The position numbers and the translations under genes were made by a program. From assembly GCA_950097015.1 (NCBI GenBank), contig CATNEN010000028.1, positions 434,001-498,000 of the forward strand: 64,000 nt of DNA, in the 5' to 3' direction. Below, one piece after another: positions 1 to 64,000 of this stretch. The stretch is from Macrostomum hystrix (taxonomy: Eukaryota; Animalia; Platyhelminthes). Numbering within the stretch: the stretch's first letter is position 1; every line of letters begins with the position of its first letter. The notes beneath the pieces are model-generated. The model was not told where the DNA came from. It made no database searches and saw only the letters and a program-made list of their open reading frames with translations.

Positions 1-180
1 GGGTAGCATGTGACAGTTCAGGGTAGCATGTGACAGTTCAGGGTAGCATGTGACAGTTCAGGGTAGCATGTGACAGTTCAGGGTAGCATGTGACAGTTCA
101 GGGTAGCATGTGACAGTTCAGGGTAGCATGTGACAGTTCAGGGTAGCATGTGACAGTTCAGGGTAGCATGTGACAGTTCA
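1..180. repeat. 20-bp tandem minisatellite (gggtagcatgtgacagttca) x9, inside NEK intron, truncated by window edge
   Basis: Perfect 20-bp periodicity visible in lines 1-180. Confidence 0.97.
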
Positions 181-277
181 GAGGAGATAAGATGAGAATG
201 GGCTAGCTAGTAGTTTAGGATTTAGAAATTAGGAGTGTGAGATGTGTTGACGGATCGGAAGCTGCAGAAAAGCTCAC

Positions 278-660
278 CTGTGAATGACGTGCTTATCGTG
301 AACATACTTGAGAGCTAGGCACAACTGGGCGAACCAATCAATCACTTGATCCTCAGGAAATGGCGACCTCTGCGAACTAATTCGCGAACTCAAATCGCCG
401 CCGTCGCAGTATTCCATAACAATGTGCAAGGTGCCGGGCTCTTCAAACGAATCCAAATAGTGCACAATGCCCGGATGATCGAACTGTTTGAGCAGTTCAA
501 CTTCCTGCTTGGCTGACTCTCGCTCCCGGTGAGACCTCATTCGGCTGAGCATCACCTCTTTGATGACGCAACGCTGGTTATTGGACTTTTTGCGCACAAG
601 AATGGCTTTGCCGTAGGCGCCTTCGCCAATGCGGCGCAGGACTTCATAGCCGCTTGACAT
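278..660 (-). CDS. NIMA-related kinase (NEK1/3/5-like), first coding exon; gene continues off the left edge
   Basis: GEGAYG Gly loop, VIKE Lys, HPGIVHYLDSFEE, IVMEYCDGGDL, WFAQLCLALKYVHDKHVIHR; exon ends CAC AG|gtgag (phase 2, inside HRD); upstream acceptor ttttcag near 718. Confidence 0.93.
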
Positions 661-1987
661 GCCTGGAGGTTGAGAACTGTTGAGACAATGGCTGACAGTT
701 CGTGTGCTGTGATCACCTGAAAATGAACATTGTTTTTTTCACAACATTCAAAAGCTATAATTAGAAAACATAAATAACTTTTGTGAGCCTACTTTTGGCT
801 TCATCAGAAAGAAGAAAATATAAAAATAAACTTTTATGTATTTTAAAGCAAGCATTTTATATTTAAAAAATACAAAAAATAGTTATGTAATTGTGCAACA
901 CACAAAATAGATTTCTGTAATAACTGATTATATATAAACTTATATATAATTATATATAATTATATTTGTGATCACACAATTCACATAATTATCACATAAT
1001 TATAATTATATATAAAGTTATATATAAATATATATATATGATTATATATAAATACAAAAAATAGGAATAAGCAAATGTTTTTTATTTTTTCCCAAACAGC
1101 ACAAAAACTAGCTAAGCTAAGTAATAACTTACAGTCTATCATATCACATAATTTGAGTCATGTATCACACACCACAGCTATTTTCACATATAAATACAAT
1201 ATTTCCAATTTTACCATAGGTACATTAGATACATTTTCAAAGCTTATTAAAAATGTTGATCATATGCAAAGGCAGACATAATTTTAGATTGCCACCCCAG
1301 TCGATAGAAAGGGCTATGTTTTAATCATAAGTACTATCGTATTTTAATTGTATATGTATGGCATGGTCACCACGAAAATCTCTTTTACATAACACTTAAT
1401 ATACAAGAGAGCAGTAATCTTTCTAGCGGTCTAAAAGGGACATGAAATATTAAGTGCTAAGACCGAATGTGCTGAGCTAAATATGAAAATAAACATAAAT
1501 TATGTAAGCTTAAAAACGAATTGGCCTATGCCCTATATACAACTAAGTATTGTTATATATAGTACAGATTTACAGACTTGACAGTATAAGTCATCATATC
1601 TATGAATTAGCTGGAACTAATAACAGCAGATAAGAAGCATAAAAATCTAGCAAATATACAAAAATAAAATAAATTAGTACTTAGTTAGCTAGTATTGAAT
1701 TTTCCTCTAGTTAGGTGGATAATGGATAACATCTTAACTATCATAATCGGCGCCAAACTTTATCATTGAAATAGCTCATCTCAAAATTACGCGTAGGGCG
1801 TTAGTGAATGACTCTATAAATTGTGATTACTTTTATTCCGACACTAAAGAATCAAATTAAAAATTAAAAAATCGCCCTTAAAGATCCCTTTTACTTGAAA
1901 ATATTTCTGCTTTTTAACTGCAGATCTCAAGTATTTGTTGTTGTGCGATAGGGCCGGAAAGTTAAACGCGTAGAACTTTTGCGCTCA

Positions 1988-2500
1988 GGTCCAACACAAG
2001 GACCACTAGTAACTAGAAGGACGGGCACTTCGTTTCCTATAACTTTTAAAAAGATTGCTTTCAGGTAAAAATGCACTAATGAAAACTTTTCAAAATTTTA
2101 CTCTAAAATGGTGAGACTTTTTTACTGGAACCAGATTCAAGGTCAAAAGCTGACTGACCTGACCAGTAGGCAAAATATTTATATGGGATGCATCGCCATG
2201 GCCGATTGTCTCTATCAAGTCGCCGGAATTCTCAACGGATACCAAAGTCCTGTCCTGGCTGACTCGAGAGGTAACTTCTACCTCTACCTCTACAAACCTG
2301 AGCGAGCTGGGTAAAGTAGGTAGAGGTAAAGTGCTGGTAAAGTGTGCTGGTAACGGAATTCTAACATAAATTATATGTTAAATATAATCTGGCTTTTAGT
2401 TCTAGAAATCTAGAATCTAGAAATCTAGATCTGGAAATCTAGTTCTAGAAAACGAAGTGTCCCGTCATTCTAGTATAAGTGGTCATTGTGTTGGGCTCCC
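1988..2500. mobile_element. Putative MITE-like element with ~50-bp imperfect inverted repeats
   Basis: 1990-2040 ccaacacaaggaccactagtaactagaaggacgggcacttcgtttccta matches the reverse complement of 2445-2497; internal TCTAGA cluster; no TSD identified. Confidence 0.45.
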
Positions 2501-2908
2501 ATACGCTCTAGGCTTTGAATAGTTCAATTAGTACAGTTTTAAAGAGTAATTTGAGGGCCATATTTTTTAATCTGACTAAATGTGGAGAAAATTTGTTAAA
2601 TCAAATGAGGAGATAATTACATCCCCAATTTCTGCTTGCGCTCCTCGAAGAACGCTAATATAGCTAGTCTAGTGACTAAGCGTCAAACATTTCGATTTAT
2701 AATACCCACATCGCGTGCACAGATACTTAGTCAATATCAGCCAGTTGCTAGCCTGCCTGTACCTGCTGCTTTTGCATGGTGGTCGACCATCCATCGTAGC
2801 GCCCTCCACCAAAACCATCATAGCGCCCTCCACCAAAACCACCAAAGCCTCTTCCAAAACCATCCCACCAAAAAACCTGGCAAGTCTCTCTGCGTGCTTC
2901 ACAACCTA

Positions 2909-3224
2909 GGGAGGTATAGTAGCCTTGTGGTTAGGGCATCGGACTCACGACTTGAAGGTCGGGGGTTCGATTCCCGAATCCACTGGAACAATTTGTGTCC
3001 TTTAGCAAGACACTTAACTCTGCATTGTTTCAGTTCACCCAGCTGTTAAATGGGTACCAGCATCAGCTGGGGTAATTGAGGGTGGGTGTGGCGTCCCCCC
3101 AGTCCTTGGACTGAACAGCTGTACGCAGCCTTCAGACGCGCCGCGCAGCAGCTGCGGCTGTGCTTTCGGCTGCACATCTGGCCCGATTGGGGCAGGTGCA
3201 ATCAAATATTATTATTATTTTATT
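2909..3224 (+). mobile_element. tRNA-derived SINE family 1 with CORE-like central domain
   Basis: Box A-like tagccttgtgg and box B ggttcgattcc; tgtgtcctttagcaagacacttaactc...cagctgttaaatggg resembles the MIR/CORE motif; (TAT)n tail; related copies elsewhere in the window. Confidence 0.75.
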
Positions 3225-3950
3225 CACAATCCTACTCAAAGTAATTCTGAAAATTTATTAGCTTTTCAACCAATCCCTCATGCCAGACAGAAGCCTATTT
3301 TATTATAATTGTTAATATTTAATTGCCGACAAACAATTTAAGAGAGTTTAGCTATGCACTGATGCGTAGTAAACATCCATTTAGTTTCTTAGGGAAGAGG
3401 CACAATTATTTACTCACAATGCAATGTCAAATTAATACTAAAGAAAAGTAACAAAGACGCTCACAATTTTGTCAACAAAGCTGCAATTTTTAGTTTCCAC
3501 AGTATAACCTGGCTCAGTTAGAGAAACCTTTAAATTCGTCAAGCCCTAATGGTTGTTATAGAATTTCAGCTCTGTTGTCTGCGGGGTGCGGGGTCAGGGC
3601 AACAATGGCTAGCAGGGTTTGCTCGCATCTCAAGTTCTGCTTGAGCAGTGTCTAACCATCAAGGTAGAATTGACCCCTCGCAGCGCTGAGTAAAATGTAC
3701 AATAGATTCAGGCAGACAAACACACACACAGTGAAAGAGAGAGAGGGACAGGAAAAATAGATTTGTGCGTGGCGATACCAACACGTGCTAAGTGGTGCAC
3801 ACACATGCAATAATGCTTGTTGGGGCCCGTGAGAATGGAGTGTGAAGCCGTCTCGGAGTCTATATATTTACCAAAAAACGGAAACCCACAGAAAAATGCA
3901 AGTCTGTTCACGCAGTAGAATAGTCAAATATTAATTTTATAATTTGCATC

Positions 3951-6900
3951 ATGAAATCTGGAGGCAACAAGGTCGCCAATGGCACGGACGCCACAACTGG
4001 CGGCTTCTCGCTTATCGACCAGCTGGTGGAGAAGAATCGGGACCTATTTGGCAAACCCGACGGCGACCGTCTGGCCGGCGACGTCCAAGCTCGTCTGGCC
4101 TATCCGTGGTGCGTCGATCTGCCAGTCGGCGTGTCCAAGCACCTGCCGGTGCTGGCTAGCCTATGGCGCTGCGTCAAGCGCTGGTCATGGCGTTTCATGC
4201 TAGTCTACCTGATGTACGCGGCCGCGTCAGCCACCGTCGGCTTCTACTTTGAGACTCAGCTGGAGAACTGGCACAAGAGCGACAGCTATACGGATTTGAG
4301 TCTGAGCTGGAGTTTCGTATTGCGCAAGATTGCAGTGTGGTCTGGGGCGCCCAAGATGGACTCGGTTCAGGAGCTGGCTGCTGGCGAGTGCCTGCTGAGC
4401 AATCCGATCTATCGCAAGCCGCTGATGTGCTGCAATTGCAAGTTCAATGTCACCCTGTCCAAGGTGACGGATGTGCAGAAGGTAGGGCCGGATACCATGT
4501 AGAACAACTGCTTTACATCCAGGAAGCATTTTATCATATAGCTTATGCATAAGCATCTACATATTACTGTTGAATGCATCAAAACTATTCTCAAATCCGT
4601 ACTTACTAGTTTAAGTAGTGCTGTGAATGTTTTTGGAAAAAATGTAGGCACTAAAAATTAAAAAATTTCATGAAGTTTAGAGTTAAAAATCCAAACATTT
4701 TCAAATCTACAAGTCTAAATATTGCTTTGGAGATCGAAGCATAGGTATGTGGGATTAAAGCGCAGGTATGTGGAAATAAAGTGCTGGTATGTGGGATTAA
4801 TGTACAGGTATGTGGGATTAAATAACAGGTATATGGGATTAAAGAACAGGTATGTGGGAATGAAGTACAGCTATGTAGGATTAAAGCGAAGGTATGGGAA
4901 TAAAGTAAAGGTATGTGGGATTAAAGTGCAGGTATGGGAATAAAGTACAGGCATGTGGGATTAAAGTGCAGGTATGGGAATTAAGTACAGGTATGTGGGA
5001 TTAAAGTGCAGGTATGGGAATAAAGTACAGGCATGTGAGATTAATGTACAGGTATGTGGGATTAAAGTGCAGGTATGGGAATAAAGTACAGGCATGTGAG
5101 ATTAATGTACAGGTATGTGGGATTAAAGAACAGGTAATGTGGGATTAAAGTACAGGCATGGAAGAATAAATCACAGGCATGGGAGATCTATCCACAGGTA
5201 TGGGAGATGGATTTACAGTAAGTAAAGCCGGCAGTCGTATGACGAAATTTAGTTAAGCAGAAAAACGCCAATGACGCACCACCAAAAAGTAATCACAACA
5301 GAAAATTTATGAAAATTACGGATAGATCCCATCATTTTTTGGGCAGGTAAGACTTACCCCAGCTAGCGGGAGATGAAGGATAATCTACGACAGGTGGGCA
5401 GCAACATTGACGCAAATTTTTTGTCTCCTCAGTTTATTCCATCGACGCCAATTCAATCGTGAGGATCTCAAAGTAGGGAAGAGTCGGAAGCTGCTATTTG
5501 CACCCTAGAGGCCCCTTTCTGTCTGGCTGAGGGATATTTTAAGAACAAAGTTCTGCACGGACGCCAGCCTTTTCAGTGATTTGAATAAAGCTTTCATTCT
5601 TTCCAGTTCCGCTTTTTTAGTAAAATTGTTGGCCTGGAAATTCAAAAGAATGAAACATAAACTTGGTTTCTGTGGTTTGAGCCAGCTATTTAGCTTTCAA
5701 CAAACTATTTTCATTTAGCATCACGAAACTTCAATGCACCCTCCATAACTCATAAAGGACAGCAACACTTTTTCCAAAGGTTTGCGCAGTTCCCAGTTTC
5801 CCAACTCAAATTTCAGTTATTCACCTCAGATTCCCACTCTCCACCTCTGATCCCCACTCTCCACCTCAGATCCCCAATGTCCACCTCAGATCCCCACTCT
5901 CCACCTCAGATCCCCACTCTCCACCTTAGATCCCCACTCTCCACCTCAGATCCCCACTCTCCACCTCAGATCCCCACTCTCCACCTCAGATCCCCACTCT
6001 CCACCTCAGATCCCCACTTTCCACCTCAGATCCTCACTCTCCACCTCAGATCCTCACTCTCCACCTCAGATCCCCACTCTCCACCTCAGATCCCCACTTT
6101 CCACCTCAGATCCTCACTCTCCACCTCAGATCCCCACTCTCCACCTCAGATCCCCACTTTCCACCTCAGATCCTCACTCTCCACCTCAGATCCCCACTTT
6201 CCACCTCAGATCCTCACTCTCCACCTCAGATCCCCACTCTCCACCTCAGATCCCCACTTTCCACCTCAGATCCTCACTCTCCACCTCAGATCCCGACTTT
6301 CCACCTCAGATCCTCACTATCCACCTCAGATCCTAAATTTCCATCTCATGTCCCCACTCTCCACCTCAGATCCCCATTCTCCACTTCAGATCCCCTCATT
6401 AACATCTGATTTCTAGATGCCTTGACAAGCACAACTGAGAAATCCCAACTTGCAACAATTGCCCCAAACCGAACCTGGCAGGTGATGGAAAACTTTGACA
6501 AGCTGGTGAGCACTGGCCGGCCTCGCTCCTTCCTCATCATCAACCACATTCAGCAGCCAGTCAGCTACGAGGCCGTCAGAGAGATTGCTCTGACCAATGA
6601 AGCCGACCTGAGCATAGGCTACAACCGCTTCATCACCCTGTCCGGCCCCCGAGTGTCCGGCATGAAGAGCCTCTTCGCTGACGCAACCGCTCCGCCGTCC
6701 AAGTCCGCTGTCGTCTGGCAGTTCGGCCACGTCGAAGCTTTGCACCATTTCCGCAGCGTTGTCGAAAGGCCGCATTTTGTGTCGCGCGAGTTGGAGATTA
6801 ACCTGCCCAGACAGTTCCTGTTCTTTGGCGTGGAGCACACCGATAGAGTACACCTCGGCTCCCTGGCTGAGCTAGACGGCCAGGTGTATGTTGTCGGCCT

Positions 6901-7129
6901 AGCCGGCGAGATCGTCTTCACGGTCAAATCGAATCCGAATTGTTGCAAGAAGCCGGACAACAGGGTCACCAAGTTCGCCACACTCCGGCCCGGCCGACTG
7001 TTGTCGCTGCCGTCCAACTGTTACGAAGTTCTGGCCAGAAGAAACGGCACGGAGTACGCGATGGCCTACCTGGGCTCCGTGGCGATGTCGCAGCATCCGT
7101 CATCGGAGCGAGTTCGCAGCAGGAAGTGA
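3951..7129 (+). CDS. Two-exon gene (3951-4481, 6482-7129; ~392 aa), membrane-anchored Cys-containing protein, possibly C6orf89/BRAP-like with a cupin-like C-terminus
   Basis: Donor AAG|gtaggg at 4481 and acceptor ggcag|GTG at 6482, both phase 0; TM segment RFMLVYLMYAAASATVGFYF; ECLLSNP..CCNC and FTVKSNPNCCKK...ATLRPG motifs recalled as similar to C6orf89 homologs (not database-checked). Confidence 0.6.
4740..5200. repeat. Degenerate ~20-bp minisatellite (caggtatgtgggattaaagta), intronic
   Basis: Visible periodic unit. Confidence 0.9.
5824..6400. repeat. 20-bp minisatellite (ccacctcagatccccactct), intronic, ending just before the acceptor
   Basis: Exact 20-bp column periodicity. Confidence 0.95.
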
Positions 7130-7734
7130 AAATTGCTGCTGAATGGCTTGACTTTTTAGATAGACATTTCATTACGAACTGCTGCGGCTCAGACAGCAGT
7201 AAAATGGGTACAGAAATTTCATTAGCTAGGGTAGGAATAAAAAAATGATGCTGTCTCGCCCCAGTCCATGGACATCTGTCACAATAACACCAGAAGATCA
7301 TCTGTCTAATAAATAGCGGACAGATATTTTGACCATGGATTGTCGACTCGAAACGGTTCCAGTTTAATTCAAATGGCTTTTGCATTAAATCACGGATTAA
7401 TTAATTGACAAAATGGACCCTCTAACAATGCTAGAATTCACTATTTCAATAGCTTCTACTAACTAAATTAATTTATTTCTGTCTAATTGTGTATTGAATT
7501 TTTAATTCTAAATATAAACCCTGTCATATTGAAAGCTTTTGAAGCATTATGCTTTCCTGCTAGCTCGTGGCAATATAGCTACGTTCTCTAATAATTCACT
7601 TAAATTAGTGGCTCCGATTGACATTGATGCGTCTGGGTAAATTAACGATACATTCAATTTTATTAGATTGCAGATTTTAAAAAGCTGATTATCTTTGTTG
7701 TTTCTTAGAAGTAAAGAGTTTAACAAAATACGAG

Positions 7735-7736
7735 TG

Positions 7737-7795
<59 letters not shown>

Positions 7796-7840
7796 GTCTA
7801 TCTATCTATATATCTATCTATCTATCTATCTATCTATCTG

Positions 7841-7913
<73 letters not shown>

Positions 7914-7934
7914 ATATCTATCTATCTATCTATA

Positions 7935-7969
<35 letters not shown>

Positions 7970-7970
7970 A

Positions 7971-8001
<31 letters not shown>

Positions 8002-8016
8002 TTATCTATCTATCTG

Positions 8017-8051
<35 letters not shown>

Positions 8052-8220
8052 GTCTATCTATCTATCTATCTATCTGTCTATCTATCTGTCTATCTATCTA
8101 TCTATCTATCTATCTATTTATCTATCTATCTGTCTATCTATCTATCTATCTATCTATCTATTTATCTATCTATCTGTCTATCTATCTATCTATCTATCTA
8201 TCTATTTATCTATCTATCTG

Positions 8221-8254
<34 letters not shown>
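7735..8254. repeat. (TCTA)n microsatellite, ~520 bp
   Basis: Direct. Confidence 0.98.
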
Positions 8255-8744
8255 CTGTAAGCCCTCTATTTATAAAGATTGCAATTAGCACCTGCGGGTG
8301 AGACGGTGGGAGGATAACGGCAAACTGTTCTCGGTCGCTTAGAGATAAAAACAAGAGTTTTATCGCAGGATTTACTCTGTGAAATTCAGAGGTTCAACTG
8401 AAAAACAAGAGTGACTCTAGGGTGCAAGCTAAATTTGAAGATAATATCCCATATTAAAACAAAAAATATTATTTCGCTGAAACAAAAGCTGAGATATAAT
8501 CAGAGCCATCGAGGTGGAAAAATAGGTAATTTTTTTTGAGTCCCGAATCAACTGGAAACTAACTCGAATGCAACACATGCGTTCTAAACAATGCGATGCG
8601 TAAAATTGCCGATGAAAAGCAAAGAGACTATCGACATTTGCCAGGCACTAGAACTGTTTCTTCTCCGAACAGAACAATGCAGTTTGTTGTCAAAATAAAC
8701 GCATAATTTCCCTTTCACAAAGAGGTACAGAGGTGGTAATGAGG

Positions 8745-9335
8745 GGGTTGAGGAATGGGGAGGGGGTTGAGGAATGGGGAGGGGATTGAGGAATGGGGGA
8801 GGGGATTAAGGAATGGGAAGGGGATTGAGGAATGGGGGAGGGGATTGAGGAATGGGGGAGGGGATTGAGGATTGGGAGAGGGGATAGGGGATTGCGAGAG
8901 GTGATTTAGGAATCGAAGAGGGAATTTAGGAATAGAGGAGGGGATTGAGGAATGGGGAAGAGGATTGAGGGTTGGGGGAGGGGATTGAGGATTGGGGGAG
9001 GGGATTGAGGAATGGGGAGGGGATTGAGGAATGGGGAGGGGATTGAGGAATGGGGGAGGGGATTGAGGAATGGGGTAGGGGAATGAGAAATTGGGGAGGG
9101 GATTGAGGAATGGGGAAGGGGATTGAGGAATGGGGAAGGGGATTGAGGAATAGAGGAGGGGATTGAGGAATAGAGGAGGGGATTGAGGAATAGAGGAGGG
9201 AATTGAGGAATGGGGAGGGGATTGAGGAATGGGGAAGAGGATTGAGGGTTGGGGGAGGGGATTGAGGATTGGGGGAGGGGATTGAGGAATGGGGAGGGGA
9301 TTGAGGAATGGGAAAGGGATTGAGGATTGGGGTAG
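8745..9335. repeat. G-rich ~19-20-bp minisatellite (gggattgaggaatggggag), G4-prone
   Basis: Direct. Confidence 0.93.
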
Positions 9336-9844
9336 GGTATATTGAGCGCTAGCTCCTCGCCATCAAGGAGATGACTGAAGTATTTTTATGAGAAAAGCAC
9401 CTTAGACTGCAAACACCGAATTTTTTTGAATGTTTGGTTGCTTTCTCAATCTGGCGAATCTTCTCTTTAGAGCTAGAAAATTGCAGTAAATTTTCTTGCA
9501 AATTGTCGCCTGCAAGCTGCAATGAATAAATTGCTCCTCAATTGCTGCAGCAGAAGCAATTCATTTATCAGAACATAGATGGTCTCTGAGCATATATTCA
9601 GAGCTCCCGCACACACCTGGTCACACCGGCAAATTGGGCAACGCGCGGATGTGCAGTATTCTGCAAAATTGGCCCATGATTAAAGACGAAACAAAATTGA
9701 AATCCCCGACTAAAATAGGGGGCCGCAGCGAAAATCAACTTGTTTTCCATCTTTCGGCGAACTTTAGTAATAATAACATAGGCGGAGACAGGGCTTTCAT
9801 CGCGCGAACCTAATCGGAAAATAAATGAAAACAGAATTGGTTTT

Positions 9845-10335
9845 CAACTGGTTTGGAACTGGTTTAGAACAGATTCAGAACAGATTTAGAACAGATTAAA
9901 AACTGGTTTAGAACAGGTTTAAAACTTGTTTAGAACAGATTTAGAACTGGTTTAGAACAGATTTAGAACTGGTTTAGAACAGGTTTAGAACAGGTTTAGA
10001 ACAGATTTAGAACAGATTTAGAACAGGTTTAGAACAGATTTAGAACTGGTTTAGAACAGGTTTAAAACTAGTTTAGCACAGATTTAGAACTGGTTTAGAA
10101 CAGGTTTAGAACTGGTTTAGAACAGGTTTAAAACTAGTTTAGAACAGATTTAGAACTGGTTTAGAACAGGTTTAGAACAGGTTTAGAACAGGTTTAGAAC
10201 AGATTTAGAACAGGTTAAGAACAGATTTAGAACTGGTTTAGCACAGATTTAGAACAGGTTAAGAACAGATTTAGAACTGGTTTAGCACAGATTTAGAACT
10301 GGTTTAGAACAGATTTAGAACTGGTTCTGAACTGC
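9845..10335. repeat. 10-bp minisatellite (ttagaacagg/ttagaactgg/ttagaacaga)
   Basis: Direct. Confidence 0.93.
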
Positions 10336-10439
10336 CTTAACAAAATTAGAGTGTTTGAGAATCGTAGAATAGTCTTTTTTAGAAACCAAATCTAGCCCGA
10401 GCCATAGCTACCGAGCTGTAACAAGAGCCATAGATAGAA

Positions 10440-11495
10440 TCGTAGCAACAGCAAGAATCTTAGCAAAAGCCGAAGCAAGAATCTAAGCAGAAGTAAGAAT
10501 CGAAGCAGGAGCAAGAATCGAAGCAGGAGCAAGAATCGAAGCAGGAGCAAGAATCGAAGCAGGAATAAGAATCGAAGCAAGAGCAAGAATCGAAGCTGGA
10601 GTAAGAATCGAAGCTGGAGTAAGAATCGAAGAAGGAGCAAGAATCGAAGCAGGAATAAGAATCGAATCAGGAGCAAGAATCGAAGCAGGAGCAAGAATCG
10701 AAGCTGGAGTAAGAATCGAAGCGGGAGCAAGAATCGAAGCAGGAGTAAGAATCGAAGCGGGAGCAAGAATCGAAGCAGGAACAAGAATCGAAGCTGTAGT
10801 AAGAATCGAAGCAGGAACAAGAATCGAAGCTGTAGTAAGAATCGAATCAGGAGCAGGAATCGAATCAGGAGCAAGAATCGAAGCTGGAGTAAGAATCGAA
10901 GCGGGAGCAAGAATCGAAGCAGGAGCAAGAATCGAAGCTGGAGTAAGAATCGAAGCAGGAGCAAGAATCGAAGCAGGAGCAAGAATCGAAGCAGGAATAA
11001 GAATCAAAGCTGTAGTAAGAATCGAATCAGGAGCAGGAATCGAATCAGGAGCAAGAATCGAAGCTGGAGTAAGAATCGAAGCGGGAGCAAAAATCGAAGC
11101 AGGAGCAAGAATCGAAGCAGGAGCAGGAATCGAAGAAGGAGTAGGAATCGAAGCAGGAGCAAGAATCGAAGCAGGAATAAGAATCGAAGCTGTAGTAAGA
11201 ATCGAATCAGGAGCAGAAATCGAAGCAGGAGCAGGAATCAAAGCAAAGGCAGGAATCGAATCAGGAGCAAGAATCGAAGCTGTAGTAAGAATCGAATCAG
11301 GAGCAAGAATCGAAGCAGGAGCAGGAATCAAAGCAAAGGCAGGAATCGAATCAGGAGCAGGAATCGAAGCAGGAGCAGGAATCGAAGCAGGAGCAGGAAT
11401 CGAAGCAGGATCAAGAATCGAAGCAGGAGCAGGAATCGAAGCAGGAGCAAGAATCGAAGCACGAGCAGGAATCGAAGTAGGAGCAAGAATCGAAG
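10440..11495. repeat. 18-bp minisatellite (aagaatcgaagcaggagc), ~1 kb
   Basis: Direct; produces the repetitive ORFs in the track. Confidence 0.95.
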
Positions 11496-11827
11496 CAAAA
11501 GATATGATTGAATTAAAATGTGCAGCTCGAATCGCAGTATGAAGACGAATAATAAAACAAAAAAACAGGCCGGTGCTAAAATCACAGCCAGACCTGGCAG
11601 ATCCACTTGAATTCTACCTGCCCACAGAATCCTCATCTCTGTCCATGATGATTTGATCGGCCATCGAATCAGAGAATCTGACTGGGGGGGGGGCGAGCAG
11701 CCACTCTTGAGTTGCGAGTCGTCGATTGCCGGAATTTGTGTATAAATATTTGCCAGCAAGAGACGATCCAGAGGACCCCAGAAACTCCCTCGAAGTCAGT
11801 TGCCGCCTTCTAAGCGCTGGAATTAGA

Positions 11828-12277
11828 ATGTCATACCTGAGCCTGGTAACTTGCCTGGCAGTGCTGGCCGCGGGACTAATCCACGGTTATTCAGCCGCCT
11901 CCCTGCCCTCCCTCATGTCCGGCAGGGGCGCCAATTTTGGCGACATGACGCCAGACTTCGGGCCCGCTTCGCCGACGCCCAAGCCGGGCGTGCCGGTTGA
12001 TCGGCTTCGACCGACCGGGGCCTGCTCTGGCAGCCACAGGTACGGCCCGGATACGTACAACAGCTGCCTGATGTGCGCCTGGTACGAGTACATGTCGCAC
12101 AGCCAGACCGCCGAGGCGCTATTCGACCAGGACAAATTCGACGAGTGCTGCCAGCAGTCGTCTCGCAGCGGCTATTGGTGCTTCGAGTGGCCGAGCCATC
12201 TGGAGCTGCAAATGCGGCCGGAGGAGCCACGCGACTTTCAAATGCGACCGCCCCTGTCATCCATGGCCGATTCTTAA
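11828..12277 (+). CDS. Secreted small Cys-rich protein/neuropeptide-like precursor (149 aa, single exon)
   Basis: ATG at 11828, signal peptide MSYLSLVTCLAVLAAGLIHG, Pro-rich linker, six Cys C-x13-C-x2-C-x23-CC-x9-C; GC-rich coding-like composition. Confidence 0.7.
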   Translation: MSYLSLVTCLAVLAAGLIHGYSAASLPSLMSGRGANFGDMTPDFGPASPTPKPGVPVDRLRPTGACSGSHRYGPDTYNSCLMCAWYEYMSHSQTAEALFDQDKFDECCQQSSRSGYWCFEWPSHLELQMRPEEPRDFQMRPPLSSMADS

Positions 12278-12782
12278 ATCAGCCCCGAAGACAGACTGAC
12301 GAGCGAAGTTGCACCAACAGAAATCAATCTGATCGACTAAATCTGAACTATTTTCTTCCCCAAATATCCCACCCGTGTTAATTAATTGTAACTTGGCGCT
12401 TTGCTAAAACTCTATTGGTGTTATTTTTGCAGACAATTTTCAATGACAGCACAATACGAGTATAGCAGCAAGAAGCGCGGAAAACGTAAAGCGTTATAGA
12501 CTTTACTGACCGAGAACTCTTGAATGGATTCGGTACGGCAATAAAATGCGCATCATTATTAAAACTCTGCTTGCCTAGAGTGCAAATCTTTTTCGAGTTT
12601 TTTCGTTGCAAAATTTTCATTTAGCTCGTACATGTCTTTAGTAAAATCACACATACATGAAGTTACATAAACTAACTACCAGACTAACTACTAGCGAAAT
12701 GACAATTGATTGACTCAACCGGGTCTAAATTGGGTCTTTGAGTGCAGGAGCAGGACCAACCTTGACACGTCGGAAAGCAAAG

Positions 12783-13585
12783 CAATGATATAGTAATAAA
12801 CGGCTATGAGTGCTGCAATGTTTTTAACCGAGGGCGCGTAGCGCCCGAGTTTTAAAACTTTGCAGTACGAATAGCCGTTTATCACTGGCATTGTATACTT
12901 TTGGACCACAGACAGTTGGGGCGTGCAACAATCAGTCTCACGGAGCGGATATAGCCAGCGGTCTCGCGGGGCGTGCAGCAATCGATTATTTTGTCGATTG
13001 GTGCACGCCCGAAATGTCTATGGTCCAAAAGTATACAAAGTGGTGAAATATAACTGTGGCTTCAGACCCCGCATAGTGTGGGCGAAATGATCCGAGCTGG
13101 CGGGGTTCGGGACATAGACAGTAAAGGCGTGCAACAATCAGGCTTCATTGTACACTTTTGGAGGGGTTTTTTCCCAGCCACCAATGAAGCCTGATTGTTG
13201 CACGCCTTTACTGTCTATGTCCCGAACCCCGCCAGCTCGGATCATTTCGCCCACACTATGCGGGGTCTGAAGCCACAGTTATCTAAGTCAGGCGGTCTAC
13301 TTTTGGACCATAGACATTTCGGGCGTGCACCAATCGACAAAATAATCGATTGCTGCACGCCCCGCGAGACCGCTGGCTATATCCGCTCCGTGAGACTGAT
13401 TGTTGCACGCCCCAACTGTCTGTGGTCCAAAAGTATACAATGCCAGTGATAAACGGCTATTCGTACTGCAATGTTTTTAACCGAGGGAGCTACGCGCCCT
13501 CGGTTAAAAACATTGCAGCACTCATAGCCGTTTATTACTATATCATTGGTGGCTGGGAAAAAAACCCCTCCAAAAGTGTACAATG
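12783..13585. repeat. Large nested inverted repeat (~367-bp arms, 31-bp spacer, extra inverted spacer copy), probable non-autonomous foldback element
   Basis: 12783-13150 is the reverse complement of 13182-13548; spacer 13147-13186 reappears inverted at 13544-13585. Confidence 0.92.
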
Positions 13586-14239
13586 CTTGAACCAAACCAA
13601 ATCTTAGCAATGAGTATGAGCTTCTACAAGAAGCTTGTATTCCATAGTTTTAGTTACCCGTTAGGCTACACGTTTAGAACACACAAGCACAATTATGTAT
13701 TATAGCTACCATTATTGTGTGACGATGTCAGCAATTATGTAATCGTCAGTACATCAATTTTTTTCAGTTTTATGCAACTTTGTTAAAGTGTATTCTTTAG
13801 GCATGGTTTAGATTTATATTTGTTTATATTAACGTATTTTTGCCCGCTCTCTATATGTCTAGTGATAACGTACATTTGTTGATTCCTTAGCGTCTCTTAG
13901 GCCTAATTGTCACACTGTAGCCACCTTCAGTATAATAACTACCGCTACTCAATATATTCACTATCTTTATTGTCACAATAGCTGTGGGCGGATGTACGCT
14001 GTCGTTCTCTTACGTGGAAGCAGATTCTGTTTTGTTGTCAAGGGACCTTTTGAAACAGTATTAATCATTAAATTAGCAATTTACATCCTTCAATACATTT
14101 AAAAAACTAACAGCATGGTTTTAAGGAATAAAAATCAATATTTGCTTATCCATTTATGAGTCTACTCTAAGTTGCTGAAATTCTCGCTACTTTAAGTAGT
14201 GCCCCAGTGGACCTTGCCGCGGAATCGAGCTCAGGGACC

Positions 14240-14284
<45 letters not shown>

Positions 14285-14615
14285 GTAATTCAGGAGGGCT
14301 GCAGGCAATGGCACATCATTTGATGACACTAGACCCGCAGCCAGCGAGGATGCAATTCTGCCCATTTCGCTGACTCCTGAGCACACACGCACACAGATAC
14401 TGTACGCAGGCACACGCTCACACAGGTGTGACATCTGCCCTGACTTTCTCATCGTCAGGCAGTGTACATTTCACTGTGCCTTGTAGGTTGGCCCTCAAGG
14501 GCGTAAATTGCACGACAAGCCCCCAAGCCTTCTCTCCGCGGCTGCGACCCAAATAAATGTGACCTCGCCGTGGAATCGAACTTAGGGACCTTGGTGCGAG
14601 AGGCATTGTTCAGTC
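14240..14615 (-). mobile_element. tRNA-derived SINE family 2 copy with (ATT)n tail; a second head fragment lies at ~14199-14240
   Basis: Close reverse-complement match to 49578-49940; box B aagttcgattcc. Confidence 0.85.
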
Positions 14616-14894
14616 TCACGTCTAATCAATATTCTCTTACTATTTTTAACCTTTTGTGACAAAAAAGAGAACAGTTAAAAATTGCTTAGCTTTTCAATTC
14701 TCGAGCAATGCCAATAGCTTGCTTCCGATCGCTACTGAATGGCAAAAGCTTAAATAGCATTGCATAGTTTATATACACACATATTGCTTAAAACAATAGC
14801 GCCCTCTTCAGTACTGCTTTTAGTCGCACAAAAACGTAAAACAAGTTAAAAAAGGCTTTTTATTGAAAAAAAACATAAGGTCTAACAAATGTTA

Positions 14895-15856
14895 CACAAT
14901 TGGAGATGTGTAGGTAAACAATATTGGAGGTGTGGGTAAAAAAATATTGAGGATGTGTGGGTAAACAATATTGGAGATGTGTAGGTAAACAATATTGGAG
15001 ATGTGTGGGTAAACAATATTGGAGATGTGTGGGTAAACAATATTTGGGGATGTGTGGGTAAACAATATTGGAGATGTGTGGGTAAACAATATTGGGGATG
15101 TGTGGGTAAAGAATATTGGATATGTGTGGGTAAACAAGATTGGATATGTGTGGGTAAACAATATTGGATATGTGTGGGTAAACAATATTGGATATGTGTG
15201 GGTAAACAATATTGGATATGTGTGGGTAAACAATATTGAGGATGTGTGGGTAAACAAGATTAGAGATGTGTGGGTAAACAAGATTAGAGGTGTGTGGGTA
15301 AACAATATTGGAGACGTGTGGGTAAACAATATTGAGGATGTGTGGGTAAACAAGAATAGAGATGTGTGGGTAAACAATATTGAGGATATGTGGGTAAACA
15401 AGATTAGTGGTGTGTGGGTAAACAATATTGGAGATGTGTGGGTAAACAATATTGGAGATGTGTGGGTAAACTATATTGAGGATGTGTGGGTAAACAAGAT
15501 TAGTGGTGTGTGGGTAAACAATATTGGAGATGTGTGGGTAAACAATATTGAGGATGTGTGGGTAAACAAGATTAGAGATGTGTGGGTAAACAAGATTAGA
15601 GGTGTGTGGGTAAACAATATTGGAGATGTGTGGGTAAACAATATTGAGGATGTGTGGGTAAACAAGATTAGAGGTGTGTGGGTAAACAACATTAGAGGTT
15701 TGTGGGTAAACAACATTAGAGGTTTGTGGGTAAACAATATTGGAGATGTGTGGGTAAACAATATTGGAGATGTGTGGGTAAACAATATTGGATATGTGTG
15801 GGTAAACAATATTGAGGATGTGTGGGTAAACAAGATTAGTGGTGTGTGGGTAAACA
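14895..15856. repeat. 24-bp minisatellite (gtgtgggtaaacaatattggagat)
   Basis: Direct. Confidence 0.96.
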
Positions 15857-16028
15857 TGGATAGATTATTGAGACAGGGCCTAGTCGCTCACGATAATAGA
15901 CAAGCCGAATTCAAAACTTGTCACTTGTCAATAAAATCAGACTACTAAGGACCGGTAATTTAGACGAACAAGTAAAAATGCACAAACAGTAAGAATGCAG
16001 AAACTACGCTGAAACTAGCACTCGCAAT

Positions 16029-18095
16029 TCAGCCCCACATTCCGCGACCAACACGTTTATCATAGGGGTGACTGCGCTGCACATAGTATTCGGGAGGTGG
16101 CCGCGCGGTGGGGTCCCGACAATAGCCCCGGTGGTCCACAATGTAGTAATCGGACTCCGCCTGCTGCTGCTGCATTGATGACATCTGCATTTCAGCAGAT
16201 GATTCGGCGGAACCAAAGCCAGGCGGCGGAACAGTCGGACTTGAAAATGGCTGTCGAGTGAGTCGATAGTCTTGATCGGTGGAGGGTGGTACAAACGGCG
16301 GCTGCTGCTGCTGTTGCGGCGGTCCCGACTGTCCATACGATTCTTGGTAGGAGCCTTCGAACCGCTCGAGATCTTCGCCGTACTCACCGCCGAAGCCAAC
16401 GTCGCCGCTCTGACCGCGGAACTCGTTAAATCTGTTGTCAGAGCTGCCGCCATCACCACCGCGTCCCCGCCCACCGGGAAATTCGCCAAATCCACCGCGT
16501 CCTCCGCGATCACCGCCGCTCGGGAACTCACGATAGTCGCCAAAGCCGCTCGCGTGGAGGTCCTCGAAGCCGCCGCGACCCTGGCCTCTGCTGCCAAAAC
16601 CGCCGCGGCCTCCAGTGTCTTCGCCTTCCCAATAATCACGCTGGTAGCCCCCTTCGCCACTTCCGCCTCGACCGCGGCCCCTGCCGCCGCTGTAACCTCC
16701 GCGGCCTCCATCGCCGTCGCCTTCCCTGTAAAATTCGTCGAAGCCGCCGTCTCGCCCGCGGCCACCACGACCTCGACCTCTGCCGCCGCGGAATTCTCTG
16801 CCAAATCCGCCTCCATCGCCCTCATTGAAGTCCTGGAAGCCGCGACCTCGACCTCGGCCGCCATGGTATTCTCCACCGAAGCTGCTGCCACCATCGTCAT
16901 CGTTGTAGCCTCCGTCGCCACCACCGGCGCGACCACGACCACGCCCACGAAACTCGCCTCCGAAGTCTCTGCGACCTTCACCTTCTGAATATCCTTCAAA
17001 GCTTGCATCTCTGCTTCCTCCGCGGCCACGCCCTCTGTAGCCAGTGAAGCGGCCGCCACGACCTTCATTATCTTGATTCCATTCGAAGCTTCCGTCAACT
17101 CCTTCACCACGTCCTCGACCCCGACCTCTTCCTCGAAATTCACCTACAAAGCCACCGCGAACTTCACCTTCTTCCGAATGACCTTCAAAGCTTCCGCCAC
17201 GTCCTCGACCTCGCCCTCCAAAGCCACCGCGACCTTCGGCTTGGAGTGGATAATCTTCAAAGCTTCCGTCAACGCCTCCACCGCGACCGCGACCTCTTCC
17301 ACGAAACTCACCTCCGAAGCCACCGCGACCTTCGCTTTCAGGATGACCTTCAAAGCTTCCGTCGCCACCTCCGCCGCGACCGCGACCTCTTCCACGAAAC
17401 TCGCCACCGAAGCCGCTGTGAGCTTCGCCTTCGTCCGAATGACCTTCAAAGCTTCCATCGCCTCCTCCGCCACGTCCACGACCTCTTCCACGAAATTCGA
17501 TTCCGCCACGACCGCGACCTTGACCTTCTGCTTGACTTTCAAAGCTTCCATCACCACCTCCACCGCGTCCTCTTCCACGAAACTCGCCTCCGAAGCCACC
17601 GCGAGCTTCGCTTTCGTCCAAATACCCTTCAAAGCTTCCATCGCCTCCTCCGCCACGTCCTCGACCTCTTCCACGAAACTCGCCTCCGAAGCCACCGCGA
17701 CCTTCACTTTCCGGATGACCTTCAAAGATTCCGTCCCGACCTCGTCCCATGCCGCCTCCGCCGCCCCTTCCGCGGCCTCTACCGCCTCGCATTCCGTAGC
17801 CGTCGCCGTCAAACGCCCCGGGACCGCCTCTGCCTCTGCCGCCACCTCGACTGTCGTCAAAGCCGCCGCGCTCTTTATTATCCTTAGCCAGCGCAACGTA
17901 AATTCTTTTGCCGTTAAACTGCTGGTCCGTAAGGCCCTGAATCGCGGCCTGCGCAGCCATTTCGTCCTCCATACAGACGAAGGCGAATTCTTTCACCAGA
18001 TTGCACGACGTGACCCGACCGAAGCTGGCGAAGGCGGCCTCTAATTCAGCAGCGTTGGCGCCGGGTAGCAGGCCGCCAACGAATAGCTTGACCAT
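16029..18095 (-). CDS. Intronless RRM protein (RBM4/lark-type RRM) with ~550-aa RGG/FEG repeat low-complexity tail (~688 aa)
   Basis: ATG at 18095; VKLFVGGL (RNP2), VKEFAFVCM (RNP1), FNGKRIYVALAK; repeated GEFRGRGRGRGGGGDGSFEG units; Q/P-rich C-terminus. Confidence 0.9.
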   Translation of the reverse strand: MVKLFVGGLLPGANAAELEAAFASFGRVTSCNLVKEFAFVCMEDEMAAQAAIQGLTDQQFNGKRIYVALAKDNKERGGFDDSRGGGRGRGGPGAFDGDGYGMRGGRGRGRGGGGGMGRGRDGIFEGHPESEGRGGFGGEFRGRGRGRGGGGDGSFEGYLDESEARGGFGGEFRGRGRGGGGDGSFESQAEGQGRGRGGIEFRGRGRGRGGGGDGSFEGHSDEGEAHSGFGGEFRGRGRGRGGGGDGSFEGHPESEGRGGFGGEFRGRGRGRGGGVDGSFEDYPLQAEGRGGFGGRGRGRGGSFEGHSEEGEVRGGFVGEFRGRGRGRGRGEGVDGSFEWNQDNEGRGGRFTGYRGRGRGGSRDASFEGYSEGEGRRDFGGEFRGRGRGRAGGGDGGYNDDDGGSSFGGEYHGGRGRGRGFQDFNEGDGGGFGREFRGGRGRGRGGRGRDGGFDEFYREGDGDGGRGGYSGGRGRGRGGSGEGGYQRDYWEGEDTGGRGGFGSRGQGRGGFEDLHASGFGDYREFPSGGDRGGRGGFGEFPGGRGRGGDGGSSDNRFNEFRGQSGDVGFGGEYGEDLERFEGSYQESYGQSGPPQQQQQPPFVPPSTDQDYRLTRQPFSSPTVPPPGFGSAESSAEMQMSSMQQQQAESDYYIVDHRGYCRDPTARPPPEYYVQRSHPYDKRVGRGMWG

Positions 18096-18344
18096 GATAA
18101 ATCTCTGCTTTAACAACCGCGCCCGCTATTCTATGTGCGGTTTTGAGGGCTATATTTGATATGCTCAATACGATTGTATGGCTGACTAGATAATGTTCTG
18201 CGTCTACTGGCTGTGGGAACAATGCGGTAGCTAGTCAGTTATAATAGAATCATTTAATTGATGGCAAAAGCAAACTATGGTTAAAAAATTCCTGCAATAC
18301 ACAATTCTAGACACACGACACCTTGATTACAAACTGCTCTTCTG

Positions 18345-18910
18345 ACACATTCCTACAGACATGATTCTACAGACAAATCTCTACAGACAAATCTCTACAG
18401 ACATGATTCTACAGACAAATCTCTACAGACATGATTCTACAGTCAAATCTCTACAGACATGATTCTACAGACAAATCTCTACAGACATGATTCTACAGAC
18501 ATGATTCTACAGACAAATCTCTACAGACATGTTTCTACAGACATGATTCTACAGTCAAATCTCTACTGACATGATTCTACAGACAAATCTCTACAGACAT
18601 GATTCTACAGACAAATCTCTACAGACATGATTCTACAGACAAATCTCTACAGACATGATTCTACAGACAAATCTCTACAGACATGATTCTACAGACAAAT
18701 CTCTACAGACATGATTCTACAGACAAATCTCTACAGACATGATTCTACAGACAAATCTCTACAGACATGATTCTACAGACAAATCTCTACAGTCAAATCT
18801 CTACAGACATGATTCTGCAGACAAATCTCTACAGACATGATTCTACAGACACATCCCTACCGACCTGATTCTACTGGCACATCCCTACCGACCTGATTCT
18901 ACTGGCACAT
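18345..18910. repeat. 14/28-bp minisatellite (acatgattctacag / acaaatctctacag)
   Basis: Direct. Confidence 0.94.
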
Positions 18911-19249
18911 CTCCCAAAAGAATATAAATGTCAAACACAATTCTCGTAGCTGATAGTGATAATATAATTAGACTGAAAAATTTTTTTAAATGTGTTAAAA
19001 ATTCACACACAGATTGACGATGAATAATGGATTAAAAAACATGAGAGACGTTCGCAATACACTGTTAATGATAGGCAGCACGCGGAAATCGTGACTTCTT
19101 TTTGCTTAATTCACACTTGTTTTGACTTGTATGCACATGCTGAGGTACATGAGGTTTCCAAATTCACAGGTCCGGTAATAAATAAACTAGGCTAAGAATA
19201 TCTACTAACACATGCGAAGAACTTATATAACCTAATAAAGGTTTCGCAC

Positions 19250-19445
19250 AGCTGTTCAGTCCATGGACTGGAAAGGCCGCAAAACCTACCCAAATTTCTA
19301 CACCAGCTAATACATTTTACAGCAGGGTGAACTGAAGGCACAAGGGAATTTTGTGCCTTGCTTAAAAGCACAAATAGTTTCACCTGAGATTTGAACTCCC
19401 GACCGCTAGGTCAGAATTCCTTGGCCTTAATCACTGGACTGAGAG
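19250..19445 (-). mobile_element. Degenerate SINE family 1 copy
   Basis: cagtccatggact...agggtgaactgaa...ttgtgccttgcttaaaagcacaaat...atttgaactcccgacc matches the reverse complement of 2920-3110. Confidence 0.55.
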
Positions 19446-19549
19446 TTTATTTCAACAGTAGAGAGACCAGTAGTGGTCTGTATTCTTTTAATGCTATAAT
19501 CAGCCACAATAGCCAGCTACACCAGTGCTATCAAATAGCAGCTTAGAAA

Positions 19550-22447
19550 TCAGATAAGTCTGGTGTCCTCCAGTGACTCAATCACAGCGTCGTACACAAA
19601 GCGATACTGCCTAGGACAGGCGACCAGGCGCATTCTTTGACCCCGCAGGGCGCACAGCACAGTCGGCAAGCTCAATGGCAGATTGTACTGCAGACAGGCC
19701 CGGTACACCAGTGCAGTCAGGGTCAGGCCGCAGTGACTGGCGCCATCGGAGCAGTGCAGCAGCAGGCGAACCGTCTGCCTAACTGAAGAATCTTCGTCGG
19801 CGAGACTTTCTTCAACTTTGCCGGCACTGTCATCGTTTTCCGCAAAGGAGTCGCGCTGGAGTTGAAGAGCTCGACGAAGAGCGTCCAGTTCGTCTAGGAA
19901 AGCTGCGATTGGCGTTAGAAAATCAGCAACTGTTACAACAAACTCAAGTCTTTGTTATGGGGCCCAATGACCCCCCGAGAGGGTCAACTGACCTACCATT
20001 AAAGTCACCGATGACTAGACCCAGCTGAAGAGTGTCAACTGACCCCCATCGAAATCCCTGACAACGAGACCTAGCTGAAGTGGGTCAACTGACCCCATCG
20101 AAGTCACTGATGACTAGACCTAGCTGAAGTGGGTCAACTGACCCCATCGAAGTCACTGATGACTAGACCCAGCTGAAGAGTGTCAACTGACCCCCATCGA
20201 AATCCCTGACAACGAGACCTAGCTGAAGTGGGTCAACTGACCCCATCGAAGTCACTGATGACTAGACCTAGCTGAAGTGGGTCAACTGACCCCATCGAAG
20301 TCACTGATGACTAGACCTAGCTGAAGTGGGTCAACTGACCCCATCGAAGTCACTGATGACTAGACCTAGCTGAAGTGGGTCAACTGACCCCATCGAAGTC
20401 ACTGATGACTAGACCTAGCTGAAGTGGGTCAACTGACCCCATCGAAGTCACTGATGACTAGACCTAGCTGAAGTGGGTCAACTGACCCCATCGAAGTCAC
20501 TGATGACTAGACCTAGCTGAAGTGGGTCAACTGACCCCCATCAAAGTCCCTGATAACGAGACCTAGCTGAAGAGGGTCAACTTACCTACCATCATGCTCA
20601 GTGATAAAGAGACCTAGCTCAAGTGGTTTAACTGACCCCTGAACTTACAGATAGCGTGATAGAAAGTCTCAATTGAATTGGCCAAAATAAAACGAGGCCC
20701 TATAAATTGGGTCAGTCAACTGACCTGCCTTTTAGGGAGGGGAGATGCAGCTGAATGTATCAGAGCAGGACTCACAATTATTTAGGTTTAATAGGCTACT
20801 AATTAAAATTATTCGCAAGAAATCGTATTTTAGTGCCCCGCAACCACATTTAGCTACATTTTGTTGCAAAGAACAAAATTCAACGACGAAAAAACGTTAC
20901 AACAAGCATGTAGAATTTCAAATTGCGCGCAGTGCAAAAATAATTAATTACGCACTTCTCCGCACTCACTGAGAAACTCCCTCAGGCTGGCTGGCACGCG
21001 GCCGTCCCTACTCCAGCCGCCAGTGTAGTCCAGCAGCCAAATGTCCCTACTAAGCCTGCCAGACGTCAAACGGACCAGCTTGGCAGACGAAGCGCCGCCG
21101 GTGCAACTGTCCGCACTGCCCATAGCAACTAGGCCAACATGCAGACCGCCGTCGCACACGAAGCGTTCCTCGTTGCCTAGGCAACAAGTATTAGTGAGCG
21201 CCGGTCCAACCCTAGCAACCACCCGAGCTGCGCTGTGCCAGACAACTCGCCAAAACTCCGACCTCAAATTTGGTCCAATCGGGCTAGCAGCCGTCACGAA
21301 AGCGTCCGAGGCGTCCGTCACGGCATCTCTGGACGTCCACTCGCTGCTACCAACGCCGCCAGGTCGTTGTAGTTGTCGATGACGGAGACGACGATGTCTA
21401 AGACAAGCGACGTCAATCATTGAAGCATTATAATATCCAGTTGGATTAGCAAGAGTCGGCGGCAGGACAACACGATTTACATCGTATGGAATCACTTCCG
21501 AGCTGGAAGATTCCGGTACATTAGCAGTCCGGCTGGTGGAAGAAGCCAATGGAATAGACGAGTGCTCGGCATTGAGGTCGACATGAGATCGATGCAGCTC
21601 AAGCTGATGACGCTGCCAAGTTTTGAGAAATCCAGGGAGACAAGATGATTAAACATAGAATGATTGCACTGAACTTTTCACTCTTATATTTAAGTGATTC
21701 CATTAAATTTTTCACTCTTACATGGAGGTAGGCGATTGCACTGAACTTTTCACTCTTACATTGAGGTGACTGCTCTAGTCGTTTTACTCAAGTGTGAATA
21801 TACTGCCCTAGACTTTTCACTCTAGTGTGAATATACTGGCCTAGACTTTTCACTCTAGGGTGAATATACTGGCCTAGACTTTTCACTCTAGTGTGAATAT
21901 ACTGGCCTAGACTTTTCACTCTAGTGTGAATATACTGGCCTAGACTTTTCACGCTAGTGTGAATATACTGGCCTAGACTTTTCACGCTAGTGTGAATATA
22001 CTGCCCGACTTTTCAGGCTAGTGTGAATACATTGTCATAGACTTTTCACTCTAAATTCGAGTGATTGAACTGAACTTTTCACTCTAACGTGAATACAATG
22101 ACTTCGACTTTTTATTGAAGTGTCACAATGGCATGGACTTTTCACTCTACAAGTGAGGTTACTGCACTGGACTTTTTACCCTACAGGGGAGAGGCTTAAC
22201 TTAAATTTACTGTACAGAAAGTGAAAGTCAATAGATTCTATTATATAACAAATTGCTAGAAACATCTCGTTTAGTGCTATAAGTGTAACTCTTAATCCTA
22301 AATTTAGTTGCTAGCGAGTTAAACTACAAAGCTGAGCAATGATCTCACCAGTTCATCTCTAGGCAAAGTTGTTCGCACAGCGGCGGAGCAGTCAACAGTC
22401 TGCTCGAGCAACAAATTAGCTCTGCTGACTGTTAGTGTGGAGTTCAT
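19550..22447 (-). CDS. Protein-tyrosine-phosphatase-domain protein, predicted catalytically dead, Pez/PTPN14/21-like C-terminus (exons ~22349-22447, 20970-~21613, 19550-19902)
   Basis: VIPYDVNRVVL, YYNASMI, EFWRVVW, LLHCSDGASHCG, LRGQRMRLV..PRQYRFVYDAV, ends TRLI*; junction CTC A|gtgagt...cgcag|CT TTC is frame-consistent; the 5' exon is less certain. Confidence 0.75.
19975..20640. repeat. 49-bp minisatellite with internal palindrome gggtca-ac-tgaccc, in PTP intron
   Basis: Period 49 measured between 20341 and 20390. Confidence 0.93.
21665..22190. repeat. 33-bp minisatellite (ctagacttttcactctagtgtgaatatactggc) with degenerate flanks
   Basis: Direct. Confidence 0.9.
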
Positions 22448-23479
22448 TGACAAAACTGTTCTAGTGCCAAAAGTCTCCTAACTTTCTAATTATGCATAAA
22501 ACACAATTCGACACAATTATTAGAATTTATGAAACGAAATGAAACATGGCCGGGAGGGTAGTTTGTATAGGTGTTTGTGCAGGAAATTTTTGGATTGGCT
22601 TGTTTAGGAAAACTAATTGCAGAAGAGAGAAGCAGGAGGCTAGAGTGTTAGCGGAATGACTCACCCTTAGCCAAGGCAAGGCTAAAATTGCCAGTTTCTT
22701 AGGCAACAAACTCTTCTTTTCTTATTAAAAGACATTGTACATACCTGACTGTGTAGAATGTCTATATAGAATAATTATTGCGTAGAGAGAATGTGGGCTG
22801 GTACGTTGAGAGAGCAGCGCTGTACATAACGAACACTTAACGCACGATTGCATATCATTCGAAACAGTTGGCGACAATGTAACAGCTCTCGCCAGCCTCA
22901 ACAAAACCATTTTTCCTTTCCGGGTCTCAGTTGGTTAAGAAACACAACTGCCTTTGTGTGTTTAAGCGAGTAAAGTGCAAACATGAAATCTATTTTTTGA
23001 CTATTGCAGATACATAAAAGACGTATAAAATTACCTTGCTAGCAGAGTGAAGCGATTTTCAAATTTCCAACTCATTTTTTTAGTCACGGTCTGTCTTTGA
23101 AAATTAGCTGAAATTTGACACGTGGAAAAGTTTACGGATAGTGACATGATCAAGGGATAAGTTAAAACACGAAAAAATATAATTCTAACAAGCTATCTAA
23201 CAATAATATATTTCTAATTCGTGCTATTTATTTAAATAGGAAACTACTGAACTTAAAAAACCAATTCTAAGTACTATAAGTAGACACGGAATCAAATCAT
23301 TCTGTAATTTGTACAACTAAATACAACCAGGATGATAAAATTTTGAACCTTTCGAAAACATATAAACACTAAACAGTCTAGATTTTTTCCTTGACTAGCA
23401 TATACTGATAGACAGTTATATACACCTTTAAAGCGAAATATAAAGTACAGTAAATAAGTTTTTGAGTACAATGGAGACA

Positions 23480-23830
23480 CGGGACAGGACAGGTAAAGAT
23501 AAGGAATGAGGGAAATGAGGACAGGTAAAGAAAAGGACTGAGGGAAATGAGAACTGAGGGAGATAAGGACAGGTAAAGATAAGGACTGAGGGAGATAAGG
23601 ACAGGTAAAGATAAGGACTGAGGGAAATGAGAACAGGTAAAGATAAGGACTGAGGGAAATGCGGACAGGTAAAGATAAGGACTGAGGGAAATGACAGGTA
23701 AAGATAAGGACTGAGGGAAATGAGAACAGGTAAAGATAAGGACTGAGGGAAATGCGGACAGGTAAAGATAAGGACTGAGGGAGATGAAAACTGGTAAAGA
23801 TATGGACTTAGGGAAATGATGACAGGTAAC
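23480..23830. repeat. Purine-rich ~30-33-bp minisatellite (acaggtaaagataaggactgagggaaatgag) immediately 3' of the MEMO1 stop
   Basis: Direct. Confidence 0.9.
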
Positions 23831-23837
23831 AACGTGA

Positions 23838-25062
23838 TCAGCGAAGGAACAGCGCCCCGGCGGCATAGCTGACGGAAGAGTCGGCCTCAGTCAGACATTT
23901 GGATGACTGGGAATAGCGCAGAAATCGCATCGTCCAGTTGCCATCAGCTTCGCCGCGTTCACCAGCGTCAGCCAGGATGGCCAATAGCAAAGCGATCGGC
24001 TTCCGGCCGCAGATGGTGTTGCCGCATTCGTCAAGATAGTCGGAAAATTTTTTCCCATCTAAAGATTCAACCGCCTCCATTCCGCGACGATCCAGACGCT
24101 CAATGCCTCGCCAAATTGGCTCACCGGATCTGATTGAATGAAGACAATAACAGACTAGAGGCGCTACAGACTCGTTATCACCGCTTTATTAATGCCTTTT
24201 TTTAAAGCCCTAAGATTTGTGCTTTTTCACCTCTCCGCGTCTAGATCGCGCCAGGTGTAGCGAAAGCGCCGGCCCCAGTGACAGAAGTCGGACGAGATGA
24301 CAAACAGAGAGGCCGGATCAAGCAGGTACGGAGACAACAAGGCAGCGTAGGCGGCCGTCTCGCCTGGACTGCACTGACCGACCTAAGTTTCGAATCTAAT
24401 TTTTAGGTTACCACAAGCCTGGCAGCTAAAAAATATCAAAAGTCTAGAGACTTATATATGATTTAAATGAGGCTAAGCACAACCAATCTCACCAGGATTG
24501 GCACCACGCCAGCGAATCGGCCACTGGCTCTTAATCCAGCGGTTGCGATGGCAACATAAGGCAGCTGCATTTCAACACTGTGCTCAGCTTCGTCACAGTC
24601 GCGTGTTAGAATTTCGAATCTACCAGCCGAATTTAGAGCGGACACAATAGCCCGATCTACTGGTAAATTGCCCAATGGAGTTGCCAGATTGTCGGCTGAT
24701 GTTAAAGCACAGCCGCTAAGTCGGTAGTGATGACTAGGCGCCAGAATAAATACCCGACGTTTAAAAGTTGCATCGTTCGGATTAGGATTAGAATTTGCCG
24801 CATCAGCTAATAAGCGATAAGAATAGGCTGCGATTGATCCACTGTATCGATAGCCAGCATGCGGTGCTATGATCGCTTTCAACTGGCCACAAGTGTCATC
24901 TTCACTAAGCTGGCTGGGGGAGGCTGCGCTGGCAAGCCAGCTAGCCAGTTGCTGCTCTAGCTCAGTAGCATTGCTGCTGTACCAGCTACCCGCATGGCTG
25001 GCACCTCGTGTCCAACTATGGTTGCTTTTGAATGCTGAGTTGTTGGCTTCTTTAGATGACAT
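23838..25062 (-). CDS. MEMO1: MEMO1 (mediator of cell motility 1), 3 exons: 24493-25062, 24231-24382, 23838-24129 (337 aa)
   Basis: RGASHAGSWY, IIAPHAGYRYSG, EHSVEMQLPY, FVISSDFCHWGRRFRY, NTICGRKPI, RYSQSSKC..DSSVSYAAG; exon lengths 570+152+292=1014, canonical GT-AG. Confidence 0.95.
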
Positions 25063-25577
25063 TTTCCTTATGGCTGCAGTGTGTTTAGTAACAGTGTATA
25101 TTTTTTCATGTTCACATTACTTTATTATGATAAAAATCAAATCTCTATCATATATATCATATCTAATTGTTTTTTACAATCCATTAACCTTTTTGGATGT
25201 AGTTATATTTATTGTTAATACCATTGTTTAGTAATGATAGAAATTGTAATTATTAGTAATATTTTCTAATCAAATGTTTCATAGCACATAAAATGTAATT
25301 TATGTAAAAGAATTCCTAATGTTCCTTCTTTTGCATTCATATTGTACAAGGCTAAAAGGCTGACATGTGTACGAGTATAGTTGAGTTTGTTGCACTATTT
25401 TCAGGGCATATTTTTTCTTACATATATAATAATAATCCAATTTTTAGAAAAAATTCGAGAGAGTAAGTATTTACTTAGCTACCTAACTGTCTAATCTGTT
25501 GTGATATCATCCAGCATTCAGCATTCAGAATTCAGTCTCTATTCGACTACTTCAAAGCCGACGACGCTTCGATTCAG

Positions 25578-28320
25578 ATGGCCGATACAGGAGGGCTGAA
25601 GTCACCAGCACCAATTACATTCGATGAGAATAAAACAGAGAAGTGGAGGAAATGGATCATCGGCTACAAGCTCTTCCTCACAGCCACGAAGCGCGACAAA
25701 GAAAGTGACGAGTTGAAGATCGCCATTCTGCTAACAGCGCTTGGAGAAGAAGGTCGAGATGTCTACGACACACTTCACGAAAGCTCCGAAGCGAATCGTA
25801 AATCCGATGCCGTCGTCACAGCTTTTGAAAATTTCTGCAAACCGCTCGATAGCGAGACTTTTGATCGTTACAAATTCAGGATGGAGGATTCAAGATCAAT
25901 TCTAGGATTTCGACCACTTCCTCAGTGACCTGCGTATTCGCATCAAGCCATGCAAGTTTGCGACGCCCATTAACGGTGATACCATTGAAGACTCAATTCT
26001 ACGAGACCAGATTGTGTATGGAATAAGCAACGCTGCACTCAGAGACAGGCTTCTAGAGGAAAATAAGCTGACCCTGTCAAAAACTCTGTCGTGCAAGTGA
26101 AGCTTTCAAATCTCAGGCACAAAAGATTAGCAGTGCATCAAATGCGAATGACTCAAGCTCTAGACACATTGACCGGGTATTCAAGCCAGTGCCACGGAGA
26201 ACGGGTTCGAAAGGTCCATCTCAGGTTAGAAACGCGTCGAGAGGCAGATACAGAAGCATCGAGATCGCAGAGGAGGACCATCCTGCAGATATTGTGGCAA
26301 ATTTCACGAGTTTGGCAGCGAGAACTGTCCAGCATTCGGTAAGACCTGCACAAGCTGCGGAAAAAGAAACCACTTTGCTGCGGTGTGCCGGAAGATGGGT
26401 TCGAAAAATGCAGCCCGACAGAACGAGGAAAGTGACATGGAAGAGGAAAACTTTTGGTCTGGGTCCGTATCCACTGTCACTAAGAACACAATTAATTGTA
26501 CAGCCATGGAAGATTGCGCAACGACGCAAAGAAGCAAAACGATCGTTCGGATCCTTACAGAAGACATCAAGGAAATTGAGTTAAAGATTGATACTGGAGC
26601 GGACGTGAATATCATCTCAGAAAGAAAGCTCCGACAAATCACGGAAAGAAAAGTTCGAGAGGACAGAAGTGCTCAACTTGTCGTTTACAACAAGCAAAGG
26701 CTCAACGTGAAAGGTAAAGTTCATCTTGACCTGAAGCATCATAGCAAGCAAGCGAATGCAGAGTTTTTTAAAGATCTTAAATTGTGTGTCAGGAAACTCC
26801 AAAGCAAGAGAACAATGTATTAACATAAGACAGTGTATTGAAGGAATTCCCTGGTGTTTTTGAAGGGCTTGGTTGTCTACCAGGGACACATCACGTAGCA
26901 ATTCAAGACCAGGCTGTGCCAAATGTTCAGGCTCCAAGGAAAATACCATTTGCAGCACTTACAGCACTGAGGGACGAGCTCCATCGATGGTCCGAACTCG
27001 GAATGATCTCTAAGTGCAACCAGCCAACCGAACGGATTTCCAACATAGTTGTGGTTTGGAAACCAGACAACACAGTTCGGCTCTGTCTCGATCCACAATG
27101 TCTCAATGAAGTCATCGTCTGAGACAGATAGCCAATACCGACATACGACGAGATCATAAGCAAGATGAATGGTGCAAAATTATTTTTTAAGATCACGAGA
27201 GTTCGCTGCTAACAGCTTTTCATACGCCGTTCGGAGTTTACATCTGGAAAAAAAGAATGTCTTTTGGGCTCAAAAATGCTCCTGAGGCATATCCGCGAAA
27301 GATCCGTGAAGAGATAACCAGCTACGTAGAGAACGCTAAGAACTACATTGATGGCATCATTGCGTGGGAAAGACCAGGCAAGAGCATGACAATGCTGTGA
27401 GAGAGACAACGAAGCGTTACAGAGAAAAGAATCTGAAGTTGAATAGACAGAAAGCAAAAGTTGGTTAAGACAGAACTGAAGTTTCTAGGGCACATTATTT
27501 CAAGTCAAGTTCGGGAGTGAAGATAGATCCGGAGAAAGTGAGAAGCATTCGAGAGATGCCGCATCCCAACAGCTACGAGCAAGACGCAGATAAAGTGGGA
27601 CAGCTGCAGAGATTCATTGGTGCAGCAAATTTCCTGTATAGATTCATAGCCAATTTCTCAGCATTAGCATTCCCGCTGCGACAGCTGCTGAAGAGAAACT
27701 CTGTGTGGATTTGGGAAACAAAGCAGGAAGATGCCTACGAGTATCAGTGAAATCAAGGACTCCCTATGCCGAGCACCAGTATTCGCGCCATTCGATCAGA
27801 AGAAAGACGTCACGTTATCTGTTGATGCTAGCAAGAGATGGCCTGGGCGCTGCCCTAATGCAAGACGGGTATGTCATTGAATACGCCTCATCGGCTATGA
27901 CTGCAGCGCAGAAAAAATATGATAAAATCGAGAAAGAATTCCTCGCCATCGTATTCGGATGCCGAATATTTCGCCAATACCTTTGGGGACGGCCAGTCCA
28001 GGTGGAATCTGACCACAAGCCGCTGCAATACATAATGCAGAAACAATTCAGCGTGATGTCAGCCAGACTACAGCGACTCGCGCTCCAGATTCAAGAGTTC
28101 GACTTGCATGTCAAATATGTTCCTGGAAAGGATCTATATTTAGCTGATAGGCTAAGCTGAGAATACCTGAAGTCAGTACATTCATCGAGTGACCTGGACA
28201 GAGATCTGAAATGCCATGTTCTAGGCGTTGAAAAAGTTTCCCTACCAGAAGATTTGCTGATTGAGATACGCCAGCACACAGTCATGGAGGCTCCCTGCAG
28301 CTAAGTCAACGCCAGCACAC
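25578..28320 (+). mobile_element. Decayed Ty3/Gypsy (Mag-like) LTR retrotransposon internal region: gag, CCHC, protease, RT, RNase H; integrase truncated
   Basis: Gag WRKW..YKLFLTAT..KIAILL.ALG, KIDTGADVNII protease, FPGVFEGLGCLPG, RLCLDPQCLN, GLGAALMQ, IEKEFLAIVFG..F.QYLWGRPV.VESDHKPL; many frameshifts and stops, YIDD mutated to YIDG; no LTR recognised. Confidence 0.9.
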
Positions 28321-29487
28321 AAATGCCAATAGTCTCTGTCACCAACTGAAAGATATTTTTGCGAAGGCTGGCCAGAAATTGAGCAGTCTGTGATCATTGA
28401 TCACAAGTACCAGACAACCTCATGGTGTTTTGGAATGTGAGACATGAACTTGAAGAGCATGATAGCATTATGTACAAATAATTATATAAACAAATTCAGG
28501 AGTCTATAGCAGCTTAAAGTTTGAATTAATAATTGGAGATTGGAGTAGCTACTCTGAGTTAGTAACACAGTGGGGGAGGGTCACTGTTTATTGATTGAAT
28601 GCTCTCTCTCTGGATGACTGGATAGCAGTCATAGCAGGAAAAACACACATGCATGGCCTTGAATCACTAAGCTGCTCAGATTTTTTATAGCGACACATTT
28701 GTTTTGAATTGCTAATTGTTATATAGTTTGCATATAATCTAGGCAATAAGAAACAAACATTGATACATGTCATAGAATGCAAAAGTTCATATTTCTCAAT
28801 TACATTTTTTTTAAATCATATGCATGTTTTGTTTTTTTTTAAATATCACATTCAAATCACTAGATTCTGAGATATTCAACTGTAAAGTGTACTTAGGAGT
28901 ATCAATCATTTAATATTTGTAAAGTAGAGAGAATCTATGCCTACAATACAACTCAATTCAATACAGTTTGACATGTAGCAAGTCATGTACTTAAACCTTG
29001 TCTTGCCAACTTCCAAGATCTTATGACACCTCTTATCTTAAGAAAATGGAAAAGTTCTACTTAGCCTGTAATTCAGCCTATTTATCTTTAAATAGGCCAG
29101 ATAATTTTGTGACAAAAAATATAAATTTTGAATTTTGCTTAATATAAACAAGACAATAAATATGCAAGCAATTGATTTTTCAATGTGGGATTTGTTAAAC
29201 ATGAGTTTAAACTTGTTAATAGCTATGCTGATGTAAAATTATATAGTACTAAGGTGGTTAGGTTTATGAGAAAGATTAAACATTTGTTATTACCAACATT
29301 TTACTGTGGTAAAAAATTGCCTAATTTCACCACCTGATATATAGCTTGGGCTTGTTCAATAGTGCAATAAGTTCTGCAGTCTAAAAATAGTATCAAACAG
29401 TACAGTAGAAACTGTTAACTTTACTATTAAACATTACATTACCATGCTGTGAAGTTGGCAGTTTTTTACCATTGGTAAATTGTGGAT

Positions 29488-29908
29488 CCTAGACACTTCC
29501 TCATCTTACAACTTTGTCATCCACTTGGAAGGTAGGACACTTCATCATCCAGCCGATTGGTATGCTTTAAAGTTTGGTCAGTTTGTCATCTACTAATAAC
29601 AAGCAATCAAGCTCGTCATCAATAAAGTGAGGGTGGGGTGGTGGGGCAGAGGTGTGAGCACACTTCACACTCTAAATTGTCAAAAAGAGGTGTCAAAACA
29701 GATTTTAAAATATGAGTTGAAAGATAGGTGCCAACACAATGTGAGGAGGTAGGGAGGGGTGGTTCTGTTCTAACTTTGAAAACTTTTGTTTTATTGATGA
29801 CAAAGTGTCCACAAGTCTAAGTCTCTTTGTCATCCACCCTCTGAGATATTGGACAGATCGTCATTTGGATGATGAAGTTATAAGATGACAAAGTGTCCAG
29901 GTACTGTA
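29488..29908. mobile_element. Possible Tc1/mariner-pogo-type MITE remnant
   Basis: cctagacacttcctcatcttacaactttgtcatcc (29488) matches the reverse complement of 29867-29901; right end ...gtactgTA; left terminus not intact. Confidence 0.35.
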
Positions 29909-32900
29909 AAATGTTACTAGCTAACATATGGCTAGGGCATATGTTATTGATCAAGACCCAAGACCCTAGGGCCTACCAAATTAATAGACCTAAGCCAAAT
30001 ACCATAGTTTTTAGAAAGAAATTACCTAGGCCCCTATTTAGAAAAAAAGGACTGTACATATCTAGATTATAGAGGGATAAGACACTCTAGGCATAGATAT
30101 ATAAATAGATAGCTAGACCTACATCCTTTTGCTCTCTCAATCCACTACTGCAATCCACTAAGGCATATCTCTTAATATATAATAGAGGGAAATGAAGATT
30201 TTATTCCTTTTTATCTATGAAAGTAGCATAGCCTAACTTTGTATTTATATAACTAAGTCACCAAATGACCATTTTCACTCATTGCTGTTTGTTGTTCTTT
30301 GTTCATTTTATCGTTTTCTGATATTCCATGATGAGGATGTGCAATTTCAAAAGGAAAAATAATTAGGCCCTATGCAAAACTAAGTAAAACATTGGCAAGT
30401 GGGTTGCTCTAGTCTTGTGAGATACCTTCAAAATGACAAGACTGGAGACAATTTGTGATTGAGCTAGCCAACAACAACAAGAAAAGAGTAGCCTAAAATT
30501 AAATTATTAAGAGAAATTTCGAGGAGATCTGGTGATTAAGATCTATCTAAACATGCTGTCATGCCTTGACTATCAAAAAGGAGTGAAATTCTAACAAGAT
30601 TATCAAAAGATCCTGGAGGCATTTATAGGGTTTTAGAATAGAAACTGCGACTGTCAAAGTCAAACAAAGAAAAACAACTGCATAGCTGCTCCTGCTGAAG
30701 CAAAGTAGCTTTAGGCGGCAATGGCAGTTTGATTGGACTTGGGCCTAATGACTAGGATAGTAATAGTAATGTGTTGGATTTAATAATGCACAGGGAATTT
30801 ATGGAGATCAGAGGCTAGATTTGTAAGCATGAGAGCTGTTGTGCTTTCAATGTTGAATTATACACAATACACATGTTGAACTAACATAGTCATAGCTGCC
30901 TTATCCATTCCTTATTCATAGCTGGAACATGAATTTAAAGTCACTTTTAGCGCACGCATGCAATCAGTTTGAAAACTGCGTTAATTTTTCCGGATTTAAG
31001 TGTTTAACTTGTTATAGCAAGTGTTGCATTATGATTTTAATCAAGATTCGAGAAAGAAAAACATTGATTATTATGGCTGCTCATCAAATTACCGTAACCA
31101 TTTTCTGTCTTGTTGAACTGCATGGCACTCATTAACACAAATTGAACAATTCTGATGCTTCCTATACTTTCACACTTACAAGAAACTTACACTCGTACTT
31201 ACTAAAAAAATATCTACATGTACATTGTTGAAATCCAATACACATGCGAGTAGTCGATACTCATATCGTATAATCCGAGCCCCGACAACGTACGAAGTCG
31301 CGATCGACTAAACGGAATTCTTTTCCGCCATCTGCTCTGCCGGAATAGAGATGTGAAATTTTGCACAGAATTTATTTTTAGCTATTATTAGACTCTTCAA
31401 CATCTAATTATTTTATCCTAAATTAATTCGTATGCATCAGCTGCATCTGATCCCAGATGCAATTTTAAAAGTTAAAGTAAAAGCGATTACTGCAAGTCGG
31501 TATATCAGTCTGTATACCATGCACAATGTATGAACATTTACATGCAGCTCAATGTACACGAAGGTGTCTGACCTGTATCACAGCTCACTATATAAAACAA
31601 CAGAGCTGTATATCTTTTCACTCTCGCCAGAATATAATGTGAAACTTGGCACCACTTCAGTGAGCCTTAGCCCGAGAGCCAACACAAGTGCCCTTTAAGT
31701 ATAGAGGAGACAATTCCCGAATGCAGCAGCCTGTCCTCCCCCACCTATACGATTGCTGCCTCGAGTTGAGAACTGCTCAGCTCACTGCTGCTCCCACCAC
31801 CACCAAGCTTTGCAGGCTTTAATTGAGAACCTCAGCACTTGAAGGTATATACTTAATGCTGTATATATATACTGCTGAACCTTAATTAAATTTTACTCTA
31901 CACTCTGTACATGAATCTCAAAGCATCGTGCAAGCTGAAAAGTAAACGATTGGCCAACAGGGCAGGCACAGTGTCATCCAGGTGGATTCAAGTACGCGTC
32001 GCGGTCAATTGAGCAAATATATATAAGATGAGGCAAAACAAGGCTAATAGAAATTGTCGCCGTTCTTGGATTTCGAGACTGTAGCTCAAATGGAAGATGG
32101 ACACAGCTGCAGAATTTTCCTTCTATACAAAGAAGTCTATATATATATATGCGATGACTTTAGGTGACTTTGGTCTGAGTTCGATTTCTCGCCTCAGCAA
32201 TGGACAGCCTGACTTCATTTGAAAACAGTATACACCAGTTAAATCTGGGGGAAATAATATGATGCCATTCGATTTATAATTATGTAGACAATGAATCTTA
32301 GAAGTCAGCAAGAGTGAATAATGGTTCTTTTAAGTTTATTCCAACATGAACGGATAGACAGAAAACAATTATATACAGTCGTTCAGTCCATGGACAGGGG
32401 AAGTCGCTCAAGGATACTAATTGCTTACAGCGTGGGGTGCAAATTCGAACTCTCGTCCGCCCAATAAGAAATCCATAGCTCTAAGATGGTTAATTTTGAG
32501 TGTCTAGCATGTACTTTTATGTCCATTACGAAGATAAGCTACCAAACTCATCTGCTCAAACTCTTTATTTAAGTTGTTCTCAACAGCTGCCTCAGCTCAG
32601 CCAAGAACAAAAATTATAACTGCTTAGGAAGTATAGTAAAGAATTATTTATTTATCAAAACTTCAAGATTTTCCGATACAGAGGCGCGAGTTGAATCGAT
32701 TCAAACACGATTAAAGCTGATGTTGCTACCATCGTTAAATAAAGACAAGACAATGGCTACTACAGGCCTACAGCACAATATACTATAGTGTGTGAACGGC
32801 CTGCTCTTGTAAGTTAAATGCAATGCCTAACAACCAAATTATCGATCAGGCGGATTTTCCGAATACAACGAAAATCACTTTCTTGGTGGGAAATTTAGGC

Positions 32901-33213
32901 AGATGTCGCGGCTCGCATTACTCCACACATGGTCATAGTCGTTGCGACAATAAAGTCCATTTTTGCTGTAAACCCATAAGATTTACACGCACCATTGATC
33001 TTTGGCGATCTTTCGTTCCTTTGCTGGAGCTAAAAGATCAGTGAAAAGTATATATATATTAAATTAGAGACGACATCAAACTTAAATTTTTTTCGACTAC
33101 TCGACCTTTGGTTGGACAAATCTGCAGGATTGCATTGATTGATAAGTCACAAACTTATGCTGCTGTTGAACCCCGGCTGAAATGCTATCAAAACCAAAAC
33201 ACTTCACTTAAAC

Positions 33214-33920
33214 CAGGGGTCCGCAAACTTATTAGCGTGCGGGCCACGGAGAGAACCTAAAAGACGACAGCAGGCTGCAATATGAGAAAGAGGAGAGATA
33301 AGACACGTAATAGATTGGACAGAGGAGAGATGATATTGAGAAGAGATGAGACAGAGAAGAGATGAGACAGGGAAGAGATGAGAAAGCGGAGAGATGAGAA
33401 AGCGGAGAGATGAGAAAGCGGAGAGATGAGAAAGCGGAGAGATGAGAAAGCGGAGAGATGAGAAAGCGGAGAGATGAGAAAGCAGAGAGATGAGAAAGCG
33501 GAGAGATGAGAAAGCGGAGAGATGAGAAAGCGGAGAGATGAGAAAGCGGAGAGATGAGAAAGCGGAGAGATGAGAAAGCAGAGAGATGAGAAAGCGGAGA
33601 GATGAGAAAGCGGAGAGATGAGAAAGCGGAGAGATGAGAAAGCGGAGAGATGAGAAAGCGGAGAGATGAGAAAGCGGAGAGATGATAAAGCGGAGGGATG
33701 AGACACGGGATGGACGAGACAGGGGAGGGATGAGACAGAGAAGAGATGAGACATGTAGAGATGAGACGGAAGACATGAGACAAGGGAGATATACGACACA
33801 GGACAGATGAGACCGAGGAGAGATGAGACAGGATACTGTAGGTGTTGGATGGGGCAACGGGCTGGATTTGGAGCTTCGAGGGCCGCATCTGGCCCGCGGG
33901 CCGGAGTTCGCCAACCCCTG
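33214..33920. mobile_element. Non-autonomous hAT (Charlie-like) element carrying an internal 16-bp minisatellite
   Basis: TIRs caggggtccgcaaact / agttcgccaacccctg; typical ggcccgcgggcc subterminal motifs; imperfect 8-bp TSD acttaaac / ctttaaac. Confidence 0.75.
33290..33830. repeat. 16-bp minisatellite (gagatgagaaagcgga)
   Basis: Direct. Confidence 0.95.
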
Positions 33921-35059
33921 CTTTAAACGAAAAAGATTGAGGAAGCTAGTTGTTTCTTGGAACTGAGAGCTACATAAAGACTTTTTAAGACCCATAAAGA
34001 AACACGATAAAATAGGAAGCTACGAGCGCAGGCCAAGTTTAGGCTGAGAAAGAAAAAATGGAATGAAAACCACAGTAATCTGCATCCATAAAGTCGTTAA
34101 TATTCTTTATCCTACCAGCTATTTGACGATCCGATAAAACCTGAAAGATAATGGCTTTTTAAGCTTAAAAATCAGCTAACAGAACGGGATGCGACGAGAA
34201 ATCGATTAATCTGAGCAGAAATCAGGAAGAACGCATCGATTGTCAATAAAGGAGCCTGCAGACATAGCGCATTGTTCGCACTGATCTTCTTGTTTACTTT
34301 CTATTGTGGGAAGCTTTTGGCCACAACTTCTCACTGATGCTACGAGGCCGCGCACGGGACTCTATCACCCGGATTAACACAGCGGCCGGTAATGGATTCT
34401 GCCCCCCGGCTTGGCAACGGTTTTAAGGATTTGGTGAGGAGACGGAGAAGAGCAAATAGGGGCGCCGCCCCTGACAGCGTTGGCAGATTCGGATGGGATA
34501 TATGGCAGCTTGGGAGAATTAGGACAGAGGTGGTGGAAGATTGGCGGGATTTTCACTGCCCTAAAGCTGCCCCTAACACACTCTCAGCAGCATCACCTAT
34601 AGGCCCTCACGATTTGTTAGCAAATGATCCCCTGGGGGTCGATATGCTCAAACTGGCTTGAGACAGCTGGGTCGACAATCCAGCGAAAACCGATTGGCTG
34701 ATGAGAAGCAAGAAACGTGGCGTATATAGGGACAGCGAATGGCGTGTTGCGTGGACCTAGGACTATTTTCAACGGACTTGAAAAGATCAGACTGAGCTCA
34801 GGACACTATACAGTCCACTGCCTGCAGCATGTTCTTCAATTCGGTGTCTGTCTAGTGCGCCGAGTTCCTCTGGGGGCCATCGGTCGTCCGTCCCGTCGAT
34901 ACAGCTGAGAAAATTAATTAACTCAGCTCCAAGCTTCCGCTGGCTGGCCGCATCGCGTCAATTTCAATCACTTCGCGTGCCAGACAGATTTTAGGCTGAG
35001 TAAATCCCAGAAACCAAGAAACTCAGCTGTTAACAAAAAACATCCAATAAACAGAAGTC

Positions 35060-36392
35060 ATGGCGTTCCCAGCTGTTTCAGCTGCTGGCTTGGTCTTAAT
35101 ATTCGTCTCCGTGGCGACGGCGAGCGGTTTGGAGGCGTCTACCTTCCCGATGGAGGCGAAGGTGACGGCACTAATCAGTCGACTTTTGGAGAACTTCGGC
35201 TCCAGTGGCCGTTTTGTTTATCCGGACATTGGTAGCAATAGGTCTCAGGTGAACATGAGCTTCCAGATATTGCACTTTTACGGTCTGGACCAGAATGAGA
35301 TTCTTGAAATTGGCGTCTGGACCGCCTTCCTGTGGCGCGATCCCCGCCTGGTGTGGAACTCCAGTGAGTACAGGCGACCTCAAGGTGATCAAATTGCCCG
35401 CAGACCGCATCTGGATACCGGATGTTGGTCTGAGCAACACGAAAAAGGAGAACCAGTTCGACTTTCGCCTACTTAAAGCTGTGGAGGCGCTGGTTTACCC
35501 AAATGGCACTGTGTACATCTATTATCACCTTGTTACCACGGTAGCCTGCCCCATCGATGTCACGTTTTTCCCGTTCGACTCGCAAAAGTGCGACTTCCAG
35601 TTCGGACCATGGACCAGCTACCGAGGCAGCTACCGCATCCACCTGCCCAAGAGCAACATCCGCATGGCCAACATCTCCAAGTTTGTCAGCGAATGGGAGA
35701 TCATCAGCTTCAGCATCGAGGAGAAAAACTTCTTCGACGACAATGTCAACCAGATGTGGGATTATTTCGAGGTTAAAATTGAAGTAAGACGAAAACCTTA
35801 CTATTATATCTTTGTAATTGTGGTGCCATTCTTTATGCTGTCGTTCATGGCTTGCCTGATGTTTCTGGCGGACGAGGCTGGTGATCGGGTCAGCATGTCC
35901 ATCGCGATCCTGCTGACCATGACGCTGTACGTGATGATCACGAGCTCGAGCGCGCCAAAATCGATGCAGACTATTCCTCTGCTAGGCATCTACATCATGA
36001 TCCAGATGGCGCTGCTCATCCTGTTCACTTTCCTGGCTATTCGCAACAACTTCACCGGCTCGGGCAGTGCCGCGCCGGTCATCTACTACACCGAGGACGC
36101 CAACGGCCTCCTGACCAAGGTCAAGGAGAAGCGCGTTCGACGACCGGCGCATCTGAACACAACGACGGCTGGAGGCGGCGACGGAGACTACGCAACGGCG
36201 GCGATATCGGCCGGCGGCAGCGGCTTCGGAGCCGAGACGGCCGGCAGGAAGACGCGACGTGGCGCGACTGGCCGCATCAGCACCGAGCCGCAGAGGCAAG
36301 ACTGCTTCTTCATGGCGTTGTACATCGGACTGACGCTAACCAATGTGTGCATCTGCATGGTCATCCTGCCCGCAGCTAAGCACAGGATGTAG
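35060..36392 (+). CDS. Intronless Cys-loop (nAChR-like, non-alpha) ligand-gated ion channel subunit with one +1 frameshift at ~35372
   Basis: Signal peptide, W..P.L.WNSSEY, IWIPDV, Cys loop CPIDVTFFPFDSQKC, WTSY, RRKPYYY, four TM segments; GAG TAC a GGC GAC: removing one A fuses the two ORFs; no vicinal CC in loop C. Confidence 0.85.
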
Positions 36393-37915
36393 AGCCTGTG
36401 GGGATAATCAATGATCAACGCCCTAGCGGTTAATGCAAACCATAATCCCCATTAGCGTAGCCATGGAAAGGGAGAATTTAAGCTTATATCTGTTGTGAGA
36501 AGTGTCGAGAGCTACTTTTAGAAATATCCCCCTTTTGTCATTACGCTTGAGTTATAAATGTCACCAATTTTTTAGAGTGAAATTGCGAAATGAAATAGCC
36601 TAAGCAACAGAAAATTTTACTCAACAGTTTCTTGTTTTGCATCTCATTTTGAAGAACATCTATTAGCACAATCCAACACTGCTTTCTTTTCGTTTATCGG
36701 CCCTACAATTTCTAATCGAATTCTTATGGGCTTATAGTCTATTGTAGTCTACAGCAAAACAAATATTATGTATAAATATATAAGACAAATAATTTTCCTG
36801 TCTTTTATTGGTTTTATCAGGTCGATATTTTCTCGATGAATGATTTTTTAGCATAATTTTGTCAATCACGTTCTTGTATAGTTCTCCTGTGTTACTGATT
36901 ACCGTACATAGACATAATAGGTAACATATTATATTATTTTAAGCATAATGGCAAAAATTACTTTTGAAAGCTTACAAAATCGTTGCATGTCAAATTTTTA
37001 TTTGATGGACAACTTAAAAACCGACAAAACGTTGTTTATGTACGACTTTTGTTAAAACGTACTTGTTCTAGGCTAAAGTATTAAAAACGAATGCCTCCGC
37101 TTGTAGCCTGTTGGTTATGTGTGTACAATGAGCTCCAACCCCATTCACCAAATAAAAAGAGAATTTGATGGCATCGATAAACGCGATATCGAACAGTCGA
37201 AGTTCTTGAATCCTGACTTGATGACTTAATCCCGACGTTATATTTATATTTGATAGATTTTAGCACATGCTGCTCACACACAAGCCAACGGACGCAGTGT
37301 GGACTTTGCTTTAGGAAGAAGCCAAACGCTATAAGAGATGATATTAAAATTTCTCGTTTAATAAACCGCGGGAAATAAAGCGCATTTTATCACCATCAAC
37401 CAGTTAGGGGATGCGTATGGACTGAGAGGGGTTGACAGGCAGAAGGAGTGGGAGAAAACAGATGGATAAGGATAAGACACGTAACATATAGCTCGTTCTT
37501 CATAAAAAACTGGATAGATCGCATGAATAGGCAAAAGTACGCTTTCCTAAAACAAAAAAACGTTTGTCAATGTAAAAAGCGGATGAAAGAAAGAGAGGAA
37601 AACTCAGCAAACGATGGCTTTTTCATTGAAACTTATGAAATTGAATGCAAAATACACGGTGACTTGTCAGACAAATCCACTAACAATACTCATATTTTCT
37701 CCAACTCCACTATTAAGCATTTAAGAAACAGTTCAAATGAATACGCTCGTACTAAACGTAGCAACTGACAGCTAGTTATATCGGGCTGGTATCGACACCT
37801 CGGCTATTAATGACAGGGGCATGCATTCATGAGAAATGGCATGGGGCAACTCGCAACTAGAGATCTATGTTAGCTTGGCATAGCGTTCAGCATCCCGCAC
37901 TAGATGACGCTCCGC

Positions 37916-40900
37916 TCACACTTCTGCCGAGGTGTGCAAAACTGCTGACTTGCAGCGACCCACAATTCGATCCATCGTCCACACCGCAGCTTGCCGATCG
38001 CGTTTGGCTTGCGCTTCCGTCGCCGCCGACTCGGCAGCAGCCGCAACCGCAGCCGCAACCGCAGCCGCAGACGCCGCTGCTGGATGCTTTGCCGGCGATG
38101 CGGCAACGGCAGACGCCGCGGCTGCGACAGCGGCAGACGCTGACACGGCGGCTGAGTCGGCATGTCCGCTGCATAGGTGCGCTTCGATGCGGTCAAGCCT
38201 CTGACGAAGCTCGTTCAGTGCGGCCGCAACCTCACCGACTCCACCAACGCCGCCGCCACCTCCACCAACGCCTTGCCCAAGCTCGGTCTGGCGACCCTTC
38301 AGCGCAAAGATTTGATAGATAAAGAAGTACAGGCAGTTTTTTGGGCTGGAACGAGGCAGATGGCGCTGAGCCAGGCAGCGGTTGCAGCTATTGAAGATTG
38401 TTTTGCAGAGCAGCAGCGGAATATCCAGGACGTTCAGCGGCGGCGGGAAGGGGGAGCGAGCCTTGAACTCAGCCACCAGATCGTAGCGCTCAAACTGCCA
38501 TAGGGCGCGAGACTTTCCGTGAATCTCATCGACCGTCTTACTGAACAGGGCGATGAGCAGATTCAGCAGGAGTACATTAGTGATGATGATGTACACGATT
38601 AGAAAGAAGTCAGGAACCACCACCTTGCCGATGGAGTGCGGAGTAGGGCATTCTGCCTGGCCACAGTGCTTACCACCTAATAAACTTTCGTCGGAGTACT
38701 CACCCAGCATAGTGTAGAATGTGAACCGCAGCATGTTCTCCATTACCTAGATTGGGATCGTGAGTATAATGAAGGAACTACATAGCATGTGCACGCATGT
38801 GACATAATTAGAGAGTAGACGAGTGGCCTCACCTGAATAGAGCTGGCCGCCTTATGTGTAGATTTTGTTCCATTGTTGGAGAATGGCGGGAACAAGAGCG
38901 CCTGAAAAGTGACCCCGAAACCAGCCATGAAGACAAGCACAATGGATAGAAACGGTATGAGATCCTGCAGCACCATCTTGGAGATCATTTTCAGCTTTGG
39001 TCCGAGACTCTCTAGCACTGAAAGCACGTACAGCATTCGCATATAGAAAGCCAGCAGAGCAACACAGTACATAATCCGAGTATAGTACAGGTTGGTGTGC
39101 ACCATGCCGGCCACCTGCTCCGCTGTGCAGCCGCACAGGTTGTGATCGTGCGAGTGCACCGTCGACTGGCCAAGGCAGCAGTACAGGTAGGTCGCCCACC
39201 GGATTACAAGGCCCACAGTGGCCGAACCGAGCGAAGCCATGTCGAGCATGTTCCACTTGCTAGTGAAATAGTGATGGAGGCTCTTGCTGCGCAGACTAAT
39301 CAGGAACTCGCGAACCTCTTCTAGAAAGTAGCCGAAGAGAAAGACGTATAGAACATATTCCCAGAAGGAGCAGCGCTCTTCAACATCAAACAAAACGATT
39401 TGACTGAGTAAAAGAAGGAAGGCCACGTTGAATACGGTGTGATACCAGAACTTTGTAGAGGGTATTCCATAAAAGTCTCGGATGAGGGAAAAATAGTACA
39501 AGAATGGATTTCGAACTTTGGTTGGAATAATCAGGGTTGCCAGATCACTATTTGGGTTGCTGCCGTCCAAGTGATGATCGGTGGCTTTTGAGCTGTTGCC
39601 GTCGCTGTTACTAGAAACGCCACCAGCTCGGCTTGTTCCAGCAAAGCCCGTGGTAGCATTGGTATTTCGACCACGGAAAACGGACGTCTTCCGTTGCTTG
39701 AAATCCGACTCAAACGTCCGAATGCTGTACGACTTATTGCCTAGACCTCGGCGTCGAACGTTGTGGCAGTAGTTGAAGAAGAATGGCAACATTATGAAGA
39801 ATGGCGTCATGCCGGCAAAGAACAGCAGTAGCTTTTTGCATCGGCGGAACTGGTAGGTTGACAAATACCAGTCGAGGTCCAGAGCCGTCTGGCAGACTGG
39901 GAGCTGCATGAAGCGCGCGGATTCGCCAATAGCCGCCAGGTCGATGCAAGAGAAGCCGCCGTATCTTGGTAGGCCCTCTCTAATAAAGCGCAAAGTAACA
40001 GCACTCCTTGGCGATGTATCCATTGTGCTGCTCACTGTGAGGGCGTCGATAACGATGCTTTCGCAGCGATTGGCGCACTGCAGAAACGGCTGCTCCTGCG
40101 TCACAGTGAGCTGAGAATTCTTTAACAGTCCACGAAGTAGAACAACAGAGAAGAGACCCAGTGGGATGATATCTGTAGTCTCCATGCGGAGTAGCAGTTC
40201 GGTGAGCTGAAACTTCTCCATGAGAATCGACCACACGACTAGCGTTCGGAGTGGATCCTTTAGCAATTGGTATTTGTCCTTGTGGCCATGTGCCAAATTT
40301 ACCATAGTCAGGTCACGCAGCCAACTGCAGATTCTATCAAACATCAATTGATCGTCATTGACAAACTGCTCCTTTATGAATGGTATAAAGGTAGTAGAGC
40401 AGCGTGTTGGGCACTGGATGTACAGCTCAGCAATATTCGCTTCGATCAGTGTCAGCATCCTCTGCCAGATGCTGCCGCACTCCGTCACGCAGGTAACAAC
40501 GTCAAGATCGTCACGATACAAGCCAAACTTAACCACGGCACTAGTGAGCTGTTGCAAGCCGGTCTCGTCGGAACGGTTGTGCAGGCGACGATGGAATCGT
40601 AGCAGACACTGCCTGAGGTCGTCAGCATCTAAGTTGACCGATGTCAAAGCGGCACGCAGGACGGCCGCCTCAGCTTCATCGTCAAGCTGCTCAAGTTGCA
40701 GCTGCTGACCGCCACAGCCCGTCATGCACTCCCACGCGAGTTCGCTTCGCTTGCAAAGACTGTTTGACCGGCTGATGGTCTTCAGCACCACCAGCAGCTC
40801 GTGATACTTAGGAATGAGCAGCGCACTCGGTCGCGAGTCGGAAGAGACCTGCTTTGCAAAGTAGAGGCAGAGCTCGCGCACCAGCTGCTGATTGTTGTTG

Positions 40901-41892
40901 AGCAGCAGGAGGTCGATAGGTGTAACGCCGGACTTGTCGCAGAGCTCCAACTTGGCGCCGCGGTCCACTATGTAGGTTAGGAGCTCCATATTGCCATTGA
41001 TGGCCAGGATATGTAAGCAGGTCCGGCCGTTTCGATCAGTCGCGTTGGCATCCGTGAACTGCAGCAAGCAGTCGATGAGCTCGCGGCGTTCCTCCATGGC
41101 GGCACGGTGCAGCGGCAAGCAGCCGAGTCGGTCGCGAGCATCCGGCCGAGCTCGATAATAAAGGAAGATGGTGACGAACTTGCTGTCCCGGATGGAGCAG
41201 CAACGGTGCAGGCAATAGTCGCCGTTCGGATACGGCAGGTTTGGGTCGGCTCCGGACTCGAGCAGATTCACAACAAGCCGGATGTCCTCGTTATTCAAAG
41301 CCAGATGGAGCGGCACCAGGCCACGCTTGTTACGCAAATTCAAATTGGCGCCCCGCCTCGCCAGCACCTTGAAAAAGTCGGAGTCGCGCCGTTCTACGCT
41401 CAGGTGAGCAACGGCGTTGCCAGTGCTGACATCCTGCAGGTCGAGTGCGCAGGAGCGCGCTAGCAGGGCCTCGCGATACCACGACTCGCCGTCGGTGTAC
41501 ACGGCACTGATCAGAGGCACGCCGTCTTTGTAGAACAGGCAGCTGAGACTGGCACCTCGCTGCAGCAGCAAGCTAAACAAGGCCTTATTGCGCAGCTTAT
41601 AGGCGTAGGCCAGCGGTCGCAGATTGTTAGCTAGCTCTTCGTTAAGCAGCTCGGGACTCTCCAACAGCATCGCTTTCACCTCGGGCAGATTGCCTGCGGT
41701 CAGGGCCGCCATCAGGCGGTCGCCAAACGGCGATATCTTAAAGAAGCGCTCCTTGGTGCGGGACAGAGCCGAGCCGAGCCGGCTCTCCCAGTTGCTGTTC
41801 TCAGCGGCTGCCGGAGCGGGCGCTGGAGAAGTCTCTGGCTCGGCTACCGAAACGACCGGGTTGCCGTCGCTGTGTCGGTGGTGGCGGGCCAT
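37916..41892 (-). CDS. TRPM-type cation channel with N-terminal ankyrin repeats; exons 38833-41892 and 37916-38746 (~1296 aa)
   Basis: About 8 ankyrin repeats; MHR4-like LVVWSILMEK..IIPLGLF; FYGIPSTKFW, WNMLD, LGPKLKMISKMVLQDL.PF, LLLNLLIALFS, WQFERY TRP box, PPPLNVL, C-terminal coiled coil; 86-bp phase-0 intron CAG|gtgagg...ctag|GTA. Confidence 0.9.
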
Positions 41893-42559
41893 GCCGATGT
41901 AAGAGTTCTACTAGACAATCGCCTCTCAGAAAGCTATGTTCGCTGAGAGATGGGAACCGATTCCATGAGCAGCAATTTAAGCTGCTGCTAGTCTTTGAAG
42001 CCCGCGTACGCCCGTACTTGGCATTCACGTAGTCAGTTGGTCTCTAATCGCAGGATGTTGGCAATTTCATGCCTCTGCGCATGCCGTCCATTGCAGCGAA
42101 AGCGAATAAACAGCCACTGACAAACTGACAGACTCTTAACTCTTGCCATATGATTCGGCGAAATTGAAACGATTAATTCAGCGGGTGAGCTGAAAACTCA
42201 TGCGGCTTGTCGGCCAAGTCAGCTGACATCCTGTTGCTGTGTCCTTCAGATCTGGCCAGTGCACAAACACTTAATTTTAGTTGGCAATCAAGTATATTTT
42301 TTAGCTCAGATTTCGTTCACTCTGTAGCTATTTCTTAGAAAGGAAATTTTGGTTGGATTAGTCTACTGCTGTTTTGAAGATAAATGACTAACAAAATAGC
42401 AAAATAATCGAAAACAAAAATACAAGCAAACATTGAGAATTTAAAATTGCAATGCGAGACTAGGCCATGTATTGAGAATCAATGATTACATTTCCACAGT
42501 GGCTTCTGTTGAATATTGAGATAGGGTGATCGTAGCTTATTTTTTCTTCTATAAATTTA

Positions 42560-42672
42560 TGCACCCGCCCTAAGTACCCCAGCTGATGCTAGTGCCCTTT
42601 CAACAGTGAAGTAGAAAATAAAGACCCCGACCTTTTAGTCGTGATTCCGACGCTATAATCACTAGGCTACAA
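42560..42672 (-). mobile_element. Internally deleted SINE family 1 copy
   Basis: cacccgccctaagtaccccagctgatgct and ccccgaccttttagtcgtgattccgacgc match the reverse complement of the 2920-3090 copy. Confidence 0.65.
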
Positions 42673-42755
42673 GCTTAGAGAAGCATGTAACTTCTATAAC
42701 AAAAGTATTGTCTGATTCCCTTTCACTTCTAGCCGCAGTCGGCTGCTAATCCTGG

Positions 42756-43866
42756 TCACTCTTGGTCAAATCGGCAGATTCGTTCTTGTTTTTCCGTTTC
42801 TCTTTGACGCTTCTCTCCTGCCGTTGAGCGCCGGACGCGGCAGGCCGAGATTTCACCTTGGACAGCTTGCGCGAAGAAGCCTCGCCAGAAGAAGTTGTCG
42901 GCTCCTCGCGTGCTGCTGAAATCGCTGGCGCCGCTCAGTGCGCCCAAATCGCAGCTTCTATTCTGCTGCTGCTGCAGCTGACGGCGCGAAGATGAATCCG
43001 GCAGACGACAGCACTGATGGAGTCGCTGATCGCAGCTGCACGAGCGAGTGAGCAGGGCCACTTCCAGCTGCTCGTTGCTCCGATCCAGCTGAGCAGTCAG
43101 AGCCTCTATGGTCTCCTCGAAGTCGTTGCTGGCTGCCGCAGTTGGGCGCTGACCCGCACTGGTTAGTTTAGCCTCAGCTTCGGTCAGGGCGGCACTCAGG
43201 CGAGCTCGCGCCGACTGACTGGCGTCCAGCTGGCGTCGGAAACTCACCAATCGACGGCGCAGATCCCGACGCTCCGCTTCGGCTGATTCGCGTTGACGCC
43301 GCGCCTCCTCTTGGACGGCATCTAGCTCAGCTGCCTGCGACTCCAGACGGGCCGTCAGTGCGTCCACCGTGTCCTGAAGATCCGCCGATCGCTGTCTCCA
43401 GTGGGCGACGGTCCTATCGTCGCTGGCATGATGTCTGAGGGACAAAGATAGGTGACGCGGTATGAATCAGGGCAGCGAGAAATCAGTCAGGTAGTTATAA
43501 GACACCAGTGAGGTTTCAGAGAGACCAGTGAGGTGTCAGAGATACCAGTGAGGTTTCAGAGATACCAGTGAGGTTTCAGAGATACCAGTGAGGTTTCAGA
43601 GATACCAGTGAGGTTTCAGAGAGACCAGTGAGGTGTCAGAGATACCAGTGAGGTGTCACAGAGACCAGTGAGGTGTCACGGAGACCAGTGAGGTGTCAGA
43701 TGATGGAATCAGGTGTCAGGTGTGGCCTCACTGTTTTAGCTGTTGATGTGGCTCATTGCGCCCTGCAAGCATGATAATGATCTGGTTGACACCGGCCTGA
43801 ATTCTGTCCAGTTTAACACTTGCTGGACTTTGTTGAACAGTCTTTTTGCCTCTGGTCTGTGCGTCC

Positions 43867-43897
<31 letters not shown>

Positions 43898-44012
43898 ATG
43901 TCTGCAAATTTGAAGACTTTGACTTTCTGTCAGTGTCGACAATGCTTGTCGACTCTGCTTGGCCAGTCGGTCTTCCGTCGATGAAATCTTGGCTGGAATT
44001 TTCAGTCGACAT
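42756..44012 (-). CDS. Uncharacterised coiled-coil protein, exons 43732-44012 and 42756-43434
   Basis: ATG at 44012, donor CA|gtgagg, acceptor ccctcag|A, phase 2 consistent; heptad-rich LQDTVDALTARLESQAAELDAVQEEARRQ. Confidence 0.65.
43500..43700. repeat. 20-bp minisatellite (gagaccagtgaggtttcaga), fills most of the coiled-coil gene intron
   Basis: Direct. Confidence 0.93.
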
Positions 44013-44409
44013 TTTGCGCGCAAACACAAAAAATAATTTCCAAGAAAGCCGCCGTCATTTATAGCCGCAGCTGGTATATTGCGACACTGTTTCCGATATT
44101 ATTTATGCCAGGTGAAAATTTATGTTTTACTCGGTGCATAGATGGTATTTAGTGAATGTAGGCCAGATGATAACATTCATTATCATTTAGGAGAGACTGC
44201 ACAGCTCTGTGACCGAATAAACAAAGTTTTTCTGGCCGCATCGGTTATGCATAGGGGGTAAACGTGATTGTGCAGCACCGTGCCAAAGTGTGATTTTTGT
44301 TGCAAGTAATATTGCACTGCAATTTAAACATTTTCAGGTAATTCTGATTAGAATCAGCGAGGCAGGACTCGCTTGTCATCACTGTGGCCTGCAGAGCGTT
44401 AGAAGAGAC

Positions 44410-44960
44410 TGTGGGGTGTCAGAGTATGTAGCGGGTGTCAGAGGATTCTGTAAGGTGTCAGGGTATGCATTGGGGTGTCAGAAGATTCTGTAAGGTGTCA
44501 GGGTATGCATTGGGGTGTCAGAAGATTCTGTAAGGTGTCAGGGTATGCATTGGGGTGTCAGAAGATTCTGTAAGGTGTCAGGGTATGCATTGGGGTGTCA
44601 GAAGATTCTGTAAGGTGTCAGGGTATGCATTGGGGTGTCAGGAGATTCTGTAAGGTGTCAGGGTATGCATTGGGGTGTCAGAAGATTCTGTAAGGTGTCA
44701 GGGTATGCATTGGGGTGTCAGAAGATTCTGTAAGGTGTCAGGGTATGCATTGGGGTGTCAGAAGATTCTGTAAGGTGTCAGGGTATGCATTTGAGTTTCA
44801 GAGGATTCTGTGAGGTGCCAGATGATTCAGCGGCAAGTCAGGGGATGCTGTGGAGTGTCAGAGGGTTCTGTGTGGTATCCTAGGAGTTTCGGGGTGTCAA
44901 AAGATGCTGTGGGATGTCGAGGGATGCTGTAAACGATGTCAGGAAGGCTTTTGGGATCAC
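44410..44960. repeat. 40-bp (2x20) minisatellite (ggggtgtcagaagattctgtaaggtgtcagggtatgcatt)
   Basis: Direct. Confidence 0.93.
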
Positions 44961-45270
44961 ACTAGAATGCAAGCGAGTCCATTAAAAAGCGGTGCAGTTG
45001 GGGCAGTTGTAAATTGCGAAAGAGTCAAACAGTTTCTGAAGGTTTAATTGCTATGCAGATAACCTAAAATAATCAGAAGCGAGTTATGCAAGACAAAATC
45101 ACGTTATATATTTTGCACCAAAAAAGTAAACGTACCGAAATGGAATGCATAAAAAAATCGTTGAAGAATTGTAGAATTTCCCTTTAAAATTAATTTTTTT
45201 CGCTTTTAACGCTACTTTCAGTAACAGTATAGATGTTATAAAAAATAAATTGCGAAGTTTTGTACCAAAA

Positions 45271-47323
45271 TCACAGCTTAGAAGCTGCGAAGCGGCTGGC
45301 AGACATAAAGCCGATGTCCTCGCTGATTGGCTGTCCGGTGGCCATCTCGGTCAGCAGCTGGCCAATCACAGGGCCCAGCTTGAAGCCGTGGCCTGAGGGG
45401 TGTTTGGGCAGCGATGGGCATATTTTTTCGTAGGAAAATTGAGGAAAAGTTCAAGAATCTGATAAGGATTATACAAGTACATCAGTCTGAGGATCTCTCC
45501 TCAGAGTAGTAAAGTCCAGTGGCATAGCCGCTTCCCGTGCAACAAGACTGTGTACATTAGCTCAGTACATGGACTTGGGGACTGACACACCAACCAAATT
45601 TCTTTCACAGCTGAGTGAAATGTGGCACAAGGGAATCTCAGTTAAAAAATTATAACAGAAAAAAAGCTTCACGACATAAGAGAATCAATCGGTTTATTCC
45701 TGCTATTCGCACCTGAGCAGCCGCACACAAAGACAATGTTCCGATGCTTCGGGTGCCTGTCGACAATCAGACCGCAGTCTGGCGTCATCTGCAATCATCG
45801 ACAAAAGTACAAGCGACCAGTATCAGAGCCGAACAATCTTACTATTGGGTAGCGAATCAGCTCACAGTGTAGATGCATTTCTCAGTTACCGCGGGCTCCG
45901 GGATCAGGTCGGGAAATCTTTTGAGCACAAACTCAGTCAGCTGGGGCAGGTAGGACGGCTGCCGCTGACTGGGAGTCTCGCGACGGTCCGGATCCACGTC
46001 TGGTCCGTCGTGCATGCAGATCTGTTTAACAGTAGAAAGAAAACGTTGGCTATTTGAAATACTCGAATTTTTCTTTTTTGTGTATCTCTTAAAATATTCA
46101 ACAAATCGACACGAAAGTCCAGAAACTTTCCGCCCTATCCTATGAAACAACTTTCAGGATCCCAAAACATCGCCATCGTCGAGATATTCAATGATTCTCG
46201 TCGGGGTGAATTTCATCATGGAACCATGTCAGCAATAAAATTTGCTCCTATTGTATTGATTTTATAGTTCATTTTTTAGCAAGATTAATTAAAATAAGGG
46301 TTTACACTGAGCAATGTTACTTGTCCTTGTCACCAGGGTCTTCGACAAGAATCAATGAATACCTCCACGATGCTGCACACCGCACACCTTGACCATGCCG
46401 GGGTACTCAAGCTCTGGAAGGCCGTAGACGTGAAATCCTTTCTCCTGAAAATCGAAGGTCGGCAACTTGTCGGGTCCGAAGCCGCCGCTGTCGCCGCCGT
46501 CAGCCGGTCGCTGTCGCCGCTGCCAGTACATGGCGGTGACGCCGATGGGACGCAGCGGCAGCCGCAGTCCCAGGCCGCCCAGCAACTGGCCAGCCCACGC
46601 ACCGACCGCCAGCACCACCGAGTCGGCCGTCAGCTGCTCAGCGGCCGAGAAGGCACCGCTACCACCGAGGTGGAGGCGGACGGAGCCGTCTGGCTGCGGC
46701 TCGACGCTGGTCACGCGGACGCAGTCGCGGAGGCGGCCGCCCAGCTGGGCCACTCGAGAGCGCAGCGCCTGCATGCACCTGTGGGTTGTGCCATAGACTA
46801 AATTAGATTTTCAACGTCTACGCTTCCCAGACAAAATCCTGAGTGCCGTGAGGTTTAGACTTGAATATAAAAGCCAATCAACTCACTTGTCGGCCAGCAA
46901 GATGCCAGCGCTCGGGTCGAGCACACAGTCTTCGAATTCTGCTAGTTGAGGAAATCGAGCAGACAACGATGAGCCAGTCAAGCGCTCAACGGGCATGGAG
47001 TTCGATTCCAGTACCTGAGTAATGTTCTGCAAGTACTCAGCCGAGCCAAGGGTGGCCATACCGCAGTTGATGAAGAGCCGCTGACCGCTCAGACTCTCCA
47101 GGCGACTCCACAGCGGAAAGGCCCGCCGCATCAGCCGAGCATACTCGACCTGTTCGTAGGCGTAGCGGGTGATGCGGCTGTGGCCGTGGCTGCTGCCCCG
47201 ACTGTGCGGCATCGGGAATTGCTCCAGCAGCGTCACCCGGTGGCCGAGCTCCAGCAGCTGCCACGCTGCGCTTAGTCCGTTGACACCGCCGCCAACCACC
47301 GCCACGTGGAGCTGCCGCTCTGC
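45271..47323 (-). CDS. PIPOX: Peroxisomal sarcosine oxidase / pipecolate oxidase paralog A (exons 46887-47323, 46388-46778, 45866-46021, 45713-45788, 45271-45392); ends ASKL*; start codon absent
   Basis: VAVVGGGVNG, SRGSSHGHSRITR, VKICMH, EKCIYT, TPD, GCSGHGFKLGPVIG; all junctions GT-AG and frame-consistent. Confidence 0.9.
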
Positions 47324-47325
47324 CT

Positions 47326-48600
47326 GCAAGTTGCAGTGATGTGCCAGGAGTTGCAGTGATGTGTCAGGAGTTGCAGTGATGTGCCAGGAGTTGCAGTGAT
47401 GTGCCAGGAGTTGCAGTGATGTGTCAGGGGTTGCAGTGATGTGTCAGGGGTTGCAGTGATGTGGCAGGAGTTGCAGCGATGTGTCAGGAGTAGCAGTGAG
47501 GTGTCTGGAGTTTCAATGAGGTTTTAAGAGTTGCAGTGATGTGTCAGGAGTTGCAGCGATGTGTCAGGAGTAGCAGTGAGGTGTCTGGAGTTTCAATGAG
47601 GTTTTAAGAGTTGCAGTGATGTGTCAGGAGTTGCAGCGATGTGTCAGGAGTTGCAGTGATGTGGCAGGAGTTGCAGTGAGGTGTCTCGAGTTTCAATGAG
47701 GTTTTAAGAGTTGCAGTGATGTGTCAGGAGTTGCAGTGATGTGGCAGGAGTAGCAGTGATGTGTCAGGAGTTGCAATGAGGTTTTAAGAGTTGCAGTGAT
47801 GTGTCAGGAGTTGCAGCGATGTGTCAGGAGTTGCAGTGATGTGGTAGGAGTTGCAGTGAGGTGTCTCGAGTTTCAATGAGGTTTTAAGAGTTGCAGTGAT
47901 GTGTCAGGAATTGCAGCGATGTGTCAGGAGTTGCAGTGATGTGGCAGGAGTAGCAGTGATGTGTCAGGAGTTGCAGCGATGTGTCAGGAGTAGCAGTGAT
48001 GTGGTAGGAGTTGCAGCGATGTGTCAGGAGTAGCAGTGATGTCTCAGGAGTTGCAGTGATGTGGCAGGAGTTGCAGCGATGTGTCAGGAGTTGCAGTGAG
48101 GTGTCTCGAGTTTCAATGAGGTTTTAAGAGTTGCTGCGATGTGTCAGGAGTAGCAGTGATGTGTCAGGAGTTGCAGTGATGTGGTAGGAGTTGCAGTGAG
48201 GTGTCTCGAGTTTCAATGAGGTTTTAAGAGTTGCAGTGATGTGTCAGGAGTTGCAGTGATGTGTCAGGAGTAGCAGCGATGTGTCAGAAGTAGCAGTGAG
48301 GTGTCAGGAGTTGCAATGAGGTTTTAAGAGTTGCAGTGATGTGTCAGGAGTAGCAGTGATGTGTCAGGAGTTGCAGCGATGTGTCAGGAGTTGCAGCGAT
48401 GTGTCAGAAGTAGCAGTGAGGTGTCAGGAGTAGCAGTGAGGTGTCAGGAGTAGCAGTGAAGTGTCAGAAGTAGCAGTGAGGTGTCAGGAGTAGCAGTGAG
48501 GTGTCAGGAGTAGCAGTGATGTGTCAGAAGTAGCAGTGAGGTGTCAGGAGTAGCAGTGAGGTGTCAGGAGTTGCAATGAGGTTTTAAGAGTTGCAGTGAG
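47326..48600. repeat. 20-bp minisatellite (ttgcagtgatgtgtcaggag), abutting the PIPOX-A first acceptor
   Basis: Direct. Confidence 0.96.
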
Positions 48601-49080
48601 GTATTTTCACATCTGTCTGTCGCTTTGAGAATCATTGATCATTTTTAGGACAAGCTTTTTTATTAACTACTGAGAAGTAAATGTTAGATTAATTTTAAGG
48701 GGGAAGTAATGTATCACTGTAAAAAATGACAATGAACAAGAAAATATGACAGACCTAGTTTGCTTGATCAGAAATTTTTTATCTCACAGAAGAAAAAAAC
48801 ACTGCTTCAATGACAATATTTATGAACAAAAAATCAGATGCACTAAAGAAAGAAAAAAATAGGATTTTCAAATTCAATATGTTTATTTTGACAAAAGAAC
48901 ATTGCAGTTGGAAGAGAAAAAACAATTAGTACAAGGGAAATAGTCACTAAGGGTGATAGGAAGAATAGCGATTTGGGAAGAGTCATAATTAAATAGTCAT
49001 GCGATGAAAATGTCAAATAAAAAATACGTTTCATAGAAAATTTCTTAGAATGTAAACAATTTCTTGAAGTTCAAAGCCCT

Positions 49081-52032
49081 TCACAGTCGGGAAGCTCTGA
49101 CTCCGTGCTCGAACCGACTAGCGGACATGAAGCCAACGTCCTCGCTGATTGGCTGCCCGGTGGCCATCTCGGCAAGGAGCTGGCCAATCACAGGGCCCAG
49201 CTTGAAGCCGTGGCCTGCGAGGAGGAAGGAGGGCAGTGGGGACGTTTAGAGGTCCACAAGCTGAGAGCAAATTGGCTGAGAGCTAATTGGCTGAGAGCTA
49301 ATTGGCTGAAAGCTAATTGGCTGTGAGCTAATTGGCTGAGAGCTAATTGGCTGAGAGCTAATTGGCTGTGAGCTAATTGGCTGAAAGCTAATTGGCTGAG
49401 AGCTAATTGGCTGAGAGCTAATTGGCTGAAAGCTAATTGGCTGAGAGCTAGTTGGCTGAGAGCTAACTGTGACTATATCTAGACCTGAAATAAGGTGCCG
49501 ATTTAATTTCCCTAAAAATGCACATCCCCTAACAAAAAATTCAACATTTTTTTACTTATAACAATATGTTTTTAAAGGTCAGTGGCGGAGCGGTTTAACG
49601 CCTTTGCCTCTTGCATGAAGTTCATTGAGCTCGATTCCGCGGTGTGGCCACATTCATATGGGGCGCAGCCGCGGAGAGAAGGCTTGGGGGCTTATCGTGC
49701 AATTTACGCCCCTGAGGGTCAACCTCCAAGGCACAGTGAAAGTGTTTCACTGCCTGACGATGAGAAGGTCAGGGCAGATGTACACACCTGTGTGAGAGTG
49801 TGCCTGCGCACAGTATCTGTGTGCGTGTGTGCTGAGGAGTCAGCGAAATGGGCATAACTGCCTCCTCGCTGGCTGCAGGTCTAGTGTCACCAAATACTGT
49901 GCCATTGCACGCAGCCCTGCTACAATTATTGTTTATTATTGTTCTGTACTTTCCTCGAAAGTTTCAATTACGAGCTACAATAAGCGAAAACAATTTCAAT
50001 TACCGATATGTATCGAAATATGTAGTTTAACCAGCTTAGAACCCTTTACCATACAAGAATATAAAATAAAACACAATAATCAGACTGGCGCACCTGAGCA
50101 GCCGCAGACGAACACAATGTTGCGATGCTTCGGGTGCCGGTCAACAATCAGGCCGCTGTCAGGAGTCAGCTGTGAATTGTAATGAGTTATTGATAATTTA
50201 GTAAAAAACTACAAAGTATTGCTAGTTTGGTGTGGGGACCCAACAAACGAAGCAGCTCACAGTGTAGATGCATTTCTCAGTTACCGCAGGCTCCGGGATC
50301 AGGTCGGGAAATCTTTTGAGCACAAACTCAGTCAGCTGGGGCAGGTAGGATGGCTGCCGCTGACTGGGAGTCTCGCGACGGTCCGGATCCAGGTCTGGTC
50401 CGTCGTGCATGCAGATCTGCAGTGGGCGAAACATGGGAATGAGAGTCCGAGGGGATGAGGATGTGGATGGGAATCTAGGGGATGAGGATGTGGATGGGAA
50501 TCTAGGGGATGAGGATGTGGATGGGAATCTAGGGGATGAGGATGTGGATGGGAATCTAGGGGATGAGGATGTGGATGGGAATCTAGGGGATGAGGATGTG
50601 GATGGGAATCTAGGGGATGAGGATGTGGATGGGAATCTAGGGGATGAGGATGTGGATGGGAATCTAGGGGATGAGGATGTGGATGGGAATCTAGGGGATG
50701 AGGATGTGGATGGGAATCTAGGGGATGAGGATGTGGATGGGAATTTAGGGGATGAGGATGTGGATGGGAATCTAGGGGATGAGGATGTGGATGGGAATCT
50801 AGGGGATGAGGATGTGGATGGGAATCTAGGGGATGAGGATGTAGTTGGGAATCTAGGGGATGAGGATGTGGATGGGAATCTAGGGGATGAGGATGTGGAT
50901 GGGAATCTAGGGGATGAGGATGTGGATGGGAATCTAGGGGATGAGGATGTGGATGGGAATCTAGGGGATGAGGATGTGGATGGGAATCTAGGGGATGAGG
51001 ATGTAGTTGGGAATCTAGGAGATGAAGATGTGGATGGGAATGAGGATGTAGTTTGTACTACATAATGATGCATGATGTGCTCACCTTGACCATGCCGGGG
51101 TACTCAAGCTCTGGCAGGCCGTAGACGTGGATCTTCTCGTCGACATAAACGAAGGTTGGAAACTTGTCGGGTCCGAAGCCGCCGCTGTTGTCGCCGTCAG
51201 CCGGCCGCTGTCGCCGCTGCCAGTACATGGCGGTGACGCCGATAGGTCGCAGCGGCAGCCGCAGTCCCAGGCCGCCCAGCAACTGGCCAGCCCACGCACC
51301 GACCGCCAGCACCACCGAGTCGGCCGTCAGCTGCTCAGCGGCCGAGGAGGCGCCGTTACCACCGAGGTGGAGGCGGACGGAGCCGTCTGGCTGCGGCTCG
51401 ACGCTGGTCACGCGGACGCAGTCGCGGAGGCGGCCGCCCAGCTGGGCCACTCGAGAGCGCAGCGCCTGCATGCACCTGTGGGTTGTGCCATATACTAAAT
51501 TAGATTTTCAACGTCTACGCTTCCCAGACAAAATCCTGAGTGCCGTGAGGTTAAGACATGAATATAGAAGCCAATCAACTCACTTGTCGGCCAGCAAGAT
51601 GCCAGCGCTCGGGTCGAGCACACAGTCTTCGAATTCTGCTAGACGCGGAAATCGAGCAGACACAGACTTGCCTGTCAGCCTTGCAAACGGCAGGTCGTTC
51701 GATTCCAGCACGCGACCAATGCCGTCCAAATATTCCTTCGTGCCCAGGGTGGCCATGCCGCAGTTAAAGAAGAGCCGCTGACCGCTCAGACTCTCCAGGC
51801 GACTCCACAGCGGAAAGGCCCGCCGCATCAGCCGAGCATACTCGACCTGCTCGTAGGCGTAGCGGGTGATGCGGCTGTGGCCGTGGCTGCTGCCCCGACT
51901 GTGCGGCATCGGGAACTGCTCCAGCAGCGTCACCCGGTGGCCGAGCTCCAGCAGCTGCCACGCTGCGCTTAGTCCGTTGACACCGCCTCCAACCACCGCC
52001 ACGTGGAGCTGCCGTTGCTCTGTCGAGTCCGC
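49081..52032 (-). CDS. PIPOX: PIPOX/sarcosine oxidase paralog B (exons 51584-52032, 51085-51475, 50261-50416, 50094-50169, 49081-49214); ends ASRL*; start codon absent
   Basis: Same motifs; exon sizes 449/391/156/76/134 are frame-consistent. Confidence 0.9.
49262..49468. repeat. 15-bp minisatellite (gagctaattggctga) in PIPOX-B last intron
   Basis: Direct. Confidence 0.93.
49578..49940 (+). mobile_element. tRNA-derived SINE family 2 copy in PIPOX-B last intron
   Basis: Box A tggcggagcgg, box B-like gctcgattcc, A/T tail; close match to 14250-14610. Confidence 0.85.
50449..51055. repeat. 27-bp minisatellite (gggatgaggatgtggatgggaatctag) filling PIPOX-B intron 2
   Basis: Direct. Confidence 0.96.
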
Positions 52033-52723
52033 CTGAGGGTCGTAGAGGACGCCAAAGACAAATATATTTGTGAGCTGTACTAAACAGCCTTGGCAAATGG
52101 CTGCCCCCGCACTGACTAATGAGTTATAAGGTCACGCATTTAGTGAGACACATGGCCATAGACAGTGCCTGTGGCGTCCATTCAGTGGTGGAGTATAGGC
52201 CATAGACAGTCCTCTGCGCCCCATTAAGCAGTGGAAGGTTCAGAAGTGGGAGTTTTGTCTCAGTGTTGGGACTTTAGGCCATAGACAATCCTCTGGTGTC
52301 TACTCTTCATTGTCGAAATCAGCCAGACGAAAGGAAAAAGATAAAACACATTTTTTCCCGACGCCTTAATCTCCACGGTAACATATCGAGAAAATTTCAT
52401 TTCTTCTTTAAAGCAAGTGAATGGCTAATATAGTCAGTAATGCTTCAGAAAGGTAAAACACCTGTGCAATTAAAAACAATAAATTGTAGAAAAATGATTG
52501 CTCTAAAAATGTAGAAAATAGAAATCAAGTGATTGAATCAATTAATACTGCTATATAATTGTCACTTACTTAGCAAAAATTGATTTTTTTATTGCCAATA
52601 AAAACGATTGCTACTGAAATCAGAAAGCTTATTCTACTTAAACTTCCATGATAAAATCAGAGAAAACCCAGTTTAAAAGTCGTTAAAGTGCATCGGACAA
52701 TTATCCCTCATTGGCGGCGACAT

Positions 52724-55359
52724 TCAGGCCGACCCGCTCTGGGCGAACCGGCTGGCGGACATGAAGCCAACGTCCTCGCTGATTGGCTGTCCGGTGGCCA
52801 TCTCGGCCAGGAGCTGGCCAATCACAGGGCCCAGCTTGAAGCCGTGGCCTGCGGCATTAGCAGATGGATAAGGGTTACAGATTGAGCTGTGGGCGAGCTT
52901 TCTGGACTCTCTCAGATACTTTCAGTTGCGATCTGCTTTTAAATAGTTCTTCAAGCTCCACAAGGCTCATCATCTGCCCTCAATATACCATCAGCTTCCG
53001 CAGTTTCTTATCAGCTCCCCCAGCTTCATCATCAGCTCCCTCAGCTTCATCATCAGCTCCATCAGCTTCATCATCAGCTCCCTCTGCTTCAGCTCCTTCA
53101 GCTTCATCATCAGCTCCATCAGCTTCAGCTCCTTCAGCTTCAACATCAGCTCCATCAGCTTCATCATCAGCTAAATCAGCTTAATCATCAGCTCCCTCAG
53201 CTTCAGCTCCTTCAGCTTCATCATCAGCTCCATCAGCTTCATCATCAGCTCCCTCAGCTTCATCAACAGCTCCTTCAGCTTCATCATCAGCTCCATCAGC
53301 TTCATCTTTAGCTCCCTCAGCTTCATCATCAGCTCCATCAGCTTCATCTTCAGCTCCTCAATGTACTCATCAGCTCCCCCAGGTTCATCATGAGCTCCCT
53401 CAGCTTCATCATCAGCTCCATCAGCTTCATTATCCTCAGCTTCTCCCTAGTTACAGCGCGGCTCACCGGAGCAGCCGCAGACGAACAAGATGCTCGGGTG
53501 TTCAGGATGCCGATCCACAATCAGGCCGCTGTCGGGTGTCATCTGAAGGTCAAAAAACCAAGCTCAAAGTGACAGTTTTGATCAGAGAAGGCTAAGGGGA
53601 CATATATAAGAAGTGACCTCACAGTGAACATGCAGTTCTCAGTGACTGCGGGCTCATCCAGCAGGTCCGGGAAGCGCTGACGCACAAAATCGACAAGAGC
53701 CGGCATGTAGAACGGCTGCCGCTGTTCCGCAGTCTCCCTGGCGTCCGGGTCAACATCGGGACCGTCGTGGTAGCAGATCTGCAAGGTCTGGCGATCCGTC
53801 AAAAGTGCTTTGGATGGCAGAGAAACTGCATGAGGAAATGCGAGTCAAGCTGCAGTCACCTTGACCATGCCAGGGTACTCAAGCTCTGGCAGCCCATAGA
53901 GCTGGATCTTCTCGTCGACGTAAACAAGGGTTGGAAACTTGTCGGGTCCGAAGCCACCGATGTCGTCGCCGTCAGCCGGCCGCTGTCGCCGCTGCCAGTA
54001 CATGGCGGTGACGCCGATAGGTCGCAGCGGCAGCCGCAGTCCCAGGCCGCCCAGCAACTGGCCAGCCCACGCACCGACCGCCAGCACCACCGAGTCGGCC
54101 GTCAGCTGCTCAGCGGCCGAGAAGGCACCGCTACCACCGAGGTGGAGGCGGACGGAGCCGTCTGGCTGCGGCTCGACGCTGGTCACGCGGACGCAGTCGC
54201 GGAGGCGGCCGCCCAGCTGGGCCACTCGAGAGCGCAGCGCCTGCATGCACCTGCGGGTTGGGCCATAGTGTTGCGTCCGTGCACTTCGCAGTGTGGACAC
54301 TGCCCCCTCCCCACGCGGCATTCGGTACGCCGAGGCCAGGAGACTTGTTATCAGGGGCTTAAGCCTTTGTAAGCAGTTTTTATTTTTGTTTTGATTTCGA
54401 TGTGCGCTGATTGGCTGTGCCGCCCCGTCTGGCCTTCGCCTCGAGCTGCCCTTTCCCCAGCTGCGCAGTGATTGGCCAGTGGGTGGCTGGGTTGGGGTGG
54501 TGGGGCGGGGGCCGTGGGGTGGGTTTGGGTGCCTACCCCGGCCCCAGGTCAGAACTGTCAGACCCGCCAGCCGCAAACGGAAATTAGTCGCAACTGAAGT
54601 AAGCCGCCGCCTCGTCGTCTCATTTCTTTCGGGTGCCATAGAGGGGCCGTACGCGTGTCCTAACCCGGACCCTCTAAGGCGCATCCACTTCGGGGATTCG
54701 CGAGTTCAACAATAGAATAAATATTCTTTTCTAAGGTCTACGTTTTGAAGATAAGACTTGTCCTAGGTGCCAAACTAATTTACTGGTAAAATTTTGACTA
54801 CTTCGAGCCAAGACTGACATTCGATAGTTATTTTAACACGCCGGTGCCATATTGGAAATCAGAATCATTTATTACTGGCATCAGAATGCGCTATAACCTA
54901 CTCGACTCACTTGTCGGCAAGCAAGATGCCGGCGCTCGGATCTAGCACGCAGTCGCCAAAGCCGTCAAGGCGTGGAAATCGGCTAGACAAATTGTCTCCA
55001 GACAGCCTCTCAAATGGCATTGAGTTGGATTCCATCACGTGGCTGATGTTATTCAGAAACTCAGCCGAGCCCAGGGCAGCCATGCCGCAGTTGATGAAGA
55101 GCCGCTGACCGCTCAGACTCTCCAGGCGACTCCACAGCGGAAAGGCCCGCCGCATCAACCGGGTGTAGCCGGCAGCCTTGTAGGCGTAGCGGGTGATGCG
55201 GCTGTGACCGTGGCTGCTGCCCCGACTGTGCGGCATCGGGAACTGCTCCAGCAGCGTCACCCGGTGGCCGAGCTCCAGCAGCTGCCACGCTGTGCTGAGT
55301 CCGTTGACACCGCCGCCAACCACTGCCACGTGGAGCTGCTGTGGCGCTGTCGAGTCCGC
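52724..55359 (-). CDS. PIPOX: PIPOX/sarcosine oxidase paralog C (exons 54911-55359, 53860-54250, 53623-53778, 53467-53542, 52724-52848); ends QSGSA*, no PTS1; start codon absent
   Basis: Same motifs (VKICYH, ENCMFT, GHGFK); exon sizes 449/391/156/76/125 are frame-consistent. Confidence 0.9.
52995..53440. repeat. Degenerate 15-21-bp minisatellite (tcagcttcatcatcagctcc) in PIPOX-C last intron
   Basis: Direct. Confidence 0.9.
54269..54711 (-). mobile_element. Solo LTR (443 bp) inserted in PIPOX-C intron 1
   Basis: TGTTG...CAACA termini, perfect 4-bp TSD ATAG at 54265-54268 and 54712-54715; paralogs A and B show the empty site ccatag|actaaatt; AATAAA on the minus strand near 54380. Confidence 0.8.
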
Positions 55360-55486
55360 CTGAGGGCCATTGCGAGGGTTTCGGCCATAGACAAAATAGC
55401 ATGCAAGAATTTTTGCGACATCTACTCTACGTGTGTTTCGCACTGTGCCATTTTAATTACACCTGAGACGTTTGGACTATATGTAC

Positions 55487-55683
55487 AGGTGTCCAGTCCA
55501 TGGACTGGAAATGGCGCAACACCTAACTCTCAATTACCCTAGCTAAAGCTCGTAATCATTAAACAGCTAAAGCATAAAGTTAAGTATCTTGCCTAAGGAA
55601 ACTAATTGTTCTAGTAGAGTACGGGAATCGAACCACCGACCTTTAAGCCGCGAGTCCGTTTATCTAACCATTAGGCTGCAACC
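55487..55683 (-). mobile_element. SINE family 1 copy upstream of PIPOX-C
   Basis: Reverse complement reads ggttgcagcctaatggttag...ggttcgattcccg...ccttaggcaagatacttaac. Confidence 0.7.
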
Positions 55684-56157
55684 TTTTTATATGACTATAA
55701 AATGCTTAGAAAACACAGTGCATTGAGTTTAAAGTGTGTACCTACGGGTGCTACAGCTCAGTAGGGCGAGCAACATATTGTAAAACAAGTATAATTAATT
55801 CAACAACTAATTGCAACAATTATAGATTCTTGAATTCCGCTGGTTACAAAAACTGAAGGTGGAGCATTGTACTAAGCTGTGTTTTATTTTATTTCTTATA
55901 TAAAACTACACTTTATTAGTTCATTGTTTCCTTTTAGGTAACAAAGCGCGGCTTGGATAGTAGTACGAACTGTACCTGTCGTACTAAAAAGCGAAATTTA
56001 TCGAAAAATGTTAAAGCTGTGTGACAAAAAAACAAAGTGGCTGCAGAAAGACTTGAACTAAAAGCAATGACACTAGAATGAAAACCGAAAAGCATCTTAG
56101 GTGTTAAAGACGCTGACAGAAATGGATAGAAAAAACAACAACTGACCGAGAAGTGCA

Positions 56158-56640
56158 AATGACACTCGATTGACAACCAGATATGACACTCGATTGACAA
56201 CCAGATATGACACTCGATTGACAACCAGATATGACACTCGATTGACAACCAGATATGACACTCGATTGACAACCAGATATGACACTCGATTGACAACCAG
56301 ATGTGACACTCGATTGACAACCAGATATGACACTCGATTGACAACCAGATATGACACTCGATTGACAACCAGATATGACACTCGATTGACAACCAGATAT
56401 GACACTCGATTGACAACCAGATGTGACACTCGATTGACAACCAGATATGACACTCGATTGACAACCAGATATGACACTCGATTGACAACCAGATGTGACA
56501 CTCGATTGACAACCAGATGTGACACTCGATTGACAACCAGATATGACACTCGATTGACAACCAGATATGACACTCGATTGACAACCAGATATGACACTCG
56601 ATTGACAACCAGATATGACACCTGATTGACAAGCACTTGT
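56158..56640. repeat. 24-bp minisatellite (gacactcgattgacaaccagatat)
   Basis: Direct. Confidence 0.96.
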
Positions 56641-56929
56641 CAACACTTGATTGACAAGCAGAGACTACACAGGAAGAAATTAGTTTTCCAGGAAGACACG
56701 CAAGCAACATTACAAATGTTAAACCAATGAGACTCAGCACAGACGTTAGAGTGATCAACGACTTACGTAATAAATGTAAAATATAAAAATACACTCGAAT
56801 GACAAAATAAACGAAATAAACGTAAAATAACAGCAATAGAACATACATAGCAGAGAAAAAATACGACAAACAATTTTGGAGCAGAAATCCATAACTCTGT
56901 ACAAAACACAGCAAAATCAATTTGATCAG

Positions 56930-58700
56930 TCAGGCTAGATCAGAGTCAACAGCACCACTGAGTTCTCCAATGACTCGCATCAGCCGTTGCCGCTCTAGCC
57001 AGTCATCGATGCCCGCACCTAGGAGGTCAGCCTCGGTCAGCAGGGGAAAAGTATCGGCGTCAACGTCCTGAGCACGCAGGGCGGCCAGATGATTGGAGAG
57101 GCCGAATTTGCCTAGCAACAGAGCCAATCGGTCACTGTTACAAGCCGCATCGCTGACAGATTGTTCCACTTCGCCAATAGCTCGAGTGTTGGCCTGCTTC
57201 TCAAAGCGGAACAACGGATTCCGACAGCCGTTGCCTCGCCTAACCAAGAAACGCGGCGCAAATGTTGAAAACATTTTCGGCGATGCACTTGTAGACCCGC
57301 AGTAGTCATCAGTCGATGATGGCACACGAGCCAAAAATTTGTGCATCTCGTCGAGCGCCTGGCGCCAATCGGGCGGCGCCGCAACCCGGCGCTCGGCAGC
57401 TGTCACGTGACTATCAACGAACTCGGGACCGCCTAGCCGAGTGTTGCGCCAGCTGGACTGCGGATCGGCCGCCTTGGCCGAGCAGGAGAAGCGGACTGTC
57501 TTCTTTGACGACGTCAACGGGACAGCTTCGGGCAACGGGCAAGGCGAGGCCGACTGCGAGGAACTACTCGGCGGAGGGCGACAGCAGGCCAGAAGAATGT
57601 CCCTGAAACTGCTGGCCTCTCTAACGATGTCGCTATTGCTTCGGCAAGTCGGTCCGTTGACATCCCCTTCCGTTAGCTGAATAGCTTCAGATTGAGTTTT
57701 ACCTGTTGGCATCGTACTGGCAGGCGCCTCATCGCCATCCGAGTCGGTGTCGCTATCATCGCTGCCAGCGGGGAGCCGGCTAGCCAGTCGGCGATGGCCC
57801 AACAGGCGGGCCAGGCGGCGCGGTGTCAGGCCGTTGACATCGCGCGCTGCGCCCGGAGCTCCGGCCTCGTCAATCAGCAGGCTGCAGACCTGGTAGCGGC
57901 CGCCGCTGGCTGCCGCGTGAAGCGGCGATGTGATGCCGCCAGCCGAGGACGCCGAGAAGCCGCGCGCCAACAGGTACCGCGCAGCTCCGACGGCACCGTG
58001 AAACGCGGCCGGGCTGAGTGGCGCCCCGACGCAGCGGGCAGCTTCGAGGCCGCCGTTTTCATGCTCCCCTGGGCCGTCAGCGCCGAGCTGGCTGAAAATT
58101 TCGTCGAATTCGTCGTCCCCGCCGCTTTTGGCTTGCCGCACATCGGCCTCGTCTATAGTGGCGCGCGAGTCTTCGCTTTCTCTGTCGTCACTGTCGAATT
58201 CACCATCCTTGACTTCATTTTCGACGCTGTCTAGACTGGCGCTGGGCACCTCCGCGCCGCCGCCGCTGCCGACAAGGCCGAAGCAGGACATGGCCAATCC
58301 GGCCAGGTACTCCATCATTCGGACGTGATTTCCAGCAGCTGCCAGCGCGAATCCGTCGGCTCCGTAGGCGGTGACTCGCTTGGTGTCCACGCGTCCTTGA
58401 CAACCGCCAGATTCTACTAAGGCACGCGCCGCATCTAGACGGCCCAGACGACAGGCGACGTGAAACGGACTCCAGCCCAGCAGGTTGACGGGATCCGGGT
58501 CCAGGCGGTGTTGGTCGATCAGCTGACGGATGCCGCTAGCGCAACCACCAGCCGCAGCGTAGTGCAGCGCCGTGTTGCCGTGATTGTCCAAGCGTTGCAA
58601 ATCTTCCGAGGCCGACGGCGCAGACAGGCGAGCCAAGATGGCGTCCTGATTGCCCTTCAAAAGCACCGAGAAGACGACTGTGCCGCTGGTTGAAGTCTTC
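56930..58700 (-). CDS. Ankyrin-repeat + C-terminal SAM domain protein (ANKS3/ANKS6/USH1G-like architecture); 5' end unresolved
   Basis: GNTALHYAAAGG, GWSPFHVACRLG, GITSPLHAAASGG ankyrins split by an acidic insert; SAM LGKFGLSNHLAALRAQDVDADTFPLLTEADLLGAGI; ORF start is GTG, not ATG. Confidence 0.8.
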
Positions 58701-58984
58701 AATTGTTGCAAGAACACGTGGGAAAATGCTTTTTCATTTTTCTAAGTGCCTTCATTAGCCATAAAATTTCTTATCTTATGGATTGGTCTAAGATTTGACC
58801 GTTAATGGCTTAACACGCAAGATCGTATAGCCAAATTTAGCAAATCATAGACAGGTGGGCAAAGATATGATTTTGTGTGATATTTCAAAGACATGTGCAA
58901 ATATATTTCACTTAGTACTGAAAGCTCTTGTATAAATCGAAGGTTTGATAAGGATTTTTTAGTGAGGTGACTGCGTAAATTGAC

Positions 58985-59740
58985 AGTCGGATAACGATTG
59001 GCTGGTGGGGCGACTGTTTACATCGACAGACGGATAAGGATTGGCTGGTGGGGCGACTGTGTACATTGACAGTCGGATAAGGATTGGCTGGTGGGGCGAC
59101 TGTGTACATTGATAATCGGATAAGGATTGGCTGGTGGGGCGACTGCGTACATTGACAGCCGGATAAGGGTTGGCTGGTGGGGCGACTGCGTACATTGACA
59201 GTCGGATAAGGATTGGCTGGTGGGGCGACTGTGTACATTGACAGTCGGATAAGGATTGGCTGGTGGGGCGACTGTGTACATTGACAGTCGGATAAGGATT
59301 GGCTGGTGGGGCGACTGCGTACATTGACAGTCGGATAAGGATTGGCTGGTGGGGCGACTGCGTACATCGACTGACGGATAAGGATTGGCTGGTGGGGCGA
59401 CTGTGTACATTGACAGACGGATAAGGATTGGCTGGTGGGGCGACTGTGTACATTGACAGACGGATAAGGATTGGCTGGTGGGGCGACTGCGTACATTGAC
59501 AGTCGGATAAGGATTGGCTGGTGGGGCGACTGTGTACATTGACAGTCGGATAAGGATTGGCTGGTGGGGCGACTGCGTACATTGACAGTCGGATAAGGAT
59601 TGGCTGGTGGGGCGACTGCGTACATCGACTGACGGATAAGGATTGGCTGGTGGGGCGACTGTGTACATTGACAGTCGGATAAGGATTGGCTGGTGGGGCG
59701 ACTGTGTACATTGACAGTCGGATAAGGATTGGCTGTTAGG
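58985..59740. repeat. 44-bp minisatellite (gtacattgacagtcggataaggattggctggtggggcgactgt), array 1
   Basis: Direct. Confidence 0.96.
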
Positions 59741-60564
59741 GCAACTGTTTACGTTGTGCTTGAATTCTGCTATTGTTTAACAGTAGAAAGACACGTGGGT
59801 ATTTTAGATACCCATACTTTTATTTTTTTTGTTCCTGCCAGGGTATTCAATGAGTTTCTTTCTACAGTTTAGAGTCTAAATTAAACTTTTAATTTACATT
59901 TGCCTAAACTCACCGCGAGAAATCAATAGATTGAAAATCACAGCAACGATCATAATCATAGTTTGTTACAACTTTGAAAATTGTGAATTGTGACAGCCAA
60001 CGTGCTAGTCTACAGTGGCTTAAAAGTCTATATTTACTGGCTCGAAATATAAACTTGCATTAAAAGAAAAATATCACAAATAGAAAGTCAGACTACGATT
60101 AACATTTAGACACAAATTTACTAATTTAAAATGAATATAAAAGAAAGCGTAAAGTAGTGCATGTATTTGTAAACAAAAGCACATTTATAAATCCAGAATG
60201 GAAAAGGAACTCAAATTTTAATCAGTTTTTTGTATCTTTTCTGTTTACAATCACCGAACATACCTTTTAAATATATTTGTTTGATTGCAATTCTTTACAA
60301 GAAATTAGTGAGGTACACACAGGTACACATCGACAAAATATATAAGATAAAAGCAATATCTTACATTCTTGGATATAAATACATAGTTATTTGAAATTGA
60401 AAACTTGAATATGCATAAAGAGTAAAGTCAACATGAAAGAAATGTGATCTTAAAACACGCAGCTCATGAATAAGTAAATGTTTAATTCTGCAAACAGAGC
60501 CTCTTTAAAATCTGTCGCTAACTTGGGTTTATAGTTCTGACCAGCGTTAATCAATTAACATTGG

Positions 60565-61140
60565 TCGGGAAAGTGTGTACATTCAGGGATGGATAGGGAT
60601 TGGTCAGGAAAGTGTGTACATTCAAGGATGGATAGGGATTGGTCAGGAAAGTGTGTACATTCAGGGATGGATAGGGATTGGTCAGGAAAGTGTGTACATT
60701 CAAGGATGGATAGGGATTGGTCAGGAAAGTGTGTAAATTCAGGGATGGATAGGGATTGGTCAGGAAAGTGTGTACATTCAAGGATGGATAGGGATTGGCT
60801 AGGAGTATGTACATTGAGGGATAGATAGGAGGAGTGTGTACATTGAGGGATAGATAGGAGGAGTATGTACAATGAGGGATAAATAGGAGGAGTATGTACA
60901 ATGAGGGATAGATATGAGGAGTATGTACATTGAGGGATAGATAGGAGGAGTATCTACATTGAGGGATAGATATAGAAGGAGTATGTACATTGAGGGATAG
61001 ATAGGAGGAGTATGTACATTGAGGGATAGATATAGAAGGAGTATGTACATTGAGGGATAGATAGGAGGAGTATGTACATTGAGGGATAGATAGGAGGAGT
61101 ATGTACATCGAGAGATAGATAGGAGGAGTATGTACATTGA
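60565..61140. repeat. Adjacent 39-bp and ~29-31-bp minisatellites related to the 44-bp unit
   Basis: Shared gtacatt.a...gata.gga core. Confidence 0.9.
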
Positions 61141-61274
61141 GGAAAATATCTTCGTCGGGAAAGTGGGTAGAGTGTGGGATGGAATTAATTAAGCATTTTT
61201 GTATTACAACTAACGGGAGGCCCATGTCATGAAGTAGTCCACATATTGTAAGTGCAATGGTCATTCAGCCAGCC

Positions 61275-61549
61275 TTATTCAGTATCGTCGGTCCCTTTGA
61301 CAACAATCTCGCCCAGTTCGGCAAGACGCTGACGAAGACGATCCCGTTCGGCTTCGGCAGCGGCGAGGCGTCGATCTCGACTGGTGAGCTGGGCCTCCAG
61401 CTGGCGCACCCGCCGGCAGAGGGACTCGATTTGTAGGCGCAGATTCCGCACTGCCAGAGCCTCCTTAGGCGAGGGCGAGAGAGTGGAGGAGTATGCCGCA
61501 GTATCGACCGACGGAGTCGAGCGAATCAGGAGAGGCATGTTGTGCAGGA

Positions 61550-61582
<33 letters not shown>

Positions 61583-62795
61583 CTTGCCGTAGCTTAGCTG
61601 CAAGCAGTTTACTTGTTAGCTGGGCCCGCTCCAGCGCCTGGCGCTCCTTTGCGGCCTGAATTTGCGTAAGAGATTGGCTGATAGGTGCGACTGCGTACAT
61701 TGATAATCGGATAAGGATTGGCTGGTGGGGCGACTGCGTACATTGATAATCGGATAAGGGTTGGCTGGTGGGGCGACTGCATACATTGACAGTCGAATAA
61801 GGGTTGGCTGGTGGGGCGACTGCATACATTGACAGTCGAATAAGGGTTGGCTGGTGGGGCGACTGCGTACATTGACAGTCGGATAAGGATTGGCTGGTGG
61901 GGCGACTGCGTACATTGATAATCGGATAAGGATTGGCTGGTGGGGCGACTGCGTACATTGACAGACGGATAAGGATTGGCTGGTGGGGCGACTGCGTACA
62001 TTGACAGACGGATAAGGATTGGCTGGTGGGGCGACTGCGTACATTGACAGACGGATAAGGATTGGCTGGTGGGGCGACTGCGTACATTGACAGACGGATA
62101 AGGATTGGTTGGTGGGGCGACTGCGTACATTGATAATCGGATAAGGATTGGCTGGTGGGGCGACTGCGTACATTGACAGCCGGATAAGGGTTGGCTGGTG
62201 GGGCGACTGCGTACATTGACAGACGGATAAGGATTGGCTGGTGGGGCGACTGCGTACATTGACAGACGGATAAGGATTGGTTGGTGGGGCGACTGCGTAC
62301 ATTGATAATCGGATAAGGATTGGCTGGTGGGGCGACTGCGTACATTGACAGCCGGATAAGGGTTGGCTGGTGGGGCGACTGTGTACATTGACAGCCGGAT
62401 AAGGGTTGGCTGGTGGGGCGACTGCGTACATTGACAGACGGATAAGGATTGGCTGGTGGGGCGACTGTGCCCATTAAAGTGTCAGGCTTTGCACTCACCA
62501 CCAGGCGCTGCTGAGCCAGTCGAGTGAGCTCAGTCTGAGTCTCCAGGTATCGTCGGCAGTCCGTGGCGGCGGCTTCCAATTCTCGCTGTTGCTGTTGCAC
62601 CAGACGGGTTAAAAAATTGCGCCAGCAGTTCAGCTCCGCTACCGAACCGGCACTGTCATTGTCAACGGCAGTCTTCGAGACAGTCTTGTTGCCATAGCGA
62701 TACGAGTGCTCATCTAGCAGGCCCTCATCGTCATCTTGTGCGATGACCAAATAGTCTTCTTCATCAGATGCTGATATTAAAGATCTGGCAGCCAT
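61275..62795 (-). CDS. Uncharacterised coiled-coil protein, exons 62499-62795 and 61275-61655
   Basis: ATG at 62795, donor GTG|gtgagt, acceptor attcag|GCC, both phase 0; heptads LRLQIESLCRRVRQLEAQLTSRDRRL; upstream acceptor aattttcag near 62908. Confidence 0.7.
61670..62470. repeat. 44-bp minisatellite, array 2, fills the intron of the coiled-coil gene
   Basis: Same unit as 58985-59740. Confidence 0.96.
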
Positions 62796-62949
62796 GCCGC
62801 TAACAATTTTTGCACCGTTTCGCTCAATATTCCAATATACTAAAAATGAAAACTATCTATATTTAACTCAAGATCTGCTAGTGCAGCTGCAATTTGAGGA
62901 TGAGGCTGAAAATTCAGACAGAAATTATTCATTAGGAGAAACTGGACCT

Positions 62950-64000
62950 CGATCTGATAAACACACCTTGACTTCGGCACCTGAAACTGCCCCAACACAA
63001 TCTGATAAACACACCTTGACTTCGGCACCTGAAACTGCCCCAACACAATCTGATAAACACACCTTGACTTCGGCACCTGAAACTGTCCCAACACAATCTG
63101 ATAAACACAACTTGACTTCGGCACCTGAAACTGCCCCAACACAATCTGATAAACACACCTTGACTTCGGCACCTGAAACTGTCCCAACACAATCTGATAA
63201 ACACAACTTGACTTCGGCACCTGAAACTGCCCCAACACAATCTGATAAACACACCTTGACTTCGGCACCTGAAACTGCACCAACACAATCTGATAAACAC
63301 AACTTGACTTCGGCACCTGAAACTGCCCCAACACAATCTGATAAACACACCTTGACTTCGGCACCTGAAACTGCACCAACACAATCTGATAAACACAACT
63401 TGACTTCGGCACCTGAAACTGCACCAACACAATCTGATAAACACACCTTGACTTCGGCACCTGAAACTGCACCAACACAATCTGATAAACACAACTTGAC
63501 TTCGGCACCTGAAACTGCACCAACACAATCTGATAAACACAACTTGACTTCGGCACCTGAAACTGCCCCAACACAATCTGATAAACACACCTTGACTTCG
63601 GCACCTGAAACTGCCCCAACACAATCTGATAAACACACCTTGACTTCGGCACCTGAAACTGCACCAACACAATCTGATAAACACACCTTGACTTCGGCAC
63701 CTGAAACTGCACCAACACAATCTGATAAACACACCTTGACTTCGGCACCTGAAACTGCCCAACACAATCTGATAAACACACCTTGACTTCGGCACCTGAA
63801 ACTGCCCCAACACAATCTGATAAACACACCTTGACTTCGGCACCTGAAACTGTCCCAACACAATCTGATAAACACAACTTGACTTCGGCACCTGAAACTG
63901 CCCCAACACAATCTGATAAACACACCTTGACTTCGGCACCTGAAACTGCACCAACACAATCTGATAAACACAACTTGACTTCGGCACCTGAAACTGCACC
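62950..64000. repeat. 45-bp minisatellite (tctgataaacacaccttgacttcggcacctgaaactgccccaacacaa-type), truncated by window edge
   Basis: Direct. Confidence 0.96.

What the first reader, a model, noticed from the sequence alone, without database searches (positions are those of the whole stretch)
45271..55359. All three PIPOX paralogs lack a start codon and begin at a phase-0 acceptor: initiator AUG probably donated by the spliced leader
Seen: the first exons start cttgcag|GCA GAG (A, 47323), ccctcag|GCG GAC (B, 52032) and ccctcag|GCG GAC (C, 55359). The next in-frame Met lies after the essential GxGxxG FAD motif, and nearby upstream ATGs are out of frame. I found no ATG|GT mini-exon in the 690-bp C-to-B gap. 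All other exons are intact. Established: flatworm spliced leaders end in AUG, which can serve as the initiator Met. Inference: trans-splicing yields MADSTEQRQLHVAVVGGG / MAERQLHV, a normal-length PIPOX N-terminus, so translation depends on trans-splicing.
Basis: partly seen in the sequence, partly recalled or inferred. Interest (0 to 1): 0.75.

Follow-up and report, generated by a model that had tools for sequence, protein, structure and literature searches.

The report
Spliced leader supplies PIPOX start codons
Three neighbouring copies of a peroxisomal sarcosine/pipecolate oxidase gene in this Macrostomum-type flatworm have no start codon of their own, and assembled RNA shows the trans-spliced leader, which ends in AUG, joined exactly in front of codon 2 of two of them; this habit is already known in flatworms, so these are further examples rather than a new mechanism.

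Summary
Genes A (47323..45271), B (52032..49081) and C (55359..52724) lie on the minus strand. Each is an intact five-exon gene of the DAO/sarcosine-oxidase (PIPOX-like) family. Exon 1 of each starts at an AG acceptor in phase 0, with no in-frame ATG before the upstream stop and none before the GxGxxG motif.

With the shared G they equal the last 17 nt of the published Macrostomum lignano spliced leader (...ACTCAATTTATTGCATG). A second contig in each run carries the same leader and exactly the seven B/C differences, so C is trans-spliced too. The leader AUG is the only AUG in the leader and is in frame, giving M-ADSTEQRQLHV (B) and M-ADSTAPQQLHV (C).

No junction contig was seen for A. Its M-AERQLHV start is inferred from acceptor anatomy. 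Initiation at the leader AUG is also inferred, not shown.

The mechanism is known (Cheng et al. 2006, cited in PMC12582326 and PMC9851317) and has been noted for Macrostomum (PMC10468722). This scan had already confirmed it for other genes of the same genome (POLR3K, D2HGDH). Verdict: real, well supported and ordinary for flatworms.

The parts
54911..55359 (-). Gene C exon 1. It starts in phase 0 directly after AG (55361-55360), has no genomic start codon, and encodes ADSTAPQQLHVAVVGGGVNG...
   Evidence: The SL-bearing contig carrying all seven C-specific letters was laid at 51936-52033.
52724..55359 (-). Gene C, whole: exons 55359-54911, 54250-53860, 53778-53623, 53542-53467 and 52848-52724. 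That is 398 genomic codons plus a stop. It ends ...GSA, with no PTS1.
   Evidence: The exon 1-2 junction was seen in a spliced contig of run X1.
51584..52032 (-). Gene B exon 1. It starts in phase 0 directly after AG (52034-52033), has no genomic start codon, and encodes ADSTEQRQLHVAVVGGGVNG...
   Evidence: A loose end at 52033 in X3, X4 and X5 equals the SL 3' end, on a contig with 0 mismatches.
49081..52032 (-). Gene B, whole: exons 52032-51584, 51475-51085, 50416-50261, 50169-50094 and 49214-49081. That is 401 genomic codons plus a stop. It ends ...SRL, which is PTS1-like.
   Evidence: Junctions 1-2, 2-3 and 4-5 are confirmed by loose ends at 51581, 51085 and 52851.
46887..47323 (-). Gene A exon 1. 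The predicted acceptor AG is at 47325-47324, in phase 0, and the exon encodes AERQLHVAVVGGGVNG... The junction with the leader was not observed.
   Evidence: A-specific exon 1 letters are present in the RNA contig of X1 (47015-47044).
45271..47323 (-). Gene A, whole: exons 47323-46887, 46778-46388, 46021-45866, 45788-45713 and 45392-45271. That is 393 genomic codons plus a stop. It ends ...SKL, the canonical PTS1.
47329..48599 (.). A 20-bp minisatellite (63.5 copies) fills most of the B-to-A spacer and abuts A's acceptor. On the gene strand it gives a 179-nt AG-free zone and a CTGAC branch-like site at -41.
52035..52723 (-). C-to-B spacer, holding C's 3' UTR and B's outron. AATAAA lies at 52593-52588 and C's contigs end at 52561-52610. 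Low-depth contigs cover 52262-52523. None cover 52035-52229.

Best explanation
A, B and C are three tandem, functional paralogs of a peroxisomal sarcosine/L-pipecolate oxidase-like flavoenzyme (DAO family). Their pre-mRNAs are processed by spliced-leader trans-splicing. The 35-nt leader, whose last three bases are AUG, is joined to the AG acceptor that immediately precedes codon 2. In the mature mRNA the leader AUG is the first and only upstream AUG and is in frame, so it serves as the initiator Met. Without trans-splicing, no AUG lies ahead of the FAD-binding GxGxxG motif, so a functional protein cannot be made. Shown here: the gene models, the absence of a genomic start codon, and the leader-to-exon junctions of B and C in RNA. 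Inferred: the junction of A, initiation at the leader AUG, and any polycistronic origin of the three mRNAs.
For: Absence of a genomic start.

Domain completeness: the DAO profile starts at position 1 within 6-10 residues of the exon start. Exon 1 is colinear with MSOX residues 5-150, exon 2 with 152-232 and exon 5 with 345-377.

Intact genes under purifying selection: for the models, and dN/dS of 0.25-0.30 for all pairs.

RNA evidence: in X3, X4 and X5 two 114-nt contigs per run end at 52033 with the loose letters ATGCAATAAATTGAGT on the + strand. Their reverse complement plus the shared G equals positions 19-35 of the published M. lignano leader (PMC8629364; check). These letters occur nowhere in the 64-kb window. 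One contig has 0 mismatches to B. The other has 7 mismatches; the four listed (51966, 51970, 51988, 51997) fall on B/C differences, and 7 is the total number of B/C differences in that stretch. Depth is zero in intron 1 and at 52035-52229, and splice junctions are spanned, so the runs are RNA.

The leader has a single ATG, at its 3' end.

Literature: all reported flatworm leaders end in ATG and can supply the start codon (PMC12582326). More than 40 S. mansoni cDNAs need it (PMC9851317). [quoted passage not shown]
Against: No junction contig for A was listed or laid over 51966-51997 in X3-X5; depth there is the sum of the B-type and C-type contigs only.

A has three AGs within 6 nt. The second would put the leader AUG out of frame and give a 16-residue peptide.

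The RNA evidence is assembled contigs from one study, not raw reads, so minor cis-spliced isoforms cannot be excluded.

Only 17 nt of the leader are seen, and the leader gene is not in the window.

No protein-level or ribosome-profiling evidence for the start site was available.

The B and C acceptors (CCTCAG) do not fit the most enriched published trans-acceptor motif YTNCAG. That motif is found at only 44% of sites.
Confidence: 0.85

Rival explanations
1. The real first exon lies further upstream. A cis-spliced exon carrying an ATG is joined to the same acceptors, and the trans-spliced form is a minor by-product.
For: C has one ATG|GT at -312 (55671). Flatworm acceptors are often shared between cis- and trans-splicing (PMC12582326). 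Contigs drop rare variants.
Against: The only loose end at 52033 in three runs is the leader. The leader-bearing contigs have depths of 12-34, like the downstream exon contigs at 19-33. No contig covers 52035-52229. None of B's upstream ATGs is followed by GT, and A has no ATG in the 700 nt upstream.
Confidence: 0.05
It is either silent or decaying, or it is trans-spliced at another AG so that the frame is lost or the N-terminus differs (M-RQLHV).
For: No A-type 5' contig was seen. Three AGs lie within 6 nt, and the second is out of frame. A's ancestral first four codons were replaced by the edge of a minisatellite.
Against: A is intact and under purifying selection, with dN/dS of 0.25-0.27 against B and C. 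It keeps an SKL peroxisomal signal. A-specific exon 1 letters occur in RNA contigs: X1 at 47015-47044, and the A-type letter at 51850 in X1, X4 and X5. The predicted AG is the first after a 179-nt AG-free zone, has a CTGAC at -41 and fits YTNCAG.
Confidence: 0.2
3. Translation starts at the first genomic in-frame AUG (the Met in FPMPHS) or at a non-AUG codon, and the leader AUG is skipped.
For: The leader AUG has a pyrimidine at -3 (TTGC-AUG-G), and it lies only 32 nt from the cap (sequence).
Against: A start at FPMPHS would remove the beta-alpha-beta FAD-binding motif that the DAO profile and MSOX structures require. The residues before that Met are conserved among paralogs. The +4 base is G in all three genes. 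Published work shows the flatworm leader AUG functions as an initiator (cited).
Confidence: 0.04

Closest known systems
Flatworm mRNAs that take their initiator Met from the 3'-terminal AUG of the spliced leader (Cheng, Cohen, Ndegwa and Davis 2006, J Biol Chem 281:733; cited in PMC12582326, PMC9851317 and PMC5832876)
   Same: The leader ends in AUG. It is joined at an acceptor in phase 0 directly before codon 2. There is no genomic AUG ahead of the conserved N-terminus. The leader AUG is in frame.
   Different: The published set is from Schistosoma mansoni. Here the species is a free-living Macrostomum-type flatworm, the genes are PIPOX-like oxidases, and the start-less state is shared by three tandem paralogs.
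Macrostomum lignano SL trans-splicing (Ustyantsev and Berezikov 2021, PMC8629364; Wiberg et al. 2023, PMC10468722)
   Same: The 17 leader nucleotides seen on the contigs are identical to the 3' end of the published 35-nt leader. A's acceptor fits YTNCAG. Spacing between the genes is within the published operon threshold after subtracting repeats.
   Different: In the passages read, those papers do not analyse genes that depend on the leader AUG. One only remarks that the final ATG is likely a start codon. The B and C acceptors are CCTCAG, not YTNCAG.
Peroxisomal sarcosine oxidase / L-pipecolate oxidase (PIPOX) and bacterial monomeric sarcosine oxidase (MSOX; PDB 1el5, 7exs)
   Same: There is a DAO domain from profile position 1 and a GxGxxG motif. 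The exons are colinear with MSOX along their length, including the C-terminal HGFK region. Length is about 394-402 residues. A ends in SKL and B in SRL, both peroxisomal signals.
   Different: Identity to MSOX is low (exon 1 E about 1e-17). C ends in GSA, without a PTS1. Substrate is untested. Orthology to PIPOX was not tested by a tree.
Earlier follow-ups of this scan on the same genome (POLR3K, s1-339194; D2HGDH, s1-300447)
   Same: The same mechanism and the same kind of evidence: leader on assembled RNA at a start-less first exon.
   Different: Different genes on other pieces of the genome. Here it is a tandem paralog trio, with one member (A) using a different acceptor.

Membership tests
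Leader-AUG-dependent flatworm mRNA (Cheng et al. 2006 class) | The species' spliced leader ends in AUG. | tested here: met
   The published M. lignano leader ends ...TTGCATG. The contig loose end plus the shared G reads ...ACTCAATTTATTGCATG.
Leader-AUG-dependent flatworm mRNA (Cheng et al. 2006 class) | The leader is joined in RNA to the acceptor directly before the ORF. | tested here: met
   Met for B (0-mismatch contig) and for C (contig with the 7 C-specific letters) in X3, X4 and X5. Not observed for A.
Leader-AUG-dependent flatworm mRNA (Cheng et al. 2006 class) | The leader AUG is in frame with the conserved ORF, with no stop between. | tested here: met
   The acceptors are in phase 0, and the translations run M-ADSTEQRQLHV..., M-ADSTAPQQLHV... 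and M-AERQLHV....
Leader-AUG-dependent flatworm mRNA (Cheng et al. 2006 class) | No genomic in-frame AUG that could give a complete protein. | tested here: met
   no Met between the upstream stop and the GxGxxG motif; the first Met is at residue 42 (B, C) or 38 (A) of exon 1.
Leader-AUG-dependent flatworm mRNA (Cheng et al. 2006 class) | Translation actually initiates at the leader AUG. | not testable with these tools
   This needs N-terminal proteomics, ribosome profiling or reporter assays.
MSOX/PIPOX branch of the DAO family (PF01266) | DAO domain with an N-terminal GxGxxG FAD-binding fold. | tested here: met
   Exon 1 matches PF01266 at E 9e-23 to 1e-21 and exon 2 at 4e-9.
MSOX/PIPOX branch of the DAO family (PF01266) | Closest solved relatives are sarcosine oxidases, colinear over the full length. 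| tested here: met
   Exon 1 aligns to MSOX 5-150, exon 2 to 152-232 and exon 5 to 345-377. The exon 5 match is weak (E 0.13).
MSOX/PIPOX branch of the DAO family (PF01266) | C-terminal peroxisomal targeting signal 1 (for PIPOX). | tested here: inconclusive
   A ends in SKL and B in SRL, but C ends in GSA.
MSOX/PIPOX branch of the DAO family (PF01266) | Orthology to animal PIPOX by full-length search or tree. | not tested
   The exon 1 word search sees only 80-255 aa proteins and gave one 41% hit.
SL-resolved operon (criteria of PMC8629364) | Same-strand neighbours, with the downstream gene trans-spliced and a repeat-adjusted spacer under 1 kb. | tested here: met
   From C's 3' end (about 52561-52610) to B's acceptor (52032) is about 530-580 nt. 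From B's AATAAA (48887-48882) to A's acceptor is about 1,560 nt, of which the minisatellite takes 1,271, leaving about 290 nt. A's trans-splicing is not shown.
SL-resolved operon (criteria of PMC8629364) | One polycistronic precursor spans the genes. | tested here: inconclusive
   Low-depth contigs lie at 52262-52523 in X4 and X5, but none at 52035-52229. Contigs carry no strand information.

The most novel reading that the evidence does not exclude
The start-less, leader-dependent state is itself under selection. It was inherited through two tandem duplications. It was then re-established in frame at a new acceptor in paralog A, after a minisatellite replaced the ancestral first codons. The three paralogs would be made from one polycistronic precursor, so that only correctly trans-spliced monocistrons can be translated. 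This would be an obligatory coupling of processing and translation in an operon of paralogs.
Probability: 0.25. Interest if true: 0.35.

Novelty: new member of a known kind. Interest (0 to 1): 0.2.

Why it matters
The main value is for annotation. Gene finders that demand a genomic ATG will truncate these enzymes at the Met after the FAD-binding motif, or invent upstream exons. Knowing that the leader supplies the AUG gives the correct proteins of 394, 402 and 399 residues. It adds a metabolic enzyme family, and a case of three paralogs sharing the trait, to the list of leader-AUG-dependent genes in a free-living flatworm model. In that model, leader dependence also matters for transgene design. 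It does not change what is known about the mechanism.

Tried and rejected
- I searched the window for the published 35-nt leader with up to 3 mismatches and found none. Its last 12 and 16 nt are also absent. The leader therefore comes from elsewhere, as expected for trans-splicing.
- The word search of the protein collection with A's exon 1 gave only one distant 137-aa hit. Full-length relatives are outside its length window, so A's N-terminus could not be checked in annotated proteins.
- I did not run the large profile search.
- I suspected a tRNA-like or SINE element at 55640-55720 upstream of C. ARAGORN and Rfam, at gathering score and at E up to 1, found nothing, so I dropped it.
- The two 'joints' inside B's exon 1 (51479>51742 and 51662>51742) are most simply read as paralog contigs (A or C type). 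Their divergent middle part does not align at 90% likeness. I do not take them as splices.
- The Cheng et al. 2006 paper itself is not held and is cited through three papers that describe it.
- I considered an ATG|GT mini-exon. There is none for A or B. C has one candidate at -312 that RNA does not support.
Full report
**What is in the sequence**

On the minus strand of 45271-55359 lie three tandem genes. I fixed the exon borders by shared anchors and checked them.

- Each gene has five exons with GT..AG borders and no internal stop.
- The coding lengths are 1182, 1206 and 1197 nt, that is 394, 402 and 399 codons including the stop.
- Exon 1 of each matches Pfam DAO (PF01266) from profile position 1, at residue 10 (B, C) or 6 (A), with E 1e-21 to 9e-23. 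Exon 2 continues the same profile.
- Against solved structures, the best matches are monomeric sarcosine oxidases. Exon 1 aligns to MSOX residues 5-150, exon 2 to 152-232 and exon 5 to 345-377 of 386.
- A ends in SKL and B in SRL, both peroxisomal PTS1-type ends. C ends in GSA.
- Pairwise dN/dS, summed exon by exon, is 0.25-0.30, so all three copies are under purifying selection.
- Identity is mosaic. A and B differ at 3 of 156 positions in exon 3, and B and C at 14 of 390 in exon 2. This suggests gene conversion.

**The observation**

The first coding exons begin right after an AG: cttgcag|GCAGAG for A, and ccctcag|GCGGAC for both B and C.

- Reading upstream in frame, each reaches a stop after 41, 33 and 31 codons without any Met.
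- The first in-frame Met is the one in FPMPHS, after VVGGGVNG.
- A has no ATG in any frame in the 700 nt upstream.
- B has 15 upstream ATGs in its 700 nt, none followed by GT.
- C has a single ATG|GT at -312.

The three cases are not independent, because B and C share their acceptor context by descent. In A, the first four ancestral codons were replaced by the edge of a 1.27-kb minisatellite (47329-48599) and a different AG is used.

**RNA evidence**

One search for sequencing runs gave runs of two studies. I laid four of them (X1, X3, X4, X5) on 51060-52980. That stretch is free of tandem repeats and holds B's exons 1-2, the whole C-to-B spacer and C's last exon.

The runs behave as RNA:
- Depth is zero in B's intron 1 (51515-51579) and at 52035-52229.
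- Loose ends at 51581, 51085 and 52851 read on into the next exon of B. I matched the longer loose ends to the window.
- An X1 contig joins C's exon 1 end (54915-54944) to exon 2.

At B's acceptor, X3, X4 and X5 each have two 114-nt contigs that end at 52033 and run on with ATGCAATAAATTGAGT on the + strand. On the gene strand this reads ACTCAATTTATTGCAT. It is followed by the G that the leader and the acceptor AG share, and then by GCGGACTCG.

That sequence equals positions 19-35 of the published 35-nt M. lignano spliced leader, CGGTCTCTTACTGCGAAGACTCAATTTATTGCATG (PMC8629364; check). The 16 letters occur nowhere in the 64-kb window on either strand.

One contig of each pair has no mismatch to B. 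The other has seven. The four that the tool lists (51966 C>T, 51970 T>G, 51988 T>G, 51997 C>T) are positions where C differs from B, and seven is the total number of B/C differences in that stretch. The second contig is therefore C's 5' end.

The leader-bearing contigs have depths of 12-34, similar to the downstream exon contigs at 19-33. No other loose end is listed at the acceptor. One further loose end in the call was not shown.

**What follows**

The leader contains a single ATG, its last three bases. Joined in phase 0, it gives:
- M-ADSTEQRQLHVAVVGGG for B
- M-ADSTAPQQLHVAVVGGG for C
- M-AERQLHVAVVGGG for A, if the predicted AG is used

These put 6-10 residues before the first beta strand, against 4 in MSOX. 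By the scanning model, the leader AUG is the initiator. This step is inferred.

It rests on published work that the flatworm leader's 3' AUG functions as an initiator Met and is required by more than 40 S. mansoni cDNAs. That work is Cheng et al. 2006, which is not held here and is described in PMC12582326, PMC9851317 and PMC5832876. [quoted passage not shown]

**Paralog A**

No A-type 5' contig was laid. Over 51966-51997 the depth in X3-X5 is exactly the sum of the B-type and C-type contigs.

A is nevertheless transcribed:
- An X1 contig carries A-specific exon 1 letters (47015-47044).
- The A-type letter at 51850 is the one assembled in X1, X4 and X5.

A's predicted acceptor is the first AG after a 179-nt AG-free zone. 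It has a CTGAC at -41 and fits the published trans-acceptor motif YTNCAG. Two more AGs follow within 6 nt. The second would put the leader AUG out of frame, and the third would give M-RQLHV.

**Context**

The genes meet the published M. lignano operon criterion of same strand, trans-spliced, and a repeat-adjusted spacer under 1 kb (PMC8629364).
- C's contigs end 22-71 nt beyond an AATAAA (52593-52588), about 530-580 nt before B's acceptor.
- The B-to-A spacer is about 1,560 nt, of which 1,271 are minisatellite.
- Low-depth contigs at 52262-52523 in two runs hint at transcription through the C-to-B spacer. They are unstranded, and nothing covers 52035-52229, so a polycistronic precursor is not shown.
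- An ankyrin/SAM ORF lies upstream of C on the same strand.

**Comparison and novelty**

In what could be tested, the B and C mRNAs fit the known class of leader-AUG-dependent flatworm mRNAs. The leader ends in AUG, it is joined in RNA, it is in frame, and no usable genomic AUG exists. The one defining feature I could not test is initiation itself.

Earlier follow-ups of this scan reported the same for POLR3K and D2HGDH on other pieces of this genome. Several more first-stage notes propose it for other genes. I did not test those.

The finding is thus real and well supported. It is a new member of a known kind and matters mainly for correct annotation. The only mildly new angles are untested. 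One is that the trait persists across three paralogs, with a re-made in-frame acceptor in A. The other is the possible operon of paralogs.

I did not send the joined protein models to any search, so orthology to animal PIPOX rests on domain, colinearity and PTS1 evidence.

Noticed in passing
window 47329-48599: A 20-bp minisatellite (63.5 copies, 83% matches) directly abuts A's acceptor. On the gene strand each unit carries a CTGAC branch-like motif and almost no AG, so the array itself serves as A's outron and AG-exclusion zone.
   Followed up: partly
window about 52150-52290 and 55385-55395 (minus strand): The motif TGTCTATGGCC occurs three times in the C-to-B spacer and once 25 nt before C's acceptor. 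It could be a shared regulatory or repeat remnant.
   Followed up: no
window 52724-52760, 49081-49100 and 45271-45290: The C-termini differ. A ends in SKL and B in SRL, both peroxisomal PTS1-type ends. C ends in GSA, so C may not be peroxisomal.
   Followed up: no
window exons of A, B and C: Identity between paralogs is mosaic: A-B exon 3 has 3 of 156 differences, B-C exon 2 has 14 of 390, and B-C exon 3 has 50 of 156. This suggests gene conversion among the tandem copies.
   Followed up: partly
loose ends at window 51179 and 52798: RNA contigs with PIPOX-like exon sequence run on into letters that are not in this window. At least one further paralog or homeolog is expressed from elsewhere in the genome.
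   Followed up: no
window 56930-58717 (-): A 595-codon open frame with ankyrin repeats and a weak SAM domain ends about 1.57 kb upstream of C on the same strand. A 24-bp minisatellite (56159-56662) lies between them.
   Followed up: partly
window 50450-51041, 52989-53434, 49260-49466 and 44401-44821: Minisatellites also fill introns of B (27-bp unit; 15-bp unit) and C (21/42-bp unit), and the region downstream of A (40-bp unit). Repeat arrays are a general feature of this locus.
   Followed up: no
window 55669-55671 (minus strand): This is the only ATG followed by GT upstream of any of the three genes, 312 nt before C's acceptor.
   Followed up: partly
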